Source: Candidatus Omnitrophota bacterium (lineage in GTDB: Bacteria; Omnitrophota; Gorgyraeia; Duberdicusellales; 4484-171). From it: a DNA stretch of 62,952 bases. Positions within the stretch are counted from its first letter, which is position 1; every line of letters begins with the position of its first letter. Shown in pieces: positions 1 through 62,952 of the stretch. The DNA is taken from assembly GCA_028692655.1 (NCBI GenBank), contig JAQUWY010000007.1, positions 1-62,952 of the forward strand. The letters are read 5' to 3'. A model generated the notes under the pieces. It saw nothing but the letters and a program-made list of their open reading frames with translations, had not been told where the DNA came from and ran no database searches. Made by a program: the position numbers and the translations under genes.

Positions 1-61
1 AATCGTCACGAATTTATCCGGCTCTTTGCCAACATCAAATATTTCTCAAATACAGACCCTC

Positions 62-559
62 TCATCTTTTTTCAATCAAACTTCTTAGTTGTTTTCTCTT
101 TGTCCTCTTTGGAAAAACAGATGGGTAACCTAAAGCAATTACTGCCTCAAGCTCTAAATTCTTAGGAATTTTGAAATACCTGCGTAATTCATCTTTCTGA
201 TTGAGAATTTCACCCAGCCAGCAAGCACCTAACTTTTGAAAGTGAATATAAAGAAGCATGTTCTGAATACAGGCACCGATGGCCATTAAATCTTTTTCTC
301 GGTTATAAGAAGCCTTTTTATCCAAAAACACCAGGATGGCTTTATCCGCTTCTTTTATAACACTGCTGTAATGAGTAAACTCAGCCAATGAGTCTTTCTT
401 GGCCTTATCTAAAACCAGAAATTTCCAGGGTTGATTATTCAATCCTGAAGGTGCCCAGCGGCCGGCTTCTAAGATTTCATCAATTAACCTCTTGGCAATG
501 GTTTTCTTTCTAAATTTACGTATTGAGCGGCGGGTTTTGATAAGCCTTGAAACACTCAT
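62..559 (-). CDS. Nitroreductase family protein
   Basis: RRSIRKF and APSGLNNQPWKF motifs, GACWLG segment. Confidence 0.9.
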   Translation of the reverse strand: MSVSRLIKTRRSIRKFRKKTIAKRLIDEILEAGRWAPSGLNNQPWKFLVLDKAKKDSLAEFTHYSSVIKEADKAILVFLDKKASYNREKDLMAIGACIQNMLLYIHFQKLGACWLGEILNQKDELRRYFKIPKNLELEAVIALGYPSVFPKRTKRKQLRSLIEKR

Positions 560-754
560 ATCTATTAACCTCCTGGAGTTGAATGTTTATTGTATTCTAA
601 AACCGCCCGGATTTCAAACAATACTTTCGGGCTTTCTAACAAGCTTGAATTTATGTATTATTGGGGGTATATTGATAATAGCTTTATTTTAACTACATTT
701 TGCCCAATACCAAACTTTATATTGGTATTGGGTTTTTCTGGGAAAACTCCGTTA

Positions 755-773
755 GTTGATTTTTGTGTTATAG
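755..773 (+). mobile_element. Right half of attC-like (or attI-like) site; start of cassette 1
   Basis: GTTGATT-tttgt-GTTATAG; GTTATAG is the exact reverse complement of CTATAAC at 1616, as expected for the two ends of one cassette. Confidence 0.55.
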
Positions 774-800
774 GTAAATAATAAATAGGGGAAGAATAAA

Positions 801-1190
801 ATGAATTTTTGGGGAAAGATATCTAAAGTGTTATTAAGCTTTGGCGAAAGTCCGGCGGAACGAAAGATCAAAGAATCCACAATAGAAAATTGGTATCTAC
901 ATTTATCCGAAGAAGACCGAAAATTCTTCCCTGATAAGTCCGCGTTTGAAAAGGGCTTCCGTGATGTACCTGTGCGAAAAGTTGATCTGGCATTCCAAAT
1001 CTATCAAAAAGAAGCGAATGGACAGATGGAGAAAGAACCTTTATCGTCGTCTGACAAAACTCTTGTTGAGAATGCCTATCTAGCCGGTTATCATCAAGCT
1101 AAAGAAGAGTGGAAATGGTCAAAAGATGAGGCATGCAAAAGAGGTGATCAGGTCGCTTGGTTTGCATTACATATTTATAGATATTGTTAA
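801..1190 (+). CDS. Hypothetical protein (cassette 1, ORF1)
   Basis: 129-aa ORF, purine-rich RBS-like GGGGAAG upstream; no family recognised. Confidence 0.7.
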   Translation: MNFWGKISKVLLSFGESPAERKIKESTIENWYLHLSEEDRKFFPDKSAFEKGFRDVPVRKVDLAFQIYQKEANGQMEKEPLSSSDKTLVENAYLAGYHQAKEEWKWSKDEACKRGDQVAWFALHIYRYC

Positions 1191-1207
1191 TTCATAGGTA
1201 ATAAAAT

Positions 1208-1609
1208 ATGAGAAAATACATTGATGACATAACCGCAACTCTTGCCAAATTTCAATACATTGAGGAATTTCTTCGCATGTATATACAAAAAGTAAATAGC
1301 AGAATCAGAAAAACAATGAAGGGGAAAATACCCTACAAATACAGCGAAAAATGGGTTAAAAAAGATTCCTTAGGAACATTGATAGATAAATTTGAAAAAA
1401 ATAATGACAACAAAATTTTAATCAAAAGATTAAAAAGCTTAGTTCCTGAACGCAACAAAATAGCACATAAGGGGTTGTTAATCACTAGAGACCAGATTGT
1501 CAATGTTTCTTCTGTAAAATTAAAAAAAGAAAAGCTAAAAAAAATACGCATAAGTGCTGGAGTAGCACTAAATAGAATAAATGATGAAATAAGAAAAATT
1601 GAAAAATAA
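1208..1609 (+). CDS. Hypothetical helical protein with HEPN-like RNKIAH motif (cassette 1, ORF2)
   Basis: 133-aa ORF containing ERNKIAH (R-x4-H). Confidence 0.55.
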   Translation: MRKYIDDITATLAKFQYIEEFLRMYIQKVNSRIRKTMKGKIPYKYSEKWVKKDSLGTLIDKFEKNNDNKILIKRLKSLVPERNKIAHKGLLITRDQIVNVSSVKLKKEKLKKIRISAGVALNRINDEIRKIEK

Positions 1610-1615
1610 ATAAAC

Positions 1616-1845
1616 CTATAACAGCTCAATCCAGCCGACCTAAGCCGCCGGCTGGTTGAGGATATCGTAACATTGGGCCGTCGAAGTTGCTATTTTATAA
1701 AGAATTTGTGTCCGGGCGCCTGAATATCGGGTTAAATCTTACTCAACTTTGTTTCGTAACTTTTAACCCGAAGCGCCTCGGACATAGTTCAGCTAATCCC
1801 GGCCTTCGGTCGGGAAAGTTTCAATAGCTAATTTTTGTGTTAGGC
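1616..1845 (+). mobile_element. attC-like site A (unusually long)
   Basis: CTATAAC-5nt-AATCCAGC ... GCTAATT-5nt-GTTAGGC directly after a stop codon; extra C in L'' equals extrahelical G on the bottom strand. Confidence 0.6.
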
Positions 1846-1858
1846 CAACGAAATAATA

Positions 1859-2446
1859 ATGGATAAATTTCCAAAACGGAAACTGACTAGATTAAAAAAA
1901 TATGATTATTCACAAACAGGCTATTATTTTGTAACCATCTGCACACAAAACCGCAAAGAAATATTCGCATCGATTAAAAATAATCAAATAATATTAAACG
2001 AATTCGGCAGAATTGTTAAAAAATCATGGTTGCAAATACCCGAACATTTTAAAAACATCGAATTGGATAAATATATAATAATGCCCAACCATATCCATAC
2101 AATTATAAATATTGTAGGGGCGGGGTCACCCCGCCCGTTAAAAAACCACGACAATGATGATAACAAAATAATTGGGTATAGTATCGGGCGAGGAAACCTC
2201 GCCCCTACAAAATTGGGCCAGGTTATGGCATTTTTCAAATACCAGACAACAAAACAAATAAATAAATTACAAAATAGGCCAGGTATAAAAATATGGCAAC
2301 GTAGATATCATGACCACATTATCCGTAACGATAAATCATTGAATAGAATACGTGAATATATTGATAATAATCCTAAAACCTGGGATAATGATATTGAAAA
2401 CCCCATTAGGTTAGGTGCAATAGAATCGGAATTGATTAATGTATAA
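1859..2446 (+). CDS. REP-associated tyrosine transposase (RAYT, Y1 HUH family)
   Basis: RLKKYDYSQTGYYFVTICT, MPNHIH (HUH), WQRRYHDHIIR, YIDNNP. Confidence 0.9.
   Translation: MDKFPKRKLTRLKKYDYSQTGYYFVTICTQNRKEIFASIKNNQIILNEFGRIVKKSWLQIPEHFKNIELDKYIIMPNHIHTIINIVGAGSPRPLKNHDNDDNKIIGYSIGRGNLAPTKLGQVMAFFKYQTTKQINKLQNRPGIKIWQRRYHDHIIRNDKSLNRIREYIDNNPKTWDNDIENPIRLGAIESELINV
2114..2208. repeat. Inverted GTAG-type REP doublet inside the RAYT ORF
   Basis: GTAGGGGCGGGGTCACCCCGCCC (2114-2136) and reverse-oriented GGGCGAGGAAACCTCGCCCCTAC (2186-2208). Confidence 0.8.
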
Positions 2447-2614
2447 CAACTCAATCCCCGCCTTCGCGTAAAGCTATGGCGGGCAGGCAGCCGGCTCATT
2501 CGGCGCGCTCCTTGGCTTTGTCAAGTCGCTTACTCAGAGCAAGCTCCCCTGCAGCTAAAGCGGTTTACCCTGAGCGAATGAAATGAGTCGAAGGGCTGAT
2601 TTCGGGTGTCAGAA
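2441..2614 (+). mobile_element. attC-like site B carrying two palindromic insertions
   Basis: GTATAAC-aactc-AATC[31 bp insert]CAGC ... GCTGATT-6nt-GTCAGAA; overlaps RAYT stop codon. Confidence 0.6.
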
Positions 2615-2628
2615 ATAAAGAAGCGGTA

Positions 2629-3021
2629 ATGAGAAAAATAACTACAATTACTTTCTTGATAGCAATAAGTGTCTTCTTTAATAACTGCTTATTTGCCCAG
2701 CAGAAAAACACCGAATGCAAGAAGCTGAAAAAAGAGATAAAAAGCCTGATCAGTGAATGCCAAAGCTGTGAAACTGATGGAGAATGCTTTGTGGATGAGA
2801 GTTTGATTATAGGGTGCCCCTTTGGGTGTGATTTTATACGCAGCCATAAATTCGATAACAGTAAATATTTAACTTCAATTAAAATAGAAATTGAGAAATA
2901 CAGTGATGTATGCGAAAAATGCCTGTGGGATTGCGACGTTACACCCAAAAAGCAGGAAGTTGGCTGCCGCCAGGGCAAATGCGTGGATTTAAGATATTAT
3001 TCCGGGAAGAATCTGGATTAA
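2629..3021 (+). CDS. Secreted cysteine-rich hypothetical protein (cassette 3)
   Basis: Hydrophobic N-terminal signal-like segment; 11 Cys in mature region. Confidence 0.7.
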   Translation: MRKITTITFLIAISVFFNNCLFAQQKNTECKKLKKEIKSLISECQSCETDGECFVDESLIIGCPFGCDFIRSHKFDNSKYLTSIKIEIEKYSDVCEKCLWDCDVTPKKQEVGCRQGKCVDLRYYSGKNLD

Positions 3022-3028
3022 AAGATAA

Positions 3029-3457
3029 ATGAGGCTTTGGTCAATACATCCAAAATACTTAGACACAAAAGGGCTGCTTGCGCTCTGGCGGGAGGCTTTG
3101 CTGGCAAAAAAAGTGCTGCAAAATAAAACCAAAGGTTATAAAAAACACCCCCAGCTTCTGCGTTTTAAGAGTCAGAAAAACCCCGTTGGCGCTATAAATT
3201 ACTATCTTTATGAAATATTCAAAGAATCCAAAAAAAGAGGTTTTAATTTCTCCTGCCGCAAGGCCTGTTCTATATCTAAAAAGAGTTCTATTACCGTAAC
3301 AAGCGGACAAATAAAATATGAATTCAGCCATTTACTGGCTAAGTTAAGAAAAAGAGATGCGGTTAGGTATCGCTTGTTTAAAAATACTAAAAGAATAAAG
3401 GTGCATCCTATATTCAGAAAAAAGAAGGGCGAAGTAGAACCCTGGGAGAAATTGTAA
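3029..3457 (+). CDS. Pyrimidine dimer DNA glycosylase (T4 endonuclease V-like)
   Basis: MRLWSIHPKYLDTKGLLALWRE and HPQL motifs. Confidence 0.9.
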   Translation: MRLWSIHPKYLDTKGLLALWREALLAKKVLQNKTKGYKKHPQLLRFKSQKNPVGAINYYLYEIFKESKKRGFNFSCRKACSISKKSSITVTSGQIKYEFSHLLAKLRKRDAVRYRLFKNTKRIKVHPIFRKKKGEVEPWEKL

Positions 3458-3486
3458 AGCAGAAGAACGCATAGTAAATACAACCA

Positions 3487-4413
3487 CTAAACCCACCAGT
3501 AGCCTAATTCTTTCAAAATTCTTGGCCGGTGCTGCCAATCACTAAGAACCTTTACCCATATCTCAAGATATACTTTCTTATCGTAAATCTTCTCTATTTC
3601 TGAACGAGCCAAGGTGCCTATTGCTTTAAGGCCACGGCCCTGCTTGCCAATTACTATCTTTTTCTGAGAATTTCTCTGCACATATATTGTTACTTCTATA
3701 TGCACCACCTTTTTCCTGTCTTTTATGGCTGATACCTCTACTGCTACTGAATGGGGCAGTTCCCTGTCCAAGGCCAGAAAAAGCTTTTCCCTGACAATAT
3801 CGGCTATTCTAAACTGTATAGGAAAATCGGTCAGAGTATCTGTATCATAGAATGGGCCTGATTGCGGAAGATTTTCAAGTAAAGCCGCTCTAAGCTCATC
3901 TATATTCTTGCCGGTCTTGGCTGAAACCGGAATAAACTGTGCTGAAGGTTTTTTACCAACTTTTTCATCCGCCTTTTTTTGCCAAGCTTCAATGTAGCTA
4001 TTTAGATATACGGATTTTAGGTCTATTTTATTTAAAACCATGATTACAGGGATATTTTGAGTACTGATAATATCCATTAAGCGGGATTCTTCTTTGCCGA
4101 TGCGCCGAGAAACATCAACAACATACACAATAATATCGCTACCTTCTATCGAGCGTTTGGAAATAACATTGAGATGCTCAGCCAGATGGTCCTTGAAAGA
4201 GTGCATCCCGGGAGTATCCACAAATACTATTTGAGCTCCTTCTAAATTTAATATACCTCGTATCTGATGCCGGGTAGTTTGAGGAATGGGAGAAATGATA
4301 CTTACTTTCTCTCCTACTAAAGCATTCATCAAAGTAGATTTTCCTGTATTCGGCCGGCCTAACACCGCCACAAATCCTGCTTTAAATTTTTTTTCGCTTT
4401 CTTTTGTTATCAT
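3487..4413 (-). CDS. era: GTPase Era
   Basis: GRPNTGKSTL, PQTTR, DTPG, NKID, C-terminal KH domain with GKQG. Confidence 0.97.
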   Translation of the reverse strand: MITKESEKKFKAGFVAVLGRPNTGKSTLMNALVGEKVSIISPIPQTTRHQIRGILNLEGAQIVFVDTPGMHSFKDHLAEHLNVISKRSIEGSDIIVYVVDVSRRIGKEESRLMDIISTQNIPVIMVLNKIDLKSVYLNSYIEAWQKKADEKVGKKPSAQFIPVSAKTGKNIDELRAALLENLPQSGPFYDTDTLTDFPIQFRIADIVREKLFLALDRELPHSVAVEVSAIKDRKKVVHIEVTIYVQRNSQKKIVIGKQGRGLKAIGTLARSEIEKIYDKKVYLEIWVKVLSDWQHRPRILKELGYWWV

Positions 4414-6425
4414 TGACCGTTGTCCTTTACCCTTGCTAAACGGGTTTTTTCATAAAAATTATCTGTATATTCCCGGAACAAAGAAACTTCTAAAAATTCG
4501 GCTTTTAAGGGGTTATATCCATAAGAAGCCAAGAGAAAATAAGCCGTGGAAGAAAGCGAACCCGTCTTATCGCCTTTAGGTGTGCGCCAGCCGTGCCCGG
4601 TATCTATGAAAGGGCTTGTCGCATAAGGAAGACAAGGGTCCTGCTTACCCGATGCCGAAAGAGAAGTGATTATCATCTGCCCGAGCTGATCTGTATAAAA
4701 CCTGGCTTTGGTAAAATATATTTTAGACTTCGCGGGATTTATATCTTTAAAATATTCTGCCATTATCTCGAAAGATAAAATCATTTGAGATGTCCATTCT
4801 CCGGAAACAACGCCCCCCCTGGGAATATTCTTGGCTTTAGCGAAATCAAACCCCTGTATTTTAAATTCCTGCTGTCCCCGTTTGAATATAGCAGTAACCT
4901 CGCAATGTTTGACGGCAAAATCAAGAATTACCTCGGGGTCCATGTTTAATTCATAGAGCGTCTTGGGGCCGAAAGCCGCGATGGACCAGGCATAGGTATC
5001 AGTTGCTATCGTAGAATCTCCTTTGCCCCGTTTAACCGGAAGGTGAAAATCGGTATAACAATAGCGCTCAATCCACGACTTTATTTTATCCGCGGCGCGG
5101 CGGTATTCATAGTCACCGCTTAGCTCGTAGAATAATTCAAAAAAAGCGTAAGCATCAAGATTGTGCTCTGTGGAATACCAATCGTGCATAGGCCCGCCTT
5201 TAAGGCCGCATTCAGAATCCATCATCGATAACAAGAATCCTGCCACCTTTTGTGCTATAGCAATATACCTGTCATCTCCGCTTTCTTTGGTATAACATAA
5301 AGCCGCCAGGCCAATCCAGGCGTTGGGCCCGCTATGTATAACATATTCGAATACCTGGCCGTTTGAAAAATACGCGTTATAAATATCCTGGCCATGGTTA
5401 ACCCTTGCAAGGTAAAAATCAAGTATCCTGGAAGCCTCTCTCAAATGACCCTGGCAGGAAAAAACTATAGCAGCCAGCGCCTGATCGTAAGTAAAACAAG
5501 CTTCCTCTAAGCTGGCGTCTCCTTCGTAACTTATGACTAAACCGGTGGATAAATCCTGGCGGTTCCTTATCCAGCCAAACATCCCCTTTAAGATCTTTCC
5601 CGAAACAGCGCTTCTGGCTTTTTCTAACTCCCGAGCCTTGCGGCCGGCAAAAACGGCTGTTTCTTCTCTTTTTTTCTTCTGTGCTCTAAAAAAATCGTTT
5701 TCTTTCTTTAGGCGGGAAAGCTCGGATTCAAGAGAAAAAATTCTCTGTTCCAGGTCATGTGCCAGGTCAGACTTCCTGCTCTGCCTTGAAACCCGGTCAT
5801 ATTCTTCCTTCTTGCTGAGTATATTTTCATCCAGAAGCTTTATGCGGGAAGCTATTTCTTCTATACGTTCTTTATAAAATAAACTTTCTGACTGCTGATC
5901 CAGGAAGGTTTCGTCTAAAGAAGAGCTTTTTTGAATAATATCGATGTAATCACTAATCAACTCGTGGTTCTGGCGATTAAGCGAACGGGTTTCTAAAAAT
6001 AGTGCCGACGATACTATGGCCAATAGCAGTAACGAGGCTATTAAAACCCTGGGCACATATTTCTTCGCTATCGCAAAATTGAAAAGCAGTGCTGCTTTAT
6101 TTTTCGGTATATCTTTAAATTCCAAACCTGCCTTATATACTTTGTAAGAATCCTGTTGTTTCGCCTGCATCCAGGCAACGGTCGCCTGGGTTTCTATTGT
6201 CCTGTGCCCAAATGGAAGATGAATCTTCAATAGCAAACTGGACGGATCCTTGAGCCTATCCCAAAAACCCCACCATAAATCATTGGCTACCAGGCATATT
6301 CCGGCTTTGGCTATATCACGAGTAAACCCCTGCAGCCAGGGGGTAATCTGTTTACCATTCTCGTCCTGGACGACAAACTCTACCGGCAATACTGTCGATA
6401 TTCTTAAATATTTTCTCCTATTCAT
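4410..6425 (-). CDS. PilZ domain - TM helix - coiled coil - putative six-hairpin glycosidase-like domain protein
   Basis: RRKYLR and DIAKAG PilZ-like motifs; TM VLIASLLLLAIVSSALFL; coiled coil; TYDQALA / STEHNLD motifs. Start moved to MNRRK. Confidence 0.6.
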   Translation of the reverse strand: MNRRKYLRISTVLPVEFVVQDENGKQITPWLQGFTRDIAKAGICLVANDLWWGFWDRLKDPSSLLLKIHLPFGHRTIETQATVAWMQAKQQDSYKVYKAGLEFKDIPKNKAALLFNFAIAKKYVPRVLIASLLLLAIVSSALFLETRSLNRQNHELISDYIDIIQKSSSLDETFLDQQSESLFYKERIEEIASRIKLLDENILSKKEEYDRVSRQSRKSDLAHDLEQRIFSLESELSRLKKENDFFRAQKKKREETAVFAGRKARELEKARSAVSGKILKGMFGWIRNRQDLSTGLVISYEGDASLEEACFTYDQALAAIVFSCQGHLREASRILDFYLARVNHGQDIYNAYFSNGQVFEYVIHSGPNAWIGLAALCYTKESGDDRYIAIAQKVAGFLLSMMDSECGLKGGPMHDWYSTEHNLDAYAFFELFYELSGDYEYRRAADKIKSWIERYCYTDFHLPVKRGKGDSTIATDTYAWSIAAFGPKTLYELNMDPEVILDFAVKHCEVTAIFKRGQQEFKIQGFDFAKAKNIPRGGVVSGEWTSQMILSFEIMAEYFKDINPAKSKIYFTKARFYTDQLGQMIITSLSASGKQDPCLPYATSPFIDTGHGWRTPKGDKTGSLSSTAYFLLASYGYNPLKAEFLEVSLFREYTDNFYEKTRLARVKDNGQ

Positions 6426-6484
6426 AAAGCTTATCTCTATATCCTGGTTACCCAGTAAAATATGCGGGTTAGTGGGCCGGGAAA

Positions 6485-6847
6485 TCATTTACGAAGCTTA
6501 TTTAGCTTACTGAAAAATATTTTGAACTCGGTTAGTTCTCTCACTTTTTCCAAATCAGGATCCCTGAGCATATAAGAAAACTCTTCGTATCCTATCAGAA
6601 CCGCCCGTTTAAGTTCTTTTAAAGCTTCCTGAGGGCAATCGAGAAGGGAAAGGCTGCAGGCTAAATTATAATGCACAAAAGGATCATCGGGTTTAAGCTC
6701 GGCGAGTTTTCTATCAACGGCAAGGCCTTCCTGATAAAAGCCTTTGCGGGTATAGGAATCTCCCAAAGAAATCAGGACATTTACAAAATTCGGGCATTCT
6801 TTAAGTATGCTTTCATAAAATTTTATTTCGAAGTCTTTCCTTCTCAT
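6485..6847 (-). CDS. TPR-repeat protein
   Basis: LGDSYTRKG, YNLACSLS motifs; AGGAG upstream of MRRK start. Confidence 0.8.
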   Translation of the reverse strand: MRRKDFEIKFYESILKECPNFVNVLISLGDSYTRKGFYQEGLAVDRKLAELKPDDPFVHYNLACSLSLLDCPQEALKELKRAVLIGYEEFSYMLRDPDLEKVRELTEFKIFFSKLNKLRK

Positions 6848-6877
6848 TCTGTCGCTTCGCTCCTGCACGCTGATGAT

Positions 6878-6955
6878 CGCAGATTAGATACCGCAGATTG
6901 ACACAGGTATTATTCTGTGATCATCTGCGATTTTTCATCTGTGGCCATCTGCGTT
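6878..6955. repeat. CAGAT/ATCTG degenerate hairpin element, copy 1
   Basis: Tandem CGCAGATT units facing ATCTGCG/ATCTGTG units. Confidence 0.7.
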
Positions 6956-9303
6956 TTCTCTAGGATGATTTCTTCACGCAAGAGATATATCGCTTCTTCA
7001 AGATATTTTTTGAACTTTTGATAGTCTTTCTGCTCTACAATCGGCTTCTTCACAACGAATTCCTGCTTAAAATTAATAATTCCTGCGGCTTGCCGGCAGG
7101 AAACAGTAAGCTTAAACCAGGGGTTGTCTGAAATTACCTGACTTGGCAAATATTTTATAGTTACATTCTCGGGCAGCACTATATTGATATCAGCCGACTT
7201 AGTGTACAATCCTTCAAAATCTATGGGATAATTTCTTTCCTCTTTGCTTATCAATTTATAATCCAGATATACCTGATCCAAAACCGGGACTATCCGCAGT
7301 TTACCCGCCGGATTAAAAAATTTGTCGGCAAAGAAATTATAAATAAGCCTGGGGTTAGAGTCTAAACCTTCTATATTTTCAATTTTGTAATCCTTTAACT
7401 GCGAAAGAGAAGATATCTCCATCATTTTTTTCTGGATATTCTCTTTTATTATTTCAGGATGTGTATATTTTACATACCAGCGGTAAGAAGCAGCAAAAAA
7501 TCCCTCGCTTATAACACTTCTGGTAATGTCAGCGTTTTCCTCCAGTGAAATTTTTATATCCATGCCGTAACGAATAACATTATCGCTACTTTGTGGTGTA
7601 ACAAGCATTTCCCAGGTATCATCGAAAAAGACTAAAACTTTCCTGTCCTGATCTGAGGAAGGTATCCGGCCAAAAGAAGTTGTTTCGGCGGTAGGATCCA
7701 TAAATATAAGTTTACCCTCAATCTGCACAGCACAAATGGCATGATTAAAGTTTAAAGAAGGAAAACTTTCTTCTGCCGGATAAACTTGCCGGGTAGGAAT
7801 CAATACGGGATAAGCCGAAAGGCCGGCTTTTTTCAACATAGCTACCAGTAAAATAGCCTGGTCTTTGCAGTCGCCATAACGGTTAGTAAACACTTCCTGG
7901 GCCGAATGAGGTTCGTAGCCGCTGTCTCCGTATTCTATTGCCACATAGCGAATATTTTGGGCCACGAATTCATAAATGCTCTTGGCTTTTTGATAATCAT
8001 CCGCTTTGCCTTTTATCAAACCTTCTACAGCCGCTAAAGCATCTTTGCCTAAATCTAATTTCCCCTTATACAAAGATTTCCACCAGGTATAAATCTGGCC
8101 CCAAGAAGAAAAGCTTGAAACCGCAAATGCAGGATTAATCATAGACTCCGGCGGCATAGCGTATTCAGGAATGATGGATTTTACTTCCTTGAATTCCCAG
8201 CTATATATATTATTATCGGCATCCTGGCTCATAACCGGCTCAAGATTAATTTCTTTAGCATATCCCGGGTTAAAAAATTTGAATCTAGGCTGGGTTTTCT
8301 TAGGGACTATAAGCCGGAAAGAGGCTTTAAATATGGGGTAGGCTTCCCGCAAACGATAAATAAAGCTAAAGTCTTTTTCGTTGACAAGTTTAGAAGAATA
8401 AATTTTTAGTTTATACTCTATAATAGCGCCTACGTCGACTGCTGGCATAGAGACAATAAATGCCCGGGAATTACTGTATAGAGGAAAGTTAAGATACCTG
8501 CTGACATCTCTGATGTTTTCTCCTCCGGCATATACAACTTTGCCGTCTTTGGTGATAGTGCGGGCAAACTCCAATTCTACTCTCTGATAAGTAGAATCAT
8601 ACCCAACCTCAACTTCAGCAAGGCTTTTGCCCCGTTCTTTTAAAACCTTTTCTACAACATGAATTGAAGAAATAGATGTATTCTCTTCTGTTATTCTGGT
8701 TTCTTCATCCACAAGAAGCATTAGAGCAGCTTCGTCTTCTATTTTCTGAATAAATTCCTGGGAAGATTTATCCAGTTCCTCTACCTGGGGCGGGATTTTA
8801 CCCTCACTATTTGTCTTTATAAATTTTATTCTCTTTTGGGCTTTTTGTTTAAACCGGCCTTGAATTTTAGCATAGATTTTTAAAGCTTTAGGGAAAAGGT
8901 TTTTATTCTCCAAGACATCCCCGTAAAGATAAAGGTATTCTGAATCTTGCGGTTGGAGTTTAATCTGCTCAAAAAGAGCCATAGCAAAGTCGTATTCTTT
9001 TAGACGGGCGTATGTTTTAGCAAGAAGGTGGCTGGCTACAGGATTATCAAAACCAATGAGAATATCTTTTGCTTTTTGATAATCTCTAAAATTATAGTAG
9101 AACTGGGCTAGCTCGAGCCTTAATTTGGCATCATCCGGATTAAGAGCAAGCGCCTGTTGATAACTGGCGGTTAAATTCTGATAGTTCCTGCTAAAATCCG
9201 TAAGGCTTTCCTGCTGATAAAGACACCTGTTCGAAGCAGAACAGGAATAGAAACTCACCAGTAATAAAACTATTATTAATTTATGAAATGATTTTAAGCA
9301 CAC
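6910..9303 (-). CDS. Probable lipoprotein: TPR + DUF3857 + transglutaminase-like domain
   Basis: Lipobox-like FYSC; GDCKD, FNHAI, MDPT give Cys-His-Asp triad. Confidence 0.85.
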   Translation of the reverse strand: MCLKSFHKLIIVLLLVSFYSCSASNRCLYQQESLTDFSRNYQNLTASYQQALALNPDDAKLRLELAQFYYNFRDYQKAKDILIGFDNPVASHLLAKTYARLKEYDFAMALFEQIKLQPQDSEYLYLYGDVLENKNLFPKALKIYAKIQGRFKQKAQKRIKFIKTNSEGKIPPQVEELDKSSQEFIQKIEDEAALMLLVDEETRITEENTSISSIHVVEKVLKERGKSLAEVEVGYDSTYQRVELEFARTITKDGKVVYAGGENIRDVSRYLNFPLYSNSRAFIVSMPAVDVGAIIEYKLKIYSSKLVNEKDFSFIYRLREAYPIFKASFRLIVPKKTQPRFKFFNPGYAKEINLEPVMSQDADNNIYSWEFKEVKSIIPEYAMPPESMINPAFAVSSFSSWGQIYTWWKSLYKGKLDLGKDALAAVEGLIKGKADDYQKAKSIYEFVAQNIRYVAIEYGDSGYEPHSAQEVFTNRYGDCKDQAILLVAMLKKAGLSAYPVLIPTRQVYPAEESFPSLNFNHAICAVQIEGKLIFMDPTAETTSFGRIPSSDQDRKVLVFFDDTWEMLVTPQSSDNVIRYGMDIKISLEENADITRSVISEGFFAASYRWYVKYTHPEIIKENIQKKMMEISSLSQLKDYKIENIEGLDSNPRLIYNFFADKFFNPAGKLRIVPVLDQVYLDYKLISKEERNYPIDFEGLYTKSADINIVLPENVTIKYLPSQVISDNPWFKLTVSCRQAAGIINFKQEFVVKKPIVEQKDYQKFKKYLEEAIYLLREEIILEKTQMATDEKSQMITE

Positions 9304-9571
9304 TTTTAATATCCTGGCCTTCCTTTATTCCCAGGCTTTTAGCTTTACGGCTGGCTGAATACACGTTGGAACTCAAAGCCTGCTTGATGGTAGAAACACC
9401 TTTGATTAAAACCGCCGTATCTTTAAAGCTGTCGGCAGCTTTTAAGTTTAGATAGCCGCACATCACATAACCGCGCCTGCCTTTTAGAATTATCAGCTTC
9501 TTTTTCCCCAGAGGCATACAATAAGCTGCGATATTTTTTCTGCCTATCCTTATCTTTTTAGTTTGCAGCAT
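9281..9571 (-). CDS. DUF1805/YunC family protein
   Basis: GYVMCGYLN motif, 96 aa. Confidence 0.85.
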   Translation of the reverse strand: MLQTKKIRIGRKNIAAYCMPLGKKKLIILKGRRGYVMCGYLNLKAADSFKDTAVLIKGVSTIKQALSSNVYSASRKAKSLGIKEGQDIKSVLKIIS

Positions 9572-9601
9572 TTTTAAAAGATTTGCTTTTTAAGATACTA
9601 T

Positions 9602-10753
9602 CTATTTAAGAGCTTTTATAAATCTCTCTATGCGGATTATCGCTTCTTTTAAATTGTCCAGAGTGTTGGCGTAAGATATCCTTATATGCGTATCAAATTC
9701 GTCGCCAAAAGCTTTTCCCGGAACGACAGCGACTTTTTCCTGAAATAAAAGCTTCTTCGCAAAATCCAGGCAATTAACATGGAATTTTTTCAGGGAAGGG
9801 AAACAATAAAAAGCGCCTTGAGGCTTTGGAGTATAGAATCCCAGGCGGTTTAATTCCTTAACTACAAAGTCTCTTCTTCTTTTATATTGGCTCCGCATAT
9901 CCGCGACTTCTCTCTGAGCCCGCAGAGCTTCTATCGCGGCAACTTGCGAAACAATAGGGACACACATCATTGAAAAAGAATGGATTTTAGTCATGGCAGA
10001 AATAATTTCCTTGTCAGCACATACATACCCCACCCTAAACCCTGTCATCGCATACCCTTTGGAAAACCCATTAAGCAGAATCGTTTTACGTTTGGCTTTT
10101 TTATCTAAAGCAGTAAAAGGTACATGCTTAAAATCGTAGGTCAACTCATCATAAACTTCATCGCTTATAACAAGCGCCCCGCTTAAAGCTATCAGACGCC
10201 AAATCTTTGCGAGCTCCGAACCAGAATAATGAACCCCAGTCGGGTTTGAAGGATTGTTCAAGATAATAGCTTTAGGTTTTACAGATAGGGCGTTCTTTAG
10301 CTGCTTTAAATCTATCTTAAAATCACTTTTTTCGTCAGTAATTAGATACTGCACTTTTGCTCCGGCAATTTGTGCTAAAGCCGGATAAGCTACGTAATGA
10401 GGGCTTATTACTAAAACCACGTCTTTTGGCTCTACTATGGCACGCAAAGCAAGGTCAAGCCCTTCACTGACACCGGTAGTTATTAAAATTTCATTTTCCG
10501 GTTTATAGTTAAGCGAGTATTTAGAATTTAGAAATTCAGAAATCCCCTGACGAAGGCTAAGTAAACCGCTGTTAGAAGTATAAGAAGTCAAGCCTTCTTC
10601 AAGAGCAGTAATAGCTTTTTCCCTGATTCTCCAAGGGGTTATAAAATCCGGCTCGCCTACACCCAGGGAAATAACCTCCGGCATGCCCAGCACCAGGTCA
10701 AAGAATTCCCTGATTCCCGAAGGAGAAACTTTTTTTATGTGTTTAGCAATCAT
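9602..10753 (-). CDS. Class I/II PLP-dependent aminotransferase
   Basis: LGVGEPDF, NPSNPTG, SDEVY, GFSKGYAMTGFRVG; start moved to MIAK. Confidence 0.93.
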   Translation of the reverse strand: MIAKHIKKVSPSGIREFFDLVLGMPEVISLGVGEPDFITPWRIREKAITALEEGLTSYTSNSGLLSLRQGISEFLNSKYSLNYKPENEILITTGVSEGLDLALRAIVEPKDVVLVISPHYVAYPALAQIAGAKVQYLITDEKSDFKIDLKQLKNALSVKPKAIILNNPSNPTGVHYSGSELAKIWRLIALSGALVISDEVYDELTYDFKHVPFTALDKKAKRKTILLNGFSKGYAMTGFRVGYVCADKEIISAMTKIHSFSMMCVPIVSQVAAIEALRAQREVADMRSQYKRRRDFVVKELNRLGFYTPKPQGAFYCFPSLKKFHVNCLDFAKKLLFQEKVAVVPGKAFGDEFDTHIRISYANTLDNLKEAIIRIERFIKALK

Positions 10754-10762
10754 ATTATTTCT

Positions 10763-10833
10763 GTGCCTGTACACCAGCCACCAGTGCACCAGTTAATTTT
10801 TCTCACCAGTGCTATGGCGTTACTGTAACCGGC
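10763..10833. repeat. CACCAG(T/C) ~7-mer repeat tract
   Basis: caccagc-caccagt-gcaccagt ... caccagt in lrp-aminotransferase gap. Confidence 0.55.
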
Positions 10834-10839
10834 ACTCCT

Positions 10840-11322
10840 TTAATAGGTTATCGGCAATCTTTGGTTTTTGTCTTTTTTTGTTAAAATTATCCCGTCTTCT
10901 TTATATTTTTTAAGCATAAAATGTGTAGCCGTAGCTTTTACCGAACTCAAAGGAGCCAGCTTTTCGGAAACAAATCCAGCCACAGTCTGTATATCTTTGC
11001 CGGAGACCTCTAACAGCAAATCATACGTACCCGACAAAAGATAGCAATTTTTTACTTCCGGAAAACGGTAAATCCTTTCAGCGATAAGATCGAAACCTAC
11101 ATCTTTCTGCGGTGCTATTCTAACTTCTATAAGCGCTACGACGTTCTGTTCATTTTTGAGTTTTGTTTTATTAATAATAGCTTTATATTTTACGATAATT
11201 CCTTTTTTTTCGTAACTCTTTACTGCTTTTTCTATTTCTTTGATACTCTTGCCGGTTAATTTTTTCAGGTCTTCAAAAGAAATCCTGGCATTACTTTCTA
11301 AAATCTCCAAGATATCATCCAT
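10840..11322 (-). CDS. Lrp/AsnC family transcriptional regulator
   Basis: ILEILESNARIS HTH, SGTYDLLL; AAGGAGG RBS before MDDIL. Confidence 0.93.
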   Translation of the reverse strand: MDDILEILESNARISFEDLKKLTGKSIKEIEKAVKSYEKKGIIVKYKAIINKTKLKNEQNVVALIEVRIAPQKDVGFDLIAERIYRFPEVKNCYLLSGTYDLLLEVSGKDIQTVAGFVSEKLAPLSSVKATATHFMLKKYKEDGIILTKKDKNQRLPITY

Positions 11323-11606
11323 ATTATCCTCCTTGCGTAATTTTATTGGAGCTTTCATAATTTATAAATACCTTCTGCGGGTTTAATATCTCCTAATAGC
11401 TTCGCTGGCAGGCTATTGTAATCTTCCAAAATAGCCACATCTGCATCTTCATCATCCGAAACAGAAACCTGAAAGCTTAGAATATTTTAACCCCTCGCAA
11501 GATACGCCGGGCTTTAGGGCCATCTCTATGAATAGCCCGAGAGGGCTTTGCTCTTAAATTCGGCACACTCTGTATTTTACCAAATTATTCCTTTATGCAT
11601 AGAAAA

Positions 11607-12437
11607 TTATGCATCGGAAGGTTCCGTGTGTAAATTCAGGATTTGCCTTAGGCTTATCCTCAAAACTTTCGAATCCTTATCCTGATAGCACAGGTAAAAA
11701 CCTTTTTTTTCTTGTGTGACCTGCAGCGGTTTAAGCAGCGCCTCTTCAACCCTCCGCGCACAAGAAAAGCATCTTGCTTTAATTACACCTTCGGAATCAA
11801 TAACCTGACGCAAGACGCCTATTTTCTTATTTTCTTGGGCCTGAAAAATGTCATTATCTAACCCGCAAAGAGATACAAGCTCCTCTAAAGTTTCAATCCC
11901 CTTTTGCTTAAAAACATCTATAAGCTTATAGAAAATTTTAGCGGCAAAAAGAGAATCATCTATCGCCCTATGGAATCCACCACTGCAATCTAAATTAAAA
12001 TAGCGGGCAACTGACTCAAGATTATATCTGGTCAGTTCCAACAAACCTCTGGCCATCGAGAGTATGTCAACAGCCGGAACATCCGGGGCTTCATAGTTGT
12101 TTTTTTTAAGATAGTGTTTAATAAACCCTACATCAAAACCGGCATTATATGCACAGATAATGGATCCTTTTAAGAATTTAATCAGGTTATCGGCAATTTC
12201 TTTAAAAGCAGGTGCATTTTTAAGTTCTTCATCAGAAATTTTATGCACCTGGTAAGCCTCCTTGGGCATAAGTTTTCCGGGATTAACCAGGCTGTGAAAT
12301 GTCTGAATCGTCCGGCGTTTTTCCATTTTTACCGCACCTATCTCACAAATTGCATCTCCCATAACAAAATCTAAGCCGGTAGTTTCTAAATCAAGAAAAA
12401 CTAAAGTGTACTCTTCAATATTTTTTTTTAAATCCAT
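11607..12437 (-). CDS. DEDDh 3'-5' exonuclease (DNA Pol III epsilon-like) with possible WYL-like C-terminus
   Basis: DLETTG, YNAGFD, HRAIDD; start moved to MDLKK. Confidence 0.85.
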   Translation of the reverse strand: MDLKKNIEEYTLVFLDLETTGLDFVMGDAICEIGAVKMEKRRTIQTFHSLVNPGKLMPKEAYQVHKISDEELKNAPAFKEIADNLIKFLKGSIICAYNAGFDVGFIKHYLKKNNYEAPDVPAVDILSMARGLLELTRYNLESVARYFNLDCSGGFHRAIDDSLFAAKIFYKLIDVFKQKGIETLEELVSLCGLDNDIFQAQENKKIGVLRQVIDSEGVIKARCFSCARRVEEALLKPLQVTQEKKGFYLCYQDKDSKVLRISLRQILNLHTEPSDA

Positions 12438-12442
12438 ATTTT

Positions 12443-12520
12443 TCGGTTTGCGGTTAACGGCGTTCGGTTTTCGGATTTTCTTTTTTTTCGAAAACCGCAA
12501 ACCTAAAACCGACAACCGAA
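12443..12520. repeat. 7-mer repeat hairpin (TTCGGTT / AAAACCG)
   Basis: ttcggtt tgcggtt aacggcg ttcggtt ttcggat facing aaaaccg caaacct aaaaccg acaaccg. Confidence 0.7.
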
Positions 12521-12524
12521 TTAA

Positions 12525-12935
12525 TTAGATGATTATCTTAGCAACAACTGTTCTTTCTCTAGAACGTGTGTCGAAATCAACCAATACTATTTGCTGCCAG
12601 GTACCTAAATCAAGATTACTTTCAGAAACGGAAACAAAAAAATTAGTTTTTAAAAAAGTGCTGCGTAAATGCGAATGGCCATTGTCATCACTCCATGCAG
12701 CATTATGAGCATAATCTTTGCGAAAGGGCAACAGGCGCTCAAAAGACTGGCTTAGATCTTTTACCAAACCGGGCTCATATTCCATAGTAGTCAAGGCTGC
12801 AGTTGAACCTATGACTGACAGAAAAATAATCCCGCTTTCTATGTGGTTTTGGGCGATGAGAGCCTGTATTTGAGGGGTAATATTGATAATATCATCGTTC
12901 CCTTTGGTCTTTATCTTTATAAATGCTGTTATCAT
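12525..12935 (-). CDS. YjbQ family protein (paralog 1)
   Basis: DNGHSHLRS, LGTWQQIVLVDFD. Confidence 0.9.
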   Translation of the reverse strand: MITAFIKIKTKGNDDIINITPQIQALIAQNHIESGIIFLSVIGSTAALTTMEYEPGLVKDLSQSFERLLPFRKDYAHNAAWSDDNGHSHLRSTFLKTNFFVSVSESNLDLGTWQQIVLVDFDTRSRERTVVAKIII

Positions 12936-12955
12936 ACTCCCAAAATGGCCCGGAT

Positions 12956-13279
12956 TTATCCTATTTTGCTGCCGGGGTCAACTTTCTTATCGCAGGTTAA
13001 TAGTCCCAAATCATCCTTTGAGCGGGCCGCTAAAAGCATGCCTTCGGAAACTATACCCCTGAGAGTTTTCGGTTCAAGATTGGCCAGCACCACCACCTGT
13101 TTACCCAGCAAAGAATCCTGCTCATAAAAAGGCTTGATCCCAGCCACCAAAGTAACTACTTTTTCTCCAATATCAACTTTTAGAACATATAGTTTTTCCG
13201 CATCGGGATGAGGGTTTACCTCGATTACTTTGCCTATTTTTAAGTCTAATTTTGAAAAATCATCGAAACTTACCATCAA
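12956..13279 (-). CDS. Stand-alone tRNA-binding OB-fold protein (Trbp111/CsaA/MetG C-terminal-like)
   Basis: FSKLDLKIG, HPDAEKLY, NLEPKTLRGIVSEGMLL. Confidence 0.9.
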   Translation of the reverse strand: MMVSFDDFSKLDLKIGKVIEVNPHPDAEKLYVLKVDIGEKVVTLVAGIKPFYEQDSLLGKQVVVLANLEPKTLRGIVSEGMLLAARSKDDLGLLTCDKKVDPGSKIG

Positions 13280-13447
13280 ACCTCCTTCTGAATGATACCA
13301 CCGTTGAATATTGTAGAATATTTTATTTAACAGACTTTAAAATTTTCAAGCCTCATCTTTCTTGATTCTACCAACTCTTGAAATTAAAGCAATGTTTTTT
13401 GTTTTATGCCGGCAAGGAAGGCTTAACCTGTTAAGAAAGTCTATCTG

Positions 13448-13762
13448 TCAGGCCTTAAAAGCTATATCTTTTATAATTATCCAGAGCAGAACGACTATGA
13501 TAACCGTAGATACAATGTAGAAATCATGAAAATATATGAACTCTCGCAGCTTTTCTAAATTACGGTGCTGTTTTTCAGGAATATTGTATTTCTTCTTTAT
13601 CGCCGGGCGGATTTTTAGAACATCTTCCCTCCTGAAACGCAGGAATTCTCCGGCAACTTTAAAATGAGGGATAATGTTGTTGTTTGCCAAAGCGATTATT
13701 TCTTTTTCGGGGATTCCCAGGATATGCGAAGCTTCCCGGGTAGCTAAAAGTTTTTCTTTCAT
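13448..13762 (-). CDS. Excisionase-like HTH protein with C-terminal TM helix
   Basis: LLATREASHILG..IPHFKVAGEFLRF; hydrophobic YIVSTVIIVVLLWIII. Confidence 0.75.
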   Translation of the reverse strand: MKEKLLATREASHILGIPEKEIIALANNNIIPHFKVAGEFLRFRREDVLKIRPAIKKKYNIPEKQHRNLEKLREFIYFHDFYIVSTVIIVVLLWIIIKDIAFKA

Positions 13763-13915
13763 TTTTACTTCTAATACTTTTATTTCTATTACTTAATTCT
13801 TTTAAGAAAATATATTTTACAGTATTTTTATATCAAGGCAATGTTTATTTTAAGCCGCAAGCTGACTTAAAAGGCACAACAATACTCGGCGGAATAAGTT
13901 CAAGCGGTATTCTTA

Positions 13916-14410
13916 TCAAGTTCTGGTAGCTATCCACTCTTCTACTTGTTTACGGTCAAACAAGAGCTTATTGCCTTCTTTTTCAACCGGAATCTTGCCT
14001 CCGTCAACCCATTCCATGATCTTTCCCTCCTCGATTGACAGGTAATCGGAAAGCTCTGAAAGAGATATTTGAGATTCAAGCATCCGGCTCTTACCGTTAA
14101 ATACGGCACCTTCTTCAATGGAGAGCTTGGGAGCCTGGATGTCTCCAACAACTTGAGCGGTAGAAACAAGTCTTAAAATTTCGCTGGCCCTGATATTACC
14201 TTTTACGTTTCCGGCAACAGTAACTGCCTCTCCAATAATATCAGCCTTAACCTCAGCGCTGGAACCTATAATCAGATTGCCTTTGGTAGTAAGATTTCCT
14301 TCAAACTTACCGTTAATCCTCAAATTTACAGGGTCGGAAAAAACCAGGCTTCCCTGCATGGCGGCATCAACATCAAGGACTTTCTCATCCATCCTTCTTT
14401 TGGCCATCAT
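13916..14410 (-). CDS. Bactofilin fused to C-terminal excisionase-like HTH
   Basis: LRINGKFEGNL..VAGNVKGNI..LSIEEGAVFNG; LSELSDYLSI..WVDGGKIP..LLFDR. Confidence 0.85.
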   Translation of the reverse strand: MMAKRRMDEKVLDVDAAMQGSLVFSDPVNLRINGKFEGNLTTKGNLIIGSSAEVKADIIGEAVTVAGNVKGNIRASEILRLVSTAQVVGDIQAPKLSIEEGAVFNGKSRMLESQISLSELSDYLSIEEGKIMEWVDGGKIPVEKEGNKLLFDRKQVEEWIATRT

Positions 14411-14461
14411 TACACCCCCTAATATTATATCTACTGGCTATTTTTAAAACAGAAAACCATA

Positions 14462-14887
14462 TTAAAGAATATTTTTCTCTACTTTTTTTAAAACGGAAAG
14501 GGAAAGATAAGAAAGCAAGGTTACGATAATCGCTCCACTTATATACCCGCAGCCTATTGCCAGGCCTATGCCCGAGCTCACCCAAACACTTGCGGCTGTT
14601 GTCAAGCCTTTGACACCCTCCCTGCTCCTAATAATTGTTCCGGCTCCTAAAAATCCTATGCCAGTTACTACACCTGCAGCGATACGCGCAGGGTCAATAG
14701 AGCCTTGGCCCTGGTAAACGCCGTGCACATAAAGAGAGGTCAACATTATAAGAGCCGAGCCCATACACACTAATATATGAGTCCTGAAACCTGCCCCGCC
14801 GCCTTTTTTTTCGCGTTCCAGGCCTATGATGCCTCCCAAAATAAAAGCAATAATTAATCGTAAAGTAGTAGAAAGTATATTAGGCAT
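14462..14887 (-). CDS. MgtC/SapB family membrane protein
   Basis: GLERE, AGFRTH, DPARIAAGVVTGIGFLGAG. Confidence 0.92.
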   Translation of the reverse strand: MPNILSTTLRLIIAFILGGIIGLEREKKGGGAGFRTHILVCMGSALIMLTSLYVHGVYQGQGSIDPARIAAGVVTGIGFLGAGTIIRSREGVKGLTTAASVWVSSGIGLAIGCGYISGAIIVTLLSYLSLSVLKKVEKNIL

Positions 14888-15877
14888 TTAGCTGCCTCCT
14901 GCTTCTAAATTTAAACGGCTTCTGACCCCTAATGTATTATACAGGTAAAAACCCAATCCCGCAACTGCCGCGGCATTGTCCCCGGAATATTCTTTGGGAG
15001 AAATCAAGAAAGAAAGCCCTTCATCCTCTTTCTTTTTAAGCATTTTTCGTAAATAAGTGTTGGCGGCCACCCCTCCTCCTATCACCACCTTAGAAATTTT
15101 ATACTTATCGGCCGCCTCTATGATAGTCTTAGTAATGGCCTGTGCCACTGTGTGCTGGAAAGAAGAGATCAAACCGATTTTTGCTTTGTGATTAAAAGCG
15201 TTTTCCTTTTCTAAATCTCTTTTTTTATAAATTAAAGCTGTTTTGATGCCGCTAAAGCTCAAATCAAAGCCTGACTTTCCACACTTAAAGTTGAAATCTT
15301 CTCGGCAGGCATGCTGATAAAGCCTATCGATGACAGGGCCTCCCGGGTATCCTAAGCCATAATGCACGGCTATTTTATCATAAACTTCTCCGCAGGCATC
15401 ATCTTTAGTCCTGCCGATAAGCCTGGGCTTGCTAAAATCTTCAACCAGATATAAATCTGTATGCCCGCCTGAAATAACTACTCCCAGAAAAGGAAAAGTT
15501 ACAGTATTTTTGTTATTCAAAAAAGGAGCGAAAAGATGGGCATGCAGATGATCCACTCCCAGAAAAGGTTTTCTTAAAGCCAAAGACAAGGCCTTAGCGA
15601 AATTCAACCCTACCACCAAAGCTCCTATTAAGCCCGGACGATAAGTAGCAGTAATAAGATTTATTTTTTTAAGAGAGACCCCTGATTTTTTCTCTGCAGT
15701 TGAAACGATCTTATCGATATTTTTTAAATGGGCCCGGGTGGCTATCTCAGGGATAACCCCTCCATATTTCTTATGCTCGCGCAGCGATGAAAGAGTTATA
15801 TTAGCAAGGACACGATAATCTTTAAGGATAGCACAAGAGGTTTCATCACAAGAAGTTTCTATTCCAAGAGTATACAT
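14888..15877 (-). CDS. tsaD: tRNA N6-adenosine threonylcarbamoyltransferase
   Basis: GIETSCDET, HLHAH, SGGHT, GGGVAAN, DNAA. Confidence 0.96.
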   Translation of the reverse strand: MYTLGIETSCDETSCAILKDYRVLANITLSSLREHKKYGGVIPEIATRAHLKNIDKIVSTAEKKSGVSLKKINLITATYRPGLIGALVVGLNFAKALSLALRKPFLGVDHLHAHLFAPFLNNKNTVTFPFLGVVISGGHTDLYLVEDFSKPRLIGRTKDDACGEVYDKIAVHYGLGYPGGPVIDRLYQHACREDFNFKCGKSGFDLSFSGIKTALIYKKRDLEKENAFNHKAKIGLISSFQHTVAQAITKTIIEAADKYKISKVVIGGGVAANTYLRKMLKKKEDEGLSFLISPKEYSGDNAAAVAGLGFYLYNTLGVRSRLNLEAGGS

Positions 15878-16015
15878 ATAGATTCAAATTAATAACCTAT
15901 TTCTGTGTATTTCAACATAGTTCTATTATATTCCTACAGGCATTGAGATACGGTAAATATGCTTTGTAAAATAAAGCAGGAATACATTATTTAATATTTA
16001 AATTTTAGAATCACG

Positions 16016-17236
16016 CTACTTGGCTGCTTTTAACACCTGGATACCTTTAATCAAATCCAACGCTCTTACTATCTGATAATCTTTTTTATAATCAAATTCT
16101 TCTTTTTTTGCCTCCAACTCTTTAAAAACATCCTCTTTCTCTTCGTCTGAGACCTCTTTGGTGACCTCTATATCAGGGTCTATGCCTTTCTCGTGTATAC
16201 TTTTTCCGGCAGGAGTGTAATATTTAGAAGTCGTTACTCTTAGAGCTGAACCGTCAGATAAAGGTATTATTGTTTGGACCGACCCCTTGCCAAAAGTTTT
16301 TTCCCCAAGGAGGATAGCCCGGTCGTTTTCCCTCAAGGCCGCGGCAAGAATTTCACTTCCCGAAGCACTTCCTTTGTTTATAAGCACCACTATCGGAATC
16401 TGGGTATGTTTATTATTTTTGCTATCTGCGCTGTATATCTTTTCGTCTTCACTTCGGGATTTGGTTGAAACAATCACTTTCCCGGAAGGAAGAAAGATGC
16501 TGGAAACATCCACTGCGGAGCTTAAAAGCCCTCCGGGATTATTTCTAACATCGACGATTAAAGCTTTCATGCCCGCTTTATTAAGCCTAGTTAAAGCTTT
16601 GGATAAATCCTTAGCTGTGGTTTCCCTGAATTCCGATATCCTCAGATAAGCTATATCATCTTTTAGAATAACGGCTCGCTTGATATCTTCTATTTTGATT
16701 ATACCCCGGGTGATTTTTATATCTTCAATTTTTCGGGGTTTTTCTCTCAAGACTGTTATAGTGACATCTGTGCCGGGCTTGCCGCGCATTTTCTTAACTG
16801 CTTCATTAAGGGTTATTCCTCTAGTCAGCTCGCCCTCAATTTTCACTATAATGTCTCCGGCTTTAACCCCGGCCTTCCAAGCCGGAGTATCTTCTATGGG
16901 AGAAACTACGGTAAGGAGTCCATCTCTCATCGTAATCTCTATGCCTAAACCTCCGAATTTCCCCTCTGTTTCAACAAGAAGATTGGCATAATCCTCAGGG
17001 GTTAGAAACTGGCTGTAAGAATCAAGGGAAGCCATCAAACCTTCCATGGCCCCATAAATTAAATCCTGAGCTTTTTTGTCCTCTACATACTTTTCTTCTA
17101 CAACCGCTAAGCTTTCGGAAAATATTTCGAGTTCTTTGTATAGATCATCTTTTTGTTTTGCAAATGACATACCTGCTTGATAAGAAATGGCCGCTATCCC
17201 TAAAATTACGGCGAAACCAAAAAATCTTTTTCGCAT
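16016..17236 (-). CDS. Carboxy-terminal processing protease (S41 family)
   Basis: PDZ, DVRNNPGG, SASGSE, KTFGKGSVQ. Confidence 0.95.
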   Translation of the reverse strand: MRKRFFGFAVILGIAAISYQAGMSFAKQKDDLYKELEIFSESLAVVEEKYVEDKKAQDLIYGAMEGLMASLDSYSQFLTPEDYANLLVETEGKFGGLGIEITMRDGLLTVVSPIEDTPAWKAGVKAGDIIVKIEGELTRGITLNEAVKKMRGKPGTDVTITVLREKPRKIEDIKITRGIIKIEDIKRAVILKDDIAYLRISEFRETTAKDLSKALTRLNKAGMKALIVDVRNNPGGLLSSAVDVSSIFLPSGKVIVSTKSRSEDEKIYSADSKNNKHTQIPIVVLINKGSASGSEILAAALRENDRAILLGEKTFGKGSVQTIIPLSDGSALRVTTSKYYTPAGKSIHEKGIDPDIEVTKEVSDEEKEDVFKELEAKKEEFDYKKDYQIVRALDLIKGIQVLKAAK

Positions 17237-17266
17237 ATTCAGTATCCTCCTCTCTAAATATTGCCT

Positions 17267-18694
17267 CTAAGGCCTGTTATTTTTTAAAACTTCCTCCAAA
17301 AGTTCTTTGGCTATTTTCGGGTTTGCCTTGCCGCGGGTTTTTTTCATAACCTGGCCCATAAGAAACTGCAAAGATTCCTTTTTCCCCTGATAATATTCGG
17401 TTACCGCTTTTGGATTTTGCTCAATAGACTCCTTTACAAATACTGCCAATTCTTCCTGGCTTGAAACCTGGGCTAAATTTTGGCTGAGGATTATTTCATC
17501 AATATCTTCATTCGTTTCTATACTTAAAGCCAGCGCCTTCTTGGCTGTTAAATTGTTCAGCTTGCCCTCATGGAAATATTTTACTACTTTAGAAAAATTA
17601 GCGGCAGATATTTTTACCGTTTCGAAATTACTTTTCAGTGCATTAACCTGCTCCAGCAGAGGGCCTAAAACCCAGTTTGAAACTTCTCTGGGGTTAGAAT
17701 AATACCGCACAACCTCTTCAAAAAATAAAGCAAGACGGGGATTCAGCAAATATACATCAATATCTTTCTCAGTCAGCCCGTAATCTGACCGGAATCTCTT
17801 TTGTTTTTCTAATGGCATCTCCCCTACAAAAGATTTTTCTTTATCTATGCACTCATCTGAGATAAAAAAATCAACAAGATCCGGTTCAGGAAAATAACGG
17901 TAATCGTGGGCTTCTTCCTTGGTACGCATAATGGCCGAAGCCATCTTTTGGCTATCCCATAGGCGGGTTTCCTGGATAATAGCTTCTCCCCTGTTTAAAG
18001 CAGCGGTTTGCCTTTTAACCTCATATTCCAAGGCCGCTCTTACCCCTCTAAAAGTATTCATATTTTTTAATTCCACTTTCGTCCCAAACTCAGTTTGCCC
18101 GGCCGGCCGCAAAGAAATATTGGCATCACAGCGTAGGGACCCCTTTTCCATATCGCAATCAGAGGCTCCAATATATTTTAAAATCAGTTTAAGCTGGTTT
18201 AAATACTCAAACGCTTCCTGCGGACTTTTGATGTCCGGTTCGGAAACAATCTCAAGCAGCGGCATGCCGGTGCGGTTAAAATCAACCAGGGAATAACCTT
18301 CTTTGTGTATTAATTTACCAGCGTCTTCCTCCATATGAACACGGTTTATCCTTATTTCTCTGCCCTCAGGCAATGCCAGGTGCCCGCCTTGGCCCAAGGG
18401 CATTTTATACTGGGAGATTTGGTAGTTTTTGGGTAAGTCCGGATAAAAATAGTTTTTCCTTTCAAAATAAATCGTCCGGTTTATCCTGCACCCCAAAGCA
18501 ATGCTTACCCTTACGGCTAACTCTAATACTTTTTGATTAAAAACCGGCAGGACCCCCGGATACCCGCAGCATACAGGACAAATATTAGTATTGGGCGGGC
18601 TGTTAAACTCAGTCGAACAAGAACAAAATATTTTAGACTCGGTGCTTAACTGAGCATGGACTTCCAAGCCTATGATTGTCTCAAAATCATTCAT
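17267..18694 (-). CDS. gatB: Asp/Glu-tRNA amidotransferase subunit B
   Basis: IGLEVHAQL, YPDLPKNYQISQ, RYFPEPDL. Confidence 0.98.
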   Translation of the reverse strand: MNDFETIIGLEVHAQLSTESKIFCSCSTEFNSPPNTNICPVCCGYPGVLPVFNQKVLELAVRVSIALGCRINRTIYFERKNYFYPDLPKNYQISQYKMPLGQGGHLALPEGREIRINRVHMEEDAGKLIHKEGYSLVDFNRTGMPLLEIVSEPDIKSPQEAFEYLNQLKLILKYIGASDCDMEKGSLRCDANISLRPAGQTEFGTKVELKNMNTFRGVRAALEYEVKRQTAALNRGEAIIQETRLWDSQKMASAIMRTKEEAHDYRYFPEPDLVDFFISDECIDKEKSFVGEMPLEKQKRFRSDYGLTEKDIDVYLLNPRLALFFEEVVRYYSNPREVSNWVLGPLLEQVNALKSNFETVKISAANFSKVVKYFHEGKLNNLTAKKALALSIETNEDIDEIILSQNLAQVSSQEELAVFVKESIEQNPKAVTEYYQGKKESLQFLMGQVMKKTRGKANPKIAKELLEEVLKNNRP

Positions 18695-18776
18695 TGTTTT
18701 TCTCTTGTAAACAGATAATCACAGGTAAAACCTTATGTCTCCTTTTATATTTAACTTGTTCTCTGCTTTTTGTTTT

Positions 18777-20198
18777 CTACCTTAATGGTGGTACTTTTTT
18801 ATGAAAATCGGTACAGCTCTGATAAGTAGAACCCAAGCTTAGAAGTGTCTCTTCATCAAATTCTTTTCCTATAAGCTGAAAACTTATCGGTAAATTGCTT
18901 TTGGTAAAACCGCAAGGCAGAGAAACCGCGGGTATGCCGGCTAAATTAACAGAAATAGTATAAATATCGGACAAATACATACTCAAAGGGTCATCTTTTT
19001 TTTCGCCAATCTTAAAAGCCGGGGTAGGCGTAGTCGGAGTAAGAATGGCGTCTACCGACTTAAACACTTCGTTAAAATCATTCCTTATAAGGCGCCTAGC
19101 TTTAAGGGCCTTAATATAATATGCTTCGTAGTAGCCGCTGGATAAACTGTACGTTCCCAGAAAAATACGCCTTTTTACCTCATCACCAAAACCGATCTTT
19201 CTGGTCCGGCAATATAACTCTTCCAAATTTCTGGACGGCTCGCGCAGGCCGTACTTAATCCCATCAAATCTTTGCAGGTTGGAGCTCGCTTCTGAAGAAG
19301 CGATTATGTAATAGGCAGCTACGGCATATTCGGTATGGGGTAGGCTCACCTCCGCTATTTTTATGTTATTTTTTTTATACAATGAAATAACTTTTTCTAT
19401 GGCAGCGCGGATTTCTTCATTGAGGCCGGCTCCGAAATATTCCTGCGGGATTCCTATAGTGAACTTCTTCCCTTCAGAAGACAGGCTTTTGGTAAAATCA
19501 GGTACATCTTTTTTAACGCTGGTCGAATCCCGCCGGTCAAAGCCGCAGATTATATTTAAAAGATGGGCGCTATCGGCAATACTCGTAGTTATGGGGCCTA
19601 TCTGGTCAAGACTTGAACCAAAAGCAACCAGTCCATAACGGGAAACACGGCCGTAGGTAGGTTTAAACCCTACTACTCCGCAAAAAGCACAAGGCTGGCG
19701 TATGGAACCTCCTGTATCTGAACCCAGAGCAAAAGGAACCAGCCTAGCCGCTACCGCAGCGGCGGACCCGCCGGAAGAGCCGCCAGCTACTCTTGAAGTG
19801 TCCCAAGGGTTTCGGGTCGGGCCATAACAGGAATTTTCCGTAGAAGAACCGAAAGCGAATTCGTCCATGTTGGTAGTACCAAAAATTATAAGCCCTGCTT
19901 TTTTTAAGCGGCGTACAACTTCCGAATCGTAGGCAGAGACATGCGTTGACAATATCTTTGAAGCGCAAGTAATTCTTTTACCTTCAATACAGATATTATC
20001 TTTGATGGCAATTGGTAGCCCGCCTAAAGAAGAATCCCCATTGACTGGAGTAAAATTGTCATACATTTCCACAAAACTCTTTAAATAAGAATCCACTTTT
20101 TTTGCCCGGGAATGAAAAAACCTAAAGACCTCTTCTTTTGAGGTTTTTTTGCTGTAAATATTCTCTGCTATCTGCCTTGCTTCTTTATCAATATTCAT
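18777..20198 (-). CDS. gatA: Asp/Glu-tRNA amidotransferase subunit A
   Basis: IKDN, GGSSGGSAAAV, GSDTGGSIRQP. Confidence 0.98.
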   Translation of the reverse strand: MNIDKEARQIAENIYSKKTSKEEVFRFFHSRAKKVDSYLKSFVEMYDNFTPVNGDSSLGGLPIAIKDNICIEGKRITCASKILSTHVSAYDSEVVRRLKKAGLIIFGTTNMDEFAFGSSTENSCYGPTRNPWDTSRVAGGSSGGSAAAVAARLVPFALGSDTGGSIRQPCAFCGVVGFKPTYGRVSRYGLVAFGSSLDQIGPITTSIADSAHLLNIICGFDRRDSTSVKKDVPDFTKSLSSEGKKFTIGIPQEYFGAGLNEEIRAAIEKVISLYKKNNIKIAEVSLPHTEYAVAAYYIIASSEASSNLQRFDGIKYGLREPSRNLEELYCRTRKIGFGDEVKRRIFLGTYSLSSGYYEAYYIKALKARRLIRNDFNEVFKSVDAILTPTTPTPAFKIGEKKDDPLSMYLSDIYTISVNLAGIPAVSLPCGFTKSNLPISFQLIGKEFDEETLLSLGSTYQSCTDFHKKVPPLR

Positions 20199-20244
20199 TC
20201 TTAAATTCTCTTAAAAAGCATGTGTTAAAAACTAACGCCCCGGC

Positions 20245-20526
20245 CTAAATAATATTGGGAACTTTAAAATAACCGTCTTGCGAGGAAGGAGAATTTTCAA
20301 TAATTGCTTTCCGGCAAGAAGAAAGAATTGCCTTATCTTCTCTGAAAGCATTTGTTTCCGGATGCAAACCTCTCATAGGCTCTATACCATCAGTATTTAA
20401 GGTCTTTAGCTTATCGATGTATTTAATGATCTTGGTAAGCTGGCCGCCTAACGATTCTTTCTCGTCATCGGTTATCTCTATTTTCGCCAATCTCGCTACG
20501 TATTCTACATTTTTAGTATCAGCCAT
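20245..20526 (-). CDS. gatC: Asp/Glu-tRNA amidotransferase subunit C
   Basis: VARLAKI, FREDK, YFKVP; upstream of gatA. Confidence 0.95.
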   Translation of the reverse strand: MADTKNVEYVARLAKIEITDDEKESLGGQLTKIIKYIDKLKTLNTDGIEPMRGLHPETNAFREDKAILSSCRKAIIENSPSSQDGYFKVPNII

Positions 20527-20623
20527 AAATCCGCCTTTGAAATAATGATTTTTCCCAAGAAATTTTAATTATACCATCACCATTTTAAAAATCCATCAAA
20601 ACAGGGCTTTCCTAACAATTGGA

Positions 20624-22168
20624 TCAAGAAGGTTTGAATTTCCCCCTGAACATTGAGGCCTCAAGAAAACTTTGGAGCCTGCGCGAACGGCTGGGATGCC
20701 TTAACTTTTTAAGCGCTTTTGCTTCAATCTGCCTTATGCGTTCACGAGTTACTTTGAAAATGGTCCCAACCTCCTCCAAAGTCTTGGGACTGCCGTCCTC
20801 AAGCCCAAAACGTAAAGTAAGAATATTTTTTTCTCTGTCAGTCAAGCTTTCCATAGCCTGTTCAAGTTCTTCTTTTAACATAGAAAAAACTGTGGCATTA
20901 GCCGGTGAAACCGCTTTTTTGTCTTCTATGAAATCTCCGAAAGATGTGTCTCCGTCGTCCCCGATAGGAGTATGAATTGAGATGGGCTGTTGGGAAACTT
21001 TAATAATATCTTTTATTTTTACTACCGGCAGCCTTAATTCTTTGGCTAACTCTTCCGGCGTAGGCTCCTTACCTTTTTCCTGTATAAAAAGCCGCGATAT
21101 CCTTATTATTTTATTAATCGTTTCTGTCATATGCACAGGAATCCTTATGGTACGCGCCTGATCAGCTATAGCTCTGGTTATAGCCTGGCGTATCCACCAA
21201 GTAGCATAAGTAGAAAACTTATACCCTCTTTTATATTCAAACTTTTCTACAGCCTTAATCAGCCCGATATTCCCTTCCTGTATTAAATCCAGAAAGGATA
21301 GGCCACGATTCACATACTTTTTTGCTATACTGACAACCAGCCTCAGGTTTGCTTCTGCCAGCGTGCGTTTTGCTTGATTATAAGCACGGGCCTTATCCAT
21401 TGTGGCACGCATCTTGTCTTTGGGCTCCTGTTGGCCAAAACCAAGTTTTTTGACCAGTCGTTTTCTTTCCCGAGAAAGCTGCCTCCTCTGACTTTCTTTT
21501 GCTTTGCCGCGGCCTTTTATTCTATCTTCTTTTTTCTTCAGCGCTACAGCCTGACGGACGATTTCTTTAGTTTTAGCTATAATCTGCTCTATAATACCGA
21601 TTGTGAAATTAAATTCTTTTAAAGTTTTTTTCTGGCTTTCGATTTTTTTAGTACGGGACAGTTTCCCGTAAAGCTTCTGTATCCTTTTAATTTCCTTTTC
21701 TTTGTTTTTTATCTCTCCCTTTACAAAATCATCGGGGTTGAGCTCTTCGCTTATCAGTTGTTTGGATATTTTTACAAACGCGTCTTTTGATATCCCGGTA
21801 GAGAAGACTTCTTCCCGCAGGATTTCTTCGGCGTCTTCAATTTTCTTGGCAAGAGTAATTTCTTCCTCACGGGAAAGCAGAGGAATCTGGCCCATTTGTT
21901 TAAGATACATCTTCACCGGATCATCTATCGGCTGAGTGGTAGAAGTCGTTTGTTTTTTCTTCTCCTTTTCCCATTCTGAAACCTCTTTAGCTTCCAGCAC
22001 ACTTATATCTTTGCTGTCTAATTTCTCAAATATACTGTCTAAGTCCTGAGCCGTAATTACTTCTTCCGAGAGAAAGTGATTTATTTCATCATAAGTAAGA
22101 TAACCCTTCTTTTTTCCTAAATCAATTAACTGCCCAATACTTCTTTCTAAAAGTTTCTTCTTAACCAT
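20624..22168 (-). CDS. rpoD: RNA polymerase primary sigma factor
   Basis: [24 protein letters not shown], region 4 [10 protein letters not shown]. Confidence 0.97.
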
Positions 22169-22211
22169 TTTCTAATACCTCACTCTTAATTATATTAGCA
22201 AACTTCTAATA

Positions 22212-23966
22212 TCATAAACGGCTATATTCACTCAACAACTCTTTAACTCTTTCGTTATCGCCTTCTTTTTCGGCCAGGCGGATCTTCTCCTGTAAAGTTT
22301 TCTTCTCCTCCAAAGCAGCCTTTTTGCAAAGCTTTAAAATGCTTTCTTTAAACACGTTTTTGTCTAAAGGCACATCATCATCCATCAAAATTTTAGAAAC
22401 AAAGCCGCTTATGCTTTTATCGTCGATAAGCCTTAAAAAAGACTGTGGAGAAACTGCCTCTTTTTCTAATTCAAGTTTAAAAAGAAAAGCGACTGTCTTG
22501 CGAACTAGAGCTGAAGTGAAATTCTTCTCTCTCAGGTTTTTCTTAACAATAAGAAACGCTTTTGGGTTAGTAAGCATGCATTTTAGCAAAATTTTTTCAG
22601 TAAAAGGGACAAATATTTCCTGAGAAAGCCGGCTTACGGGAGCGCCGGAATCAGACCTCGAAGCTTTCCGCTGTGCGAAACGATTATCCTTAGGGAAAAA
22701 ACTGCGAAATTCAGCTATGGCGATTTCTTCTTTTATTCCTAAGGCCTGTGATAACTTTTTTATATATTCATATTTTTCGATTTCACTTTGAAGCTTGTCT
22801 ATCGTGGTTAGCATGTCTTTGGCAATTTTGGTTTTCCCCTCTATACTGGTAGAATCATGCGTTTGCTTTAAAACTTCCAGTTTGTAGGTAAAAAAATCCC
22901 GGCTCTCATCTATCACTTTTGAAAAAGTTTCTTTTCCTTTTTTAAAAGCCAGGGAATCCGGATCATGCCCGGAAGGAACACATGCCACTTCTGCTTTTAA
23001 ACCGTTTTCGAGCAACAAATCTATTGAGCGTAGAGCAGCATTTCTGCCGGCCGAATCTGAGTCATACATAAGCACAACTGAAGAAGTATAACGTTTCAGA
23101 AGTCTTATTTGTTCAACAGTAAGTGCTGTCCCCAGAGAGGCAGCTATATTCTTAACTCCCCTCATAAAGGGAACAATCATGTCCAGATAACCCTCAACCA
23201 CTATCGCCGAGCCTTTGCGGACAATTTCATCTTTTGACAGATTAAGCCCAAAAAGATTGTCTCTTTTAGCATATATGACATTTTCTAAAGAATTTATATA
23301 TTTAGGAGCTTCGGGCACATTTCGCCAGAGCCTAGCCCCAAATCCAACAACCCGGGAACGAACATCAAATACCGGAAATGTAATTCTATCGGAAAATAAG
23401 TCTTTAAATCCGTTCCTACTCCCGCGCACCAAAGCTACTTTATCCATCTCTTCCAAAGTAAAACCGAGTTTCCTCAGGTGCTGTATTAAAGAATTTCCGC
23501 CGGGAGCATAACCCAAAAGAAATGTGTCCATAGTTTCCCGGGCTATTCCTCTGCTTTTCAAATATTCAACTATTTGTTTGCATCGTGAGCCGTCTTTTAG
23601 AGTTTTATGGTAAAAAACAGCGGCTTCTTGTAAAACTTTATAAAAAGTTTCTTTACTCTTGGCTCTTGGGCCTTTTTGGTATGGTATTTCAAGGCCCAAG
23701 CGCTTGGCCAGCATTTCCACGGCTTCCGGAAAATTAACTTTTTCAATCAGGCTGAGAAATTGAAAAACGCCTCCACCTTCTGAACAGCCAAAACAATGGA
23801 ATATCTGTTTTTGAGGGCTGACCATAAAAGAGGGGGTTTTTTCTCCATGAAAAGGGCATAAGCCTTTAAAATTCCTTCCGGATTTTTTCAAGGATACATA
23901 CTCAGACACCACCTCCACGATATCTGTCCGTGACTGAACTTCTTCTATAAATTTCTGAGGAATCAT
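22212..23966 (-). CDS. dnaG: DNA primase
   Basis: CPFHGEKTPSF zinc finger, VEGYLD, YDSD TOPRIM. Confidence 0.98.
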   Translation of the reverse strand: MIPQKFIEEVQSRTDIVEVVSEYVSLKKSGRNFKGLCPFHGEKTPSFMVSPQKQIFHCFGCSEGGGVFQFLSLIEKVNFPEAVEMLAKRLGLEIPYQKGPRAKSKETFYKVLQEAAVFYHKTLKDGSRCKQIVEYLKSRGIARETMDTFLLGYAPGGNSLIQHLRKLGFTLEEMDKVALVRGSRNGFKDLFSDRITFPVFDVRSRVVGFGARLWRNVPEAPKYINSLENVIYAKRDNLFGLNLSKDEIVRKGSAIVVEGYLDMIVPFMRGVKNIAASLGTALTVEQIRLLKRYTSSVVLMYDSDSAGRNAALRSIDLLLENGLKAEVACVPSGHDPDSLAFKKGKETFSKVIDESRDFFTYKLEVLKQTHDSTSIEGKTKIAKDMLTTIDKLQSEIEKYEYIKKLSQALGIKEEIAIAEFRSFFPKDNRFAQRKASRSDSGAPVSRLSQEIFVPFTEKILLKCMLTNPKAFLIVKKNLREKNFTSALVRKTVAFLFKLELEKEAVSPQSFLRLIDDKSISGFVSKILMDDDVPLDKNVFKESILKLCKKAALEEKKTLQEKIRLAEKEGDNERVKELLSEYSRL

Positions 23967-23980
23967 TTTTCTCTTCGTAA

Positions 23981-24070
23981 ACCGCAGATTAGCGCAGATT
24001 AATACTGCAGACGAACACAGACTTCATCAGTGATCATCCACTACTTTTTATCTGTGATCATTTGCGTTTA
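23981..24070. repeat. CAGAT/ATCTG degenerate hairpin element, copy 2
   Basis: cgcagatt agcgcagatt .. acacagac facing atctgtgatcatttgcg. Confidence 0.7.
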
Positions 24071-25020
24071 TGGGTAAACCGTTTAAATCCTGAAAATTCG
24101 TAAATATGAAGTTTTTCTTTTTTCTCTAAATGATCAAGCATCAAATTGATGCCTAAATTATCTGAAGCGATATGAGAAGCAAAGATAACATTGATGTTAA
24201 ACTCTTTACACTTCTTGAAATGCTCCTCCGACTGATGCATCGCTATTATAGTGTCTACGCCTCTGGCAGAAAGTTCCTTATAGATCCCTTGCGGGCCTTC
24301 GGTCCCTCCGGTGAATTCAAGATGTATATTCTTACAGCGGGAATTTTTGCTGCCTATAGCTAATTGAGGCGGGTTATTACTTTTGGCAGCATGCTGATAC
24401 TCCGGTATTTCGTAAAGAATTTCCAGGACTTGGCCAAGAGATTGCGGTTTATTTTTGTCCAGTTCCCGGCACAAATACTGGTAGGCAAGATTGTCACACG
24501 GAGTGTGCATGCACATAAAGTTCAATCCCAGAAGCCTAGCTGCATCGACGCTTCTGGAATGATTAGCCGCGCTAACCCTTCTGGCAACCTGAGCTTTTCT
24601 CTCTTTAAGAAGGTTTTCGCAAACACTTACCGCCACGCCTTCATCCGAAAAAACATCTACTTGCAAATCCATCACTTCATAAAACCGCGCATAAGCAGCC
24701 CCCTGGGGATGATGAGAAGCTACCAGGTCAATCTTTTCCCCTTTTTCTCTAAGCCTGTCCGCGAGTACTAACTCTCCCGCGTCAACATCAACTCCTACGA
24801 TCATAGACCTTATCTGATCCTGGGGGTCTCCCCAAAGCAGGCGGCTGTCGGCAAAAGGATTAAAGAGGCTGTCCTGGTCAAAAAACTCTTTTTCTTTGGC
24901 GCAAAGTTTTTCGTACTCCTTCTCCTTTTCTTTTAGCGCTTTTTCTATAGCCGGGCGGCTGCGAACATCGGCCTCAATGCCTTTCTTTATTATTTCCTGA
25001 TAAAGACTCTTTAGCTTCAT
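24058..25020 (-). CDS. NIF3/NGG1p-interacting factor family protein
   Basis: SHHPQG, HTPCDN, HIASDNLG. Confidence 0.85.
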   Translation of the reverse strand: MKLKSLYQEIIKKGIEADVRSRPAIEKALKEKEKEYEKLCAKEKEFFDQDSLFNPFADSRLLWGDPQDQIRSMIVGVDVDAGELVLADRLREKGEKIDLVASHHPQGAAYARFYEVMDLQVDVFSDEGVAVSVCENLLKERKAQVARRVSAANHSRSVDAARLLGLNFMCMHTPCDNLAYQYLCRELDKNKPQSLGQVLEILYEIPEYQHAAKSNNPPQLAIGSKNSRCKNIHLEFTGGTEGPQGIYKELSARGVDTIIAMHQSEEHFKKCKEFNINVIFASHIASDNLGINLMLDHLEKKEKLHIYEFSGFKRFTHKRK

Positions 25021-25558
25021 AATGTGTTTCTACCTCCTTATTTAATTGCGCCTGCGGGTAAATATCCTTGTAAATCTTGCTCAAAAATAAATATACCTGG
25101 GGAGCCGCTTTTCTAAACAAATTATTTGTCATAAAAAAGCTTGTGCGCTGGGAACAAAAGGGAAGAAGAGATAAAATAAAGATTAAAATGCTCGAAAATA
25201 ATAACGCTCTTGCCGCTCCCAGAGCAAAAGAAAGCCATCTATGACTACGGGGGATCTCTTCTTTTTTAAACAAAAAACAAATAATAGCCCTTAAGGCACT
25301 GAATATTAAAACTGCCGCCGTAAAAATCAAAGAGAAAACAGCTGCGTACAGATAGCTTCCGGTTAAGAATGAAACCTGGGTTTTTATGTTGTCGGCGGCA
25401 ATGATATAATATTGAAAGGCGAAGAAACTACCAGCTAGCAAACCCAGTAGTTTAAAGAATTCACAGACAGAACCCCGAACAACAGAAATATAAAGGATTC
25501 TGACGCAAAAAATTATAAAAATTAAATCTATAAGACTCGCTCTCGCAAAGATTTCCAT
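24974..25558 (-). CDS. CvpA-family membrane protein
   Basis: IDLIF, RG..EF.L.G pattern, several TM segments. Confidence 0.75.
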   Translation of the reverse strand: MEIFARASLIDLIFIIFCVRILYISVVRGSVCEFFKLLGLLAGSFFAFQYYIIAADNIKTQVSFLTGSYLYAAVFSLIFTAAVLIFSALRAIICFLFKKEEIPRSHRWLSFALGAARALLFSSILIFILSLLPFCSQRTSFFMTNNLFRKAAPQVYLFLSKIYKDIYPQAQLNKEVETHYEAKESLSGNNKERH

Positions 25559-25577
25559 TTATTTTTAGGGTAATTAG

Positions 25578-25606
25578 TATATAGCATATAGTCACGGAAA
25601 TGTCAA
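25578..25606 (-). promoter_or_regulatory. sigma70-type promoter for cvpA-nif3-dnaG-rpoD
   Basis: TTGACA-N17-TATATA on minus strand. Confidence 0.6.
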
Positions 25607-25916
25607 GAAACTTCCTCACTGATAATGTAGGCTTTTAGCGTTATGAAATAGCGATTTTATAAATCCCCGGGCGTTTTGGCTGAATATAAATTTGGCATTA
25701 CGGCTAAAACGCCGGATATATTGATTTTAGCTACCCTTCGTGGTAAAGTGAAATAAAGAAGTTTAGCGGATATGGCTATTACATGATGGCCATTATCATC
25801 CGTATTGATTTCTTCAACTAAAGTAAAACATAGTCTTTATCAAACTAGGCAGGCTATCCTATCGCACAAGTAGAAGCTTTCGACAGCAACTAGTTTTTTA
25901 GACATACCATCTATCT

Positions 25917-27044
25917 ATGGAAAAAGATGACTTTGCAATAGCTTTCAGTAAAAGAAAATCGGAAGAAGCCGCAAAAGAGGTTTCTCTAAAAATAAAGAGC
26001 AGTTTTTCTAAAAGTATTGGTTTCCTATTCGTATTTTTTACCCCTCATTACAACCCTTCAAATATTTTAGCAACTTTAAACCTTACTTTAAAACCGGAAA
26101 AAATTTTAGGCATACAGTCTCCATTCCTTGTTTTTGAAGATACCCTTGCCCAGGAAGGAATTGTAGTTTGCTGTATGAGCGGACAAGATGTCTCATTTGA
26201 AGAAAGCTTTATGGAAGAAAAACCTTCCAAGGAAATCGAATCATTTCTCAGGCTCGCATTCAGAAAGATACGTAAAAAAAATTTCTCTCTCCTCTCTTTT
26301 CTTGGGCCGGGAATCAATCCTGTTCCATATTTAAGCGGTTTAAGGCTCTTTTTGGGAGAAATATTTACTCTCGCCGGTGGCGGCTTCACAAAAAAGTATT
26401 CTTCCAACACCTGGCAAATAGTGAACAACGACATAATAGAAGGTGCTGTAAATATTATAGTTAAAGGCTTAGACACAACATCTTTGTCTTTGGGGGGATA
26501 TCTGCCCTTGGGAAAACCTTTTGTTATAACCAAAGCCGCTCCTGCAAGAAATTTAGTTATAGAAATCAATAATGAACCGGCCATAAACATATATCGGAAG
26601 TATTTAGAGGAAAAATTCGAACAATTCCAAGATAATAAGCTATTTTCCCTTTACCCCCTGGGCATAAAAAACGGGGAAAAATTTGACGTAATAAGAGTGC
26701 TGGATTCTTTAGCAGACGGCTCTCTCGCTTGTGTAGGAAACTTAAAAGAAAAAGATACCGGCCACATAATGTTTCTTGATACCGGCCTGCTGCAAAATCA
26801 AATAGAATCTCAGCTTTCCCCCCTGGTAGCTAAAAACCAGGGATTGGTAATCATAGTAGGCTCTCTATTACAAAAAGAAATCATTAAGGATAATTCTTAT
26901 ACGGTGGTAAAATTAATAAAGAAATCGCTGGGTAAAAATTTTTCCGTTATTGGGATGTATTGCGATTATTCCATGCGTTCCTCAAGGGAAACTAACTCTA
27001 TAGGGATAGACTCAGGTAATACCTTGCTTACTTTTTGGCAATAG
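25917..27044 (+). CDS. FIST-domain sensor protein
   Basis: AGG, PLGKPFVIT, EINNEPA, YPLG FIST pattern. Confidence 0.75.
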   Translation: MEKDDFAIAFSKRKSEEAAKEVSLKIKSSFSKSIGFLFVFFTPHYNPSNILATLNLTLKPEKILGIQSPFLVFEDTLAQEGIVVCCMSGQDVSFEESFMEEKPSKEIESFLRLAFRKIRKKNFSLLSFLGPGINPVPYLSGLRLFLGEIFTLAGGGFTKKYSSNTWQIVNNDIIEGAVNIIVKGLDTTSLSLGGYLPLGKPFVITKAAPARNLVIEINNEPAINIYRKYLEEKFEQFQDNKLFSLYPLGIKNGEKFDVIRVLDSLADGSLACVGNLKEKDTGHIMFLDTGLLQNQIESQLSPLVAKNQGLVIIVGSLLQKEIIKDNSYTVVKLIKKSLGKNFSVIGMYCDYSMRSSRETNSIGIDSGNTLLTFWQ

Positions 27045-28510
27045 TTATGGAAAAAATATTTTTCTTTCTTGAACCGCTTGGCGGAACCATAGTTTTATTT
27101 TTTATTACCATACTGATGCTCGTAATGCATATAGTAAGAAAAAATAAGGCTATTTTATTCCTCACGAAAGAAAGAAATCATCTCAATGCCACAATCAACG
27201 ACCTGGATCAGCAGGCTAAATTAATAATCAAAAGCGATATGGAAGTAAAACTTTACCAGCAAGAGATAGAGAGTGAACTTAATAAACTTACTTTGGTAGA
27301 AAACCTCATTCTTTCCTCAATACATATCCTTGACAAAGACAAGCTGCTCCTTCAGGTAGATGAAAAAGTCATAGCTGCTCTTGATTTTAGAAAAAGCCTG
27401 ATACTGGACTTTAAGACCCTAGAGGAAAAAGTAAACATAGGCTTCGAGGCCGCGGAAATAGAGGCAATAAAAAGTATACTCCAGTACAAAAAGGATATCA
27501 TGAAAGATTCCCTTATCGTAAATCAAGATTCTGAAATATATAAACAACTTGCTCTCAGCAGCGGTTTAAAGAATACTCTAATAGCCCCTTTAAAAACTCA
27601 GGAAGAAGTGTACGCGATGCTTATCGTTTCTGAATTAACTAATTCAGCTGAAATAAAAAAATCTCAAAGAGAGGCTTTCCTGATAATCTGCATGTACCTG
27701 GGCCAATGCCTTGAAAATATCCGCCTTTTTGAAAACTTATATGTAGTAAAAGACGACCTGGAAAAAAAGATCAAGGAACGCACCAATGAGCTGGTAAAAA
27801 GTTTGAGGGAAATAGAGGTGATAAGCAAAGCGAAATCGGATTTTATTTCAAGCGTATCTCATGAATTAAGAACACCCCTTACCTCCGTAAAAGGTTTTTC
27901 TTCCCTGCTTGCTGACGAACGCTTCGGAAAACTGCCGCAAGAAGCAAAACAAAGATTGCTGAAAATAGATGAAAATGTAAATAAACTTATGGAAATAGTT
28001 AATACTCTTCTTGACATTTCAAGAATTGAATCAGGAAAAATGGAATTAAAAATATCTACTTTTGATATAGTAAGACTTATCAAAGAGGTAACAGACTTTC
28101 TTTCACCTCAGATAGAAGAAAAAAACCTTCAATTATCGGTAAGCCTGCCCGAAAAAATAAATGTTTTTATGGACAAGAACCTTATAGAGAGGGTATTGAT
28201 AAATATAATAAATAATGCTATAAAATTTACCCCGGAAAAAGGGAAAATTACCGTAAAATGTGAAAAGGGAGCAAATGAAACTACGGTATCTATCGCTGAT
28301 ACCGGCTATGGGATGTCGAAAGAAGATTCGGGGAAGATATTTCAGGAATTCTTCCGGGCCGCTAATCCGGAAAGCAGCAAAGTGAAGGGTACGGGCCTGG
28401 GCCTTTCTCTGGTTAAAAGAATAATTGAAACACATAAAGAGAAAATATGGGTTGAGTCTGAAATAAATAAAGGCACAGTTTTTTATTTTACATTAAAATG
28501 CGCGAATTAA
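27035..28510 (+). CDS. Membrane-anchored sensor histidine kinase
   Basis: SHELRTPL, NNAIKF, DTGYG, GTGLGL; N-terminal TM. Confidence 0.95.
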   Translation: MAIVMEKIFFFLEPLGGTIVLFFITILMLVMHIVRKNKAILFLTKERNHLNATINDLDQQAKLIIKSDMEVKLYQQEIESELNKLTLVENLILSSIHILDKDKLLLQVDEKVIAALDFRKSLILDFKTLEEKVNIGFEAAEIEAIKSILQYKKDIMKDSLIVNQDSEIYKQLALSSGLKNTLIAPLKTQEEVYAMLIVSELTNSAEIKKSQREAFLIICMYLGQCLENIRLFENLYVVKDDLEKKIKERTNELVKSLREIEVISKAKSDFISSVSHELRTPLTSVKGFSSLLADERFGKLPQEAKQRLLKIDENVNKLMEIVNTLLDISRIESGKMELKISTFDIVRLIKEVTDFLSPQIEEKNLQLSVSLPEKINVFMDKNLIERVLINIINNAIKFTPEKGKITVKCEKGANETTVSIADTGYGMSKEDSGKIFQEFFRAANPESSKVKGTGLGLSLVKRIIETHKEKIWVESEINKGTVFYFTLKCAN

Positions 28511-29424
28511 AAATTTTGGTCGTCGATGATGACCCTGACATTTTGGAACTGATAGATGCAACTCTTAAGGAGCAGTTCGAAGTTATTACGGCTTCTGACG
28601 GAAAAGAAGCTATGGAAAAACTGAGAACCGACTCTCCAAATCTTCTGGTTCTCGACTACATGCTGCCCGATATCCAGGGGCCCCAAATATGCAAGGCAAT
28701 ACGCAAAGACACCCTCCTGATGAATGTTCCGATATTGATGCTTACCGGCAAAGGAGAAATAGAAGATAAAGTTTTCGGCTTAGAATCAGGGGCAGATGAT
28801 TATATGCTTAAACCTTTTTCTCCGCAGGAGCTTATTGCCAGGGTAAGAATGTTGATACGCCGCTCCGGAGCCAATTTAGATGCTAATCCTCTGACCCGGC
28901 TGCCGGGAAACGTATCAATAAATAAAGAATTGAGCGAGCAAATAGAAAAAAATAATAAATTTTCCGTTCTCTATATCGATATAGACAACTTCAAAGCACT
29001 TAACGACCACTATGGCTTTGAACAAGGAGATACCGTCATAAAAACAACAGCCAGAATTTTAATAGATGCCATACATCTTAAAGGATCCGTAAACGATTTT
29101 ATCGGCCACATAGGGGGAGACGATTTCGTTATTATTACAAGCCTGGAGCTCGCCGAGGGCATAGCCAAAAAGATAGTTATTGATTTTGATAAAGTTTCGC
29201 CTAAATTTTTTGAAGAAGAAGAAAGGGCAAAAGGATATATAGAGTCAAAGGGAAGAGACGGACAAATTCACAAATTTAGTTTTCCTACCATATCCATAGG
29301 CATTGTTTCTAATCTTAACCGGACATTTACTCATACCGCTCAAATAAGCTCTCTTGGAGCAGAAATGAAGGGCTTAGCCAAAAAGTTTCCGGAAAGTAAG
29401 TACATTTTTGATAAACGCACCTAA
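28498..29424 (+). CDS. Response regulator with GGDEF (GGDDF) diguanylate cyclase domain
   Basis: VVDDD, LDYMLP receiver; DIDNFKALND, GGDDF. Confidence 0.92.
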   Translation: MRELKILVVDDDPDILELIDATLKEQFEVITASDGKEAMEKLRTDSPNLLVLDYMLPDIQGPQICKAIRKDTLLMNVPILMLTGKGEIEDKVFGLESGADDYMLKPFSPQELIARVRMLIRRSGANLDANPLTRLPGNVSINKELSEQIEKNNKFSVLYIDIDNFKALNDHYGFEQGDTVIKTTARILIDAIHLKGSVNDFIGHIGGDDFVIITSLELAEGIAKKIVIDFDKVSPKFFEEEERAKGYIESKGRDGQIHKFSFPTISIGIVSNLNRTFTHTAQISSLGAEMKGLAKKFPESKYIFDKRT

Positions 29425-29474
29425 TTTTAAGCACCTTTTGGGAGCCTCATTCTTATGCCGCGGGCTTTTTCCTT

Positions 29475-29503
29475 TTGCATTCCAAAGAAAAATAGAGTAT
29501 ACT
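29475..29503 (+). promoter_or_regulatory. sigma70-type promoter upstream of MITE-A and tRNA-Leu
   Basis: TTGCAT-N17-TATACT. Confidence 0.6.
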
Positions 29504-29509
29504 TTTATC

Positions 29510-29745
29510 TGTATTATTCAAAAGTTAAGTTTACAGTCTACTCTATAACCGTATCATTTACCGTTAGAGGGTTGTACCTGCCTACCGGTAGGCAGGTAGC
29601 TGGAAACGGCTGTCGTTGAACGTTAATCATCTCTATTCATAAGATTTTATTAACGCAGCCGGCAAACAAATAACGATACGAGTTACGCAACCGTATACCG
29701 TTTGCCTTTACACAAAATATATAAACACATCTCCAGAATTATACA
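29510..29745 (+). mobile_element. MITE copy A (236 bp)
   Basis: TGTATTATTC..GAATTATACA imperfect ~26-bp TIRs; TTTTATC duplicated at 29503-29509 and 29746-29752. Confidence 0.9.
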
Positions 29746-29785
29746 TTTTATCTCTGGCTAAGGTTTTTACAGCTTTATTCTTGCC

Positions 29786-29872
29786 GCGCGGGTGGTGGAA
29801 TTGGCAGACACGTTAGGTTGAGGGCCTAATGGTAGCAATATCATGGGGGTTCAAGTCCCCCCCCGCGCACCA
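29786..29872 (+). tRNA. tRNA-Leu(GAG)
   Basis: GCGCGGG/CCCGCGC acceptor, anticodon arm TTAGG-TTGAGGG-CCTAA, long variable arm, TTCAAGT, encoded CCA. Confidence 0.97.
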
Positions 29873-29914
29873 ATTAATCTAAAAAATGAGGCTACAATAA
29901 ATGCGGTTTTTAAG

Positions 29915-30631
29915 TTAGGCCAGTTCTAAATTTCCCCAAAGAAATATTTCACCTTCAAAAATAATAAGTAAACCTTCCACAAAAGGGTTTGTTGTAATGC
30001 AAGAAAACACTTCTTTTATATCTTTTCTCTGCTTGATCTGATTAGACAAAGATGTCGCTAAAGCATCAGCGACAGTTGCCCCGCTGGATAAAACCGTCAC
30101 TAAATCTGCCCTGCCGAAATTAAGGCTGTGCCCAATATGAGCCGAAGAAGAAGCAAGGCCAAAAGAACAGTCTCTGCTTTTTATTTTCAGTTTTATAACC
30201 TCCGGTTCAAAACATCTTCCGGCATAGACTCCTATTATTTTGTCCTCGTTGATCTTTAAGAATATATCTCCTCCGTTTTCTATGATTATCTCCTGAGAAA
30301 ACAAACTTAGCCTTAACCCTGTTTCTTCGGCAATAGCGCCGGCAACTGAAGCAAATGGGCCTATATTGGCAATCCTGGAAGCAGCAAGCATTTTTTGGAT
30401 GATAACCGCAGCGTTTTTATTTTCCCTAAGAGGGGAAAGGGAGGTTAAAAATTCGGGGTTGGACTTTGCATAATTTTCAATAACTTCGTAGCAATTAACG
30501 AGAACCTTCTTGGCTGACTCCTGGTCTATTTCCTCCTTTGAGCAGATAAGAAGATCGCTTTCTTGGAAACCTATCTCTAACTTATAATTTGCTTTGATTG
30601 TATCACGGTAAGACCGTTCTTCGTATGTCAT
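29915..30631 (-). CDS. UPF0280/ApbE-like protein
   Basis: GPFASVAGAIAE, ENGGDIF, GHSLNFGRAD. Confidence 0.88.
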   Translation of the reverse strand: MTYEERSYRDTIKANYKLEIGFQESDLLICSKEEIDQESAKKVLVNCYEVIENYAKSNPEFLTSLSPLRENKNAAVIIQKMLAASRIANIGPFASVAGAIAEETGLRLSLFSQEIIIENGGDIFLKINEDKIIGVYAGRCFEPEVIKLKIKSRDCSFGLASSSAHIGHSLNFGRADLVTVLSSGATVADALATSLSNQIKQRKDIKEVFSCITTNPFVEGLLIIFEGEIFLWGNLELA

Positions 30632-30715
30632 AAATGATAGCTTTTACTACTTCGGCGCTGATTTATGCAAATGTCAGTGAATACGGCCTGCTGGATTCGC
30701 CAAAACCGGGACCGG

Positions 30716-31354
30716 CTATTTTTGATAGTCTAAAACCACCACTTTTTTGAAAGTATTTACGTTTTCAGATGAAAGCTCTAAGTATCTCTCCTGCTGATAA
30801 TCTCTGCCTTTTAAGAATTCCTCGACTCCGGAAATATCAAAATCAATTTCGGGTGTCTTGTAGTGCATTGGTATTGAAATCCGGGGAGAAATATTTTCGA
30901 TTAATTTTACGGCTTCGGGGGCATCTATTGTAAAGGTTCCCCCCACAGGTACAAAAGCCACATCGATTCCTTTTAGCCTGGAATAATCTAAATCCAGAGT
31001 TCCTAGGTCTCCAAAGTGAGCAATCTTTAAGCCTTCGGCTTCGATTACAAAAATTATATTTTTCCCTCTTTGCCGGCCGCAGACCTTATCGTGATAAGAA
31101 TCAATACCTTCAACCTTTATGTTTTCTATATTATTTATACCGGCAGAGTTGATTATACATAAACATTTAAAATTTTCTATATAACAATGGTCTAAGTGGG
31201 AATGAGAAATTGTTACTATATCAGGACGAACATTTACAGGTTTATATCTTAAGGCACCGCCATAGCTGCCCGATTCATAAGGGTCGGTAATAACCTTAAA
31301 GCCTGATTTGGTTTCAATTAAAAAACAGGAGTGCCCCATCCAGCTTATTCTCAT
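30716..31354 (-). CDS. MBL-fold metallo-hydrolase
   Basis: GHSCF, SHSHLDH, HFGDLG, PMHY. Confidence 0.92.
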   Translation of the reverse strand: MRISWMGHSCFLIETKSGFKVITDPYESGSYGGALRYKPVNVRPDIVTISHSHLDHCYIENFKCLCIINSAGINNIENIKVEGIDSYHDKVCGRQRGKNIIFVIEAEGLKIAHFGDLGTLDLDYSRLKGIDVAFVPVGGTFTIDAPEAVKLIENISPRISIPMHYKTPEIDFDISGVEEFLKGRDYQQERYLELSSENVNTFKKVVVLDYQK

Positions 31355-31398
31355 TATCGCGCTTCTCCATTTTCTAAACTGGTTTTCTAAATTATCAA

Positions 31399-32082
31399 TT
31401 ATCCGTCATCAATTATTCTCTCTAGGATTTCGCGTGATACGCCAATATCCGCCACGAATATCTCGCCGCACATTTTGGGCCCCTTGTTTAAAAAAAATCC
31501 TTTCTTGGCGCCGATAAAAGTTATAGTATAATCCGCTCTGATGCTTTCCCCCTGGATAGTGCCTTCCTGAGCCGAAAGGCCGCTGGGGACATCACAGGAA
31601 ATTATTTTTTTCCCGCTTGAGTTTATTATGCCTATAACTTCCTGAGAAAATGCATCAGCCTTACCTTTGAGCCCTATTCCGAAAATACCTTCAAGAATAA
31701 AATCACAGGTATTAAGCATCTCTCTTAAAAGCCGGGTATTATCTTTTTTAATAGAGTTTATTTTTATACCACAGCCCTCAAGCGCCCGCTTCTGCCAAAA
31801 GGCTTCTTCCTTTAATGGCCTCTCTTCCAAGACAGCTATCTCTTCCTCCATGCCCCGGGAGGCCATTTTCCTGGCACAGCTTAACACGTCTGCTCCGTTG
31901 TTACCCCTTCCCGAAACAACCAAGGCTTTTTTGCCTAATCTCAGGCTCTCAATAATACAGAAAAGGTTGCTTGAAGCATTTTCTATTAGCTCTCTTTCGC
32001 TAAAACCGATTTTCTTTGCCGCACGGTCAAGTTCTTTTACCTGTTGAACATCTAATGGATATTTGCCGGAGTAATTTTTCAT
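31399..32082 (-). CDS. nnrE: NAD(P)H-hydrate epimerase (stand-alone YjeF N-terminal domain)
   Basis: LIENA, GRGNNGAD, DVPSG, VADIG. Confidence 0.88.
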   Translation of the reverse strand: MKNYSGKYPLDVQQVKELDRAAKKIGFSERELIENASSNLFCIIESLRLGKKALVVSGRGNNGADVLSCARKMASRGMEEEIAVLEERPLKEEAFWQKRALEGCGIKINSIKKDNTRLLREMLNTCDFILEGIFGIGLKGKADAFSQEVIGIINSSGKKIISCDVPSGLSAQEGTIQGESIRADYTITFIGAKKGFFLNKGPKMCGEIFVADIGVSREILERIIDDG

Positions 32083-32155
32083 TTTTAAGCAGTTTTACGC
32101 AAAACGAGGTTTTTAAAAACTGGGGAAGGATTACTTTCTAAACACAAAGCCTATA

Positions 32156-33127
32156 TTAATGAGTCTCATTTCTTCTGCCTCGTTTTTTAAACAGGCCTAA
32201 GAATTTATCCTCATACTCTTTGTATACATTCCAATGATCAAGCTCACCCTTAAGCTGATTAGCCACTCCAATATCTTTCTCAGTTTTTTTGAATAAATCC
32301 TCTATTTTTTCCCGGGCTGACTGAGGAAGCTTGGTATAGGCGGCTAGATCCTTTTTTATTTTATCTATATCCTCTTCGCTTAAGGGGCTGGGGCCGGGCT
32401 GAGGAGATTCTCCTTTAAGGTAACTTATAAGCTTATCTATCTCTTCTTCTATAAATTTGCTTCTTTGGATTATAGAGTCAAGATTCAAATTGAGCTTGAA
32501 ATATTTACTTAAAACCTGCAATATCCCGGCAGTAGCTTTGGGGTTTTCTATCTGAACCATATAAAATGGTATTTCGCCCAAAAGGCAAAATCCTGAGATT
32601 TTTTTCTTTTTTCCTACCCCAAGTATTATGCCGTTAAGGCCGCTGATTTGTCCCGAAGGTAACGTTTTCGCACCTATCTTTTCAAGCTCTGCCAAAAGGC
32701 TGCTGGTGGTGGCAGACGCCCATATTTTAGATTCACTGCGATGCTCAAGCGGTTCCGGTTTGGCAGCGAAAGTGCAGATGGTTTTAGCTTTGTATTTCTT
32801 TATAAAATTAATAATATGCAAAGAAAAGGCTTCAGCGTATTCTAAAGGGGGCTGGACCTCACCCAATAAAAGGATTATATCAGGAGAGTTTTTCCCTTTA
32901 TAATAATAGAAAAATCCTGCGGGGGCTGTAGGTATATCAAGTATTCCTTTATTAACTACAACGGCTGCCGGCTTGAAAAATTGTCCGGTCTCCAGCTTAG
33001 CAAATACTTTAAAGCTTAAGGCCTCTTTCAGAAAAAGAGCGCTTCTATATGCTACTTCACCCATTCCTGGCCAAGCAGCAATAAAAATTGGATCTTTTAG
33101 TTTTGGAGATGATATCTCTTTAATCAT
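32156..33127 (-). CDS. PAC2 family protein
   Basis: WPGMGEV, GQISGLNG, CLLGEIP. Confidence 0.85.
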   Translation of the reverse strand: MIKEISSPKLKDPIFIAAWPGMGEVAYRSALFLKEALSFKVFAKLETGQFFKPAAVVVNKGILDIPTAPAGFFYYYKGKNSPDIILLLGEVQPPLEYAEAFSLHIINFIKKYKAKTICTFAAKPEPLEHRSESKIWASATTSSLLAELEKIGAKTLPSGQISGLNGIILGVGKKKKISGFCLLGEIPFYMVQIENPKATAGILQVLSKYFKLNLNLDSIIQRSKFIEEEIDKLISYLKGESPQPGPSPLSEEDIDKIKKDLAAYTKLPQSAREKIEDLFKKTEKDIGVANQLKGELDHWNVYKEYEDKFLGLFKKRGRRNETH

Positions 33128-33215
33128 TTTTGCCTCAAATACATAGCTATTGCTTTAAACTTTACCATAATCACCATAAAAAACAAGCAAAAAACTTCTC
33201 TTGGTTTTTACCCCT

Positions 33216-34466
33216 TCACTTGGACGGCATAGCCTTATTGAGCGATTCAAGAAATTCCTTAAGTTTTTTTTCTGAACCAACGTCTTTGGGGTAATAGTAT
33301 TTCCGGCTTACACCGTAATCCTGCTTAATGAAACCTCCAAAATCATGAGGATACTTGTAATCTTTGGAGTGAGTCTTTATATGATCGGGGACTTCCTTAA
33401 CCGCTTCATCTTCTACACTGCTTAACGCTTTCTTTATAGCCAGACAAGCAGAATTAGACTTCAAGGAAGCTGCCAGATAGATAACTGTTTGGGCTAAAAT
33501 CAAGCCGGACTCGGGCATCCCGATAACCTCAACAGCCTTAAAACAGTTAGCCGCCAGCACAAGCGCAAAAGGATTGGCATTGCCGATATCTTCAGAGGCT
33601 AGAATAATCAGGCGCCGGGCAATAAACCTGGGGTCCTCACCAGCCTTAAGCATCTTTGCCAGCCAGTATAAGGCGCCATCAACATCGCTGCCTCGAATTG
33701 ATTTTATAAAGGCCGATATGGTATCATAATGGTAGCCGCCTGCCTTATCATAAAGAACTTTCTTTTGAACGCTGTTTTTTGCCAAGTCTAAGTCAAAAAC
33801 TACTCTTTCGCCAGGTAAAACCTTAGAACTTAAAACTCCTATTTCCAGGGCATTCAAAGCACTTCTGGCGTCTCCGCCGCAAACTTCAGCAATATAATTT
33901 AGAGCCTCATCTTTTATTTTGAGATCAAAACTCCCTATGCCTCGTTCCTTATCCCGGCAGGCCTTTTTGAGCAACTCTACAATATCTGCCTGGCTCAAAG
34001 GCTTAAATTGCACAACAATGGAACGGGAAATAAGAGAAGGTATCAAGTAATAGGAAGGGTTATGAATGGTCGCACCTACTAAGGTTATACTGCCGGTTTC
34101 AGTATCGGGAACCAAAGCCTCCTGCTGTAATTTATTAAACCTGTGGAATTCATCTATAAAAATAGTTGTTTTACGGCCGGTCTCGGACAAATTTTTTTTT
34201 GCTTTGGCAAGAACTTTTTTTACCTCACCCACCGAGGAAAAAGCAGCATTAAGATATTCGAAGTCGGAAGCCAGCTCTTTAGATATTACCAGGCCTAAAC
34301 TAGTTTTGCCGCTTCCTGGCGGGCCCCAGGCAATCAAAGAAGGCAGCCGGCGGGCAAAAATTGCCCTTTTCAATATTTTCCCGGTAGATAAAATATGGTT
34401 CTGGCCGACAAACTCTTCCAAGTTTTGGGGCCGCATTCGAAGGGCTAAGGGGATCTCTTTATGCAT
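33216..34466 (-). CDS. rarA: Replication-associated recombination protein A
   Basis: PLALRMRP, GPPGSGKT, SAFIKSIRGSD, ASEDIG. Confidence 0.95.
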   Translation of the reverse strand: MHKEIPLALRMRPQNLEEFVGQNHILSTGKILKRAIFARRLPSLIAWGPPGSGKTSLGLVISKELASDFEYLNAAFSSVGEVKKVLAKAKKNLSETGRKTTIFIDEFHRFNKLQQEALVPDTETGSITLVGATIHNPSYYLIPSLISRSIVVQFKPLSQADIVELLKKACRDKERGIGSFDLKIKDEALNYIAEVCGGDARSALNALEIGVLSSKVLPGERVVFDLDLAKNSVQKKVLYDKAGGYHYDTISAFIKSIRGSDVDGALYWLAKMLKAGEDPRFIARRLIILASEDIGNANPFALVLAANCFKAVEVIGMPESGLILAQTVIYLAASLKSNSACLAIKKALSSVEDEAVKEVPDHIKTHSKDYKYPHDFGGFIKQDYGVSRKYYYPKDVGSEKKLKEFLESLNKAMPSK

Positions 34467-34590
34467 ATTTCTTTAGTTTGTAAAATGAAGGGGGTTTTTC
34501 CGCAAAAGCAGAATCCCGCTGAATAAATACTTCCAAGGGCGGGAAATTCGATCTAGCATTTTTTCCGAAAAATGCTGATCTCATTAAAAT

Positions 34591-34752
34591 AAAACCCCGC
34601 CATGAGTCCGTCACAGGTTGACGCTATCAGTCCTTTCCTCATACAAGTGGGGGCTTCATCTTAACCCTTTACGGGAAAAGAGAATTCAGCTCCCTTGAGT
34701 CTGTTATTAGCTGTAGCGCTCTTACCTGCCAACGCGACAGGCAGGGTTACTT
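34591..34752 (-). ncRNA. ssrS: Probable 6S RNA
   Basis: Downstream of pheT; 5' ACCCTGCC pairs with 3' GGCGGGGT closing a ~160-nt rod; own promoter. Confidence 0.7.
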
Positions 34753-34760
34753 TCATCTTT

Positions 34761-34789
34761 ATTGTAACATTTGTTTTCTGTATTTTCAA
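34761..34789 (-). promoter_or_regulatory. sigma70-type promoter of the 6S-like RNA
   Basis: TTGAAA-N17-TACAAT. Confidence 0.65.
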
Positions 34790-34838
34790 GAAAGCCCCGG
34801 AGCACTGCGAAAACGTTTTCGCTAAACCAAACTCAACC

Positions 34839-36839
34839 TCAGCGTAGCACCACACCCTTGTAAGAGCTTAACGCCTTCCTGATATCATTATGAAAAAAAT
34901 CTACCTCCTCAGAAGAAAGGGTTTTTTCTGGAGATTGGTAAAAAATCCTTAAGGTAAACGCAGATTGATTTGAAGGTATATTTTTGTCTTTATATACATC
35001 TACAACTTGTAAATCGCTTAAATAATTTACTTTGCTGCGAATGATTTTTTCTATTTCCTTAAACCTTACATCGCGGCACAAAGCAATGCTTATATCTCGG
35101 CTCACAACAGGATAAGCGCTGAACTGTTTAAAAAACGCTTGTGAACTTTTTTTCTGTAAAGAACCTGCGTTAATTTGGCAAAAAAATACTTCCCCTTTTA
35201 GATCAAAGTCTTTTTTTACCGCTTGGTCTAACTTCCCCACAAATCCCAGAACATCTTCTCCAACGCATAGCGCTAAAGAATTGGTAAAATTATCCATCTC
35301 GGCCTCTTTGAAGTAATAGCCTTCTATATTCAAAAACTTCATTAATAATTCTACGGAACCTTTAAGCAGAAAAAAATCCTGGTTATTTCCTCCAAAAGCC
35401 AAAGCCAGCGACGGGATTTCCAAAAACCCGCTTTTTCCCAGCCCGTAGGTATCGGCTAATTCAAAAAACTTTAATTCATTCATGCCCCTGTTGAAATTAT
35501 GCCGGAGGCACCCCAGCATACCGGAAAGTAAACTTGGGCGCAGGCTGGCTTCCTGCTTGCGTAGGGGATTTATAATTCGCACAGTCGCCTCTTCTTGAAG
35601 CCGGGCGAGATCTTCTTTGGATTCAACACTGTAGGTCACTATCTCCTTAAACCCAAGCAAAGCCGCATAATCCTTTAGCTTGTTATTAAAACAATAACTC
35701 TGTTGGCCGCCGGCTTGAATTTTGGCACAAGCTGACGCTGGCAGAAATGGTATCCTGGACGGTATCTTGTCATACCCAAAAATACGGGATACTTCCTCGT
35801 AAACATCGACTTCTTTTCCAATGTCAAACCTCAACCGTGGAGGCATAATCGAAAAAACCTTGCTCGAAACTTCTCGAACCCTGCACCCCAAGGAAACAAG
35901 AATCTTTTTCACCTTTGCTTTTGGATACATAAGACCTAGATAACCTGAAAGCTTATCCAAATCCAAAATTATTTCTTTCCTTTTCGCCGCCGGTTTTTTC
36001 CCCGAAAAGCAACCGCCTGCGTAAATTCCGGAACATTTTTTTACCATAAGGAATGCGGCCTCTCGGCAAGCACACTCTAAATTGTCTGAAGACACCATTC
36101 TCTCGAACCGGTAGGAAGCTTCCGTATCAAGGCCGGCCGCACGGCGCGACCGCCGTACCGTAAGAGGAGAGAAAACAGCCGCTTCTAAAAAAACATTTTT
36201 AGTCTGGCTGGTAACTTCTGTATTTTTTGACCCCATAACTCCTGCCAAAGCAATAACTTTTTTATCATCAGCAATAACAAGATTCTGGCCGGTTAATTCT
36301 CTCTCCTTATCGTCAATGCCCAGGAATATCTCTCCTTTTCTGGCCCGTCGCACACAAACATTGCCTTCTATCTTATCTTCATCAAAAGCATGCAGGGGAT
36401 TACCCCATTTGAGCATGCAATAATTAGTTATATCTACTACATTGTTTACCGAAGTTAAACCACAATTAGCAAGAAACTGCTGCACTTTTAGGTCGCCTGG
36501 AGCAACCTTGGCCTGCCGCAGTACTTTGGCTATATAGTAAGGGCAATCCTGGCTGTCTTCTATCTTTATTGAACGAGCCTTATAAATTTTACCGGTTAAA
36601 GCAGGCGGTTCTTTGAGCTTTAATTTCTTGCCTAAAACTGCCGCTATCTCCCGGCTAATGCCCGTAATCGAAAGCCAATCGTAGCGGTTAGTAGTAACTT
36701 CTATATCAAAAACCCAGTCGCTGCCTAGTTTTTGCAAACTCTCAACTTCCATGCCAGCCATAGTCAAAACTTGAGACAGCCTTTCGGGCTCTATTTTGAT
36801 ATCTAAAAATTCTTTTATAAAATTTAAACTAAACCTCAT
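34839..36839 (-). CDS. pheT: Phenylalanyl-tRNA synthetase beta subunit (short form)
   Basis: DIEVTTNRYD, NNVVDITNY, HAFD, DVYEEV; start moved to MRFS behind AAGGAG. Confidence 0.96.
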   Translation of the reverse strand: MRFSLNFIKEFLDIKIEPERLSQVLTMAGMEVESLQKLGSDWVFDIEVTTNRYDWLSITGISREIAAVLGKKLKLKEPPALTGKIYKARSIKIEDSQDCPYYIAKVLRQAKVAPGDLKVQQFLANCGLTSVNNVVDITNYCMLKWGNPLHAFDEDKIEGNVCVRRARKGEIFLGIDDKERELTGQNLVIADDKKVIALAGVMGSKNTEVTSQTKNVFLEAAVFSPLTVRRSRRAAGLDTEASYRFERMVSSDNLECACREAAFLMVKKCSGIYAGGCFSGKKPAAKRKEIILDLDKLSGYLGLMYPKAKVKKILVSLGCRVREVSSKVFSIMPPRLRFDIGKEVDVYEEVSRIFGYDKIPSRIPFLPASACAKIQAGGQQSYCFNNKLKDYAALLGFKEIVTYSVESKEDLARLQEEATVRIINPLRKQEASLRPSLLSGMLGCLRHNFNRGMNELKFFELADTYGLGKSGFLEIPSLALAFGGNNQDFFLLKGSVELLMKFLNIEGYYFKEAEMDNFTNSLALCVGEDVLGFVGKLDQAVKKDFDLKGEVFFCQINAGSLQKKSSQAFFKQFSAYPVVSRDISIALCRDVRFKEIEKIIRSKVNYLSDLQVVDVYKDKNIPSNQSAFTLRIFYQSPEKTLSSEEVDFFHNDIRKALSSYKGVVLR

Positions 36840-36868
36840 ACGTCGCTTCCACTCCTTCACACTGATGG

Positions 36869-36952
36869 CCGCAGACAAATATTGCAGACAGCCACAGATA
36901 AAAAACAACATTTGTAATCATCGGCGTTCTTTAGTGTCTGTGAACATCTGCG
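36869..36952. repeat. CAGAT/ATCTG degenerate hairpin element, copy 3
   Basis: cgcagac..tgcagac..cacagat facing gtctgtgaacatctgcg. Confidence 0.7.
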
Positions 36953-36955
36953 ATA

Positions 36956-38035
36956 TCAAAATTGATCTAAAAACCTGACATCGTTTTCATAAAAAAGCCG
37001 TATATCGTCTACCCCGTACTTAAGCATTGCTATTCTCTCTACGCCCATGCCGAAAGCAAATCCCCGATATTTTTTGGGACTTATCCCGCAGGCTTTTAAA
37101 ACATCCGGGTGTATCATGCCGCAGCCTAAAATTTCAAGCCAGCCTTTGCCCTTACACACGCTGCATTTAGCGGTTTGCGGTTTGCGCCTGCCTGCCAGTA
37201 GGCAGGATTTATCAGTTTGCACAAATGACTTTTTATTTCTGCATATAATACAGGAAATATCCACCTCAGCCGAAGGTTCGGTGAAAGGAAAAAAATGCGG
37301 CCTGAATCTTAAGGATACATCGGGAGAAAAAAAAGTATGCGCGAACTGCAGAAGTACGCCTTTTAAATGGGAAAAATCCAGGCTTTCAGCCACAGCAAAG
37401 CCCTCTATCTGATGAAACATAAAAGAGTGCGTAGCATCAACTTCATCGGGCCTGTAGACTCTGCCGGGAGAAATTACCGCCAAGGGCGGCTTGGCATTCT
37501 TCATTACTCGAATTTGAGAAGGCGAGGTATGGCTTCTTAATAGATATTTGCCTTTTTTTGACTCCGGAATATCCAAATAAAAGGTATCAAAAGCATCCCT
37601 GGAAGGATGGTCTAAAGGTATATTTAAAGCTTCAAAATTGTGCCATTCGTCTTCAATCTCGGTTCCCTCAATAACAGAAAATCCTATATTTTCAAAAATA
37701 GAACATATCTGCCGGTTGACTTTAGTCAATACATGCAAAGAACCAGTATCAGGAATCCTGGAAGGAAAAGTTAGATCGGTCTTAGGTTCTGTCATTTGGC
37801 CAGTAGAAAGTTTTTGCTCCAATAATACAGTCATCTTGTTTTTTAAAACATTAAGGGCTTTGCCATAAACAGCCTTTTCTTCTTTAGACAAAGAAGGAAT
37901 TTGAGAAAAAAGCTTGGCCAAAGAAGACTTACGCCCCAGAAAATCGGTCTTAATTTCTTCTAGGCTCTTAGCATCATTATCGGCCTTTAGACGGTTATTA
38001 AATTCCTGGAATAATTGTTTAATTTTTTCTTCCAT
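36956..38035 (-). CDS. pheS: Phenylalanyl-tRNA synthetase alpha subunit
   Basis: HPSRDAFDTF, LRSHTS, FHQIEG, FPFTEPSAEVD, FAFGMGVER. Confidence 0.98.
   Translation of the reverse strand: MEEKIKQLFQEFNNRLKADNDAKSLEEIKTDFLGRKSSLAKLFSQIPSLSKEEKAVYGKALNVLKNKMTVLLEQKLSTGQMTEPKTDLTFPSRIPDTGSLHVLTKVNRQICSIFENIGFSVIEGTEIEDEWHNFEALNIPLDHPSRDAFDTFYLDIPESKKGKYLLRSHTSPSQIRVMKNAKPPLAVISPGRVYRPDEVDATHSFMFHQIEGFAVAESLDFSHLKGVLLQFAHTFFSPDVSLRFRPHFFPFTEPSAEVDISCIICRNKKSFVQTDKSCLLAGRRKPQTAKCSVCKGKGWLEILGCGMIHPDVLKACGISPKKYRGFAFGMGVERIAMLKYGVDDIRLFYENDVRFLDQF
37171..37206. repeat. REP-like palindrome plus 7-mer repeats in frame inside pheS
   Basis: cggtttg x2 followed by CCTGCCTGCCAGTAGGCAGG. Confidence 0.75.
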
Positions 38036-38504
38036 ATTTCTCTCTCACAATGTAAACTAAAGCGGCCGCAAGGCAGATCACAACTGCAATGCCGGAAGCT
38101 TTTATCTTAGTTAAAGAAACTGTTTCAGGGAATTTATACCCCTTCTCTATCACCTTTATGCTCTGCGCATGAATATCGGTTAATTGATGCTGCTGACATT
38201 GTTTAAAAAATTTTCCTTTTACCCGGATAACATCTCCTTTTCGGCAATATCCGCCCCAAGAGTGTATGGCTTTTATTATCTGAGGCCGTGAGAAAAAAAT
38301 TCCCATATGATACCCTGAAGAAGAAATATTCACCCATGCTCCGTCACCCTGGCTCAAAGACTCGCCGATAACCTCTCCTTCTACCTGAAGGTATTTACCG
38401 TCAAAATTCTCGGGGGTTTTAAGCAGCTCCTCCAAGGAAACTATTTTGGCTGAAACGATTGCCGGCAAAAGAAAAATTAATAGCAAAAAAATAAACTTTT
38501 TCAT
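38019..38504 (-). CDS. Exported OB-fold-like protein with C-terminal TM
   Basis: Signal-like N-terminus, VEGEVIG..GDVIRVKGKF, hydrophobic C-terminus. Confidence 0.65.
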   Translation of the reverse strand: MKKFIFLLLIFLLPAIVSAKIVSLEELLKTPENFDGKYLQVEGEVIGESLSQGDGAWVNISSSGYHMGIFFSRPQIIKAIHSWGGYCRKGDVIRVKGKFFKQCQQHQLTDIHAQSIKVIEKGYKFPETVSLTKIKASGIAVVICLAAALVYIVREKYGRKN

Positions 38505-38516
38505 AGAATATAGACG

Positions 38517-40004
38517 TTATTTCTTAAAAAGCGAAAGCAAAAACCCTATAGAAACAAATATTGATATAAATTCAAGCCTTCCTGCCCACATTTGAAAGAT
38601 ATACACTATCTTTAGAAGCAACGGCATGGTGGGATTAGTAATCCCCACTGAAAGCCCTACATTAGCAGTAGCGGAAACTGATTCAAATAAAGACAAAGAA
38701 GCAGGGTACCCCAAAACTATAGCAACCAGAGCGCCGGCCAAATAAGTAAGAAGGAAAAAGGCCGAATATATAAAAGCTTCTTTGACTCTTTTACTGGAAA
38801 AAACCAAATCCTGCAAATGATGAAACCGGTCTTTGTAAACAGACCGAAACGGCATCATCCAACGTTTTATCTCTGTAAAAAAAGTTTTAAAAATTATCCC
38901 CAGGCGCATCAATTTTATGCCTCCGGTAGTCGAACACACTCCTCCTCCCACCATCATAGCGAAAATTAGCGCCAAAACCCCCAGTATGGGAAAATGATTT
39001 AATCCTAAACTGTTAAGATTCGTAAACCCGCAGCCGGTATGTGCCGAAACCAGCTGATAAAAGCCTTTGCGAAAAAGTATTTCTCCAGTTCCACAAAAGC
39101 GTAGAGAAAAATATAAGATTCCGGTTAGGCCAAAAAGGCTTAGCATGAAAGTTTTTATTTCAAAGTTTTTGAAGATTTCTTTTTTGCTTCTGTTCCAGAG
39201 CCAAAAATGCAAGTTGAAATTTATAGCCCCCAAGACCATAAACACTACAGTTGCTGCCTCCATCAGCGGTGAATGATAATAGGCAATATTTTGCGCTTGG
39301 GGCGCAAAGCCTCCGGTATCAAAAGCAGCAAAAAAAATCCAAAGCGCGTGGAAAAAAGATTTATCCCACTTCATCCCCTGGTTATAAAGTATAGCGAAAA
39401 ATGCCGCTACCCCCAGCACCATATACACAAAACTTACTTTCCATATAAACCTAGAAGTGTCTACTACATTAGGTAAAATTTTTTCCTGCCGTGCCTCTCC
39501 TATATAAAAGCCTAAAGCTACTGAACGTGCCCTGGTTAGTATAGAAAGGCTGGCTAAAATTATACCCTGGCCTCCGATAAACATAGTTAAATGCCGCCAC
39601 ATATTGTGAGCAAATGATAAGTGGTCTAAATCCTGGATTAACACCAGCCCTGTTGTAGCGAATCCGCTCATTGACTCAAACCAAGCGTCTATATATGAAG
39701 CAAAATGCCCTGATAGATGCAAAGGCACAGCTCCCAGCAAAGAAAAAATCAGCCAGCCAAAACTGACGGTAAAAAAAGCATGAATCCATCCAGCTTCTTT
39801 TTTCATGGGAAATAAAAGCATCAGCCCAAACCCCAATGCTCCGCATATTCCAAAACCAATAAGAAAATCAAAAAAAGGGGAAACCTCACGTTTCAGGGCC
39901 GCTGTAACTAATGGTATCAGCATGAAAAAGCTTAATCCCAAAACAAGCCTGCCCAAAATATTCAGTATGGAAGAAAAATCTTTTCTGTCGGGAGAAATAA
40001 TCAT
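38517..40004 (-). CDS. trkH: Trk potassium uptake membrane protein
   Basis: FESMSGFATTG, FDTGGF, HTGCG, STTGGIK, ANVGLSVG pore motifs. Confidence 0.93.
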   Translation of the reverse strand: MIISPDRKDFSSILNILGRLVLGLSFFMLIPLVTAALKREVSPFFDFLIGFGICGALGFGLMLLFPMKKEAGWIHAFFTVSFGWLIFSLLGAVPLHLSGHFASYIDAWFESMSGFATTGLVLIQDLDHLSFAHNMWRHLTMFIGGQGIILASLSILTRARSVALGFYIGEARQEKILPNVVDTSRFIWKVSFVYMVLGVAAFFAILYNQGMKWDKSFFHALWIFFAAFDTGGFAPQAQNIAYYHSPLMEAATVVFMVLGAINFNLHFWLWNRSKKEIFKNFEIKTFMLSLFGLTGILYFSLRFCGTGEILFRKGFYQLVSAHTGCGFTNLNSLGLNHFPILGVLALIFAMMVGGGVCSTTGGIKLMRLGIIFKTFFTEIKRWMMPFRSVYKDRFHHLQDLVFSSKRVKEAFIYSAFFLLTYLAGALVAIVLGYPASLSLFESVSATANVGLSVGITNPTMPLLLKIVYIFQMWAGRLEFISIFVSIGFLLSLFKK

Positions 40005-40072
40005 TATTTTATGGATTTAGCAGCCACCGCCCTTGCTTGCGCGGATTTAAATAGCCGGCCGACACAGTGCAG

Positions 40073-40192
40073 TTAAAACACAAAAGAAAGCATATACCCA
40101 AGGCCTAAAAGAAACGCACAAAATAGAATCTCGGTAATAATCCCTAGTGTAATCTTTATCCCATTCTGGCCCAACTGGAAAGCTTTCATCAT
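40073..40192 (-). CDS. Small 39-aa single-TM protein (absent from ORF track)
   Basis: MMKAFQLGQNGIKITLGIITEILFCAFLLGLGYMLSFVF; ATGA overlap with trkA stop. Confidence 0.6.
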   Translation of the reverse strand: MMKAFQLGQNGIKITLGIITEILFCAFLLGLGYMLSFVF

Positions 40193-40854
40193 ATTTTTCC
40201 TATTAAAGCCTTAACAAGGTCTTTTTCTACATCAATAAGAGTGGCTGCGATTACTTCATCGCCGGGAAGAATAACGGTAGACCCGTAAGGAATAATAATA
40301 TCCGGCCCTCTCAGGACCGAAACTAAGACCGAATTCTGGGGCAAGGTTATATCCTTTACAGCTTTATTGGCTACCGGAGAAGCCTCTGGTATGTCCACGC
40401 GGACAATAGAAAGCCTGCCTTTTTTTATGCTGAAAAGGCTCATAACATCCGTAAAAGATGCCTCTTCTTCAACTATCCTGGCAATTATCGAAGTAGAATC
40501 TATAGGGTTATCAACCTCCATATACTTATATAAAGGTATGTGCTTGGGATCATTCACTCTGGCAACGGTCCTTTTTACTCCGAATAATTCCTTGGCGAGA
40601 TAACAAATTATGGTATTATCTTCATCATTGGAAGCCGCACTCACGCAAACGTCGGCTTTTTCTATTTTAGCTTCTTTTAGTATCTCGGGATAAGTCGCAT
40701 CTCCGCAGATAAGCATAATATTGCTCATTTCACTGGCCAGCTGATTGCATAGATTTTCATTCCGGTCTATAAGACAAACTTGGTGGTTATCTTCTCGCAG
40801 CTTTTTAGCCAGAACGCTTCCCAGCCTTCCGGCTCCAGCAATTACTACATACAT
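40189..40854 (-). CDS. trkA: TrkA/KtrA family RCK subunit (N+C domains)
   Basis: GAGRLG, GDAT, ARVND, TrkA_C LRG..IP.G. Confidence 0.92.
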   Translation of the reverse strand: MYVVIAGAGRLGSVLAKKLREDNHQVCLIDRNENLCNQLASEMSNIMLICGDATYPEILKEAKIEKADVCVSAASNDEDNTIICYLAKELFGVKRTVARVNDPKHIPLYKYMEVDNPIDSTSIIARIVEEEASFTDVMSLFSIKKGRLSIVRVDIPEASPVANKAVKDITLPQNSVLVSVLRGPDIIIPYGSTVILPGDEVIAATLIDVEKDLVKALIGKI

Positions 40855-40924
40855 TCCTTGTCTCCTCCAAACCTGCTTATAAATTTACAACTACGCACTA
40901 TCTTTCTCATAACACAGTATGCGC

Positions 40925-41320
40925 TTAAGCAATACATTTACGTAATACTTCCACAATCAGATATGTGCGATTAACAATAGTCAATCCTTCTTCCTTAAAA
41001 ATCTTCTTTTTCATAGTATCATTGACCTGCAGGATTACTTTTTTTGTGCCGTATTTTCTCTTTGTTACCTTGCCAACTACAAGATTAAGATTGTCATTGC
41101 CGGTAATAACATATACCGCATCGGCATCTTTAACCCCGGCTTTCTCCAGAGTATTGATATCTAAAGCGTCAGCCCAGATTTTTTTCCCGTTAAAATCATC
41201 TCCTAAGATGTCCAGGTTTTTTAAGCTTTTATCGACTACAACAACATTAGCATCACCGGAGAGCTCTAAAGCCAACTCTCTACCTGTTTTGCCGGAGCCA
41301 ATAATAACTATGTGCTTCAT
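40925..41320 (-). CDS. TrkA_N-only RCK protein
   Basis: GSGKTG, ADA, TGNDNLN; 131 aa. Confidence 0.85.
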   Translation of the reverse strand: MKHIVIIGSGKTGRELALELSGDANVVVVDKSLKNLDILGDDFNGKKIWADALDINTLEKAGVKDADAVYVITGNDNLNLVVGKVTKRKYGTKKVILQVNDTMKKKIFKEEGLTIVNRTYLIVEVLRKCIA

Positions 41321-41357
41321 AATAAATTTGGTTTCAGGCGCTTAAGCCGGAATTAAG

Positions 41358-41705
41358 TCACTTGGATTTAATTACTTCTACAATTTTATCAAACACCTGC
41401 GGGTGCTCGGCTCCTAATTTAGCCAGAATATCCCGCGAAAGAATGATTTTTTTCTCTTTTAGCCCGTGGATGAGCTCTCTGTAAGAAATACCTCTGGCCA
41501 TTGCGGCGGCTCCGATTCTGGTAATCCAGAGCGACCTAAACTCTCTTTTTTTTGCCCGTCTGTCCCGATAGGCATAGGAGTATGCCCGGCGCAAAGTTTC
41601 AATGGCTCTACGATATTTAGTAGACCTCTCCCCCCAAAAACCTTTGGCTTGCTCTAACACTTTCTTCTTTCTTTTTCTTGCCGCTACAGAATGCTTTGTC
41701 TTCAT
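41358..41705 (-). CDS. rplT: 50S ribosomal protein L20
   Basis: AKGFWG, YAYRDRRAKKREFRSLWITRI; AGGAG before MKTK. Confidence 0.97.
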   Translation of the reverse strand: MKTKHSVAARKRKKKVLEQAKGFWGERSTKYRRAIETLRRAYSYAYRDRRAKKREFRSLWITRIGAAAMARGISYRELIHGLKEKKIILSRDILAKLGAEHPQVFDKIVEVIKSK

Positions 41706-41767
41706 AGTTTCTCCTTGTATGTATTTTACTAAAATTGTGCCTGCTGTTTCGAAACACCTAGTCTTTC

Positions 41768-41968
41768 CTAAGCTGAGTAAGGCATCGCTTCTCTTACCAT
41801 CTTCCTCTCGGCGCTGGAAACCTGACACTGCCTGCGCAGGTCTCTTTTGCGTTTGGTTTTCTTGCAACTGAGAAGATGCCTCCTGCCGGCTTTAGACCTC
41901 ACGATTTTCTTTTTCTTTGTTATCTTTACTCTCTTAGATACAGATTTTTTTGTTTTCAGTTTTGGCAT
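41768..41968 (-). CDS. rpmI: 50S ribosomal protein L35
   Basis: MPKLKTKKSVSKR, RRHLL. Confidence 0.96.
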   Translation of the reverse strand: MPKLKTKKSVSKRVKITKKKKIVRSKAGRRHLLSCKKTKRKRDLRRQCQVSSAERKMVREAMPYSA

Positions 41969-42125
41969 ACTATCTCCTTTTTGCGCAGCTTGCGGCTTCT
42001 ATCTTCCGCAGGTTTTTGTATAATCACGGGAGGAAACCAGAATTCATATACCCTGCTGGAATTTATTTATAATTATATCACAAACTTTCTTGCTGCATTT
42101 ATTTTTTAGTCTGACAGCCTTGCTG

Positions 42126-42635
42126 TTATTTAGGGCTTAAAATGAGAACAAGGGTTTTGCCTAACATATGAGGCTCGCGGTCAACTCTTCCAACACTTTC
42201 CACATCTTTAATCATCTTATCAATAACCCTTCTGCCTATTTCTTTATGCGCTATCTCGCGCCCCCGGAAAAACATTCTTACACGCACTTTATGATGCTTG
42301 CCCAGAAATTCTTTCGCATGCTTAAGCTTTACCTCATAATCATGTTCATCAATTCTGGGGCTTATCCTCAGCTCTTTAAGCTGCAGCTGTTTCTGGTGTT
42401 TCTTTACTTCTTTTTCTCTTTTTTCCTGTTCATATTTATATTTTGAGAAGTCGATTATACGGCAAACCGGAGGATTTGCCTGAGGAGCAACTTCAACTAA
42501 ATCCAAACCTTGCTCCTCAGCTTTTTTTAAGCCTATGTCGCGAGGGAAAACCCCTAACTGTTCTCCTTCGGGGCCTATCACCCGTAAGGTCTTGGCAAGA
42601 ATCCTTTGATTCACTCTGACATATTTCACGTACAA
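42126..42635 (-). CDS. infC: Translation initiation factor IF-3
   Basis: LDLVEVAPQANPPVCRI, FRGRE. Confidence 0.97.
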   Translation of the reverse strand: MYVKYVRVNQRILAKTLRVIGPEGEQLGVFPRDIGLKKAEEQGLDLVEVAPQANPPVCRIIDFSKYKYEQEKREKEVKKHQKQLQLKELRISPRIDEHDYEVKLKHAKEFLGKHHKVRVRMFFRGREIAHKEIGRRVIDKMIKDVESVGRVDREPHMLGKTLVLILSPK

Positions 42636-42647
42636 TTACCTCCTTAT

Positions 42648-44369
42648 TTAAAGAGACTCCTTTTTGTTGCAACCCTCTTTTAGAATATGAAAAAAATCAG
42701 CCAAGCCCATAGCGCCCATATTTTTCATTCCCTGAGCGCGTAAAGAAACTTTGCCCTCGGCTTGTTCTTTTTTCCCGACAATGACCATGTAAGGTATTTT
42801 TGAAAGTTCTTTATCTCTTATTTTTTTTTGTAACGTTTCATCCCTTAAGTCAGCTTCGGCCCTATAACCTTTGTCTTCTAAAGATTGTTTTATTTTCAGG
42901 GCGTATTCTTTCTGATCCTGGGTTACGCTTAAAACACTTACCTGTACCGGAGCAAGCCATAGAGGAAACTTACCGGCATAATGCTCTATAATGGTAGCAA
43001 TAAATCTTTCCAAACTGCCCAGAATAACCCGATGGATCATTACTACCCTTTCCTGCCCCCCATCGGGAGAACGATAGGTTAAATTAAACCGCTTAGGTAT
43101 ACTATAATCCAGCTGAACAGTAGCACATTGCCATTGCCTATTCAAGGCATCTGTTAATTTAATATCAATTTTTGGCCCGTAAAAGGCCCCGTCTCCTTTG
43201 TTTATTTTGTAAGAAAAATTTTTCTTCTTTAAAACATCTTCTAATATCGACTCAGACATCTTCCAGTCTTCTTCGTCGCCAATAAACTTATCGGGCCGAG
43301 TGCTTAGTTCGGCTACAAACTCGGAAAAGCCGAACTTCTCCATTGCCGTTTTAACAAAGTCTAAAACGCCTTCTATTTCTGAATATAAATCGTCTTTGCG
43401 GCAAAAAATATGCGCGTCGTCCTGGGTAAAACCTCTCACCCGTAGTAAACCGTGCAAAACCCCGCTTTTTTCATACCTGTAAACTGTGCCTAATTCAAAA
43501 AGGCGCAGAGGAAGGTCTCTCCAGCTTCTTAATTGAGATTTGTAAATCAGTATGTGGCCGGGGCAATTCATAGGCTTCAAAATGAACTCCTGGTTATCTT
43601 TCTTGATGGGATACATATAGTCTTCGTAGTACTCCAGGTGCCCGCTTTTTACCCATAGTTTTTTATCCATAATGTGAGGTGTCGAAACCAGTTGATAACC
43701 CCTTTTCAAATGTTCTTTTATCTCCCAGTCTTCTATTATTCTTTTAAGCACTGCTCCTTTGTGGAGATAAAAAGCCAGGCCGGCACCAGCCTGGTTGTGA
43801 TAAATATCAAATAACCCCAGTTCTTTACCCAATTTGCGGTGGTCCCTTTTTTTTGCCTCCTGCAAATTATCCAGGTAAATCCTAAGCTCTTTAGCCGTTT
43901 CAAAAGCTGTGCCGTAAATACGCACCAGCTGGGCATTGCTTTCCATGCCCCGCCAGTATGCCCCCGAAGTTGATAGAATCTTAAAATGCTTAACCTTACC
44001 AGTAGAGCCAACATGCGGGCCGCGGCATAAATCAACGTAACCGGCGTGCTTATAAATAGAAACCTTTTCCTGGGCTAATTCTTTAATTAGTTCTACCTTA
44101 TAAGCTTCACCATGGCTTTTAAAAAAATCCAAGGCCTTGTCTTTAGGCCATTCTTCATGCACAAAAGGATAGTCCGCAGAAACCTCTTCTCTCATCAGTT
44201 CCTCTATCCTAGATAGATCTTCTTCCTTTACTCCTTGAGGAATATAGAAATCATAGTAAAACCCATTCTCGATAGACGGGCCAATGCCTAGTTTAGCTTC
44301 GGGGTATATTTTTTTTACTGCCGAAGCCATGATATGCGAACAAGAATGTCTTAAAGTTTCTAAATCCAT
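42648..44369 (-). CDS. thrS: Threonyl-tRNA synthetase (no N-terminal TGS domain)
   Basis: LRHSCSH, DLCRGPH, KPMNCPGH, GAFYGPKID. Confidence 0.98.
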   Translation of the reverse strand: MDLETLRHSCSHIMASAVKKIYPEAKLGIGPSIENGFYYDFYIPQGVKEEDLSRIEELMREEVSADYPFVHEEWPKDKALDFFKSHGEAYKVELIKELAQEKVSIYKHAGYVDLCRGPHVGSTGKVKHFKILSTSGAYWRGMESNAQLVRIYGTAFETAKELRIYLDNLQEAKKRDHRKLGKELGLFDIYHNQAGAGLAFYLHKGAVLKRIIEDWEIKEHLKRGYQLVSTPHIMDKKLWVKSGHLEYYEDYMYPIKKDNQEFILKPMNCPGHILIYKSQLRSWRDLPLRLFELGTVYRYEKSGVLHGLLRVRGFTQDDAHIFCRKDDLYSEIEGVLDFVKTAMEKFGFSEFVAELSTRPDKFIGDEEDWKMSESILEDVLKKKNFSYKINKGDGAFYGPKIDIKLTDALNRQWQCATVQLDYSIPKRFNLTYRSPDGGQERVVMIHRVILGSLERFIATIIEHYAGKFPLWLAPVQVSVLSVTQDQKEYALKIKQSLEDKGYRAEADLRDETLQKKIRDKELSKIPYMVIVGKKEQAEGKVSLRAQGMKNMGAMGLADFFHILKEGCNKKESL

Positions 44370-44375
44370 TTTAAA

Positions 44376-44472
44376 TTCGTATAGAGTGTATCGTATTTCG
44401 TATATCGCAATGCGATAATGCCTTTCTTAAATTCTCAATACGAAGCATTATATACGCTATACGTTATACGAA
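44376..44472. repeat. 7-mer repeat hairpin (TATACG/CGTATA) between tRNA-Val and thrS
   Basis: ttcgtatagagtgtatcgtatttcgtat facing atacgaagcattatatacgctatacgttatacgaa. Confidence 0.7.
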
Positions 44473-45219
44473 AATGGTGGGCGGTGTAGGATTTGAACCT
44501 ACGACCCTCTGAATGTAAGTCAGATGCGCTTCCGCTGCGCCAACCGCCCGTTTATTTGCCCAAATTCCAAGGCCTTTAATCCAGCCGTTAATTTTTGATC
44601 TAAGGCTTGTATCTGCTATAACAATTCTAAATGTTCCTAAAGGTAACGTATCTCTTTTATTTTTACAAACCTTGCTTACAGCAAATTGTGTTTTATGAAA
44701 CTGTTTAAGTGGTATACCACTGGCTTGTGCCCAAAATTTCCTTGCTTTGTTTTCGTCTAAATGCGGATGCAAATGAAGAGCCCCTCGAAACTTAGAGCTA
44801 GAAACACCGCAGACCTCACGAAAGAAACGCATCATTAATTTAATCATCTGGGGGTCTGAATTGCTAAAATTAACCATATTCACCCCCGCCTTATATCCTT
44901 CAGCCCAATACAATGCGCTTCCAACAATACACAATGTCTTTAAAGAACAATTCGCCGGTATTTGGGCGGCCGCATCTCGCTCAATTGCCTGTCGTTTACA
45001 TAGCCAGAATTGCTTTGGGCTGTTGGGATGATTTGCGGCTTTCGCGCGTGCCCTATCTTGATTATTACGTAGCTTTGCTATTTGAACCTCTGTAAGAGCT
45101 ACGTCTCTAACCCACCTGCTTACAGAACTTTTTGAACACCCCAACTCTTTCGTAATGGACCTAACAGACCATCCTCGCTGACGTAATTGTCTCGCTTGCT
45201 GTTTTTTGTGTTTCTTCAT
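44464..45219 (-). CDS. HTH + LAGLIDADG-like domain protein; ORF reads through tRNA-Val
   Basis: N-terminal HTH (GWSVRSITKELGCSKSSVSRW); GSALYWAEG and FSNSDPQMI motifs. Confidence 0.65.
   Translation of the reverse strand: MKKHKKQQARQLRQRGWSVRSITKELGCSKSSVSRWVRDVALTEVQIAKLRNNQDRARAKAANHPNSPKQFWLCKRQAIERDAAAQIPANCSLKTLCIVGSALYWAEGYKAGVNMVNFSNSDPQMIKLMMRFFREVCGVSSSKFRGALHLHPHLDENKARKFWAQASGIPLKQFHKTQFAVSKVCKNKRDTLPLGTFRIVIADTSLRSKINGWIKGLGIWANKRAVGAAEAHLTYIQRVVGSNPTPPTIFV
44475..44549 (-). tRNA. tRNA-Val(TAC)
   Basis: GGGCGGT/ACCGCCC acceptor, TCTGA-CTTACAT-TCAGA, GTAGG-TTCAAAT-CCTAC, CCA. Confidence 0.97.
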
Positions 45220-45250
45220 TATCGAACCTCTGTATTAGTATCAAAATAAA

Positions 45251-45279
45251 TTATAATCCAGAGGTTCCTCACTGTCAAT
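45251..45279 (-). promoter_or_regulatory. Perfect-consensus sigma70 promoter with overlapping inverted repeat
   Basis: TTGACA-N17-TATAAT; GAACCTCTG..CAGAGGTTC spans -10 and +1. Confidence 0.85.
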
Positions 45280-45301
45280 AAGCCCTTGGCGAATACGCTC
45301 A

Positions 45302-45329
45302 ATGATACCAAATTTTTTTGAAAAATCAA
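45302..45329 (-). promoter_or_regulatory. Second upstream promoter (possible ancestral tRNA-Val promoter)
   Basis: TTGATT-N16-TATCAT with TG extension. Confidence 0.45.
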
Positions 45330-45381
45330 CCCTATAACTTCGCCCGGCGGACTGGCCAGACCTGAACTCAAAGACACTAAT

Positions 45382-45822
45382 TTATCCCTTGGGCAAAGCG
45401 GTCATACAAAAAACCATAACAAACAAAGCTACAGTTTCAATTACGCCCAGAACCATGATGTAGTTTCCAAAGCCTTTACCTGTCTCAGCTAAGGCATCAG
45501 AAGCTTTTGCGGCGGCTTTACCCTGAAAAAAAGCCGAAAGCCCCATGGCAAGCCCGCCAAGACAGCCTATAATCATCTGGTAGATATATGCGTCTGAAGG
45601 AAGCTTTGCCGCTTGTATAGCGTTACGTAAAATCATCCCGTAAATGGTTTGAGACAGCGGAGCTCCCACAAAAGCTATCAAAATAAAAGGAGCCACTTTA
45701 TTCTGGATAAAGGCCTTCTTCCAGGCGCCTATCGCCGCCATACCCGCGACCCCTGTTCCCATAGCTGAGCCTATTGCCGAAAGAGTTAAAGAAAAATTCA
45801 TATCTCCTAGACCTTCTACCAT
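45382..45822 (-). CDS. V/A-type ATP synthase subunit K (proteolipid)
   Basis: Four TM helices, PLSQTIYG, IETVALF; AGGAGG RBS. Confidence 0.93.
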   Translation of the reverse strand: MVEGLGDMNFSLTLSAIGSAMGTGVAGMAAIGAWKKAFIQNKVAPFILIAFVGAPLSQTIYGMILRNAIQAAKLPSDAYIYQMIIGCLGGLAMGLSAFFQGKAAAKASDALAETGKGFGNYIMVLGVIETVALFVMVFCMTALPKG

Positions 45823-45876
45823 ATACACCTCCTGATTTATAAAATAATTTTTTGTATATAAACGATACCTCTATCC

Positions 45877-47649
45877 TTATTCTTTAAACGGCTTGTATTC
45901 TTTTCCGGACCACTCCATACCTAAATGGCCGGAAAATTCAAGCATGTTTAAACGCATTCCGTGAACAATCACCGCCATAAATCCTAAGGTTATATTTAGT
46001 GTGTGGCCCAAAACAAGAATAAGCGCGGCCATAAACCCTGCAACTACGCTATTGATACCTGAAGCCAACGCCATATTATTAAAGCTTGAGGCAACTATAG
46101 CCGAAGCATAACCTACAGCAAACAATCTTAAGTATGAAACTATATCCGAAAATGAACTTATAACGCTTAAAGGCAGGTTACCTAAAGATATTAGGGCCCC
46201 TTTGAGCATATTCTTTTGGGGATTAGAAAACAATACTGCCAGAATCAGCCCAATTGAGAGCAGCCAGAGAGAAAGCCCAGGTAGGCGGCTTCCTAAAACA
46301 AGCGAGTTGGCTACGAAAAAGACTCCCCAAAGTATACAGATCCAGCCCACCTGAGCCAGAGCTTTCAGAGAATTTATTAAAGACAGCGCTAACTTAGCGT
46401 GGGCTATTGTCAGGTGTATAACTCCTATCACAAAACAAAGCCCCATCATGAAGCTCTGGTTTGTAGTTGAGGCCGAGCTTATCTTATTAACAACTACTGC
46501 TTTAAAAACCGGCAGTTGCGCTATTTTTTCACAGCCAAACCATGTGCCGGTTATAGCACCCCAGGCAATAGTGGCTAAGCTTAACACACCTATTAAAAAA
46601 AAGGGTTCTGAAGGCGCCCTGGGAAATTTTTTTCTGGCATAAAGAGTAATAAAAAGAAAAATTATTCCGTAACCGGCATCTCCTATAAGCATAGCAAAGA
46701 AAAGACTGAAAAAGAGAAGAAACCAGAAACTTATATCAAATTCTTTATAGCCGGGAACCGTTCCCATAAACTTAAATACCGGGTCTATAATCCTCACCCA
46801 GCGGGGATTTCTTATCAATGTAGGAACCTCCTGGGGTTCATCAGGCTCCTCCACCAACAATGCCCATCCATGCTGGATAGCCGCCTCATTTATCGCGGGC
46901 ACGTCTTCGCTGGGGCAAAAACCTTTCAAACAGTAAATACCCTGTTTATTGACCATGCCAAACCGTACATGGCAAAAATCGAGCCTCTTGTGGAATTCTG
47001 TTTTTACGCGGGAGAAGTACCTGGCATAAATTCTAAAATCGTCTATCTGCTTGTCAATTTCTTTAAAGTCAGCAGCCAGTATATATATCATTTTCTGTAA
47101 TGCGTTTTTATCTATATTGGGCACATGAACTTCGGGAAGATTTAGCGCCTCTTGCGCATCTCTGGTTACCAGCGCCAGGCGAAGGCCTCCTTTCTCCCGG
47201 GACAAAACATAAACAAGTTTTCCGGTATCTATTTGTTTAAGACTGCTTTTGGGCCCGTAATAAAGCTTTATGAAAACGCCTTCTTTCTTCAGCCGCTGCA
47301 GAGCTCCGTAGGAAACATCACCCCATTCCCGGAACCAATCCAGCCTCTTTTTTAAATTTTCTATCTGAGAAGCGAGCTCTTGCCTCTGCCCGCTTAAAGC
47401 TAATATTTTTTTTGCTATCAAGACGGCTTTAGAATTATCTAAATCCTTCTGGGGAGCCTTACTGCTTCCAAGCAACGTCAGAATTTTATCAACCATGGGA
47501 ATCCTGCGGTTTAAAGTATCGATATAATCCGCATGCGGTGGCTGCATAGGCTCAACATGCACCAGGCCAAGTTTGCGCAGCCGTCCTACGGCGCTGTTAG
47601 CGTCTTTTTCAGCAACCATAACTGTTATTTTTTTCATTCTAACAATCAT
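45877..47649 (-). CDS. V/A-type ATP synthase subunit I
   Basis: GDAGYG, SYLRLFA, HGMRLNMLEF. Confidence 0.95.
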   Translation of the reverse strand: MIVRMKKITVMVAEKDANSAVGRLRKLGLVHVEPMQPPHADYIDTLNRRIPMVDKILTLLGSSKAPQKDLDNSKAVLIAKKILALSGQRQELASQIENLKKRLDWFREWGDVSYGALQRLKKEGVFIKLYYGPKSSLKQIDTGKLVYVLSREKGGLRLALVTRDAQEALNLPEVHVPNIDKNALQKMIYILAADFKEIDKQIDDFRIYARYFSRVKTEFHKRLDFCHVRFGMVNKQGIYCLKGFCPSEDVPAINEAAIQHGWALLVEEPDEPQEVPTLIRNPRWVRIIDPVFKFMGTVPGYKEFDISFWFLLFFSLFFAMLIGDAGYGIIFLFITLYARKKFPRAPSEPFFLIGVLSLATIAWGAITGTWFGCEKIAQLPVFKAVVVNKISSASTTNQSFMMGLCFVIGVIHLTIAHAKLALSLINSLKALAQVGWICILWGVFFVANSLVLGSRLPGLSLWLLSIGLILAVLFSNPQKNMLKGALISLGNLPLSVISSFSDIVSYLRLFAVGYASAIVASSFNNMALASGINSVVAGFMAALILVLGHTLNITLGFMAVIVHGMRLNMLEFSGHLGMEWSGKEYKPFKE

Positions 47650-47662
47650 CGCTATAACTAAT

Positions 47663-48277
47663 TCAAACAGGAACGGCCATTTGCTTCCTGCGGTTTATTT
47701 TAGCTTTGGCAATTTTACCCCTCACGACTTCGGCAGTCTGGAGCTCGCCTAAATATATCTGTATAACTCTGATATTTTCCTGGGCCAGAGGAATTTTTAC
47801 TTTTTCAAAAAGATTCACCCTCTGGGAAGCTATGTGTAATTCTTCTTTCAGAATTTCCAGTTGCTTATGATAAACCTCCAGCTTAGCCTTCAAAGTTATC
47901 ATCTCCTTAAGAGCTCCAATACCCGCATCCACCCAAAGAGGCATATTAAATAAGTCATATTGGGATTCTTTAAATTCGACTCCTTTAAAAACCGGCATAT
48001 CTATTCCCGCTACATTTCCGGAAATAGTATTTATCTTTTTAAGGCTGCAAAAATCAGAAAGTTTTACGTCTTCAGCAAATACGTCAACCCAGCCCACAAC
48101 TTTATTTCTGAAATTTTCTATATCCTGGGCTAATTCTTTAATCGCCTGGTGAACTTTTACTATTTCCAGCTTAAGCTGTTTTTCTTTAAGCTGCAGCATG
48201 GGAAGGTAGCGATTAAACCTTTTAAGCTCTTCCTTCTGGTGTTTTAATTCGTTTTTGGTCAGCCTGATTTTAGCCAT
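47663..48277 (-). CDS. V/A-type ATP synthase subunit D
   Basis: LPMLQLKEKQL, QRVNLFEKVKIP. Confidence 0.95.
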   Translation of the reverse strand: MAKIRLTKNELKHQKEELKRFNRYLPMLQLKEKQLKLEIVKVHQAIKELAQDIENFRNKVVGWVDVFAEDVKLSDFCSLKKINTISGNVAGIDMPVFKGVEFKESQYDLFNMPLWVDAGIGALKEMITLKAKLEVYHKQLEILKEELHIASQRVNLFEKVKIPLAQENIRVIQIYLGELQTAEVVRGKIAKAKINRRKQMAVPV

Positions 48278-48337
48278 GCTATTATTAAAAAGTCTTGCGG
48301 GAATCTCTTAGGCCATAAACCCGTGAGCTCTTCGGAT

Positions 48338-49714
48338 TCATTCTTCATAATCCTGTTCTTGAGAGGATTCACCAGAAAGGTCCTCCGAAGATTCCGCTGC
48401 TTGAGGATTGGCGCCTGGAGCCTTAGCCGGCCAGAATTCCTGGACTAAGTCAGTACGAAAGCTTGTCTCCTGAGGTAGAAAACATTCCGAGAGGATTTTC
48501 CAGCCGTTATCAAGAGCCTTTTCCAAAGAAATATTGACTGATAAATCCATCATGTGAGCTTCAAATAGCTTGCCGTACTTAAGCAATTTTTTATCCCAGG
48601 CGGTCATACGGAAGCCCATTGAACGTTTTTCTTCGGCTTCTTTATATTGGGCATACAGCTGTATCATACCATCCATTATGGCCCTGTGGTCCTTGCGGGT
48701 CTTATCATTGACCTGCTGTTTAAGACGGCTCAAAGAACCAAAAGGTTCTATCCTGGCTCCTCTTAAATAGAACTGCCCCTCGGTAATATAGCCAGTATTA
48801 TCCGGAACAGGATGCGTAACATCATCTCCGGGCATAGTAGTAACCGCTAAAATAGTTACCGAGCCGGCACCTTCAAAATCAACGGCTTTCTCGTACCTCC
48901 GGGCTAATTGGCTGTATAAATCGCCAGGATAGCCCCTGTTAGAAGGAACCTGTTCCATAGTAATGGCTATTTCCTTTAAGGCGTCCGAAAAATTTGTCAT
49001 ATCGCTTAGAAGCACCAGGACATCTTTGCCTACCAGTGCAAATTTTTCAGCTACCGCCAGGCATAAATCCGGAACCATCAAACCTTCAACTATAGGGTCT
49101 GAGGCAGTATGTACAAAAAATACGGAACGAGACAAGGCGCCGCCGTCATCTAAAGCTTTTTTAAAAAACATGTATTGGTCATATTTAAGGCCTATGCCGC
49201 CTAAGACAATCATATCAACTTCGGCCTGAAGGGCTATGCGGGCCAGAAGTTCATTGTAAGGCTCTCCGGAAATAGAAAATATCGGCAGCTTCTGGGAAAC
49301 AACCAGAGAGTTAAAAACATCTATCATCGGTATATTGGTGCGAATCATCCTTTCGGGAATAATCCTCTTGGCGGGATTAACCGAAGGCCCGGTTATCTCA
49401 ATAAGGTTTTCGCTTAAATCCGGCCCCTTATCCCGGGGCCTGCCGCTGCCGTCAAAAATTCTACCCAGCATATTTTCAGAAAAACCAACCCTCATGGGAA
49501 AACCTGAAAATGTAACTTCGTCATTGGTAGAAATGCCGCGGCTGCCGGAAAAAACTTGTAAAGATACTATGTCCGCTTCAAGTTTTATGACCTGTGCCAG
49601 GGAAGAACCTCGAGCACTTTTAACCAGGGCTAATTCTTCATAGCTTACGCCATCGGCCTTTACCGTAATAACATTTCCGTTAATGCTTAATATTTTACTG
49701 TGAACTTTCCTCAT
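48338..49714 (-). CDS. V/A-type ATP synthase subunit B
   Basis: [28 protein letters not shown]. Confidence 0.96.
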
Positions 49715-49732
49715 TTATCTCTTCGCTCCTAT

Positions 49733-49828
49733 GTGCAGATATATACAGCTCCCTATTGCAAACAATCACAGATAAAAATACTATCCGCAATTATCAGCGC
49801 CCTTTGTCCTCTGCGCTCATCTGTGTAT
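49733..49828. repeat. CAGAT/ATCTG degenerate hairpin element, copy 4
   Basis: tgcagat..cacagat facing ctctgcgctcatctgtgt. Confidence 0.65.
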
Positions 49829-51545
49829 CAAGAAATTCTTCTATCTTTCTTTCCTGTTCCTTAAACTCCTGAGATTCCCATTCTTTATAGTTCCAGTCTA
49901 CAAATAATTGACGTAGAGCGTGGAACGCCTTGCGGGCATTATCTTTTGTATCAAAATTAAGCTTTTTATTCAGAACAGAATAAATTTTGCCGAATACATA
50001 TTCCTGGCGCGCAAGGCCTGTGGCCGCATCAACCTTATCAAACCCGTTTTGCTGCAAGTAAACACTGTCTAAAAATTCGGCCTTCAAATATATTATAAAA
50101 TCATCCATTGACGTGCCTTCTTCCCCGATAACCTTCATCATCTGCCCCACTTCATTACCTTTAATCAACATTTCTCTGGCATCTTTAATCACTTCCGGAG
50201 CTATAAAACTGGGATAGCGCGACCAGCTCTCTAAAGGATCTATTGAAGGAAACCTCCTGGCGTTAGCTCTATCCCGGGAAAGCCCGTGAAAAGCACCCAC
50301 TACTTTTAAGGTAGCCTGAGTCACCGGTTCATCAAAGTTGCCGCCGGCAGGGCTCACTGTACCGCCAATAGTAAGGCTTCCCTTTTCTCCTAGGAAAAGC
50401 TCTACCAACCCTGAACGCTCGTAGAACTCGGCTATGCGGGATTCAAGATACGCCGGGTAAGCTTCTTCTCCGGGAATCTCTTCAAGCCGGCCAGAAACTT
50501 CCCTCATAGCTTGAGCCCAGCGGGAAGTGGAGTCGGCCAAGAGTAAAACATTTAATCCCATCTGGCGATAGTATTCACCCAGAGTCGCAGCGGTATAAAC
50601 AGAAGCGTCTCTTGCAGCTACCGGCATAGAGGAAGTGTTACATATTATAATTGTGCGCTCCATAAGAGATTTCCCCGTACGGGGATCATTAAGTTCGGGG
50701 AATTTACGCAAGGTCTCAACTACCTCCCCTGCCCTTTCTCCGCAGGCGGCGAGTATAACAACATCAACATCGGCATAACGGCTGGTTAGCTGCTGCAAAA
50801 CGGTCTTGCCGGCTCCAAAAGGGCCGGGTATGCAGTAGGTTCCCCCTTTTGCTACAGGGAAAAATGTATCGATAATACGTATTTTGGTAGTCAATGGTTC
50901 TTTCGGAGTAAGCTTCTGCCGGTACGCTTTTATGGGAATTTTTATCGGCCAGTCAAAGGCCATGCCAACCTTAATGTTGTTTCCCCGGGAATCCCGCAAG
51001 ATAGCTATAGTATCTTTTATGGTGTAATCGCCTTCGGAGGCAATTTTTTCAACACTATATTCTCCGGTTAAATCAAAGGGCACCATTATGTAATGCTTAA
51101 ATATGCCTTCCTGGACATACCCGAGCGGCTCTGCACTGCTTACAGTTTTCTTCCCTGTTTTGATTAGAGGGAAAAAATGCCATTTAGCCCCACTATTCAA
51201 AGCATCCAGTTGAATACCCCTGGGCAGAAAAAACCCAAATTTTTTGGCAAGTTCCGGAAGGGGATTCTGCAATCCGTCATACACCTGGCCAAGAAGGCCG
51301 GGGCCGAGCTTAACCGAAAGCATTGTTAAAGAGAACTCAATTCGGTCTCCAACCTTTACCCCTTTTGTATCTTCAAAAACCTGCATGTAAGCTGTATTAT
51401 CACTTATTCGAATGACCTCAGCCATCAGCTTCTCTTTACCGCATATAACATAACCCACTTCATTTTGAAGAACATCTTCTTCAAAATGAACAGTTATCAT
51501 GTTTCCCTGTATTGACTGGATATAACCAACACGTTCGTTCGTCAT
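49794..51545 (-). CDS. V/A-type ATP synthase subunit A
   Basis: PGPFGAGKTV, CGERAGE, DSTSRWAQA. Confidence 0.97.
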   Translation of the reverse strand: MTNERVGYIQSIQGNMITVHFEEDVLQNEVGYVICGKEKLMAEVIRISDNTAYMQVFEDTKGVKVGDRIEFSLTMLSVKLGPGLLGQVYDGLQNPLPELAKKFGFFLPRGIQLDALNSGAKWHFFPLIKTGKKTVSSAEPLGYVQEGIFKHYIMVPFDLTGEYSVEKIASEGDYTIKDTIAILRDSRGNNIKVGMAFDWPIKIPIKAYRQKLTPKEPLTTKIRIIDTFFPVAKGGTYCIPGPFGAGKTVLQQLTSRYADVDVVILAACGERAGEVVETLRKFPELNDPRTGKSLMERTIIICNTSSMPVAARDASVYTAATLGEYYRQMGLNVLLLADSTSRWAQAMREVSGRLEEIPGEEAYPAYLESRIAEFYERSGLVELFLGEKGSLTIGGTVSPAGGNFDEPVTQATLKVVGAFHGLSRDRANARRFPSIDPLESWSRYPSFIAPEVIKDAREMLIKGNEVGQMMKVIGEEGTSMDDFIIYLKAEFLDSVYLQQNGFDKVDAATGLARQEYVFGKIYSVLNKKLNFDTKDNARKAFHALRQLFVDWNYKEWESQEFKEQERKIEEFLDTQMSAEDKGR

Positions 51546-52027
51546 TTAACCTCACATAAAGAGTTGAAATTCTCTCTTCCTTTTTCCTTGTTGAAAACAA
51601 AAAACTTTTCTAAAATCTGCAGTTTCAAAAAATAATAGGTTAGATACCCCAAGTTAAAATTATTATCAGTTTGTAGATTATCCACAAAATCCCAGCGCAG
51701 CTTCAAGAGTTTCTTTTCGATTTCTAGAGGCGAAGATCCAGAAAGAGCCTCATTCAGTTGGCCTCTTAAGCGATAATCCTGAATCTTTTTTCTGAAACTA
51801 ACCAGAGCCTGGCGTAAATCCAGCTCAAACTCTTTATATTTCCTTAGATAAATGTTGTCCCGAAGGCTGGGCTCACAATCAGAAATATGAATCTGCGATA
51901 TAAAAATAAAGTCTTTGTTGCTTAACCACTTTTCGGCTTCGGACAAAAAATACTGCCTGTCTATCTGGGGAGCCTGCCCGAAAATAAGCGTGGGTAATTG
52001 TGCAATAAAATAATAGTGCTTATCCAT
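51542..52027 (-). CDS. DUF2764 family protein (putative V-ATPase subunit C)
   Basis: YYFIAQLP, FE..LR, position between subunits E and A. Confidence 0.75.
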   Translation of the reverse strand: MDKHYYFIAQLPTLIFGQAPQIDRQYFLSEAEKWLSNKDFIFISQIHISDCEPSLRDNIYLRKYKEFELDLRQALVSFRKKIQDYRLRGQLNEALSGSSPLEIEKKLLKLRWDFVDNLQTDNNFNLGYLTYYFLKLQILEKFFVFNKEKGRENFNSLCEVK

Positions 52028-52628
52028 TCTTAGAGTTTAGAATCTCTGCTATGGCAGGATTTATAAATTCTCCTAAGGCCTCCAATATACTTGCTTCAGT
52101 AAAATCATAATACACGTCTTTGCCTTTTATACCTATGCGGAATCCTTTGTCTATGTATTTATTCACTTTTATCTCTATGCCTTTTTTAAGATTTTCTTTC
52201 AGTTGAGAGGACAGAATCTTTTCTAATTCCTTTTTGTCAGCTTCGCTAACAATTACCTCGGCCGCCGGCTTTTTATCTTGTTGCCAGTTTTCGGTAGTCT
52301 TTGTGATAAGTTTAGCCATAAACTCCGGTTTCAATTCACCGGATATTTTGGTTTTAAAAACTCCGTCAAACAAAGCTTTAAGTTCATTTTTCACTGACAG
52401 CATAAGATCCCGGGCAGCTTGGCGCAGGGCATCTTGAGCGTTAGCCTTCAATTTTTCCGAATCTGTTTTTGCTTTTGCGAGAATGGCGTCCGCTTCGGCC
52501 TTAGCCTGAATTTTTATCTGGTCGGCCTGCTGTCCAGCCTGGCGCAATATGTCATCGGAAGCTTTCTTTGCCTCGTCAATACCTTCTTTCTTTATCTTAT
52601 CTATCAGGCTATCTAATTTGGCATCCAT
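52020..52628 (-). CDS. V/A-type ATP synthase subunit E
   Basis: DKIKKEGIDEA helical stalk, GFRIG; first gene of operon. Confidence 0.9.
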   Translation of the reverse strand: MDAKLDSLIDKIKKEGIDEAKKASDDILRQAGQQADQIKIQAKAEADAILAKAKTDSEKLKANAQDALRQAARDLMLSVKNELKALFDGVFKTKISGELKPEFMAKLITKTTENWQQDKKPAAEVIVSEADKKELEKILSSQLKENLKKGIEIKVNKYIDKGFRIGIKGKDVYYDFTEASILEALGEFINPAIAEILNSKNG

Positions 52629-52874
52629 AATAGTAACTCCCCCTATTTTTATTTTATATGAAGTCCCGCCGGCTTACAACGGTAACTGCTTTTTTAAAAC
52701 TTCCCTTTGGCGGAATGAAACCCCGAACCGAAAGTTATTTATCCTTGTTCTTATAGCGATAGCTTTTTGGTTCGCGGGTAAAGCAGTCAAGAAAATCAAT
52801 TATATAGCCCCACATCAAAAAATCAAATTTTATCTTTTTGGGGCCTTTTTCATAAAAACCTACCTCCAGTAAAT

Positions 52875-53540
52875 TCAGCTTGCCAGAATGCCTTTGGCCG
52901 CCTTTAAGTAATCTTTTTGGCTTATTATCGGCCGGCCCACTACTACATAATCGGCGCCTTGAGCAAACGCAAAATTAGCCGTAGCCACTCTCCTCTGGTC
53001 ACCCCTTGCTCCTTCAGGAGCGCGTATGCCGGGAGTTATCACTTTAAGCTTACAGTTTCTTTTTATTAAAGCAGCTTCTTTAGCTGAAGCGATGACTCCG
53101 TCTAAGCCACAAGCTTTAGCTGCCCGGGCTAGAGATAAAACAGATTTTCTATCGGCAGCTTCACTTGTCAGCTCAGTAACTCCCAGCACTAACGGCCTTC
53201 TAACTTTTAGTTTTCTGGCTGCCGCGGTTATTTCTTTTTTTACTTCCCTTAAGGCTTTTGGGCCAGACTTTATGTGGACGGTAAAAGCCCAGCAGCCCAT
53301 TTGCACATAGGTTTTAGAGGCCTCCTTCATTGTGTTGGGGATATCGTATAGTTTCAAATCCAAAAACACATCAATACCTTTGCCGATAATTGTTTTTACC
53401 AAAGCCGGGCCGAATTTGGTAAAAGCTATGGAGCCGATTTTAAACTTAACCCCCTTGGGGGAAAGCTTACGTACGGCATTATAGATTTTGCCTTTATCTT
53501 CTAAATCCAGAGCTACAATCAATTTTTTCCACTTAAGCAT
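52875..53540 (-). CDS. pyrF: Orotidine 5'-phosphate decarboxylase
   Basis: VALD, DLKLYDIPNT, TPGIR, VVGRPI. Confidence 0.96.
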   Translation of the reverse strand: MLKWKKLIVALDLEDKGKIYNAVRKLSPKGVKFKIGSIAFTKFGPALVKTIIGKGIDVFLDLKLYDIPNTMKEASKTYVQMGCWAFTVHIKSGPKALREVKKEITAAARKLKVRRPLVLGVTELTSEAADRKSVLSLARAAKACGLDGVIASAKEAALIKRNCKLKVITPGIRAPEGARGDQRRVATANFAFAQGADYVVVGRPIISQKDYLKAAKGILAS

Positions 53541-54438
53541 CGAGGCTGCCTCTTAGTTGGTTGATGTTGTTTATCTTTTTCTTTTTTAAATAGTTTTTTA
53601 TCCCCCTTAGGATTTTAACCGATGCTGCAGGGTCGATAAAATTAACCGTTCCCAAGCTAATGGCGGTGGCCCCAGCAATGATAAACTCCAGAGCGTCATC
53701 GGCAGTCTCTATGCCCCCGCCGCCAATAACCGGTATTTTTACGGCCCTTGAAACTTTCCATACTCTATATAAAGCCATAGGTTTAATTGCTCTTCCAGAA
53801 TAACCCCCATAGCAATTGCCCAGATATGGTGCGCCTGTCTGTATATTGACAGCCAGGCCGAAAAAAGTATTCACTGTAGAAATAGCATCTGCTCCGGCGG
53901 CGCAGGCAGCAACAGCTATTTCTTTTATGTCTGTAACTTCGGGCGTAATCTTTGCTATAAGTGTTTTTTTAGTCAGTCCGCGCAAAATCTTTATGGTTTC
54001 ATAAGTATCTTTTCTGCTTTGAGAAATTATCTTTTTGCGCTTGATATTGGGACAGGATAAATTAAGCTCAATCGCTTCAACGGCCTTCTCTTGGGAAAGC
54101 CTTTTAACCATTGTTTTGTATTCATTAATAGAAAACCCGCCGATACTCAAGATAAATTCTGTCTTTACCTTACTAAGCCTTGGCAGATCTTCGGCGATAA
54201 AGTTCTCCAGGCCTTTGCCTTCAAGGCCCACTGAATTTATAACCCCGCAACCGGTTTCATAAATTCTTGGCGGACAGTTACCCGGACAAGGATTAAGGGT
54301 TATGGTTTTAGCAGTTACCGCTCCAATGCTGGCATAATCCGCCAAACCCTTTAATTCATCTGAAGACCCAAAAGTCCCCGAAGCGCAAATTATTGGATTC
54401 CTAAGCTTTAATTTACCTATTTTTACTTTTAACTCCAT
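53533..54438 (-). CDS. pyrD: Dihydroorotate dehydrogenase B catalytic subunit
   Basis: ASGTFG, ELNLSCPN, GGYSGRAIKP, GGGGI. Confidence 0.95.
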   Translation of the reverse strand: MELKVKIGKLKLRNPIICASGTFGSSDELKGLADYASIGAVTAKTITLNPCPGNCPPRIYETGCGVINSVGLEGKGLENFIAEDLPRLSKVKTEFILSIGGFSINEYKTMVKRLSQEKAVEAIELNLSCPNIKRKKIISQSRKDTYETIKILRGLTKKTLIAKITPEVTDIKEIAVAACAAGADAISTVNTFFGLAVNIQTGAPYLGNCYGGYSGRAIKPMALYRVWKVSRAVKIPVIGGGGIETADDALEFIIAGATAISLGTVNFIDPAASVKILRGIKNYLKKKKINNINQLRGSLDA

Positions 54439-54582
54439 AGATTAATATTCTTTCCCTATAAGCTTAATACTTATTATAAATAAATGCAATAGCCAATCAA
54501 GGCGTTTTTTGAACCGGGGAAGCCTTGGCGTCTTTCTTTTACTCGGTGCGGCATTGATAAAGGTATCCTGAAATGCCTAAAA

Positions 54583-54939
54583 TTATTTGCTGAAAATAAG
54601 CTTTACAGAAATCAGCAATAGCAAACAGCCAAAAATCTTCTTTAATACGGGCTCGGGAACTTTCTGGACAATGCTTGCCCCGAGGAATCCCCCCAGAAAA
54701 AAACCCACACACATAAGCCCCGCCGCATTAACTTTAACATTGCCGGCATAGTAATACTTTAGAGCGGCCAGCAGGCCTATAGGAGGAATCATCATAGCCA
54801 AGGTTGTTCCCTGGGCCTGATGCTGGGTAAACCCGAACAGGCAAACCAAAGCCGGGATTACAAGCGCCCCGCCGCCTATGCCTAAAAACCCGCTAAAAAT
54901 TCCGGCACCGAACCCTAAAATTAAATATAAATACCACAT
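54583..54939 (-). CDS. TauE/TSUP family small membrane protein
   Basis: GFLGIGGG..P, QHQAQGTTL. Confidence 0.88.
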   Translation of the reverse strand: MWYLYLILGFGAGIFSGFLGIGGGALVIPALVCLFGFTQHQAQGTTLAMMIPPIGLLAALKYYYAGNVKVNAAGLMCVGFFLGGFLGASIVQKVPEPVLKKIFGCLLLLISVKLIFSK

Positions 54940-54960
54940 ATCCTCTCCTTATTAAATAGT

Positions 54961-55277
54961 AAAACTAAATATCTAAATTCTAAGCCCTAAATGTATTATT
55001 CGAAAGTTATGTTTACAGCCTGCTCTATAGCCGTATCATTCATCGTTAGAGAGTTGCGCCGGCCTACCGGTAGGCCGGCAGCTTGAAACGGCTGTCGTTG
55101 AACGTTAATCGTCTCCATTCCTAAGATTTTATTAACACAGCCGGCAAACGAATAACGATACGAGTTACGCAACCGTATACCGTTCGCCTTTACACAAAAT
55201 ATGTGAATATATCTTAAGAATTATACGCCCTAAACGAATTCATAGGGTTTGTTTAGGTTTTAGATTTTCGGATTTAT
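54961..55277. repeat. 7-mer repeat hairpin (CTAAAT/ATTTAG) split by MITE-B
   Basis: ctaaatatctaaattctaagccctaaa | cgaattcatagggtttgtttaggttttagattttcggattt. Confidence 0.65.
54992..55227 (+). mobile_element. MITE copy B (236 bp)
   Basis: Aligns end to end with copy A; CCCTAAA duplicated at 54985-54991 and 55228-55234. Confidence 0.9.
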
Positions 55278-55301
55278 GATTTTTCATTGGCTTAGCTGTT
55301 T

Positions 55302-56099
55302 TCAAAAGATATCTCTCAAATTAAACACCGGGCCGTCTTTGCAAACTTTTTTATATCCCTTTTTTGTCTCGATTACACAGCCGTGGCAAACTCCCAAGCC
55401 ACAGCCCATAAATTGTTCAAAAGATACCTGGCAATTTATCCCGGGATACTTTTTTATAATTTTATGGATTTCGTAAAACATTTCCTTGGGGCCGCAGGCA
55501 TATATCGTATATCGCAGGTCGCATGTCGTATGTCGTAAAATACCTTTCAGTAAGGCGACAACGGTACTTTTGTGGCCTCTGGAACCGTCTTCGGTAGCAA
55601 CATAAACCTTACAGCCTAAATCCTTAAATTCTTTCTCGCACAATACTTCCTTTTTTGTCTTTGCTCCCAGTAGTATTAAATTTTGATTTTTTGGTTTTGG
55701 GTCTTTGGTTTCCGTTAGTTTTTTTGCTAAAAAAACTAACGGCGCCACACCGAGGCCGCCGGCTATAAGAATATGTTGAACGTTAGACGCAGGACGCGGG
55801 ACGTAAAATCCTTTGCCGAGAGGGCCAATTATATCCAGAGCCGCTCCGGGCTTTAGCCTCGATAGCGCTTCCGTACCTTTACCCCTGACTCTAAAAAGAA
55901 TAAAAACATCTTTACCCTGGACTCTGTGAATACTCAAAGGGCGCCTCAAAAGAACAGGTTTTATTTTAAGGTGGAGAAACTGCCCCGGATAAGAGTTGGA
56001 ACTTATATAAGAAGATGTAAATCTTAGCAGAAACACATCGGATTTAAGCTTTTTTACTTCTTTAACCCTAGCTTTGATATTTTTGGCCGCTTGCTTCAT
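55302..56099 (-). CDS. pyrK: Dihydroorotate dehydrogenase electron transfer subunit
   Basis: RRPLSI, GPLGKG, AGGLGVAP, ACGP, CGLGVCHGC..C. Confidence 0.94.
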   Translation of the reverse strand: MKQAAKNIKARVKEVKKLKSDVFLLRFTSSYISSNSYPGQFLHLKIKPVLLRRPLSIHRVQGKDVFILFRVRGKGTEALSRLKPGAALDIIGPLGKGFYVPRPASNVQHILIAGGLGVAPLVFLAKKLTETKDPKPKNQNLILLGAKTKKEVLCEKEFKDLGCKVYVATEDGSRGHKSTVVALLKGILRHTTCDLRYTIYACGPKEMFYEIHKIIKKYPGINCQVSFEQFMGCGLGVCHGCVIETKKGYKKVCKDGPVFNLRDIF

Positions 56100-56105
56100 T
56101 ATAAC

Positions 56106-57974
56106 TCATTTTACCAGAGGCTGGTTTTTTCTCAATTTCTTTCGCAGTTCCTCATCTTTAAAATCTATCCTTGAAACTTGCCTTAAGCCCTGTACGGAAT
56201 TGCCTAAATATACCTTGTCGGCACCAAACACATCTTCGTAACGTAGCACTTTCTCTTTGGCCCGGCCAGAAAGTAAGAGGTGTTGTCTTAACACCCCGGG
56301 CAGAAGCCCGCAGGAAACAGGCGGCGTATACAAGAGGTTTGCGCAGGAAATGAAAATATTATTTATAGCTCCTTCTGTAAATTCTCCTTTTTCATTAATG
56401 AATAACGTTTCATCAAATCCTTTATTGACAGCTCTTCTTCTTTGCCCGTTATATCGGTGCCGGTAAGAGGTCTTGTGGTATAAAAAAATGTTCTCGGGAT
56501 CGATGATCTTTGAGCTTACCAAAACTCTTGCCGGTGGCTTAGCTTTAATGAAAGGTTTACTTTCTATTTTCAGGCGTCCGTCTTTGGCTATTAAAACGCG
56601 GATTTTATATCTGCCGGGTTTTATTTCTGCCCGCAGCTTTCTTGTTAACTCCTTAGAATCGTATTGAATACCAAAATACCGGCAGGATTTAGCCAGCCTC
56701 TTTAAATGTTCCTCCAGAAGCCAATACTTTCCTCTATCCAGCAGAAGGCTTTCAATCAAACAAAAACGCCTGTTGTTATCGGTAAAAAATTTCGCTTTTA
56801 GGAGAGTTTCTTCGTATTCCCGGCAAGATACAGAATCATACACTATGCCTGCGCCTACGCCCAGCTCACCGCGGCCTTTGTGTATTTCTAAAGTCCTTAT
56901 GGCCACATTAAAGCAAGCTTTACTCTCGGGAGATATGTATCCTATGGCGCCGGTATAGACACCCCGCGTTTTCCCTTCAAGCTCTCTTATTATCTCCATA
57001 GTTTTAATTTTTGGCGCTCCGGTAACCGAACCGCAGGGGAAAAGCGAGGCAAATAGCTTCTGTGTTTCTACTCTTTCGCGCAAGCTTGCGGATATAGTAG
57101 ATGTCATTTGATAAAGCGTTTTATGTTTTTCTATCTGGAAAAGGTTGGGAACGCTTACCTTGGCCGCAACTCTTCCCAGGTCATTTCTAAGCAGATCTAC
57201 TATCATAACATTCTCGGCTCTGTCCTTACCGCTTTCCAATAACTCCCTCCTATGCTGTTTGTCTTTGGAATAACTTGGCCCTCTTTTCATGGTTCCTTTC
57301 ATGGGGCGGGCCAGAAGAGTTTTTTTATCCTGACGAAAAAAGAGCTCGGGGGAAAAAGAAAGAACCTGCCGCGAGCCGGTATCTACAAAAGCGGTGTAAG
57401 CAGTTGGCTGGTTCTTTCTTAAGTCCGAATAAAGAGCTGCAGCGCATCCGGTAAAATCGAATCTAATCTTAAAGGTAAAATTTACCTGGTACGTCAGGCC
57501 TTGGCACAGGTATTTTTTTATCTGCCTTATCTTTGCAAAATATTCTCTTGGGCCGATATCCGGCTTTATGTTTTTTATCGTATACAGATTAGGCGGCGAT
57601 TTTTTCTGGCAGGCGCTGCCGAAGGAAAAACTTTTTCCGGAAAAAACCTCCGGGGCCCTAAACACCCCCAGCCAAACAAGCGGGAAATTACTCCCGCGGC
57701 AAAAAGCGCTTAAAGACTTTTCCAGAAAATAACCGAACTCATAAGTAAAGTATCCGGCCATCCAGAACCCTTTGGCTAAATAACTCTCAATTTTTTTGAA
57801 AAGCTCTTTTGGGCTGTCTCCGTTATTAAATGTCAATACGTCCAAGGGCTCATCAAACCAAAAAGATTTTTTATTCTCTTTGTCGCTTGAGAGGGTTTCT
57901 AATAAAACGCACCCTCCCCGTGCCGGCACAGATGAGGATTCAAATAAATTTTTGTATATTGAGCCTTTCTTCAT
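56106..57974 (-). CDS. pabB: Aminodeoxychorismate synthase component I fused to class IV aminotransferase (ADC lyase-like)
   Basis: YQVNFT, SPELF, KDRAENVMIVDLLRNDLG, TGAPK; C-terminal HKT, EGAINN, GLLPG. Confidence 0.9.
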   Translation of the reverse strand: MKKGSIYKNLFESSSVPARGGCVLLETLSSDKENKKSFWFDEPLDVLTFNNGDSPKELFKKIESYLAKGFWMAGYFTYEFGYFLEKSLSAFCRGSNFPLVWLGVFRAPEVFSGKSFSFGSACQKKSPPNLYTIKNIKPDIGPREYFAKIRQIKKYLCQGLTYQVNFTFKIRFDFTGCAAALYSDLRKNQPTAYTAFVDTGSRQVLSFSPELFFRQDKKTLLARPMKGTMKRGPSYSKDKQHRRELLESGKDRAENVMIVDLLRNDLGRVAAKVSVPNLFQIEKHKTLYQMTSTISASLRERVETQKLFASLFPCGSVTGAPKIKTMEIIRELEGKTRGVYTGAIGYISPESKACFNVAIRTLEIHKGRGELGVGAGIVYDSVSCREYEETLLKAKFFTDNNRRFCLIESLLLDRGKYWLLEEHLKRLAKSCRYFGIQYDSKELTRKLRAEIKPGRYKIRVLIAKDGRLKIESKPFIKAKPPARVLVSSKIIDPENIFLYHKTSYRHRYNGQRRRAVNKGFDETLFINEKGEFTEGAINNIFISCANLLYTPPVSCGLLPGVLRQHLLLSGRAKEKVLRYEDVFGADKVYLGNSVQGLRQVSRIDFKDEELRKKLRKNQPLVK

Positions 57975-57984
57975 TTGTTACGGA

Positions 57985-58788
57985 TTATTTCTGGCAGCGC
58001 GGGCAGAAATATGTACCTCGTCCGGCTAAACGGATTCGCTTGATATGGGTTTTACATCTAAGACAGGGTTCATCTTTTCTGTCATAAACTTTATGATATT
58101 TTGCGTAGCTGCCCCGGGCGCCAGAAAGCTGTAAATACTGGTCTACGGAAGAGCCTTTACATCGTATAGCTTCTTTAAGGGTTTTCTTGAGTTCGTCCAG
58201 TAACAGCTTTGTTTCTTCGGCAGACAAACTATTTGCGGGCCGTGCCGGATTAATTTTCGCACGAAACAGCGCTTCGTTAGCGTAAATATTCCCGATTCCG
58301 GAGATAAACTTTTGGTCTAACAATAAAGGCTTTATTTTTGTTTTTCTTGAGCTAACCATCTCTTTAAACTCACCCAATGATATCCCAAACGGTTCCGGGC
58401 CCAGTGTTTTGATAAATTTTAATTCTTTCCAATCGTCAACTATCCGCAATTCTGCGAACAACCTGCCGTCATTAAAATCTAATGTTTTGCCGTTAGAAAG
58501 TTTAAAGGCAATCCTTGTTGATTTAGAGCCCTTGCCCGGATAAATTAATTGCCCAGCCATTTTTAGATGAATCGTCAAAAACTTTCTGTTCGATAGTTCG
58601 ATAACCAGTAATTTTGCTTTTCTTAAAATACTTTTTATCGTTGCCCCGGTTATAGCTTTCTGAAATTTTGCGGGGGAAGGTTCTTTGATCACCTTCGGAT
58701 TAATCACAAAAACTTTTGTGATTTTTTTACCTAAAACCGCTTTTCCCAATTCACGCTTTATTGTCTCAACTTCCGGTAATTCGGGCAT
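57985..58788 (-). CDS. mutM: Formamidopyrimidine-DNA glycosylase
   Basis: MPELPEVET, HLKMAG, GIGNIYANE, C-terminal zinc finger. Confidence 0.97.
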   Translation of the reverse strand: MPELPEVETIKRELGKAVLGKKITKVFVINPKVIKEPSPAKFQKAITGATIKSILRKAKLLVIELSNRKFLTIHLKMAGQLIYPGKGSKSTRIAFKLSNGKTLDFNDGRLFAELRIVDDWKELKFIKTLGPEPFGISLGEFKEMVSSRKTKIKPLLLDQKFISGIGNIYANEALFRAKINPARPANSLSAEETKLLLDELKKTLKEAIRCKGSSVDQYLQLSGARGSYAKYHKVYDRKDEPCLRCKTHIKRIRLAGRGTYFCPRCQK

Positions 58789-58823
58789 ATCTTCTACCTT
58801 TAAACTATCTCCAGAAAAAGCTC

Positions 58824-58870
58824 TAATCTCTAAATTCTAAATCCTAAACAAATTTCAAATCTGAAACTTA
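58824..58870. repeat. 7-mer repeat tract (CTAAAT)
   Basis: tctaaat tctaaat cctaaac aaatttc aaatctg. Confidence 0.6.
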
Positions 58871-58920
58871 AAGCAATAAACTCTTTTTAAAAAATGCTGG
58901 TTCCGCAAAATTCTGTATAG

Positions 58921-59358
58921 TTATCCCCGCCTTGACAAATCTTCGGCAAAGCAGGCACGGCGGCCGGTGTCTATTGTTTTTACATAAACTTGCCTTGTTC
59001 GTGGGCCGTCAAACTCGCAGAAATAAATTCCTTGCCAAGTGCCTAGCTTAAGCTGTCCGCCTTTGATTATAACCATAAGGCTGTTTCCAAAAAGCGAACT
59101 TTTTATATGAGCGTCTGAATTACCTTCCTGATGCGAGAAATTTTTCCCGGAAGGGATTGCTTTGCCAAGATAAGCTAATATATCTTGGATAACCGCAGGG
59201 TCAGCATTTTCATTTATGGTCAAAGCCGCGGTGGTGTGAGGACAAAAAACACAACATAACCCTGATTTAGCCCCTTTCCCAGAAATTACTCTTAAGATGT
59301 CAGTGGTAATGTCTATAAACTCTGTTTTCTTTTTTGTGGAAACCTGCAGAACTTTCAT
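58921..59358 (-). CDS. YjbQ family protein (paralog 2) with C-terminal extension
   Basis: HTTAALTINENADP, NSDAHIKS, LGTWQGIYFCEFDGPR. Confidence 0.93.
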   Translation of the reverse strand: MKVLQVSTKKKTEFIDITTDILRVISGKGAKSGLCCVFCPHTTAALTINENADPAVIQDILAYLGKAIPSGKNFSHQEGNSDAHIKSSLFGNSLMVIIKGGQLKLGTWQGIYFCEFDGPRTRQVYVKTIDTGRRACFAEDLSRRG

Positions 59359-59364
59359 CTGTTT

Positions 59365-59601
59365 TTAAAGAAACAAGAGGAAAAACAAGAAAAACGATAC
59401 AACAAGAATAATGGCTGTCCATACAAACCATGCCGGCCGGGCTGAATCATTATCGTCGATAAGTTTGCCGCAATAATAACAACTTATTGCATCCTCAGGA
59501 ATCGGCTTAGAACAATAAGGGCATTTCTTCATCTTGCCAAAATCCAAGCCTTCTTGTTCTTGAGAAAAGCTTTGGTAATCGAATTTGCCTTCGGCCATCA
59601 T
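59365..59601 (-). CDS. Small zinc-ribbon protein with C-terminal TM
   Basis: CPYC..CYYC, hydrophobic tail. Confidence 0.7.
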   Translation of the reverse strand: MMAEGKFDYQSFSQEQEGLDFGKMKKCPYCSKPIPEDAISCYYCGKLIDDNDSARPAWFVWTAIILVVSFFLFFLLFL

Positions 59602-59605
59602 CCCC

Positions 59606-60121
59606 TTAAACTAAACCTTTATACACACCACTGTAACCCTGGGTTTCTTCTACCGGGAAAAACACCAGTTGAGCCAGGCGGGCATTTTCTTTTATCCTGA
59701 CACCTGCGCCATTTTCTACAATCAAAATAAATTCGCCTTTGCCCCGAAAACCCGCGTCCCAAACCCCATGCTGGGTAAATGCCCCCATGCGTAAAAGAGA
59801 AGTGCGGGTAAATGCTAAAGCAGTAAGGTCGTTGGGCAAATTAACGGTTTCATTTGTCTTTACTTTATATGCACCTTTTGGGAGTTCCCACCAGCCGTAA
59901 GAATCCGTTACAGAATCCTTCATAGGTTTAAGTTCTTTCGCGGCCGGGACTACTCTTTGAGAATTAGAAAAATCAAGCGCGCCGGATCCTTCAAACACAA
60001 AAATCCCTCCGGCAGTTAAATCAAACCCGTTGGGAGTAAGTTGTTTATCCAGAGCTATAAAATTTTCTATTAGCTTTTTATTTTCAATCAACGCACTGAT
60101 CTGTTTTTTGTTTAACATCAC
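59606..60121 (-). CDS. dUTPase / dCTP deaminase family protein
   Basis: PNGFDL, RTSLLRMG, VWDAGFRG, ARLAQLVF, YSGVY. Confidence 0.85.
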   Translation of the reverse strand: MMLNKKQISALIENKKLIENFIALDKQLTPNGFDLTAGGIFVFEGSGALDFSNSQRVVPAAKELKPMKDSVTDSYGWWELPKGAYKVKTNETVNLPNDLTALAFTRTSLLRMGAFTQHGVWDAGFRGKGEFILIVENGAGVRIKENARLAQLVFFPVEETQGYSGVYKGLV

Positions 60122-60208
60122 ACCCCTTCCCTTTTATGCTCTTGGCTTATTGCGCGCTTTGATTTTCAGTTTTCCCATTTTCCGGTTAATTCATTCAGTT
60201 CACCATAG

Positions 60209-60442
60209 TGTAAAATTGTAGAGATATGTTTACATATTTTGTATTGTCAAACGGTATACGGTTGCGTAACTCGTATCGTTATTCGTTTGCCGGCTGCGTT
60301 AATAAAATCTCATGAATAGAGACAGTTGACGTTCAACGACAGCCGTTTCAAGCTACCTGCCTACCGGTAGGCAGGCACAACCCTCTAACGATGAATGACA
60401 CGGCTATAGAGTAGGCTGTAAACATAACTTTCGAATAATACA
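60209..60442 (-). mobile_element. MITE copy C (234 bp, inverted)
   Basis: Reverse complement aligns with A and B; no target duplication visible. Confidence 0.88.
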
Positions 60443-60457
60443 TAAAGAGCTTACGGC

Positions 60458-62950
60458 TTAAAGCTTTTCTTTATTGCTCTTGTAATAATCCTGTATAGCC
60501 TTAGGCTCAAGATTCCCATTCTTAACCGCCTCTATCCCTTCAACGCTTGCCCGGGCAGCTGCCATAGTTGTGATGTAAGAAACTTTATGCTGTATGGCCA
60601 TTATCCGGATATAGCTGTCATCGTGTTTGGACATCCTGCCGGCAGGAGTGTTTATGATAAGCTGTAACTCTTTGTTTTTGATAGCATCTGCGATATTGGG
60701 CCTTCCTTCATGAATCTTTTTTATTTCGATAGTTTCAATGCCTTCCCCTTTCAGGAAAAGCCCGGTACCTGAAGTCGCGTAAATCTTAAAACCCAGGCTG
60801 TTTAACTTTTTTGCCACCGGCAAAAGGCTTTGTTTATCTTTGTCGGTAACTGTAAGCAATACATTACCCTGGGTAGGAAGTTTTAAGCCTGCTGCTTCCT
60901 GGGCTTTATAAAAAGCCAGGCCGAAGGTAGCAGCCATACCCATAACTTCCCCGGTTGCTTTCATCTCCGGTCCTAACAAAGGGTCTACTTCAGGAAACAT
61001 ATTAAAAGGAAACACTGCCTCCTTGACGCCTACATAATTAAAAGTCTGCTTTTTAAGTTGTTTGAAATCTTTTATTTTTTTACCCAGCATAATATCTGTC
61101 GCTATACGGGCAATGGGTATCCCGGTTACTTTTGAAACCAGCGGCACTGTCCGGGAAGCTCTGGGGTTTGCTTCCAATATATATACTTTATCACCGCAAA
61201 TAGCATACTGTATATTTATCAGGCCTACGGTTTCCAAAACCCTTGCTATCCTATCGGTGTATTCTTCTATAACTTCTTTATGCTTGAGGCTAAGCGTCCG
61301 AGTCGGTATTGCGCAGGCTGAATCCCCGGAATGGATACCGGCCAGCTCTATATGCTCCATGATAGAGGCCACAAAAGTTTGCTGGCCGTCACACAAAGCG
61401 TCGACTTCAACTTCAATAGCTTGTTCCAGAAATCTATCTATGAGCATGGGGTATTCCGGAGTCACGTCAATGGCTTCCTTAACATATTTAACCAGCATAC
61501 TTTCGTCGTAAACTATTTCCATGCCGCGGCCGCCTAAAACAAAGGACGGCCTTACCATCAACGGGTACCCGATTCTTGAAGCAACTGCGACTGCTTCCTC
61601 AAGCGAACGGGCAATGCCGCTTTCAGGTTGAGGTATGCCCAGCTCGGTCATTTTTTCTTTAAAATGTTCTCTGTCTTCGGCGAACCTGATACTTTCCGGG
61701 CTTGTACCTAAAATTTTTACCCCGTTATCCTTGAGCTGTTGGGCTATATTTAGAGGGGTCTGGCCGCCAAATTGCACTATTACCCCTTGAGGTTTTTCTT
61801 TTTCATAAATCGCGAGTACGTCCTCGACTGTTAAAGGCTCAAAGTAAAGTTTATCGGAAGTGTCGTAATCCGTAGAAACAGTCTCGGGATTGCAGTTGAC
61901 CATAATAGATTCATATCCATGGTCTCTAAGCGCGAAAGCTGCATGGACACAGGTGTAATCAAATTCTATACCCTGGCCTATCCTGTTAGGCCCGCCGCCT
62001 AAAATCATAACTTTTCTTTTGCTGGAAACACCTACGCAATCTTTATTATTGTAAGTCGAATAGTAATACTGGGCATTTTTAACCCCACTTACCGGCACAG
62101 CTTCATAACCGGCAGTTATACCGCAAGACAACCTTTGCTTACGAACCTGCTCTTCAGATACTTTAAAAATTCCGGCAAGGTATTTATCGGAGAAACCCCA
62201 TTGTTTTGCCTTAATCAATCTATCCTTACTAAGATTTTCGAAACCTGTTTCTATTAGTTCCTGTTCAAACTCAACCAGTTCTTTAAGCTCATTAATAAAC
62301 CATATGCCTATATGGGTTAAGCAGTGCAATTCTTGGGCCGGCATCTGCTTACGCAGCGCTTCATAGACTAAAAATATTCTTTCGCTGGAAGCAACTGCCA
62401 GGCGTTTACGCAATTCATCGAGCGAGAACTCTTTGAATTCTTCGACTCCTAAACCATACCGCTTTATTTCCAGTGAACGTATAGCTTTTTGAATAGTTTC
62501 CTTAAAGGTTTTACCTATGCTCATCACCTCGCCAACAGCCTTCATCTGAGTTCCCAGGGTGTTTTTTGCTTTAGGGAATTTTTCAAAAGCCCAACGGGCA
62601 AATTTAGATACTATATAGTCGCCGCTCGGAACATATTTTTCAAGAGTGCCGGCTTTCCAATATGGGATTTCATCCAGCGTGACCCCAACAGCAAGTTTCG
62701 CCGAAACTCTCGCGATAGGAAAACCGGTAGCTTTAGAGGCAAGCGCCGAAGAACGGGATGTGCGGGGATTTATTTCTATAACCACCAATCGCCCATCCTG
62801 TTTGTTGTGGGCAAATTGCACATTCGTCCCGCCCAGAACACCTATGGCGTCAACTATTTTATAGGAAATTTCCTGCATCCTGTTTTGCAATTCTTTGGGC
62901 ACTGTCAGCATCGGCGCCACACAAAAACTGTCGCCGGTATGCACACCCAT
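60458..62950 (-). CDS. carB: Carbamoyl-phosphate synthase large subunit (5' end outside window)
   Basis: GGGPNRIGQGIEFDY, HSGDSAC, EANPRASRTVP, MGS domain. Confidence 0.98.
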   Translation of the reverse strand: MGVHTGDSFCVAPMLTVPKELQNRMQEISYKIVDAIGVLGGTNVQFAHNKQDGRLVVIEINPRTSRSSALASKATGFPIARVSAKLAVGVTLDEIPYWKAGTLEKYVPSGDYIVSKFARWAFEKFPKAKNTLGTQMKAVGEVMSIGKTFKETIQKAIRSLEIKRYGLGVEEFKEFSLDELRKRLAVASSERIFLVYEALRKQMPAQELHCLTHIGIWFINELKELVEFEQELIETGFENLSKDRLIKAKQWGFSDKYLAGIFKVSEEQVRKQRLSCGITAGYEAVPVSGVKNAQYYYSTYNNKDCVGVSSKRKVMILGGGPNRIGQGIEFDYTCVHAAFALRDHGYESIMVNCNPETVSTDYDTSDKLYFEPLTVEDVLAIYEKEKPQGVIVQFGGQTPLNIAQQLKDNGVKILGTSPESIRFAEDREHFKEKMTELGIPQPESGIARSLEEAVAVASRIGYPLMVRPSFVLGGRGMEIVYDESMLVKYVKEAIDVTPEYPMLIDRFLEQAIEVEVDALCDGQQTFVASIMEHIELAGIHSGDSACAIPTRTLSLKHKEVIEEYTDRIARVLETVGLINIQYAICGDKVYILEANPRASRTVPLVSKVTGIPIARIATDIMLGKKIKDFKQLKKQTFNYVGVKEAVFPFNMFPEVDPLLGPEMKATGEVMGMAATFGLAFYKAQEAAGLKLPTQGNVLLTVTDKDKQSLLPVAKKLNSLGFKIYATSGTGLFLKGEGIETIEIKKIHEGRPNIADAIKNKELQLIINTPAGRMSKHDDSYIRIMAIQHKVSYITTMAAARASVEGIEAVKNGNLEPKAIQDYYKSNKEKL

Positions 62951-62952
62951 AG

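Follow-up and report, generated by a model that had tools for sequence, protein, structure and literature searches.

The present study concerns a group of co-oriented genes in a 62,952-nucleotide stretch of DNA from an uncultured Omnitrophota bacterium, the whole of which was analysed and is referred to here as the window. The genes lie between a nitroreductase gene and era, in a segment (681–3486) that differs among relatives, and the locus carries the following features:

62–559, minus strand: nitroreductase gene (Pfam PF00881, E=6e-29), the conserved left flank of the variable locus
681–3486, plus strand: variable segment consisting of a cassette array and a terminal two-gene unit, delimited by comparison with the relative L010
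702–733, plus strand: terminator-like hairpin with a 12-bp stem followed by a T run (TTTTCT), upstream of site A
755–773, plus strand: site A, an attC right half only, with L' GTTGATT, spacer TTTGT and R' GTTATAG
801–1190, plus strand: cassette 1 ORF1, 129 aa, with no Pfam, NCBIfam or PADLOC match
1208–1609, plus strand: cassette 1 ORF2, 133 aa, a HEPN-type predicted RNase with a sub-threshold HEPN_RiboL-PSP match
1616–1845, plus strand: site B, a long attC of 230 nt with R'' CTATAAC, L'' AATCCAGC, L' GCTAATT and R' GTTAGGC
1859–2446, plus strand: cassette 2, a RAYT-like Y1 (HUH) transposase of 195 aa (PF01797)
2441–2614, plus strand: site C, a damaged attC of 174 nt with R'' GTATAAC, a split L'' (AATC|CAGC), L' GCTGATT and R' GTCAGAA
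2457–2487, plus strand: GC-rich hairpin of 31 nt, CCCGCCTTCGCGTAAAGCTATGGCGGGCAGG, interrupting L'' of site C
2629–3021, plus strand: terminal unit ORF4, 130 aa, with a signal peptide, many cysteines and no family match
3029–3457, plus strand: terminal unit pyrimidine-dimer DNA glycosylase gene, pdg (PF03013, E=2e-23)
3487–4413, minus strand: era (GTPase) gene, the conserved right flank

Both flanks are conserved. Nitroreductase orthologues (65–90% identity) adjoin a RumA-type methyltransferase gene in many Omnitrophota contigs, and the order era, PilZ protein, TPR and DUF3857/transglutaminase is also kept in a second Omnitrophota contig, L130 (Logan SRR12088349_30625). An era-based search of genome contigs gave one useful relative, L010, the flanks of which share 87–91% nucleotide identity with the window; the similarity ends after TATATTGATAA at about 680 and picks up again at the era stop codon. 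The window has only 680 bp left of the array, a region in which L010 has both the nitroreductase and the RumA-type gene. Between the flanks L010 has 1.1 kb with a single gene unrelated to the array, and at the same junction two further relatives (L126 and L129) have 0.5–0.7 kb. A preliminary description of this DNA had proposed a comparison with relatives; none of the three carries an attC site between the nitroreductase gene and era, and all hold other content there. The same description noted that the ORFs are co-oriented, and indeed the five at 801–3457 are all on the plus strand and nearly all other genes of the window on the minus. Its AT-rich patch is real for the array as a whole, if mild (36.5% GC against 40.6% for the window), but does not extend to the spacers, which are GC-rich (44–55%). 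An Rfam search of the window returned two tRNAs only, with no match in the array region.

ORF2 has 324 related clusters, with R82-x4-H87 (RNKIAH) invariant in 30 aligned relatives, eight of which match HEPN_RiboL-PSP; a word-based homologue search with ORF2 recovered only the ORF2 protein itself. The RAYT-like protein scores 72 bits against NF047646 (REP-associated tyrosine transposase; cut-off 80) and 16.8 bits against NCBIfam transpos_IS200 (cut-off 55). The exact protein was found at the window locus alone in the collections searched, and given this, the lack of repetition and the low IS200 score, an IS200/IS605 unit was rejected. Two of its closer homologues also reside in attC-bounded cassettes, namely P0018 in contig L006 (55% identity) and one in contig L046 (50%). 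The end of pdg is separated from the era stop codon by 29 nt, and the gene is absent from L010.

Integron integrases recognise the folded bottom strand of attC, in which R''/R' and L''/L' are paired, the spacers are unpaired and a G is extrahelical, and they cut between the G and the TT of R', so that each cassette opens with TTRRRY, which pairs with its own R''. The five half-sites of the preliminary description, comprising right halves at 755, 1827 and 2595 and left halves at 1616 and 2441, were all confirmed by direct reading, and the left ones do lie at or just after stop codons. That of site B (CTATAAC-AGCTC-AATCCAGC, 1616–1635) begins 7 nt past the ORF2 stop, and that of site C (GTATAAC-AACTC-AATC, 2441–2456) has the stop codon of the RAYT-like gene, TAA, inside it. 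The corresponding right halves are GCTAATT-TTTGT-GTTAGGC (1827–1845) and GCTGATT-TCGGGT-GTCAGAA (2595–2614). The relationship reported for L'' also holds: AATCAGC is the reverse complement of GCTGATT, and AATCCAGC is AATCAGC with one additional C. At site B the core boxes CTATAAC/GTTAGGC follow the RYYYAAC/GTTRRRY pattern with an intact G|TT triplet, and L'' forms six of seven pairs with L', the seventh being a G–T wobble on the bottom strand, and has one bulged C. Site C has GTC in place of the cleavage triplet GTT, and it is only when the insert 2457–2487 is removed that its L'' becomes AATCCAGC and pairs 7/7 with L', again with one bulged C. The L''/L' repeats with one extrahelical base, as first claimed, are seen at B directly and at C once the insert is taken out; MAFFT placed the 31-nt gap exactly between AATC and CAGC. 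Site A has its R' and no R'', and no left arm was found upstream. The stretch 687–757 had been a candidate for an ORF-less attC (TTTTAAC ... TGGGAAA-ACTCC-GTTAGTT); it scores poorly as a left arm and was rejected, the Omnitrophota matrices giving -10.5 and 2.1 bits. No attC follows pdg, the last gene of the array.

The ends of cassette 1 match perfectly, with R'' agreeing with the opening R' at five of five variable positions. The complementarity of CTATAAC to GTTATAG, already remarked upon, extends to an exact 9/9 match between ACCTATAAC (1614–1622) and GTTATAGGT (767–775). The RAYT cassette breaks this rule, its ends agreeing at one of the five variable positions. A metagenome joint from 786 to 1608, skipping ORF1 and ORF2, was discarded, its shorter side being 21 nt, AT-rich and off the G|TT positions.

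At 230 nt, site B is longer than a typical attC (about 55–140 nt), and so is site C (174 nt, falling to 143 nt once the insert is left out). A precedent is the 175-nt attC a7, which lies within the complete integron of L130. The 191-nt centre of site B is branched, and its layout, including the CATAGTTC motif, is common to a7: in both, an arm-proximal hairpin and a large hairpin are followed by CATAGTTC and a small hairpin. In addition, AATCCAGCCGACC and GGTCGGG...GCTRATTTTTGTGTTA of site B match the arms of the L130 attC a1.

Position-weight matrices for the half-sites were derived from 13 attC sites, all on other contigs (L130, L046 and L006) and none in the window. When both strands of the 63-kb window (about 126,000 positions) were scanned, the only matches reaching 12 bits were the five half-sites and, on the minus strand, the mirror images of the left two. 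Site B comprises the top-scoring left half (21.2 bits) and right half (18.7 bits) of the window; the halves of site C score 15.4 (left) and 16.2 bits (right), and site A 16.5 bits with the right-half matrix. All five are in the correct order and strand and at ORF boundaries. The maxima for random 63-kb sequences average 13.7 bits for the left half and 15.3 bits for the right. A rough estimate of our own, made without a tool, puts the odds of five top matches falling by chance on one strand within 1.9 kb at about 6e-8. Two shared motifs of 16–18 nt have no other mismatch-free copy in the window. Matrices from class-1 sites only rank the left halves 5th and 10th and the right halves 4th, 28th and 98th, and with these matrices the joint score of site B (32.4) corresponds to about the 95th percentile of random 63-kb sequences.

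Covariance modelling and folding, both proposed earlier as checks, did not recover whole sites. Two models were used, R1 built from 15 class-1 attC sites and R2 from eight Omnitrophota sites only, and neither gave a significant whole-site match in the window (best 1616–1667, 12 bits, E=3.5). R1 also misses the attC sites of blaIMP-4, qacG2, blaOXA-1 and arr-3, though trained on their trimmed forms, and R2 misses the long a7 site inside the complete L130 integron; since both models overlook genuine long attC sites, their negative result in the window is weak. Minimum-energy folds of each whole spacer alone leave the ends unpaired, with inner hairpins competing, and spacer C folds no better than shuffled sequence (z=0.26). 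Whole-spacer folding is uninformative for sites of such length.

A complete integron occupies the orthologous junction in L130 and L128, where the genes run RumA, nitroreductase, intI, ten co-oriented ORFs, era and PilZ. The L130 integrase scores 395.7 bits against TIGR02249 (cut-off 265) and is 43% identical to IntI1, and the array has an attI (ATTAATT|GTTAGAT) and nine attC sites of 73–175 nt, with boxes that match those of the window. In this integron the variable R'' positions agree with the opening R' of the same cassette in 38 of 45 cases and with the R' of their own site in 16 of 45. The link to class 1 runs in both directions. R1 detects sites on L046 (31.8 and 28.5 bits, E=3e-5 and 2e-4) and L006 (26.7 and 16.8 bits, E=1.3e-4 and 0.058), which adjoin two of the closer RAYT homologues, and R2 detects class-1 attC sites at E=6.6e-9 to 1.5e-3. 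Within the attC family 92% of the L-box helix is paired, compensatory changes occur at six of nine pairs, and the covariation score is 0.209, compared with 0.105 for shuffles (none of 500 reaching 0.209) and at most 0.062 with partners slid. Judged by sequence, the window half-sites belong to the attC family of the complete L130 integron, being the only window matches of at least 12 bits, and with window positions 752–781 being 93% identical over 30 nt to the a7 right arm.

The window itself has no integrase or remnant of one in its 63 kb (tblastn; E-value limit 10 for the IntI1 query and 1 for the L130 integrase), and the divergent neighbour of the array is the nitroreductase gene, with no intI or attI adjoining. 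Two full sites and one half-site without a nearby intI correspond to the definition of a CALIN (PMC4889954). The complete integron at the same junction and the bidirectional covariance link to class 1 support the reading as an integrase-less cassette array (CALIN) or orphaned integron, as the preliminary description had suspected. We regard it as very probable that 681–3486 is a CALIN at a junction where a related Omnitrophota lineage carries a complete sedentary integron. Counted against this explanation are the lack of a significant whole-site covariance match, the length of sites B and C, the unpaired ends, the GTC triplet, the single agreement among the five variable positions of the RAYT cassette, the lack of an attC after pdg or of any integrase remnant, and the modest joint score of site B with the class-1 matrices.

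The kind of element is already known; this is a clear example, with nothing new in type. The default size limit of IntegronFinder is 200 nt, so that the program would probably miss site B. Beside CALINs as delimited with that program (Cury et al. 2016, PMC4889954), the window sites are long, one of the three is a half-site and another a GTC site interrupted by a hairpin of 31 nt, and the final pair of genes lacks an attC. The array also resembles sedentary chromosomal integrons in its fixed site between conserved housekeeping genes, its lineage-specific and fairly homogeneous attC family, and an integrase that some members keep and others have lost. Sedentary integrons with an inactivated or lost integrase include those that adjoin ilvD in Xanthomonas. 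The window differs in that its integrase is wholly absent over 63 kb rather than a pseudogene, its array is reduced to two cassettes and a terminal unit, and its closest relative, L010, lacks the array. With the L130 integron it shares junction, orientation and boxes (AATCCAGC... / GCTGATTTTTGTGTTA); both also have a single long branched attC of one type (a7 in L130, site B in the window), and in both the final gene adjoins era, no attC lying between them. L130 differs in having intI, attI and ten cassette ORFs over 7.5 kb, and by blastn its cassette genes show no nucleotide similarity to those of the window.

An integron-type array need not descend from a local integron, and it could instead have arisen by secondary-site insertion through an integrase encoded elsewhere, or by homologous recombination of a block without intI via the flanks. 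Secondary-site integration is one origin of CALINs, 95% of which lack a nearby intI pseudogene (PMC4889954); no intI pseudogene or attI trace was found in the window, and with L010 and two other relatives lacking the array at this junction, a local integron would imply several independent losses. We nevertheless consider such an origin improbable, for the complete L130 integron sits exactly at the same junction with the same attC family, including a 93% match of site A to a7, and the truncated arm of site A suits deletion better than a new insertion into a simple GTT target.

REPs classically lie on either side of RAYT genes, and the spacers could be read as belonging to the transposase, as REP-type hairpins or IS200/IS605-like ends whose likeness to attC is coincidental. 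Two GC-rich hairpins preceded by AATCC (1795–1817 and 2453–2487) do flank the Y1 gene in direct orientation, and the 31-nt hairpin reappears in other metagenome contexts. The locus also recalls a REPtron in its RAYT-like Y1 gene, GC-rich hairpins on both sides and GTAG-palindromes within the ORF, but in the window the gene lies within an attC-bounded cassette and the hairpins are direct rather than inverted and are not dispersed within the 63 kb. With motifs unique within the window, direct hairpins and 16.8 bits for transpos_IS200 against 72 for RAYT, membership of the REPtron or IS200 groups was rejected. Moreover, cassettes that carry no RAYT gene are bounded by this box grammar too, both here and in L006, L046 and L130; only one of 80 metagenome RAYT loci (L046) has an attC match below E=1; several homologues are packed among housekeeping genes where such spacers are absent; and the hairpin is absent from the other RAYT loci compared. 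For the R and L boxes this reading is largely refuted, and it is very unlikely overall. Least credible of all would be that the motifs arose by chance, or are no more than terminator hairpins separating small genes that are unrelated to one another. Random 63-kb sequences can yield single half-site scores as high as those seen here, and the poor folding of spacer C is compatible with this, but the ordered, single-strand arrangement of the five top half-sites at ORF boundaries in the matrix scan, the complementary ends of cassette 1 and the 93% identity of site A to the attC arm of a real integron already refute it.

Under the preferred reading, the array would descend from a local integron that lost intI and attI by deletion, the same event presumably taking the left arm of site A. 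We infer the loss of intI, and no more than infer it, because the window has no integrase remnant. The array looks largely fossil, since A is a right half only, B is 230 nt long, C has the hairpin and GTC, and there is no terminal attC. It would now be mostly frozen, as site A could not fold and site C has a split L'' and an altered triplet; only site B might still partner an integrase acting in trans. The RAYT-like transposase, the HEPN pair, and the secreted protein with pdg would be cargo rather than moving machinery.

The hairpin in site C invites a broader and doubtful proposal. Its sequence of about 31 nt recurs with other flanks in other landfill-metagenome contigs, one unitig being at depth 670, and these matches start at 2453–2457 and stop at 2486–2490. 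The interiors of sites B and C had no copies in any of the other collected loci (blastn-short), and repeat-family status for these parts is not supported by the available data. On a joint reading, which we think unlikely, branched attC sites of 175–230 nt with the inner module common to B and a7 may form a class of their own in Omnitrophota integrons, tiny hairpins of about 31 nt may insert at the AATC|CAGC step of L'', inserts that break L'' may lock cassettes in place, here the RAYT cassette, and RAYT-type HUH cargo enzymes, found in at least three arrays, might mobilise such hairpins. If true, it would connect the integron with RAYT/REP, both of them hairpin systems of single-strand DNA.

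CALINs are common and the finding by itself is ordinary. Its value is in the matched set at one junction, with a complete integron in L130, a partly eroded array in the window, and other content with no attC sites in L010, L126 and L129, which shows how arrays of this sort may form and erode in a phylum that has received little study. Because of its size limits and covariance models, standard attC detection does not see the long branched sites found in this lineage, and the integron content of such genomes is probably under-counted as a result.

The variable segment of the window (681–3486) carries five half-sites of attC type set around five genes. The three right-end and two left-end motifs of the preliminary description were all read directly in the sequence, and the co-orientation it reported was confirmed: all five ORFs at 801–3457 lie on the + strand, and nearly all other genes of the window on the − strand. 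The array and its flanks comprise:

62–559, − strand: nitroreductase gene, left flank
755–773, + strand: right half of site A, GTTGATT-TTTGT-GTTATAG
Cassette array (cassette 1), + strand: ORF1, 129 aa, function unknown
Cassette array (cassette 1), + strand: HEPN-type protein, R-x4-H motif invariant in 30 relatives
1616–1635, + strand: left half of site B, CTATAAC-AGCTC-AATCCAGC
1827–1845, + strand: right half of site B, GCTAATT-TTTGT-GTTAGGC
Cassette array (cassette 2), + strand: RAYT-like Y1 transposase
2441–2456, + strand: left half of site C, GTATAAC-AACTC-AATC...
2595–2614, + strand: right half of site C, GCTGATT-TCGGGT-GTCAGAA
Terminal unit, + strand: secreted cysteine-rich protein
Terminal unit, + strand: pyrimidine-dimer glycosylase (pdg)
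3487–4413, − strand: era, right flank

Repeat finding in the window paired 740–770 with 1812–1842 over 31 nt, and 1605–1632 with 2430–2457 over 28 nt; no further mismatch-free copy of either consensus motif was found in the 63-kb window.

Half-site position-weight matrices of two kinds were compared with chance. Those trained on 12 class-1 attC sites from resistance plasmids placed the left halves at ranks 5 and 10, and the right halves at ranks 4, 28 and 98, of about 126,000 positions. The joint score of site B was the best in the window, yet lay only around the 95th percentile of scores from random sequences, so that the class-1 matrices alone are suggestive and not decisive. A match of 17.9 bits to the class-1 left-half matrix at 20610–20629 (TCCTAACAATTGGATCAAGA) is an isolated half-site where a − strand gene has its 3' end; no partner half was found for it, and chance is the probable cause. 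Matrices built from 13 attC sites in Omnitrophota contigs other than the window's (and run also with 8 training sites) gave at 12 bits or more across the whole window the five half-sites, the minus-strand mirror images of the two left halves, and nothing else. As a rough estimate, the odds that five top matches fall by chance on the same strand, ordered R, L-R, L-R, at ORF boundaries and within 1.9 kb are about 6e-8.

A complete integron occupies the same junction in a comparison contig, L128/L130 (L130 being Logan SRR12088349_30625), reached via the nitroreductase orthologue. There, RumA and nitroreductase are followed by a 450-aa tyrosine recombinase, ten co-oriented small ORFs, era, a PilZ protein, TPR and DUF3857. 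The flanking genes in the window are the same (nitroreductase to one side of the array, era with the PilZ protein to the other), and nucleotide similarity reaches into the DUF3857 gene. The L130 recombinase matches TIGR02249 at 395.7 bits (cut-off 265), shares 43% identity with IntI1 over 320 residues, and by these matches is classed as an integron integrase; about 106 extra N-terminal residues are present in the called ORF. The cassettes are separated by nine attC sites of 73–175 nt (a1–a9). The last cassette ORF overlaps the era stop codon and has no terminal attC, and likewise no attC follows pdg, the last gene of the window array.

L130, 5169–14200: complete Omnitrophota integron between nitroreductase and era, with intI, attI, ten cassette ORFs and nine attC sites
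L130, within the integron: attI, ATTAATT|GTTAGAT
L130, 12164–12338: a7, a branched 175-nt attC site

The comparison of relatives proposed in the preliminary description gave varied content at this junction. In L010, with flanks 87–91% identical, an unrelated 1.1 kb with one 223-aa ORF replaces 681–3486, and no attC-like site is seen at the junction. In L126/L127 and L129 the order is conserved as era, variable stretch, nitroreductase, RumA; the stretch is 0.5–0.7 kb of other content in which no attC was found. Since these contigs and L130 differ in content there, the nitroreductase–era junction is a variable spot, integron-bearing in at least one lineage.

The window sites can be tied to the attC family of that integron. 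Site a1 reads ATCTAAC-AAATC-AATCCAGCCGACC...GGTCGGGCGGCTGATT-TTTGT-GTTATCT, and site B reads CTATAAC-AGCTC-AATCCAGCCGACC...GGTCGGG-(12 nt)-GCTAATT-TTTGT-GTTAGGC; positions 752–781 (site A) are 93% identical to the a7 right arm over 30 nt. Covariation was scored on 13 non-window sites plus B and C, in an alignment drawn up by box grammar and therefore biased towards the structure. The L-box helix shows 92% pairing and compensatory changes at six of nine pairs; its score is 0.209, compared with 0.105 for shuffles (none of 500 reaching 0.209) and 0.062 at most for slid partners. Within a site, the three outer R-box positions mostly remain unpaired, as expected if G|TT crossover swaps them between neighbours. 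In L130, 38 of 45 variable R'' positions pair with the R' at the opening of their own cassette; with the R' of the site itself the figure is 16 of 45. The end complementarity previously described for cassette 1 (CTATAAC / GTTATAG) extends to 5/5 variable positions and, counting the full box, to 9/9; for the RAYT cassette there is no such match between the ends (1/5 variable positions). Pairing of R'' with the R' opening the same cassette is the mechanistic signature of integron recombination.

The three sites differ in their state of preservation. Site A has a right arm only; upstream of it lie the hairpin at 702–733 and then, at about 680, the end of similarity to L010. It is read as a truncated attC because an attI junction would not retain the L' box and spacer. 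The hairpin, with the nitroreductase promoter region to one side and site A to the other, is strong and terminator-like with a T run on the + strand, and no + strand gene lies upstream of it. Site B is 230 nt long; its outer arms match a1, and its interior holds an arm-proximal hairpin, a 78-nt hairpin, the motif CATAGTTC and a small hairpin. Layout and motif recur in the 175-nt a7 of the complete integron, so site B may be long by nature and not a wreck. In site C, whose R' is GTCAGAA, a 31-nt hairpin (2457–2487) sits between AATC and CAGC of L'', exactly where MAFFT places a gap, and its removal makes L'' perfect again.

The covariance-model check did not bear out the window sites as whole sites. 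R1 was built from 15 class-1 attC sites with trimmed central loops and the textbook R/L-box structure, and R2 from eight Omnitrophota attC sites and no others. R1 matched 1782–1855 (28.5 bits, E=2e-4) and 2513–2586 (31.8 bits, E=3e-5) in L046, and 5499–5559 (26.7 bits) and 4525–4585 (16.8 bits) in L006; R2 detected the classical catB3, qacF, aadA1, aadB and gcuF sites (E=6.6e-9 to 1e-5) and, outside its training set, a5, a6, a8 and a9 of L130. The two groups therefore recognise each other. On the window, the best match of either model was 12 bits (E=3.5) at 1616–1667. Both models penalise long central loops, so these negatives carry little weight: R1 misses the blaIMP-4, qacG2, blaOXA-1 and arr-3 sites, though trained on their trimmed forms, and R2 misses the real long site a7.

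The RAYT-like protein has highly abundant homologues, which stand mostly alone among housekeeping genes; two of the closer ones lie within cassettes (P0018 in L006, 55% identity, and one in L046, 50%). Inside the RAYT-like ORF, in frame between the HUH motif and the tyrosine region, are inverted GTAG-headed GC-rich palindromes (GTAGGGGCGGGGTCACCCCGCCC ... GGGCGAGGAAACCTCGCCCCTAC) at 2114–2137 and 2187–2209, which look like a REP doublet embedded in coding sequence. The same feature occurs in homologues (L003 4258–4335, L006 4259–4325, L046 1466–1490 and 1713–1738). At the L003 RAYT locus, an AT-rich leader of about 200 nt (TAAAAGCAGCTCCAAATTTTTTCTTG...) is repeated before two successive genes (3800–4000 and 4625–4840), each copy beginning at a GTTAAAAG- or GCTAAAAG-like boundary.

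A reading of the boundaries as parts of a REPtron or IS200 element was rejected, since identical boundary grammar encloses cassettes other than the RAYT one as well as the array of a true integron. An attC match below E=1 was found in only one of 80 metagenome RAYT loci (L046), which also speaks against it, as does the lack of dispersed motif copies in the window. The alternative that remains concerns the array's origin, not its nature: arrival at the junction without a local integrase, by an integrase acting in trans or by homologous recombination in the flanks, is improbable. By the preferred reading, a deletion would have removed intI, attI and any earlier cassettes, and the truncated site A fits this.

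Window sequence is present in landfill metagenomes, where the 31-nt hairpin also occurs with other flanks, in matches that begin at 2453–2457 and end at 2486–2490; it is found in one 50-nt unitig at depth 670 and one 677-nt contig at depth 54. The source sample holds at least three further attC-like left arms of the site C type with the insert. A 153-nt contig (run X2), from a related strain, joins 2421–2491 (site C left arm and insert) to 1650–1716 (B-like interior) at about 90% identity, which suggests a single long-attC subfamily for sites B and C. From these other flanks, left arms and joint, the hairpin is therefore a discrete, recurring unit that behaves like a small element, and the community holds more sites of the B/C type.

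No description of integrons in Omnitrophota was found in the literature library searched. The integrase-less array of attC cassettes first proposed from the sequence is supported by box grammar, family relationship, position and the absence of intI, neither an integrase nor a fragment of one being found in the window; typical attC length and a covariance-model match are lacking. The array is a CALIN, a cluster of attC sites without integron integrase, as defined in PMC4889954, and would work like any integron cassette array.

Follow-up and report, generated by a model that had tools for sequence, protein, structure and literature searches.

The window, a 62,952-nucleotide stretch of a Candidatus Omnitrophota genome, carries a RAYT gene (1859-2446) which in our reading is carried on a gene cassette of integron type (about 1840-2608) in a short, integrase-less, CALIN-like array between a nitroreductase gene and era, and we put the probability of this reading at roughly 0.7. 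RAYTs are regarded as the model case of a transposase that has been domesticated, is passed on vertically and no longer moves itself (PMC5581495; bioRxiv 10.1101/2021.07.10.451892). As a cargo class for integron cassettes they are real and apparently new to the literature. The features of the array and its flanks are presented in Table 1.

Table 1. Features of the RAYT array and its flanking genes, in window coordinates
Feature	Position	Strand	Description
Nitroreductase gene, left flank of array	62..559	-	Pfam PF00881, 102 bits
Site A	634..773	+	attC-like ends TTCTAAC ... TTTTGT GTTATAG; no L box
Upstream two-ORF unit	801..1609	+	129-aa ORF without family match and 133-aa HEPN-like ORF
Site B, attC-like site of upstream unit	1616..1845	+	230 nt; R'' CTATAAC (1616-1622), spacer AGCTC, L'' AATCCAGCC; right half: L' AGCTAATT, spacer TTTTGT, R' GTTAGGC (1839-1845)
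Proposed RAYT gene cassette	1840..2608	+	TTAGGC to G of GTCAGAA; boundaries modelled on the 660-bp mobile unit in contigs L108/L109
RAYT-like Y1 HUH nuclease gene	1859..2446	+	195 aa; HUH motif PNHIH (H78, H80); Tyr motif REYIDNNP (Y167)
Two inverted GTAG+hairpin (REP-like) units within RAYT ORF	2114..2208	+	inverted repeat; encode VGAGSPRP ... GRGNLAPT
Site C, RAYT cassette's own attC, degraded	2441..2614	+	R'' GTATAAC 2441-2447, spacer AACTC, L'' AATC/C..CAGCC; right half: L' GGCTGATT 2594-2601, spacer TCGGGT, R' GTCAGAA 2608-2614
31-nt hairpin splitting site C L''	2457..2487	+	CCCGCC..GGCGGGCAGG; its removal restores TATAACAACTCAATCCAGCCGG, as in site B
Downstream unit	2629..3457	+	130-aa Cys-rich ORF and pyrimidine-dimer DNA glycosylase gene (PF03013, 82.8 bits)
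era GTPase gene, right flank	3487..4413	-	Pfam

The 195-aa protein has the features by which a RAYT is recognized, a Y1 HUH fold with a HUH motif and a catalytic Tyr, and it matched the Pfam Y1_Tnp profile with 27.4 bits (cut-off 23). The match to NCBIfam REP_Tyr_transpos reached 72.1 bits, below the equivalog cut-off of 80, and was obtained in two stretches because of a 30-aa insert in the protein. No match was found in PDB with the single sequence and a profile search was needed, in which the RAYT family profile matched E. coli TnpA-REP 4ER8 (E 3e-5), with 4ER8 reading ..DYIYINP at the Tyr motif of the family. H78, H80 and Y167 were invariant in an alignment of 24 homologues and, since the HUH and Tyr motifs are kept, the protein is probably still active as a single-strand DNA nuclease. 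A promoter and terminator scan gave nothing decisive.

The original prediction had placed the RAYT start 14 bp after GTTAGGC and the stop codon across GTATAAC, which the coordinates bear out: GTTAGGC at 1839-1845 is followed by 13 nt and then by the ATG at 1859, the A of which is the 14th base after the motif, and the stop codon TAA (2444-2446) lies inside GTATAAC (2441-2447). The limits of 1840 and 2608 proposed at that time lie at the TT within GTTAGGC and at the initial G of GTCAGAA (2608-2614), the expected G/TT crossover points. All ORFs of the array have the same orientation, and the RAYT gene has small ORFs and the HEPN-like ORF as its neighbours, a kind of cargo usual in cassettes, as is the VapB found beside a RAYT in the relatives. 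The HEPN-like ORF gave a weak match to PF18735 HEPN_RiboL-PSP (24.5 bits, below cut-off). The R'' of site B begins 7 nt past the stop codon of the HEPN ORF, and its R', which is the left boundary of the RAYT cassette, satisfies GTTRRRY with the invariant GTT. No attC was found after the glycosylase gene of the downstream unit, from where 30 nt lead to the era stop codon. A tblastn search with IntI1 (E <= 0.01) detected no integrase, either in the 63-kb window or at approximately 180 other loci; the left neighbour of the array is the nitroreductase gene, and the integrase, attI and Pc promoter which together mark a complete integron were not found there. The missing integrase is compatible with a CALIN.

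When the sites were set out in a register table they shared one register with the 11 clinical attC sites used for comparison, in the order 7-nt R'', 5-nt spacer, L'' (3 bp, bulge, 5 bp), L', 6-nt spacer and 7-nt R'. Site C was found in the canonical attC register, with a 7-nt R'', a 5-nt spacer, an L'' with one bulged C, an L', a 6-nt spacer and an R', and its R'', overlapping the stop codon, matched the RYYYAAC consensus at 6/7 positions. The L box of site C paired at 8/8 positions in this register only after the stretch 2457-2487 was taken out, and the edited site then had the same L-box score as aadA1, psp, cmlA1 and aac6Ib (known attC sites pair at 7-8/8). A strict-register test of both strands, 126 kb in all, revealed only one other 8/8 site; this test was used in place of a loose helix score, for which the background at arbitrary ORF ends was 4%. 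In site B the L box formed Watson-Crick pairs at 6/8 positions when read on the top strand; the remaining two positions turn into G.T wobbles on the bottom one. Site A, the right arm of which is homologous to site B (repeat 740-770 versus 1812-1842), was rejected as a true attC since it has no L box; its helix score was 3 as compared to 6.5-13 for known attC sites, and it is either a doubtful attC or a remnant.

That a RAYT is packaged and moved as an attC-bounded cassette, as had been predicted, is supported mainly by relatives (contigs L108/L109, L110, L107 and L006) and by the homology of site C, with the qualification that the window's own copy looks immobilized, as L'' is interrupted, R' reads GTC and the bottom-strand fold has a z of -0.5. 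Contigs L108 and L109 both contain a 58%-identical RAYT (P0004) in a 660-bp block which is 100% identical between the two. Its left end is GTTAAAC, 16 nt ahead of the ATG, its right end lies 1-2 nt before GTTAGAA or GTTCGCC, and the flanks are unrelated in the two contigs (a VapB cassette; a 66-aa ORF with its own attC). As read from these sequences, a shared block with breakpoints at R' cores is the signature of cassette mobility. In L110, L107 and L006 the RAYT has on either side an attC site of canonical layout which folds well and leaves a T and a G extrahelical. A fold like that of the aadA1 control (closed R box, internal loop, T and G bulges separated by 6 nt) was obtained for the attC sites of L108, L109 and L110 and for the site upstream of the RAYT in L107, with z from -2.3 to -4.2, and L110, L109 and L006 each contain two to three attC sites in series. 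Site C is homologous, in the same register, to the attC sites which follow the RAYT homologues in L107 and L006, the L boxes being AATC[C]AGCC/GGCTGATT in the window, AATC[C]AGCG/CGCTGATT in L107 and CATC[C]AGCG/CGCTGATG in L006. The R' core begins with GTG in L107 and with GTT in L108, L109, L110 and L006. Genes other than RAYTs are also followed by sites of attC type: in the window the HEPN unit, in L006 PNPOx and TrmO, in L107 a 104-aa ORF, in L109 the 66-aa ORF, and in L110 the ORF that comes next.

A scan of metagenome contigs gave one further clear cassette (L110) and one weaker candidate on two contigs (L132/L133), the rest of the matches being distant family members. In a scan of genome contigs with the family alignment only distant members (37%-49% identity) were seen among the matches listed, which serve as a baseline for REP flanks and are of no use for cassettes. 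The downstream site in locus L003 was kept only as attC-like, its R' being GCT followed by a 188-bp repeat. Association with attC was seen at 11 of 162 loci versus a background of 4%, and concerns a minority of the family. The protein tree did not place the window RAYT inside the well-supported attC-associated clade, which counts against it as a cassette.

Several other observations also count against the cassette reading, among them the lack of an integrase, the single context found for the exact window cassette, the lack of an L box in site A, the last unit without attC, the 4% helix background and the folds of sites B and C. Site B was not found to form a single imperfect hairpin; it folds into three independent hairpins, and contains a competing local hairpin (1623-1660), which has TAAC on both sides, as well as a palindromic module (1725-1791). 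The bottom strand of site C folded no better than shuffled sequence (z -0.5), and at its R' the invariant GTT is absent and reads GTC (GTCAGAA). GTTRRRY occurs 83 times in the window, versus 117 +/- 11 expected, so the 7-mer cores are meaningless on their own, and the support for attC-type sites comes from their architecture and from the relatives. With weight matrices built from the 11 clinical attC sites the window sites did not score above shuffled sequence (left halves of sites B and C, 10.1 and 8.8 bits; shuffle maxima, 13.8 +/- 2.2), and with scores in the shuffle range sequence alone gives no evidence. An Rfam scan of 500-3600 returned no match; the attC covariance model is absent from Rfam.

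The repeated modules, possibly REP- or MITE-like, are a further point of this kind. The flanks are not plain attC but mosaics with palindromic modules (2444-2499, 1725-1791, 2562-2600, 1784-1842), all four of which were also seen, at similar depth and with different flanks, in further contigs of the same landfill metagenomes; the stretch 2444-2491, including the 31-nt hairpin, was found in at least five other contigs of runs X1 and X2. Together with the failure of sites B and C to fold as single hairpins, the chance frequency of the 7-mers and the matrix scores, this would fit a variable region in which small palindromic repeats (REP-, MITE- or terminator-like) have piled up around a RAYT that is an ordinary resident gene, the TAAC/GTTA cores being coincidental. 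We consider this unlikely. The modules have no further copy in the 63-kb window, unlike dispersed REPs, and similar attC sites within one genome, as in the case of the Vibrio repeats, would yield the same read-mapping picture. Coincidence is also at odds with the in-register match to canonical attC, with an L box which the window shares with L107 and L006 in a matching position with respect to the RAYT stop, with the 8/8 pairing of site C once the insertion is removed, and with the unit of L108/L109, which breaks at the cores. One read joint, from 2491 back 842 to 1650, was rejected as the junction of an excised circle; it is off the R' cores and has 15 extra letters, and with mismatches of 8/71 and 5/67 on its two sides it is to be explained as a paralogous RAYT 3' end plus site.

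A second alternative is that the RAYT itself acts on the hairpin after its stop codon, which would be an IS200/IS605-like end or a new REP type with a TAAC guide, and that movement of the gene, present or past, was by its own HUH/Tyr chemistry and not by an integron integrase, which was found neither in the window nor at the approximately 180 other loci. Recognition of bulged single-strand hairpins is known for Y1 enzymes (PMC8266576), the window, L107 and L006 have inherited the hairpin together with the RAYT, and TAAC flanks the 1623-1660 hairpin on both sides. A test for IS200/IS605 copies found no second copy of the element in the window and one paralogous 3' end in the metagenome, on a 153-nt contig where a second RAYT 3' end is joined to a related hairpin; the hairpins were shared with non-RAYT genes. 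This explanation appears very unlikely, as sites of the same design follow non-RAYT genes in L109, L107, L006, L110 and the window, the breakpoints are at G/TT cores, T and G bulges at a distance of 6 nt are the pattern known from IntI substrates, and the cognate repeat of the wider family is of the GTAGGGGCG type and not of the TAAC type.

In this wider family flanks of GTAG-headed hairpins (REPs) were found downstream at 45 of 79 loci and upstream at 35 of 79, and several close homologues are packed tightly in housekeeping operons without room for attC. At the window RAYT a search of the 63 kb for GTAGGGGCG gave two copies only, both inside the RAYT ORF, and no REP flanks or REP population outside it, so the original remark that flanking REP arrays are missing is correct for the family's own REP type; a look for terminal inverted repeats found none. 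The GTAG hairpin doublet inside the ORF is kept in 10 homologues with compensatory stem changes. The proposed check on homologues gave a divided answer, with attC flanks in L108/L109, L110, L107 and L006 and different neighbours for the identical unit of L108/L109, but REP flanks for most members and operon positions for some close ones.

The block 560-3460 as the remnant of a genomic island taken in whole (by phage, ICE or homologous recombination), with attC-like relics from the donor and no cassette event in this lineage, is highly improbable. In its favour, the whole block beside era is missing in relatives of 90% nucleotide identity, GC content is lower in 1001-2000 (0.34 versus about 0.41) and sites A, B and C are all degraded; but no integrase, tRNA or island boundary was seen, homology stops exactly at the era stop codon, and such an origin does not contradict the cassette reading and merely shifts the recombination events to the donor. 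In two of these relatives (L095 and L096) the alignment ends at window position 3489 with a different gene beyond, the era-proximal region being replaced there, and in another assembly (L001) the contig begins inside the nitroreductase gene. On the preferred cassette reading, the RAYT unit would have entered by recombination of a folded bottom-strand attC, with an integron integrase encoded elsewhere or since lost as the putative catalyst. The window copy would now be fixed, because the 31-nt hairpin splits L'' and the cleavage triplet is GTC rather than GTT; its cassette is probably immobilized and decayed, judging by these sequence features.

Should a RAYT lineage be carried about on integron cassettes, REP-generating enzymes would have a concrete route for spreading horizontally, and, as a matter of pure inference, such a cassette could couple two mobile systems by seeding REPs. 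An enzyme of single-strand hairpins would also have joined the cargo of a system which itself works on single-strand hairpins. The loci described here document attC-type arrays in Omnitrophota beside core genes (era; the dcw cluster in L006). It is a bolder and quite unlikely proposition that cassette-borne RAYTs and attC arrays form a functional partnership, in which the RAYT would found REPs/REPINs in a naive genome or, bolder still, nick or mobilize folded attC-like hairpins; the stems of the hairpin doublet inside the ORF co-vary across homologues, and on such a reading DNA or RNA structure would be under selection. If true, RAYT action on attC hairpins would offer integrase-less arrays (CALINs) a mobilization route independent of IntI, and the small palindromes inserted in the window attC sites would be explained as well.

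Among known systems, the IS1111-attC group and the group IIC-attC introns are mobile elements which target attC, and small elements are found inserted in attC hairpins. The 31-nt hairpin which splits the L'' of site C is in keeping with this habit, as is the module of site B, but the inserts in the window are palindromes of 31-70 nt without coding capacity and their mobility is putative. Group II introns have been described in integrons (PMC7923331). Two IS200-family elements are also tied to such arrays, IS1004 in the Vibrio cholerae superintegron (PMC4032106) and ISHahl1 adjoining a Halorhodospira CALIN (PMC7923331). The window resembles these in that a Y1 HUH transposase gene is physically tied to an attC array, so that elements dependent on single-strand hairpins are clustered; it differs in that IS1004 and ISHahl1 are insertion sequences with their own ends, in or beside arrays, whereas IS ends are missing from the window gene, whose limits are the attC cores.

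With the RAYT/TnpA-REP systems and their REPs/REPINs (Nunvar 2010; Bertels & Rainey 2011, PMC3116915; Bertels 2017, PMC5581495; 4ER8) the window gene shares the HUH and Tyr motifs and the profile match to 4ER8, and the wider family is likewise flanked by GTAG-headed hairpins. Unlike those systems, the window has no flanking REPs, its GTAG hairpins being only inside the ORF, the gene is in a variable array and not at a conserved locus, and the NCBIfam score is below the equivalog cut-off.

The closest comparison is with integron cassettes and CALINs (clusters of attC without integrase; IntegronFinder, PMC4889954). The window differs from the known examples in its cargo, a RAYT-family HUH nuclease, for which no description as an integron cassette was found in the literature searched, in its host phylum, Omnitrophota, in its long sites (140-230 nt), which have interruptions and are in part mutated (GTC), and in its last unit, which has no attC. 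In common with them its units consist of one or two ORFs without a promoter and, behind these, an imperfect palindrome (R''-spacer-L''...L'-spacer-R') with extrahelical bases on the R''/L'' arm, a stop codon within R'' and a next unit that begins at the TT of GTTRRRY. As in CALINs the ORFs all face one way with no integrase nearby, and as in integron cassettes the cargo includes toxin-antitoxin-like and small unassigned ORFs, and in the relatives the same unit is seen in different arrays.

The RAYT unit of the window is most likely a former integron cassette (probability about 0.7): it is bounded as a cassette would be, and its attC is homologous to the ones carried by mobile RAYT cassettes. 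Its protein scored 27.4 bits against Pfam Y1_Tnp (cut-off 23) and 72.1 bits against NCBIfam REP_Tyr_transpos, which is slightly below the cut-off of 80 with the match in two stretches. A profile of 24 RAYT homologues matched E. coli TnpA-REP (PDB 4ER8, E 3e-5) with the invariant REYIxxNP opposite ..DYIYINP and PNHIH opposite PEHMH, and the catalytic motifs of the window protein are therefore intact. The locus was also found in GCA_028715335.1 (contig JAQUSC010000071.1), a landfill-derived Omnitrophota MAG, where the contig end falls within the nitroreductase gene.

Coordinates of the RAYT unit and of the loci compared with it
Feature	Position	Strand	Description
RAYT ORF	window 1859-2446	+	195 aa; Y1 HUH nuclease, RAYT/IS200 superfamily
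GTTAGGC	window 1839-1845	+	13 nt upstream of RAYT ATG
GTATAAC	window 2441-2447	+	TAA stop of RAYT inside motif
Site C (attC-like site of RAYT unit)	window 2441-2614		GTATAAC AACTC AATC[C]..CAGCC ... GGCTGATT TCGGGT GTCAGAA
Internal GTAG+hairpin pair	window 2114-2208		conserved at matching ORF positions in L107, L108, L006, L003, L091, L093, L010, L092
SpoVG / RAYT / DprA	L091 423-959		conserved operon junction
ComM / RAYT / YraN	L093 3144-3689		conserved operon junction
CCA enzyme / RAYT / Macro	L010 5001-5549		conserved operon junction
era-stop breakpoint	window 3487-3489 vs L095 1882-3037

Within the RAYT ORF lie two inverted GTAG+hairpin units whose DNA-level conservation covers the window and eight homologues; a tenth locus, L110, has only the first hairpin at the matching place. 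Stem changes in the second hairpin are compensatory (GAGG/CCTC, GCGG/CCGC, CACGG/CCGTG) and point to selection on nucleic-acid structure, beyond the peptide VGAGSPRP...GRGNxAPT alone.

A less likely alternative is that the region was acquired as one block, as an island. In relatives with 99% identical Era and DNA approximately 90% identical over PilZ-era, homology ended precisely at the stop codon of era; the region beside it is therefore variable between close lineages. One such contig, L095, carries a 223-aa lipoprotein-like gene in place of the window's array.

The closer RAYT homologues were of two kinds, those at housekeeping-operon junctions and those which are cassette-like. The check proposed with the original prediction, for attC sites flanking close homologues, found them in some (L108/L109, L110, L107, L006) and not in those in operons, where gene-junction spacers of 0-11 bp or overlaps are too tight for a recombination site. 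The operon DprA-ComM-YraN has its RAYT at one junction in one genome and at another junction in a second genome.

Among the cassette-like homologues the decisive case is P0004, a protein 58% identical to that of the window and encoded in two contigs, L108 and L109, each from a separate sample. These contigs have in common a 660-bp block of 100% identity, which starts with GTTAAAC 16 nt upstream of the ATG and ends with ...GAATTCCAG, 1-2 nt short of GTTAGAA (L108) or GTTCGCC (L109). The surrounding sequences are unrelated, with a VapB cassette downstream in L108 and, upstream in L109, a 66-aa ORF that carries an attC of its own, 57 nt in length (GGCTAAC...GTTAAAC). The L110 RAYT (50% identical) has GTTAGCT 7 nt upstream of its ATG and is followed by an attC (ATCTAAC...GTTAGAT, R box 7/7); behind the next ORF comes another ATCTAAC site. 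At L107 (62%) the upstream site is a canonical attC (TCCCAAC...GTTAGCC) and the downstream site reads GTCTAAC CAGTA AATC[C]AGCG...CGCTGATT TATTAT GTGGGCA. The L006 RAYT (55%) lies in an array directly 3' of ftsA (PNPOx-attC-RAYT-attC-DsrE-TrmO-attC, then a RAYT remnant), in the same context in four assemblies. Bottom-strand DNA folds of the L108, L109, L110 and L107 upstream sites resembled an aadA1 control (z -2.3 to -4.2 vs shuffles), with a closed R box, internal loop and L box; the 3' arm carried T and G bulges spaced 6 nt apart. In a protein tree, all members with readable context in one clade (support 95/92) were attC-associated (L107, L108/L109, L003, L006); L110 fell outside this clade and the position of the window protein was not resolved. 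Self-mobilisation, in which an IS200-like end is used by the RAYT itself, is a less likely alternative; the strongest argument against it is that, in the same arrays, identically designed sites also stand behind genes unrelated to RAYT, together with breakpoints at G|TT.

Further features of two arrays were recorded. The L006 remnant (6499-7039), 3' of TrmO, has approximately 45 N-terminal codons joined directly to a GTAG hairpin pair. Upstream of it, an attC-like site (AGCTAAC..GTTATAG) overlaps the TrmO stop codon, and this site has exactly the L'' (ATTCCACCTGACCC) of the L108/L109 RAYT attC. In L003 (2754-5817) a 188-bp direct repeat (85-88% identical), starting immediately after GTTAAAA or GCTAAAA, precedes each of four unrelated genes (an amidase, a 167-aa ORF, the RAYT and one more). 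The repeat contains a hairpin with T-run and an AT-rich promoter-like part, a design unlike plain attC spacing.

The original prediction had also placed GTTAGGC ahead of the window RAYT and GTATAAC across its stop codon, and both motifs were found there. The two 7-mers alone are not above chance; the window has 83 copies of GTTRRRY, fewer than in shuffles (117 ± 11). With 11 attC sites of class 1 integrons on plasmids as yardstick (estX, psp, aadA2, cmlA1, aadA1, qacL, dfrA12, VIM-1, aac(6')-Ib, arr-3, dfrA16), weight matrices for left and right halves did not place the window sites above shuffled sequence, which is expected since attC sites are defined by structure. Membership was judged on explicit structural rules and homology, not on the IntegronFinder model. 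Clinical attC, window sites and sites adjacent to RAYT homologues could all be aligned, in register, to the layout 7-nt R'', 5-nt spacer, L'' ... L', 6-nt spacer, 7-nt R'. In a strict-register L-box test (3 bp, one bulged base, 5 bp), where known attC score 7-8/8, site C scored 8/8 after removal of 31 nt (2457-2487), and only one other 8/8 site was found on either strand of the window. This deletion is not arbitrary: with it TATAACAACTCAATCCAGCCGG is restored, as it stands in site B of the upstream unit (TATAACAGCTCAATCCAGCCGA) and in the homologues' sites. Chance cores plus palindromic clutter are a less likely alternative.

Site C shares its L box (AATC[C]AGCC / GGCTGATT) with L107 and L006; the RAYT gene and its site have therefore been inherited together, as a cassette would be. 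The site is damaged, with a 31-nt hairpin directly adjoining the bulged base of L'' and an R' of GTC, and the fold of whole site C was no better than shuffles. Site B has an intact GTTAGGC and is 230 nt long; within it lie a strong, competing local hairpin at 1623-1660 with GTAACAT after it and, at approximately 1700-1790, a long palindrome. Site A has cores only and a right arm resembling that of site B; its 702-743 stretch is a perfect 12-bp hairpin then TTTTTCT, terminator-like on the + strand, with no + strand gene upstream. No terminal site closes the unit after RAYT (ORF130 and a pyrimidine-dimer glycosylase), and the era stop codon is 30 nt off. Only one genomic context was found for the window's own cassette, and no IntI1-like tyrosine recombinase is encoded in the window or in approximately 180 other loci compared. 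The window copy is probably a decayed cassette and not an active one. As a former cassette it would have entered through an integron integrase working on the folded bottom strand, and the L'' insertion and the change of GTT to GTC would later have immobilised it.

In Logan contigs of four landfill runs, 2444-2499, 1725-1791, 2562-2600 and 1784-1842 recur in several other contigs with other flanks at similar depth (~9-14x), and no copies lie elsewhere in the 63-kb window. This recurrence is compatible either with other related attC sites at different places in the genome or with small palindromic elements lodging in attC hairpins. Both 1725-1791 (site B) and 2562-2600 (site C) are palindromic modules, and one copy of the latter adjoins an apparent tRNA 3' end (loose end CGAGGGGATTTGAACCCCC). 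A 153-nt contig joining 2421-2491 to 1650-1716 was rejected as a circle junction; with 15 extra letters and 13 mismatches in total it represents a paralogous RAYT 3' end and site.

The RAYT family comprises >3,200 clusters at E ≤ 1e-5. We sampled 79 loci from many phyla (37-49% identity, among the matches listed), in which typical flanks are GTAG-headed hairpins of the form GTAGGGGCG...CGCCCCTAC, found within 300 bp downstream at 45 and upstream at 35 of the loci listed. The background assumed at the outset, that RAYTs usually occupy a single REP-flanked locus and are not moved by their own transposition, therefore holds for the family as a whole. Among the same listed matches TAAC at the RAYT stop was seen at only 3/79 loci, and GTAGGG or CCCTAC within the ORF at 71/79. 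An attC-like site at the stop was present in 11 of 162 RAYT loci by a loose criterion (background 4.1% at other ORF ends) and in 5 by a stricter helix criterion (background 0.9%), and the RAYT-attC association is thus real, yet limited to a minority of loci.

Full-text literature searches gave no description of a RAYT as integron cassette cargo, and the main surveys of RAYT/HUH diversity checked made no mention of integrons; RAYTs were therefore rated an unreported cargo class for integron cassettes, and the cassette an unreported transfer route for RAYTs. Integron cassettes and CALINs, clusters of attC sites without integrase, are themselves well described (PMC4889954), and IS200-family elements are already known within or adjoining such arrays, namely IS1004 in the Vibrio cholerae superintegron (PMC4032106) and ISHahl1 beside a CALIN (PMC7923331).

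Follow-up and report, generated by a model that had tools for sequence, protein, structure and literature searches.

How does a recombination site come to carry a small palindrome at the very base that its recombinase contacts, and what does this mean for the gene beside it? The question is raised by the sequence that follows a RAYT-like transposase gene in an uncultured Omnitrophota bacterium. There, the original prediction had placed an attC site interrupted at 2457-2595 by two palindromic repeats which, by breaking the L'' box, may have locked the transposase cassette in place.

The DNA analyzed here (the window, 62,952 nt) is contig C12 of a metagenome-assembled genome (G000) of 1.65 Mb in 62 contigs, with 40% G+C and a completeness of 91%. 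Five small co-oriented genes are flanked by a nitroreductase gene (62-559, minus strand) on one side and by era (3487-4413, minus strand) on the other; they are an unknown ORF, a HEPN-like ORF and the genes for a RAYT-like Y1 transposase, a Cys-rich secreted protein and a pyrimidine-dimer glycosylase. The gene for the RAYT-like Y1 (HUH) transposase is borne on a cassette (1859-2446, plus strand) and its product matches PF01797 at 27.4 bits against a cut-off of 23.

The attC sites of the window and the insert in site B

The intergenic sequences of the window have a common layout, with YTAAC, 5 nt and AATCC... at the 5' end and ...GATT, 5-6 nt and GTTAnnn at the 3' end. Sites adjoining the intI genes of relatives yield the consensus YCTAAC-N5-AATCCAGCCGACC...GGCGGCTGATT-TTTGT-GTTAnnn, in which L'' and L' pair as AATC-C-AGCCG-A-CC against GG-CGGCT-GATT; the two extra top-strand bases of the family L'' (C and A) are the classical extrahelical G and T of the recombining bottom strand. 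The L'' consensus AATCCAGC(C/G/T)GA is family-wide and is also found in arrays beside genuine intI genes, and the motif TAAC-N5-AATCCASCNGA gave 70 matches in 28 of 73 family genomes, the reversed control giving none. These motif scans, built on the local consensus, replaced a generic structural attC scanner of our own, which was dropped as too unspecific (438 scattered matches). Neither at the gathering threshold nor at permissive E-values over 1580-2680 did Rfam assign the insert or the attC sites to a family.

The leftmost site of the window is marked by its R' GTTATAG (767-773, plus strand), from which the first cassette starts with TTATAGG, complementary to R'' CCTATAA at 1615-1621. Site A (1616-1845, plus strand) has R'' CTATAAC (1616-1622), an L'' that is empty (AATC-CAGCCGACC, 1628-1640), a long variable region, L' AGCTAATT (1826-1833) and R' GTTAGGC (1839-1845). 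Site B (2441-2614, plus strand), which lies 3' of the RAYT-like cassette gene, also fits the family consensus in layout: R'' GTATAAC (2441-2447) overlaps the stop codon and is followed by the spacer AACTC (2448-2452), an L'' split into AATC (2453-2456) and CAGCCG (2488-2493), L' GGCTGATT (2594-2601), the spacer TCGGGT (2602-2607) and R' GTCAGAA (2608-2614). Its R'' fits the core motif RYYYAAC, whereas its R' is without the GTT crossover triplet of GTTRRRY. The family consensus otherwise ends in GTTAnnn after N5, and site B has GTC for GTT; since sister sites of its type keep GTT (R' GTTATGT or GTTAGAT), site B is a decayed member.

Cassette starts in such arrays are complementary to the R'' at the end of the cassette. 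This rule is obeyed at 8 of 8 positions by the first cassette of the window (G|TTATAGG at 767-774 against CCTATAAC at 1615-1622), by a second RAYT cassette on contigs C14/C18 of the same genome (GTTAGACC against GGTCTAAC), by the toxin-antitoxin cassette of C18 and by two cassettes of a sister genome. The RAYT cassette of the window reaches only 4 of 8 (GTTAGGCC against TGTATAAC), R'' GTATAAC of site B being non-complementary to the cassette start TTAGGCC, with point differences from the intact C14/C18 paralogue.

The attC assignment of the original prediction was thus borne out by the box layout, by the family consensus beside intI and by the cassette rule within the array. With attC sites and CALINs the array shares the R''/R' and L''/L' boxes, the two extrahelical bases, the complementarity at cassette boundaries and the co-oriented small genes (HEPN-like, toxin-antitoxin, HipA-like). 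In relatives, arrays of this site type are linked to intI: 8 of the 35 same-family genomes searched, out of 60 relatives in all, have an IntI match of about 400 bits (cut-off 265) next to such sites. No integron integrase was found in the own genome of the window, where the best TIGR02249 match (90 bits against the same cut-off) is Xer-like and without the middle segment. The array is therefore a CALIN, a small integrase-less cassette array of which 2441-2614 is the last, decayed attC site. Site B differs from a typical attC site in its split L'', its R' with GTC and its non-cognate R'', and several sites with nested repeats reach 230-290 nt.

A further integrase-less array lies at the rlmN locus of the same genome, spread over L001 (G000:C18, 1-4700) and G000:C14 (13240-14129), contigs that overlap by 127 bp. 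It begins with the second RAYT cassette, followed by the toxin-antitoxin pair, a HipA-like cassette and other cassettes. At the rlmN locus of the sister genome (L233) only the first cassette is common (RAYT, 95% identical) and every other cassette is different, which points to recent turnover of arrays that contain filled sites.

The 31-nt hairpin element in L'' of site B (2457-2487, plus strand; cccgccttcgcgtaaagctatggcgggcagg) reads CCCGCC-TTC-GC-GTAAA-GC-TAT-GGCGGG-CAGG, holds no ORF and stands at the extrahelical-base position. Its removal joins AATC to CAGCCG, and only then does the L''/L' stem form, AATC(C)AGCC pairing with GGCTGATT and leaving one extrahelical base. The insertion splits the canonical L'' exactly at the first extrahelical base, that is AATC^CAGC on the top strand and CTG^GATT on the recombining bottom strand. 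The claim that deletion of this segment restores the match to site A was confirmed, and the restored form proved to be the family-wide consensus of about 70 sites.

The same block recurs in the same place in one further attC site of the own genome (C18 2587-2616) and in three of the four attC sites of the sister genome (L151/L233), which in its backbone matches C14 at 97% identity. Each of the five filled sites comes after a different gene. When they were aligned with six empty sites, the difference appeared as a clean 31-column indel. In a pairwise alignment, site A (empty) and sister attC-1 (filled) are 85% identical with a single 31-nt gap at AATC^CAGC; identity is about 75% over the 75 nt at the 5' end and about 96% over the remainder, a mosaic that shows recombination inside attC sites. 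An empty site of the same end type as site B, with the ATCTC and TCGGG spacers as in C18b, site B and sister attC-3, was present at 2513-2583 of the metagenome contig L020, which had been found by a metagenome search with the RAYT protein (best match 50% identical, no close allele). No target-site duplication was seen in the filled/empty pairs of these two alignments, where the boundary is ambiguous by only 1 nt, and the insert therefore lacks the combination of terminal inverted repeats and target-site duplication that defines MITEs. The search for empty alleles in relatives yielded a homologous empty site (site A against sister attC-1) but none for site B itself: two other sequencing runs carry site B 100% identical, and the alleles recovered by exact-protein look-ups were all filled and identical to site B or to sister attC-3. 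The locus is present in the source metagenomes SRR22315505 and SRR22315506. The 31-nt insert is thus neither unique in the genome nor present in all homologous sites, the two findings that together would have spoken against insertion.

The second hairpin, said to abut L' as another inserted repeat (2568-2595, plus strand), did not survive the analysis. According to the predicted minimum-energy fold, this segment is the 3' arm of site B's own stem, with a duplicated AATGA and running into L', and no insert: AATGAGTCG (2582-2590) pairs with the 5' arm CGGCTCATT (2492-2500, plus strand) of the variable-region stem in the folded site. Its self-pairing amounts to only 4+3 bp, and it occurs once in the genome, with a weak word-level likeness to CCTGAGCGAAGTCGAAGG at C6:27765; no homologous middle region was found with which to compare it. 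The extra length of the segment is explained by the tandem duplication of AATGA at 2577-2586 of the 3' arm, which creates a 5-nt bulge. The length of about 115 bp expected for the site without both pieces holds arithmetically (about 113 nt), but only the first piece is an insert. The proposed genome-wide scan gave about six copies of the first piece and none of the second beyond itself.

A hairpin family across bacterial phyla

The pattern CCCGCCTTCGC-N5-12-TGGCGGGCAGG was matched exactly at least 119 times, counting one genome per species, in more than 12 phyla and between unrelated flanks, while chance matches are estimated at no more than a few even for GC-rich genomes. The hosts include Verrucomicrobiota, Planctomycetota, many Patescibacteria, Acidobacteriota, Bacteroidota (including an isolate, Dawidia soli), Lentisphaerota and Kiritimatiellota, as well as Fibrobacter, several proteobacterial classes and Omnitrophota. 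Members are about 30 nt long and are built from CCCGCC, an internal loop, a short inner stem-loop, GGCGGG and a single-stranded CAGG(C) tail, 22 bases being identical across the more than 12 phyla. The only conserved flank base is the C after CAGG, present in 77% of copies among the matches listed. The inner stem is kept: 90% of copies and 27% of shuffles have at least 2 bp, and the stem lengthens with the middle. At up to three mismatches, 1-24 copies per genome were counted in 25 genomes (24 other hosts and the own genome), and the reversed-pattern control gave one match in total. Such identity across phyla points to an unrecognised and widely shared mechanism for the mobilisation or maintenance of very small palindromic DNA.

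The own genome holds about six copies, those outside attC sites lying on C47 (twice), C35 and C52. The copies at G000:C47 19369-19530 and G000:C35 200-260 sit in modules that regenerate tRNA 3' ends, the C35 hairpin directly 3' of a copy of ...GATTCCCGCCACCTCCACCA. A search with the strict insert pattern in 59 relatives, and with the general pattern in 72 family genomes, gave no match outside the own genome; within the Omnitrophota family the exact form is limited to this genus, and diverged forms occur in 1-4 copies in ten other genomes. Viral contigs scanned for the hairpin gave no match, and full-text literature searches with DNA words and encoded peptides returned no description of it. Spurious GC-rich peptides are annotated in uncultured bacteria, a class for which the hairpin would account.

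We also considered whether the insert is an abundant repeat of its own genome and rejected this, as the abundant families (CCTGCCTACCGGTAGGCAGG elements and AACCTTAACC arrays) differ in sequence. The former are represented in the window at 29577-29706, 55062-55188 and 60250-60364, where the CCTGCCTACCGGTAGGCAGG palindrome is accompanied by a AACGGTATACGGTTGCGTAACTCGTA segment; the family counts some 15 or more copies genome-wide and is unrelated to the 31-nt insert save for a shared GGCAGG. Tandem arrays of 6-12-nt repeats lie within 150 nt of 16.5% of hairpin copies, against 7.5% of random places in the same loci (L100-L218), examples being CTCGACAC on both sides of the hairpin in L143 and CAAAATT in L250.

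Several known systems resemble this family in part. Some REP families sit inside small target palindromes, such as GTAG-23 of Thermomicrobium roseum and CGTC-1 of Halothiobacillus neapolitanus (Di Nocera et al. 2013, PMC3733652), and they provide a precedent for the nesting of one hairpin in another. Like those REPs, the hairpin is a stem-loop in the range of 20-40 nt with an unpaired 4-nt end tag, dispersed, multi-copy, nested in palindromes and found in several phyla. Unlike them, it has a CAGG/CCTG tag in place of GTAG/CGTC, keeps its 22 identical bases from phylum to phylum, occurs in only 1-24 copies per genome and has a recombination site as target, and a dedicated, flanked RAYT gene for it was not found. 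The SDR repeats of heterocyst-forming cyanobacteria, described by Elhai et al. in Genome Research in 2008, are reportedly mobile palindromes of about 21-27 nt, nested in each other and in other repeats. SDR are restricted to one lineage and seem to differ in sequence, whereas the hairpin family crosses phyla.

Elements that target attC sites are known, the IS1111-attC insertion sequences and the group IIC-attC introns, which are about 1.3-2 kb in size. Both target integron attC sites in a site- and orientation-specific way, the introns inserting in the bottom-strand sequence (PMC11187229, PMC3001079). They encode a DEDD transposase or a reverse transcriptase, whereas the hairpin is 31 nt long, non-coding and not restricted to attC. 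Placed precisely on an integrase-contacted base, it would represent a third and far smaller kind of attC-targeting element.

Proposed insertion into folded DNA and competing accounts

Five insertions occupy one identical L'' bulge in the own and the sister genome, and a sixth attC site, in another genus (G006), carries a hairpin copy in its apex. In a planctomycete (G074, L260-L263), inverted copies of the palindrome CCCCCGGCGCAGC...GCGGAGCCGGGGG flank IS200-like tnpA genes; the 30-nt hairpin stands at the centre of three of these copies and is absent from one (the paralogous L262), which gives a filled/empty pair in another phylum. Among the 119 listed copies, nine have flanks that pair, within 5 nt of the element, over 6 or more consecutive bp, against 0.86% when flanks from different loci were paired together as a control (about one expected, Poisson P ~1e-6). 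The idea that small repeats target attC hairpins is upheld insofar as the hairpin recurs in six attC sites and is enriched in hairpins across phyla, but most of the at least 119 copies stand in non-integron contexts.

We consider it an even question whether the 31-nt REP-like hairpin was inserted into attC sites of this Omnitrophota genus in a targeted and repeated manner. Under this reading the hairpin would have colonised attC sites repeatedly, its copies showing a preference for existing DNA hairpins, in which they would land at unpaired positions such as bulges and apical loops. The mechanism of its movement would be structure-specific and act on single-stranded DNA, the first candidate for the enzyme being one of the Y1/HUH type. 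A wider reading is tentative and on balance doubtful: the whole ~30-nt family might be a structure-homing mobile element that enters unpaired nucleotides of folded hairpins (attC bulges and apices, IS200 end palindromes, other stem-loops) and, as a parasite of recombination sites, freezes integron cassettes. If true, a structure-homing hairpin would be among the smallest transposable units.

Against repeated insertion stands the distribution of the filled sites. All five L'' insertions are in two sister genomes, with the exact pattern absent from 72 other family genomes, and the inserts form one sub-family with GC[G/A]TAAAGC loops, at least 90% alike, so that they may all derive from a single ancestral insertion that spread through recombination or attC duplication. 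In the form that we find a real possibility, if not our expectation, a single ancient insertion entered one attC site, and the filled 5' half (R''-spacer-AATC-insert-CAGC) was then spread by homologous recombination or gene conversion between conserved attC ends and by cassette duplication. The mosaic of site A and sister attC-1, diverged in its 5' 75 nt and 96% identical thereafter, is what such exchange would leave, and the 5' half of site B is identical to that of sister attC-3 at 47 of 49 positions despite unrelated middle regions. However, the filled sites differ among themselves, with either TTTGT or TCGGG as the 3' spacer, 5' spacers of three kinds and variable regions that are unrelated; the G006 copy represents an independent attC insertion at another position in another genus, and the hairpin family is dispersed, with a filled/empty difference in another phylum as well.

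A functional account is improbable in our view. It would make the 31-nt hairpin a module of an attC sub-class, either a side arm for a lineage-specific recombinase or host factor or a modulator of bottom-strand folding. The hairpin is indeed conserved as well as the R and L boxes across sites with unrelated variable regions, the RAYT cassette of the sister genome, with a filled attC site, still has 8 of 8 complementarity between R'' and cassette start, and cassettes differ between the two sister genomes in spite of filled sites. Yet the hairpin is missing from all 70 canonical family sites, the intI-adjacent ones included, the same hairpin is common in non-integron contexts of other phyla, and site B has decayed independently, with GTC in R' and a non-cognate R''.

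The neighbouring transposase itself offers a further candidate. RAYT-like homologues are present in 26 of the 73 family genomes, and several of them directly adjoin canonical attC motifs (G015:C13 32912-33433; G013:C327 62678-63144; G025:C60 56775-57220; G011:C11 37043-37670), so that the RAYT gene is a recurrent integron cassette in several genera of the family. Many of the family copies are fragmentary or have stop codons. A 195-aa ORF beside intI in the relative G015, considered as a conserved RAYT first cassette, was rejected because its sequence is unrelated. Among genomes with the hairpin 21 of 24 have Y1_Tnp, and among control genomes 6 of 14, a comparison that ignores kinship. As to the flanking of a transposase gene, in G074 the hairpin is nested in the tnpA end palindromes, one copy of which is without it, and the RAYT gene of the window is followed by one copy only. 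The hairpins linked to the resident RAYT are GTAG-tagged and have other sequences; 2113-2210 lies within the ORF, and GGGnCAGGCATGCCTGnCCCCTAC is found in both L001 and L020. With respect to the usual marks of a REP, the insert has a hairpin with an internal loop, but its tail is CAGG(C)/CCTG rather than GTAG or CGTC, and its copy number is low (about six in the own genome and, at up to three mismatches, 1-24 in 24 others). Of the 26 family genomes that bear RAYT, 25 are without the exact hairpin, which is limited to this genus, and the resident RAYT is therefore not implicated.

It is thus very improbable that the RAYT-like transposase of the cassette has this hairpin as its cognate REP and seeds its own substrate beside its gene: the hairpin lies directly 3' of the RAYT gene in the window and in the sister genome, most hairpin-bearing genomes have Y1_Tnp and the architecture of a hairpin with a 4-nt single-stranded tag is REP-like, but the tag and the sequences of the GTAG-tagged hairpins of this RAYT differ, the other RAYT-bearing family genomes are without the exact hairpin, and three of the five filled sites follow genes unrelated to RAYT. 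A GTAG-tagged REP-like palindrome, GGGnCAGGCATGCCTGnCCCCTAC followed by AGGATAAT..TGATATAATATAAT, stands just 5' of attC in L001 (4527-4560) and L020 (1712-1745), after the HipA-like gene in the own genome and after a RAYT gene in the distant metagenome contig; it is this palindrome that may serve these RAYT genes as their true cognate REP.

Possible consequences for the RAYT cassette and nested repeats in attC sites

The integrase contacts the extrahelical bases, and excision is affected by which bases these are and how they are spaced (PMC3053210). With a 31-nt side hairpin in place of a flipped-out base, recognition by the integrase would be impaired, and the insert would add to the immobilisation of the RAYT cassette without being its sole cause. 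It is plausible that the insert locked the cassette, as originally proposed, but this is confounded by three other defects: site B has a mutated crossover triplet, GTC for GTT, its R'' does not pair with the start of the cassette, and the genome has no integrase gene. Each of these would alone immobilise the cassette, so the insert is one lesion among several. Filled sites nevertheless offer a natural experiment on the tolerance of attC sites for side branches and on the fixation of chromosomal cassette arrays.

The variable region of site A carries nested palindromes of other kinds. An 81-nt palindromic repeat (1710-1790, plus strand; GTCCGG..CGGGTTAAA...TTTAACCCG..CTCGGACATAGTTC) has copies at C13:10368-10449, C34:72457-72559, C46:31898-31978 and C24 near 1576, and also in sister attC-1. 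A small GC hairpin, CCCGGCCTTCGGTCGGG (1798-1814, plus strand), is preceded by AATC, and its start resembles that of the 31-nt element. The attC variable regions of this lineage are thus hot spots for nested palindromes. Such repeats would supply homology for cassette shuffling independent of the integrase, as the mosaic alignment with the sister genome suggests. The small GC hairpin takes the place of an A/T hairpin, AGATTTTTTC...GAAAAAATCT, that the sister genome and L001 (1745-1770, on C18) have there.

Follow-up and report, generated by a model that had tools for sequence, protein, structure and literature searches.

A PilZ-barrel protein of Omnitrophota as a candidate inside-out c-di-GMP effector with a periplasmic, enzyme-like (alpha/alpha)6 barrel

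Known PilZ effectors have cytoplasmic or membrane-embedded partners, among them cellulose synthase, Alg44/Alg8, flagellar motors and transcription factors, and LapD is, to our knowledge, the main example so far of c-di-GMP control beyond the cytoplasm. In the Pseudomonas aeruginosa alginate co-polymerase Alg44, c-di-GMP bound inside the cell controls an envelope process (Galperin & Chou, bioRxiv 10.1101/814665). The Pseudomonas fluorescens receptor LapD and its partner LapG, a periplasmic transglutaminase-like cysteine protease, form an established inside-out c-di-GMP system (PMC3032545, PMC4359373). On the enzyme side, the sequence family nearest to the protein described here is that of the GH76 alpha-1,6-mannanases (e.g. 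PDB 4c1s, 6shm and 6u4z), which have an (alpha/alpha)6 fold. Their catalytic nucleophile and acid/base are an Asp-Asp pair that precedes an N-x-W motif. Omnitrophota are very small, possibly host-dependent or predatory bacteria of which we know no tractable cultures, and their giant proteins are thought to act on prey cell walls. A GH76-like fold has been reported in these giant proteins, whose genes have pilZ and sugar-transporter genes downstream (West-Roberts et al., bioRxiv 10.1101/2023.11.21.568195).

Here we analysed a 62,952-nt stretch of DNA from a Candidatus Omnitrophota bacterium (GCA_028692655.1, JAQUWY010000007.1:1-62952; the window), in which one gene encodes a PilZ domain and an (alpha/alpha)6 barrel in a single chain, hereafter the PilZ-barrel protein (Table 1). 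The database gene call begins at M22 (nt 6425) and gives a product of 671 aa, and a sequence database search returned more than 1435 homologues. The stop of the small TPR gene and the start of the PilZ-barrel gene overlap by 4 nt, as do the PilZ-barrel stop and era; upstream, the DUF1805 and lipoprotein genes overlap by 23 nt, and 41 nt separate the lipoprotein gene from the TPR gene. Since a minus-strand scan found no convincing terminator between these five genes, the overlaps and the short gap make co-transcription of the PilZ-barrel, TPR and lipoprotein genes plausible. The transcription unit probably ends with the housekeeping gene era. In related loci the DUF1805 gene is often found upstream, and in other genomes a gene for an ArgE/DapE-family deacylase lies downstream. 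Synteny comparison found no glycosyltransferase, synthase or polysaccharide-export gene in the conserved neighbourhood. The preliminary description had spoken of an envelope-modifying operon, which is an interpretation: the TPR protein is probably cytoplasmic, and the other flanking genes are those of amino-acid metabolism and era. A link to diaminopimelate or peptidoglycan metabolism through the flanking aminotransferase and the ArgE/DapE-family deacylase was considered and dropped, because the NCBIfam matches are only generic and no such deacylase is encoded in the window.

Table 1. Position of the PilZ-barrel gene, its predicted protein segments and the neighbouring features in the window.
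Feature	Position (nt)	Strand	Basis
PilZ-TM-helical hairpin-(alpha/alpha)6 barrel protein gene	4410..6488	-	ORF list and translation; 692 aa from first ATG
Cytoplasmic PilZ domain, aa 23-138	6075..6422	-	Pfam PF07238; genome-wide scan; AF2
Single TM helix, aa 147-166	5991..6050	-	Hydropathy scan; AF2
Periplasmic helical hairpin, aa 167-309	5562..5990	-	AF2 full-length model; indel pattern
Periplasmic (alpha/alpha)6 barrel, aa 300-677	4458..5591	-	AF2; Foldseek; conservation; profile alignment to GH76
Small TPR protein gene, 127 aa	6485..6868	-	Pfam TPR models; NCBIfam TPR_END_plus
Transglutaminase-like lipoprotein gene, 797 aa	6910..9303	-	Pfam
DUF1805 protein gene, 96 aa	9281..9571	-	Pfam PF08827; synteny
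Era GTPase gene	3487..4413	-	Pfam MMR_HSR1 and KH_2; terminator scan
Terminator-like hairpin after era	3443-3426		Terminator scan

The N-terminal domain matches the PilZ model with 32.7 bits against a cut-off of 22.5 (E 9.5e-8), and all 38 aligned orthologues match it as well. AF2 predicts a beta-barrel (aa 35-125) with strands at aa 35-41, 52-57, 63-69, 84-90, 97-111 and 116-125, followed by a C-terminal helix that starts at aa 129; this helix is regarded as the read-out element of PilZ domains (Galperin & Chou, bioRxiv 10.1101/814665). The translation contains an intact RxxxR motif, R25-K-Y-L-R29, within RRKYLR, both arginines of which are conserved in at least 90% of orthologues, and a second motif, D58-I-A-K-A-G63, in which the Asp, the hydrophobic residue and the Gly are retained and Ser is replaced by Ala. 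The PilZ-like domain of the preliminary description thus holds, together with both of its motifs. A genome-wide scan of the 1.65-Mb host genome found 8 GGDEF, 6 HD_5 (HD-GYP-type) and 13 PilZ domains and no EAL domain; judged by this domain content, the genome encodes enzymes that make and break c-di-GMP.

The single membrane span noted earlier was recovered by hydropathy (Kyte-Doolittle 19-residue maximum 2.44, no second window above 1.6), with Lys-Lys and an Arg on its N-terminal, cytoplasmic PilZ side. In the full-length AF2 model (monomer; pLDDT 84.5, pTM 0.76), the span sits inside one continuous predicted helix, aa 129-235, the periplasmic portion of which is the first arm (aa 167-235) of a helical hairpin with a turn at aa 236-239 and a second arm at aa 240-309, whose final turns (W306, R310 and Q311) make up the barrel's first helix. 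The indels in an alignment of 38 orthologues fit this arrangement. Between the PilZ domain and the barrel nearly all of them fall at the hairpin turn; the sole other gap is one residue long and occurs in four orthologues, near the end of the PilZ domain. The linker-length modes among orthologues lie 14 residues apart. The preliminary description had proposed a coiled-coil stalk of about 130 aa: the long helices are there, but the model and the indels favour two arms over a rod, probably forming an antiparallel hairpin with a length of about 10 nm. Because such a hairpin folds back, the barrel is likely to be positioned near the inner membrane. Heptad periodicity in the single sequence gave an uninformative pattern.

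The distal domain had been likened to (alpha/alpha)6 folds, and structure prediction supports this. AF2 models it confidently as an (alpha/alpha)6 barrel (pLDDT 87.8, pTM 0.90), and Foldseek returned 213 PDB matches at E<=1e-3, with all 50 of the matches listed being six-hairpin enzymes. The best are AGE-type epimerases, GH15, MmpH, GH76 and GH88 (E down to 7.9e-9, TM-score about 0.6), the top ones being epimerases/isomerases rather than hydrolases. The two motifs pointed out earlier, YDQALA and STEHNLD, lie in this domain at aa 334-339 and aa 439-445, and Y334, D335, T440, E441, H442, L444 and D445 are invariant or nearly so in the 38 aligned orthologues. Across the superfamily, sampled with 39 diverse copies including those from giant proteins, near-invariance extends to Y334, D335, Y373, G387, W391, E441, N443, D491, D497, D548, E564, Y622 and W634; Y334, D335, E441, D497, E564 and Y622 are retained in 38 or 39 of the 39, and a mobile invariant loop, KRGKGDSTIATDTY, spans aa 486-499. 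The invariant carboxylates lie at the N-termini of odd-numbered helices, which is the active-site position of six-hairpin enzymes, and the secondary structure suggests that the conserved residues share one pocket. His 385, 442 and 632 are conserved solely in PilZ-fused orthologues.

At the sequence level the nearest family is GH76. On this protein's barrel all Pfam and NCBIfam models stay below their cut-offs, and Pfam GH76 gives no match at E<=1; among the 38 orthologues, however, weak matches occur to GH76 (29 of 38, best E 6.7e-6), GH127 (19) and C5-epim_C (11). Searching the PDB with the whole protein, or with a profile that included the coiled coil, returned coiled-coil noise, and we therefore used a barrel-only profile, which finds GH76 structures at E 4.4e-4. 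GH76 is also among the fold matches (4v1s, 6shm, 6y8f and 7nl5, E about 1e-6) and shares with the barrel an N-x-W motif that opens the third helix, but identity is only 12-15% and the TM-score 0.55-0.58. Moreover, profile alignments to 4mu9 and 6u4z place the GH76 Asp-Asp pair at Gly387-Pro388, and Gly387 is retained in 38 of 39 family members. We therefore rejected GH76 membership, and the label glycosidase in the preliminary description is not supported: by these profiles the barrel is a distant GH76 relative in an uncharacterised family. The AGE superfamily (cellobiose 2-epimerase, YihS) provides the best Foldseek match, aligning over the whole barrel (E 7.9e-9, TM-score 0.60-0.63), yet with 8-12% identity and no match at the sequence level; what the barrel family keeps are carboxylates and tyrosines, with the three histidines confined to PilZ-fused orthologues.

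The PilZ-barrel protein occurs in 343 species genomes, nearly all of which are labelled Omnitrophota. The same barrel family is also found in lipoproteins and in Omnitrophota giant proteins, where copies with the conserved residues lie inside ORFs of 13,817 to 33,383 aa in related genomes. These copies probably belong to the same domain family as the GH76-like domain of the 'Archaeovorin' giant proteins, whose genes adjoin pilZ genes (West-Roberts et al., bioRxiv 10.1101/2023.11.21.568195); there, however, the barrel domain lies outside the cell and pilZ forms a gene of its own, whereas in the present 692-aa protein both parts are joined in one chain that crosses the membrane. One stand-alone lipoprotein copy adjoins a di-PilZ gene and a sugar ABC importer; a specific tie between that di-PilZ gene and the present PilZ domain was discarded, the similarity being generic at 20% identity. 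One paralogue is named a GH76 protein by NCBI, and one PilZ-barrel orthologue is flanked by GH2-like, GH116 and GH94 genes. A literature search found no published description of the PilZ-TM-hairpin-(alpha/alpha)6 barrel architecture, in agreement with the initial impression that it was not a described one.

We tentatively propose, as a reading to which we give slightly less than even weight, that the PilZ-barrel protein works inside-out as a c-di-GMP effector and controls a glycan-active enzyme in the periplasm. The analysis itself gives the domain architecture, the fold and topology as predicted, the linkage of the genes, the conserved pocket and the c-di-GMP network; to these the proposal adds, by inference, ligand binding, signal transmission, catalysis and a substrate. 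The protein would be an Omnitrophota-specific inner-membrane effector through which a cytoplasmic c-di-GMP signal reaches the periplasm. The PilZ domain would bind c-di-GMP via the RxxxR loop and the [D/N]-h-x-x-x-G turn, and binding would shift the position of the PilZ C-terminal helix. As this helix is predicted to run unbroken through the membrane into arm 1 of the hairpin, and as the end of arm 2 would be the first helix of the barrel, its motion could reach the barrel mechanically. The barrel may be a glycan-active enzyme of an undescribed family, remotely related to GH76 and using other catalytic residues, for which D335, E441, D497 and E564, with Y334 and Y622, are candidates, and the signal would alter its oligomeric state, its activity or the access of substrate to it. 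A glycan in the envelope or periplasm of the cell itself is the probable substrate, and the protein probably acts jointly with the lipoprotein and the small TPR protein that are encoded alongside it in about half of the carrier genomes.

These neighbours were identified in the preliminary description as a TPR protein and a transglutaminase-like lipoprotein, and Pfam matches bear this out. The lipoprotein comprises TPR repeats (aa ~35-160), DUF3857 (213-377; 100.5 bits), a transglutaminase-like core (426-539; PF01841, 44.9 bits against a cut-off of 23) and a DUF3858-like end with a weak match. Its N-terminus has a hydrophobic segment up to Cys21, clear lipoboxes are present in 15 orthologues, and the putative catalytic triad C479, H521 and D536 is invariant in 60 of 60 sequences; there is also a weak match to PDB 3kd4, a putative protease. 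The small TPR protein, the gene of which separates the PilZ-barrel gene from the lipoprotein gene in most related loci, lacks a signal peptide (hydropathy maximum 0.76) and is therefore probably cytoplasmic. A PilZ receptor with a single TM helix and a domain in the periplasm, encoded beside a putative peptidase with TPR repeats for protein binding, recalls the pairing of LapD with LapG. We thus considered a similar switch built from unrelated parts, in which the barrel is not mainly catalytic and captures or releases the adjacent peptidase under c-di-GMP control; the peptidase would then trim a surface protein, possibly one of the giant proteins that bear the barrel. We regard this as unlikely, though not negligible. 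In its favour, the two genes are neighbours in almost every one of the 80 closest loci that has sufficient upstream sequence, and they co-occur far above chance (both in 20 genomes, PilZ-barrel only in 24, peptidase only in 4, neither in 152; Fisher p 7e-12, uncorrected for phylogeny). However, the operon conservation seen in close loci does not extend to the family: an orthologue-grade peptidase match (E<=1e-100) is missing in 24 of the 44 sampled genomes with a full-length PilZ-barrel orthologue, a few of which have weak paralogue-level matches on other contigs, and in some lineages glycosidase genes occupy the peptidase position. Because the lipoprotein gene adjoins in only about half of the carrier genomes, this partner is, on gene content, not obligatory. 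The carboxylate-rich pocket is also conserved in paralogues without a PilZ domain or peptidase partner, which points to catalysis or ligand binding of the barrel's own. In LapD, furthermore, sensing relies on a degenerate EAL domain acting through HAMP, and the periplasmic domain has a fold other than the six-hairpin barrel. LapG belongs to another family of the clan than the lipoprotein; Pfam models for HAMP, GGDEF, EAL and the LapG family gave no match at E<=0.1 to either protein. The fuller version, a phylum-specific LapD/LapG analogue in which a rigid, PilZ-driven lever lets the barrel capture, release or join the peptidase and thereby times the trimming or shedding of giant proteins for attachment or attack from the cell surface, appears more doubtful still than any other reading weighed here.

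It is improbable, in our estimate, that the barrel has no catalytic role and binds a periplasmic glycan, either as an outside-in sensor that reports to PilZ and TPR partners or as an Alg44-like scaffold for polysaccharide secretion, with the hairpin reaching towards the outer membrane. The loss of the GH76 catalytic pair and the translational coupling of the gene to that of the probably cytoplasmic TPR protein would fit such a role. So would the order of PilZ domain, single TM helix and periplasmic hairpin, which is that of Alg44 with its canonical PilZ domain on the cytoplasmic side, and a weak HlyD_2 match on the coiled region (E 0.086). Yet Alg44 carries an HlyD/MFP-type periplasmic domain in place of the (alpha/alpha)6 barrel, and neither Pfam nor AF2 revealed lipoyl or beta-barrel MFP domains in the PilZ-barrel protein. 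Four carboxylates and two tyrosines are kept in very divergent copies that belong to different kinds of protein, a pattern more enzyme-like than binding-module-like. The secretion scaffold in particular is unlikely because no synthase or export genes were found nearby, whereas Alg44 has its glycosyltransferase partner Alg8 encoded in a large alginate operon.

A similarly low probability attaches to a degenerate PilZ domain that binds no ligand and makes protein-protein contacts only, which would leave a constitutive, membrane-anchored periplasmic enzyme. The Ser of [D/N]hSxxG, which contacts c-di-GMP in MapZ (Galperin & Chou, bioRxiv 10.1101/814665), is missing here and in about 85% of orthologues: among 121 of them the position is Gly in about 75% and Ser in about 14%, the rest being Ala or Cys. 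Because of this replacement, c-di-GMP binding may be weak or absent, and binding has been lost in some stand-alone PilZ domains (Galperin & Chou, bioRxiv 10.1101/814665). On the other hand, RxxxR, the D/N, the hydrophobic residue and the Gly are near-invariant over hundreds of orthologues, the host genome has a large c-di-GMP network, and in fusion proteins PilZ domains have to date retained binding in every case (Galperin & Chou, bioRxiv 10.1101/814665).

If the proposed inside-out effector is true, c-di-GMP would directly control chemistry outside the cytoplasm, by way of a PilZ domain that continuous helices connect to an enzyme-like periplasmic barrel. Since the barrel recurs in giant proteins, the identity of its substrate would inform both c-di-GMP signalling and the function of these proteins, and it would define a new six-hairpin carbohydrate-active family in which the GH76 catalytic pair is replaced. 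In Omnitrophota, the PilZ-barrel protein may thus let an internal signal control the chemistry of the cell envelope.

Translation of the gene for the 692-aa PilZ-barrel protein recovered all the motifs named in the preliminary description (RRKYLR, DIAKAG, YDQALA and STEHNLD), confirming that observation. Pfam assigned aa 23-138 to a PilZ domain (E 9.5e-8, 32.7 bits against a cut-off of 22.5) and gave no match above threshold for aa 300-692; NCBIfam added no further match for the protein. Hydropathy places a single membrane span at aa 147-166 and, since Lys-Lys and Arg flank it N-terminally, the PilZ domain is predicted to be cytoplasmic and the remainder periplasmic. In the full-length AF2 model (pLDDT 84.5, pTM 0.76), an unbroken helix at aa 129-235 begins as the PilZ C-terminal helix, crosses the membrane and goes on as the first periplasmic arm; the helix is interrupted at aa 236-239, and aa 240-309 form the second arm. 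Both arms comprise ~70 residues (roughly 10 nm), and the second closes with the invariant W306, R310 and Q311, a segment that AF2 models as the opening helix of the C-terminal domain. Between PilZ and barrel, the orthologue alignment shows indels almost solely at the predicted turn; the one gap elsewhere is a residue missing towards the end of the PilZ domain in four orthologues. The commonest connector lengths lie 14 residues apart, not 7, which fits one extra heptad per arm. Equal arms, turn-located indels, the 14-residue step and a second arm that ends in the barrel led us to read the connector, in this monomer model, as an antiparallel hairpin that would return the C-terminal domain towards the membrane and link it rigidly to the PilZ C-terminal helix. 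Of the enzyme on a 130-residue stalk proposed earlier, the helical connector thus stands, whereas the placement at the tip of a stalk conflicts with the modelled hairpin and the indels at its turn.

Features of the window, and of related loci (L) and contigs of related genomes (G:C)
Feature	Position	Strand	Remark
era	3487-4413	(-)	4-nt overlap with PilZ-barrel gene stop
PilZ-barrel gene, 692 aa	4410-6488	(-)	ORF translation
Barrel stretch KRGKGDSTIATDTY, aa 486-499	4995-5036	(-)	most conserved barrel stretch
Small TPR gene, 127 aa	6485-6868	(-)	4-nt overlap with PilZ-barrel gene start
Lipoprotein gene, 797 aa	6910-9303	(-)	upstream of small TPR gene, 41-nt gap
AsnC/Lrp-type regulator, class-I aminotransferase and DUF1805 genes	9281-11358	(-)	upstream of lipoprotein gene; DUF1805 gene overlaps it by 23 nt
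FIST-domain protein, HisKA/HATPase histidine kinase, REC-GGDEF response regulator	25917-29424	(+)	in tandem
HExxH gene between small TPR and PilZ genes	L053, L060, L062, L064, L071, L072, L074, L077, L085		
Glycosidase-type and M48 genes flanking PilZ-barrel gene	L089, 1395-10764		Omnitrophota MAG BS750m-G22
Stand-alone barrel paralogue and 3' genes	L012, 25-6037		
Giant ORF with barrel, 33,383 aa	G151:C5		
Giant ORF with barrel, 17,411 aa	G139:C13		
Giant ORF with barrel, 16,310 aa	G061:C6		
Giant ORF with barrel, 13,817 aa	G069:C3		three barrel copies

The AF2 model of the barrel, built with 38 sequences (pLDDT 87.8, pTM 0.90), comprises eleven helices in alpha/alpha pairs plus an N-terminal helix, with a beta-hairpin insert at aa 530-547. 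Foldseek returned 213 PDB matches at E<=1e-3, the best 50 of which were all six-hairpin enzymes, headed by cellobiose, glucose and GlcNAc 2-epimerases (E 7.9e-9, TM ~0.6); GH15 isomaltose glucohydrolase, the mannoside hydrolase MmpH, GH76 mannanases and GH88 hydrolases were also listed. As modelled, the six-hairpin fold is certain, bearing out the earlier proposal, and as identity to these structures is only 7-15%, no single family is singled out. AGE epimerases are closest in fold, with no sequence match to AGE, whereas GH76 is closest in sequence: weak Pfam matches among the 38 orthologues were to GH76 (29), GH127 (19), C5-epim_C (11) and GH88 (6), and a profile of 24 diverse barrel copies reached two GH76 structures at E ~4.5e-4. 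In the profile alignments, D-D-N-[IV]-W of GH76 aligns with G387-P388-N-A-W391 of the barrel. The Asp-Asp pair, which serves GH76 as nucleophile and acid/base, is absent from the barrel, and Gly387 recurs in 38 of the 39 family members. The suggestion of a glycosidase-like distal domain holds for the fold; the GH76 catalytic pair is replaced by G387-P388.

Searching with the C-terminal part yielded more than 1435 PilZ-annotated homologues of the same length, called "Candidatus Omnitrophota/Omnitrophica bacterium" where named; among the best 120 of these, identity in that part was 54-68%, bar two closer matches. Scanning a single genome for each species gave 343 loci encoding the protein; labels among the best 80 were mostly Omnitrophota, with a few "bacterium" only and about a quarter automatic "uncultured Planctomycetia/Planctomycetales" labels. 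One of these 80, L021 (JAIWAR010000068.1, 5213 bases), is deposited as part of a Methanosarcinales archaeon MAG and shows the gene order of Omnitrophota (transglutaminase - PilZ-barrel - era) at 66% identity; it is probably mis-binned, or the trace of an archaeon-associated Omnitrophota cell. Across an evenly drawn set of 200 further genomes of the phylum, a match at E<=1e-10 was present in 63, including 44 with a full-length orthologue; the protein is common across Omnitrophota yet not universal. Public annotation of the homologues offers nothing beyond "PilZ domain-containing protein" or "hypothetical protein". The architecture had not been recognised as described, and our literature search on PilZ with GH76, glycoside hydrolase, Omnitrophota or c-di-GMP likewise found no description of the fusion.

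Three distant orthologous loci share the order AsnC regulator, aminotransferase, DUF1805, TPR-DUF3857-transglutaminase, small TPR, PilZ-barrel and M20-family deacylase, and the AsnC/Lrp - aminotransferase - DUF1805 order is kept across distant Omnitrophota. Nearly all of the 80 closest loci that extend far enough upstream have the transglutaminase gene directly upstream, most of them with the small TPR gene in between; about half have an ArgE/DapE-family deacylase gene downstream, followed by era. Some lineages carry an extra gene for a ~365-aa multi-pass HExxH (M48/HtpX-like) protein within the operon. Because its signal-like segment ends in Cys21 and 15 orthologues have clear lipoboxes, the large transglutaminase-like neighbour is a predicted lipoprotein; in all 60 sequences compared, its putative triad C479/H521/D536 is unchanged. 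The small TPR protein is probably cytoplasmic, since it is without a hydrophobic segment. Across the 200-genome sample, 20 genomes had both the PilZ-barrel and the lipoprotein gene, 24 the former only, 4 the latter only and 152 neither (Fisher p 7e-12, uncorrected for phylogeny), and 19 of the 20 with both have them near each other on a single contig. The association is strong, though not obligatory: the TPR and transglutaminase partners proposed for the operon are found in close loci, whereas 24 of the 44 carriers are without the lipoprotein gene. Among known systems, LapD/LapG comes closest in logic; HAMP-GGDEF-EAL and a LapG family match are missing here. We consider a LapD/LapG-like protease-sequestering switch unlikely.

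Loci without the lipoprotein gene have other surroundings. At L089, the transglutaminase lipoprotein gene is replaced by GH2-like, GH116, GH94 and M48 genes flanking the PilZ-barrel gene, and at L073 a GH2-like gene lies directly upstream of it. L012 encodes a barrel paralogue in the form of a free-standing lipoprotein (lipobox LPGC); next come genes for a two-PilZ protein, a solute-binding protein, two ABC permeases and a GPH-like transporter. This locus shows the link between PilZ and barrel in split form, in a sugar-uptake context. This echoes the surroundings of the giant genes of West-Roberts et al. (bioRxiv 10.1101/2023.11.21.568195), who reported a GH76-like fold in Omnitrophota giant proteins and pilZ and binding-protein-dependent sugar transporter genes downstream. 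Since barrel and PilZ are repeatedly paired, fused or adjacent, a functional link between them is supported, as is a carbohydrate substrate by the sugar-related gene contexts.

An exhaustive search for the barrel gave 875 cluster representatives at E<=1e-3, the named members being from Omnitrophota or unclassified bacteria and one being called a GH76 protein by NCBI. The barrel also occurs in proteins of ~370-460 aa, at least one with a lipobox, and in four very long open frames of related genomes, which are Omnitrophota giant genes. Y334, D335, G387, E441, G488, D497, G546, F549, E564 and Y622 are kept in 38-39 of 39 diverse copies, and Y373, W391, N443, D491, D548 and W634 are strongly kept too. 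Going by position along the AF2 helices, the conserved residues lie at the N-termini of helices 1, 3, 5, 7, 9 and 11 or in the preceding loops, the region that holds the active site in six-hairpin enzymes. The four carboxylates and two tyrosines conserved here suggest a pocket of glycosidase type instead of the His chemistry of AGE epimerases; the invariant His 385, 442 and 632 are conserved in PilZ-fused orthologues only. The KRGKGDSTIATDTY loop is the least confidently modelled (pLDDT 52-61 in both AF2 runs) and may be a mobile active-site lid. We rate a catalytic barrel as somewhat more likely than not. A non-catalytic sensor or a scaffold like Alg44, the known protein closest in layout, is improbable; the MFP domain and synthase of the Alg44 system are missing here.

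At the other end of the protein, Pfam PilZ was matched by all 38 aligned orthologues, and AF2 places six strands within aa 35-125 and then a helix from aa 129, in the order of the canonical PilZ layout (Galperin & Chou, bioRxiv 10.1101/814665). RxxxR is retained, and the family keeps the D/N, hydrophobic and Gly positions of the second motif, [D/N]hSxxG; at the Ser position our protein has Ala, whereas 121 orthologues have Gly (~75%), Ser (~14%) or, in the remainder, Ala or Cys. As this Ser contacts c-di-GMP in MapZ (Galperin & Chou, bioRxiv 10.1101/814665) and is replaced here, we regard c-di-GMP binding as likely, not assured. That the PilZ domain is degenerate, with the Ser lost and RxxxR kept, seems to us a poor prospect. 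Judging by gene content, c-di-GMP signalling is clearly in use: the 1.65-Mb genome encodes 8 GGDEF, 6 HD_5 (HD-GYP-type) and 13 PilZ domains and no EAL domain, and the PilZ domain discussed here is the only one within a large multidomain protein. The FIST/kinase/REC-GGDEF cassette, a c-di-GMP-producing two-component set, lies ~20 kb from the PilZ-barrel gene.

Collectively, we rate the protein as a PilZ effector fusion with inside-out topology, bearing a six-hairpin domain of a new family, its architecture and fold being close to certain. Binding of c-di-GMP to the PilZ domain would shift the PilZ C-terminal helix, the read-out element of such domains (Galperin & Chou, bioRxiv 10.1101/814665). 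Because this helix is predicted to cross the membrane and enter the hairpin, and the hairpin's second arm to finish within the barrel, barrel activity, lid position, orientation or pairing could respond to the signal. The alternatives named above are not all mutually exclusive. Taken as a whole, our reading is tentative, at slightly below even chances: under c-di-GMP control, the barrel would cleave a periplasmic or envelope glycan or modify it in some other way, and in many lineages the transglutaminase-like peptidase would act with it.
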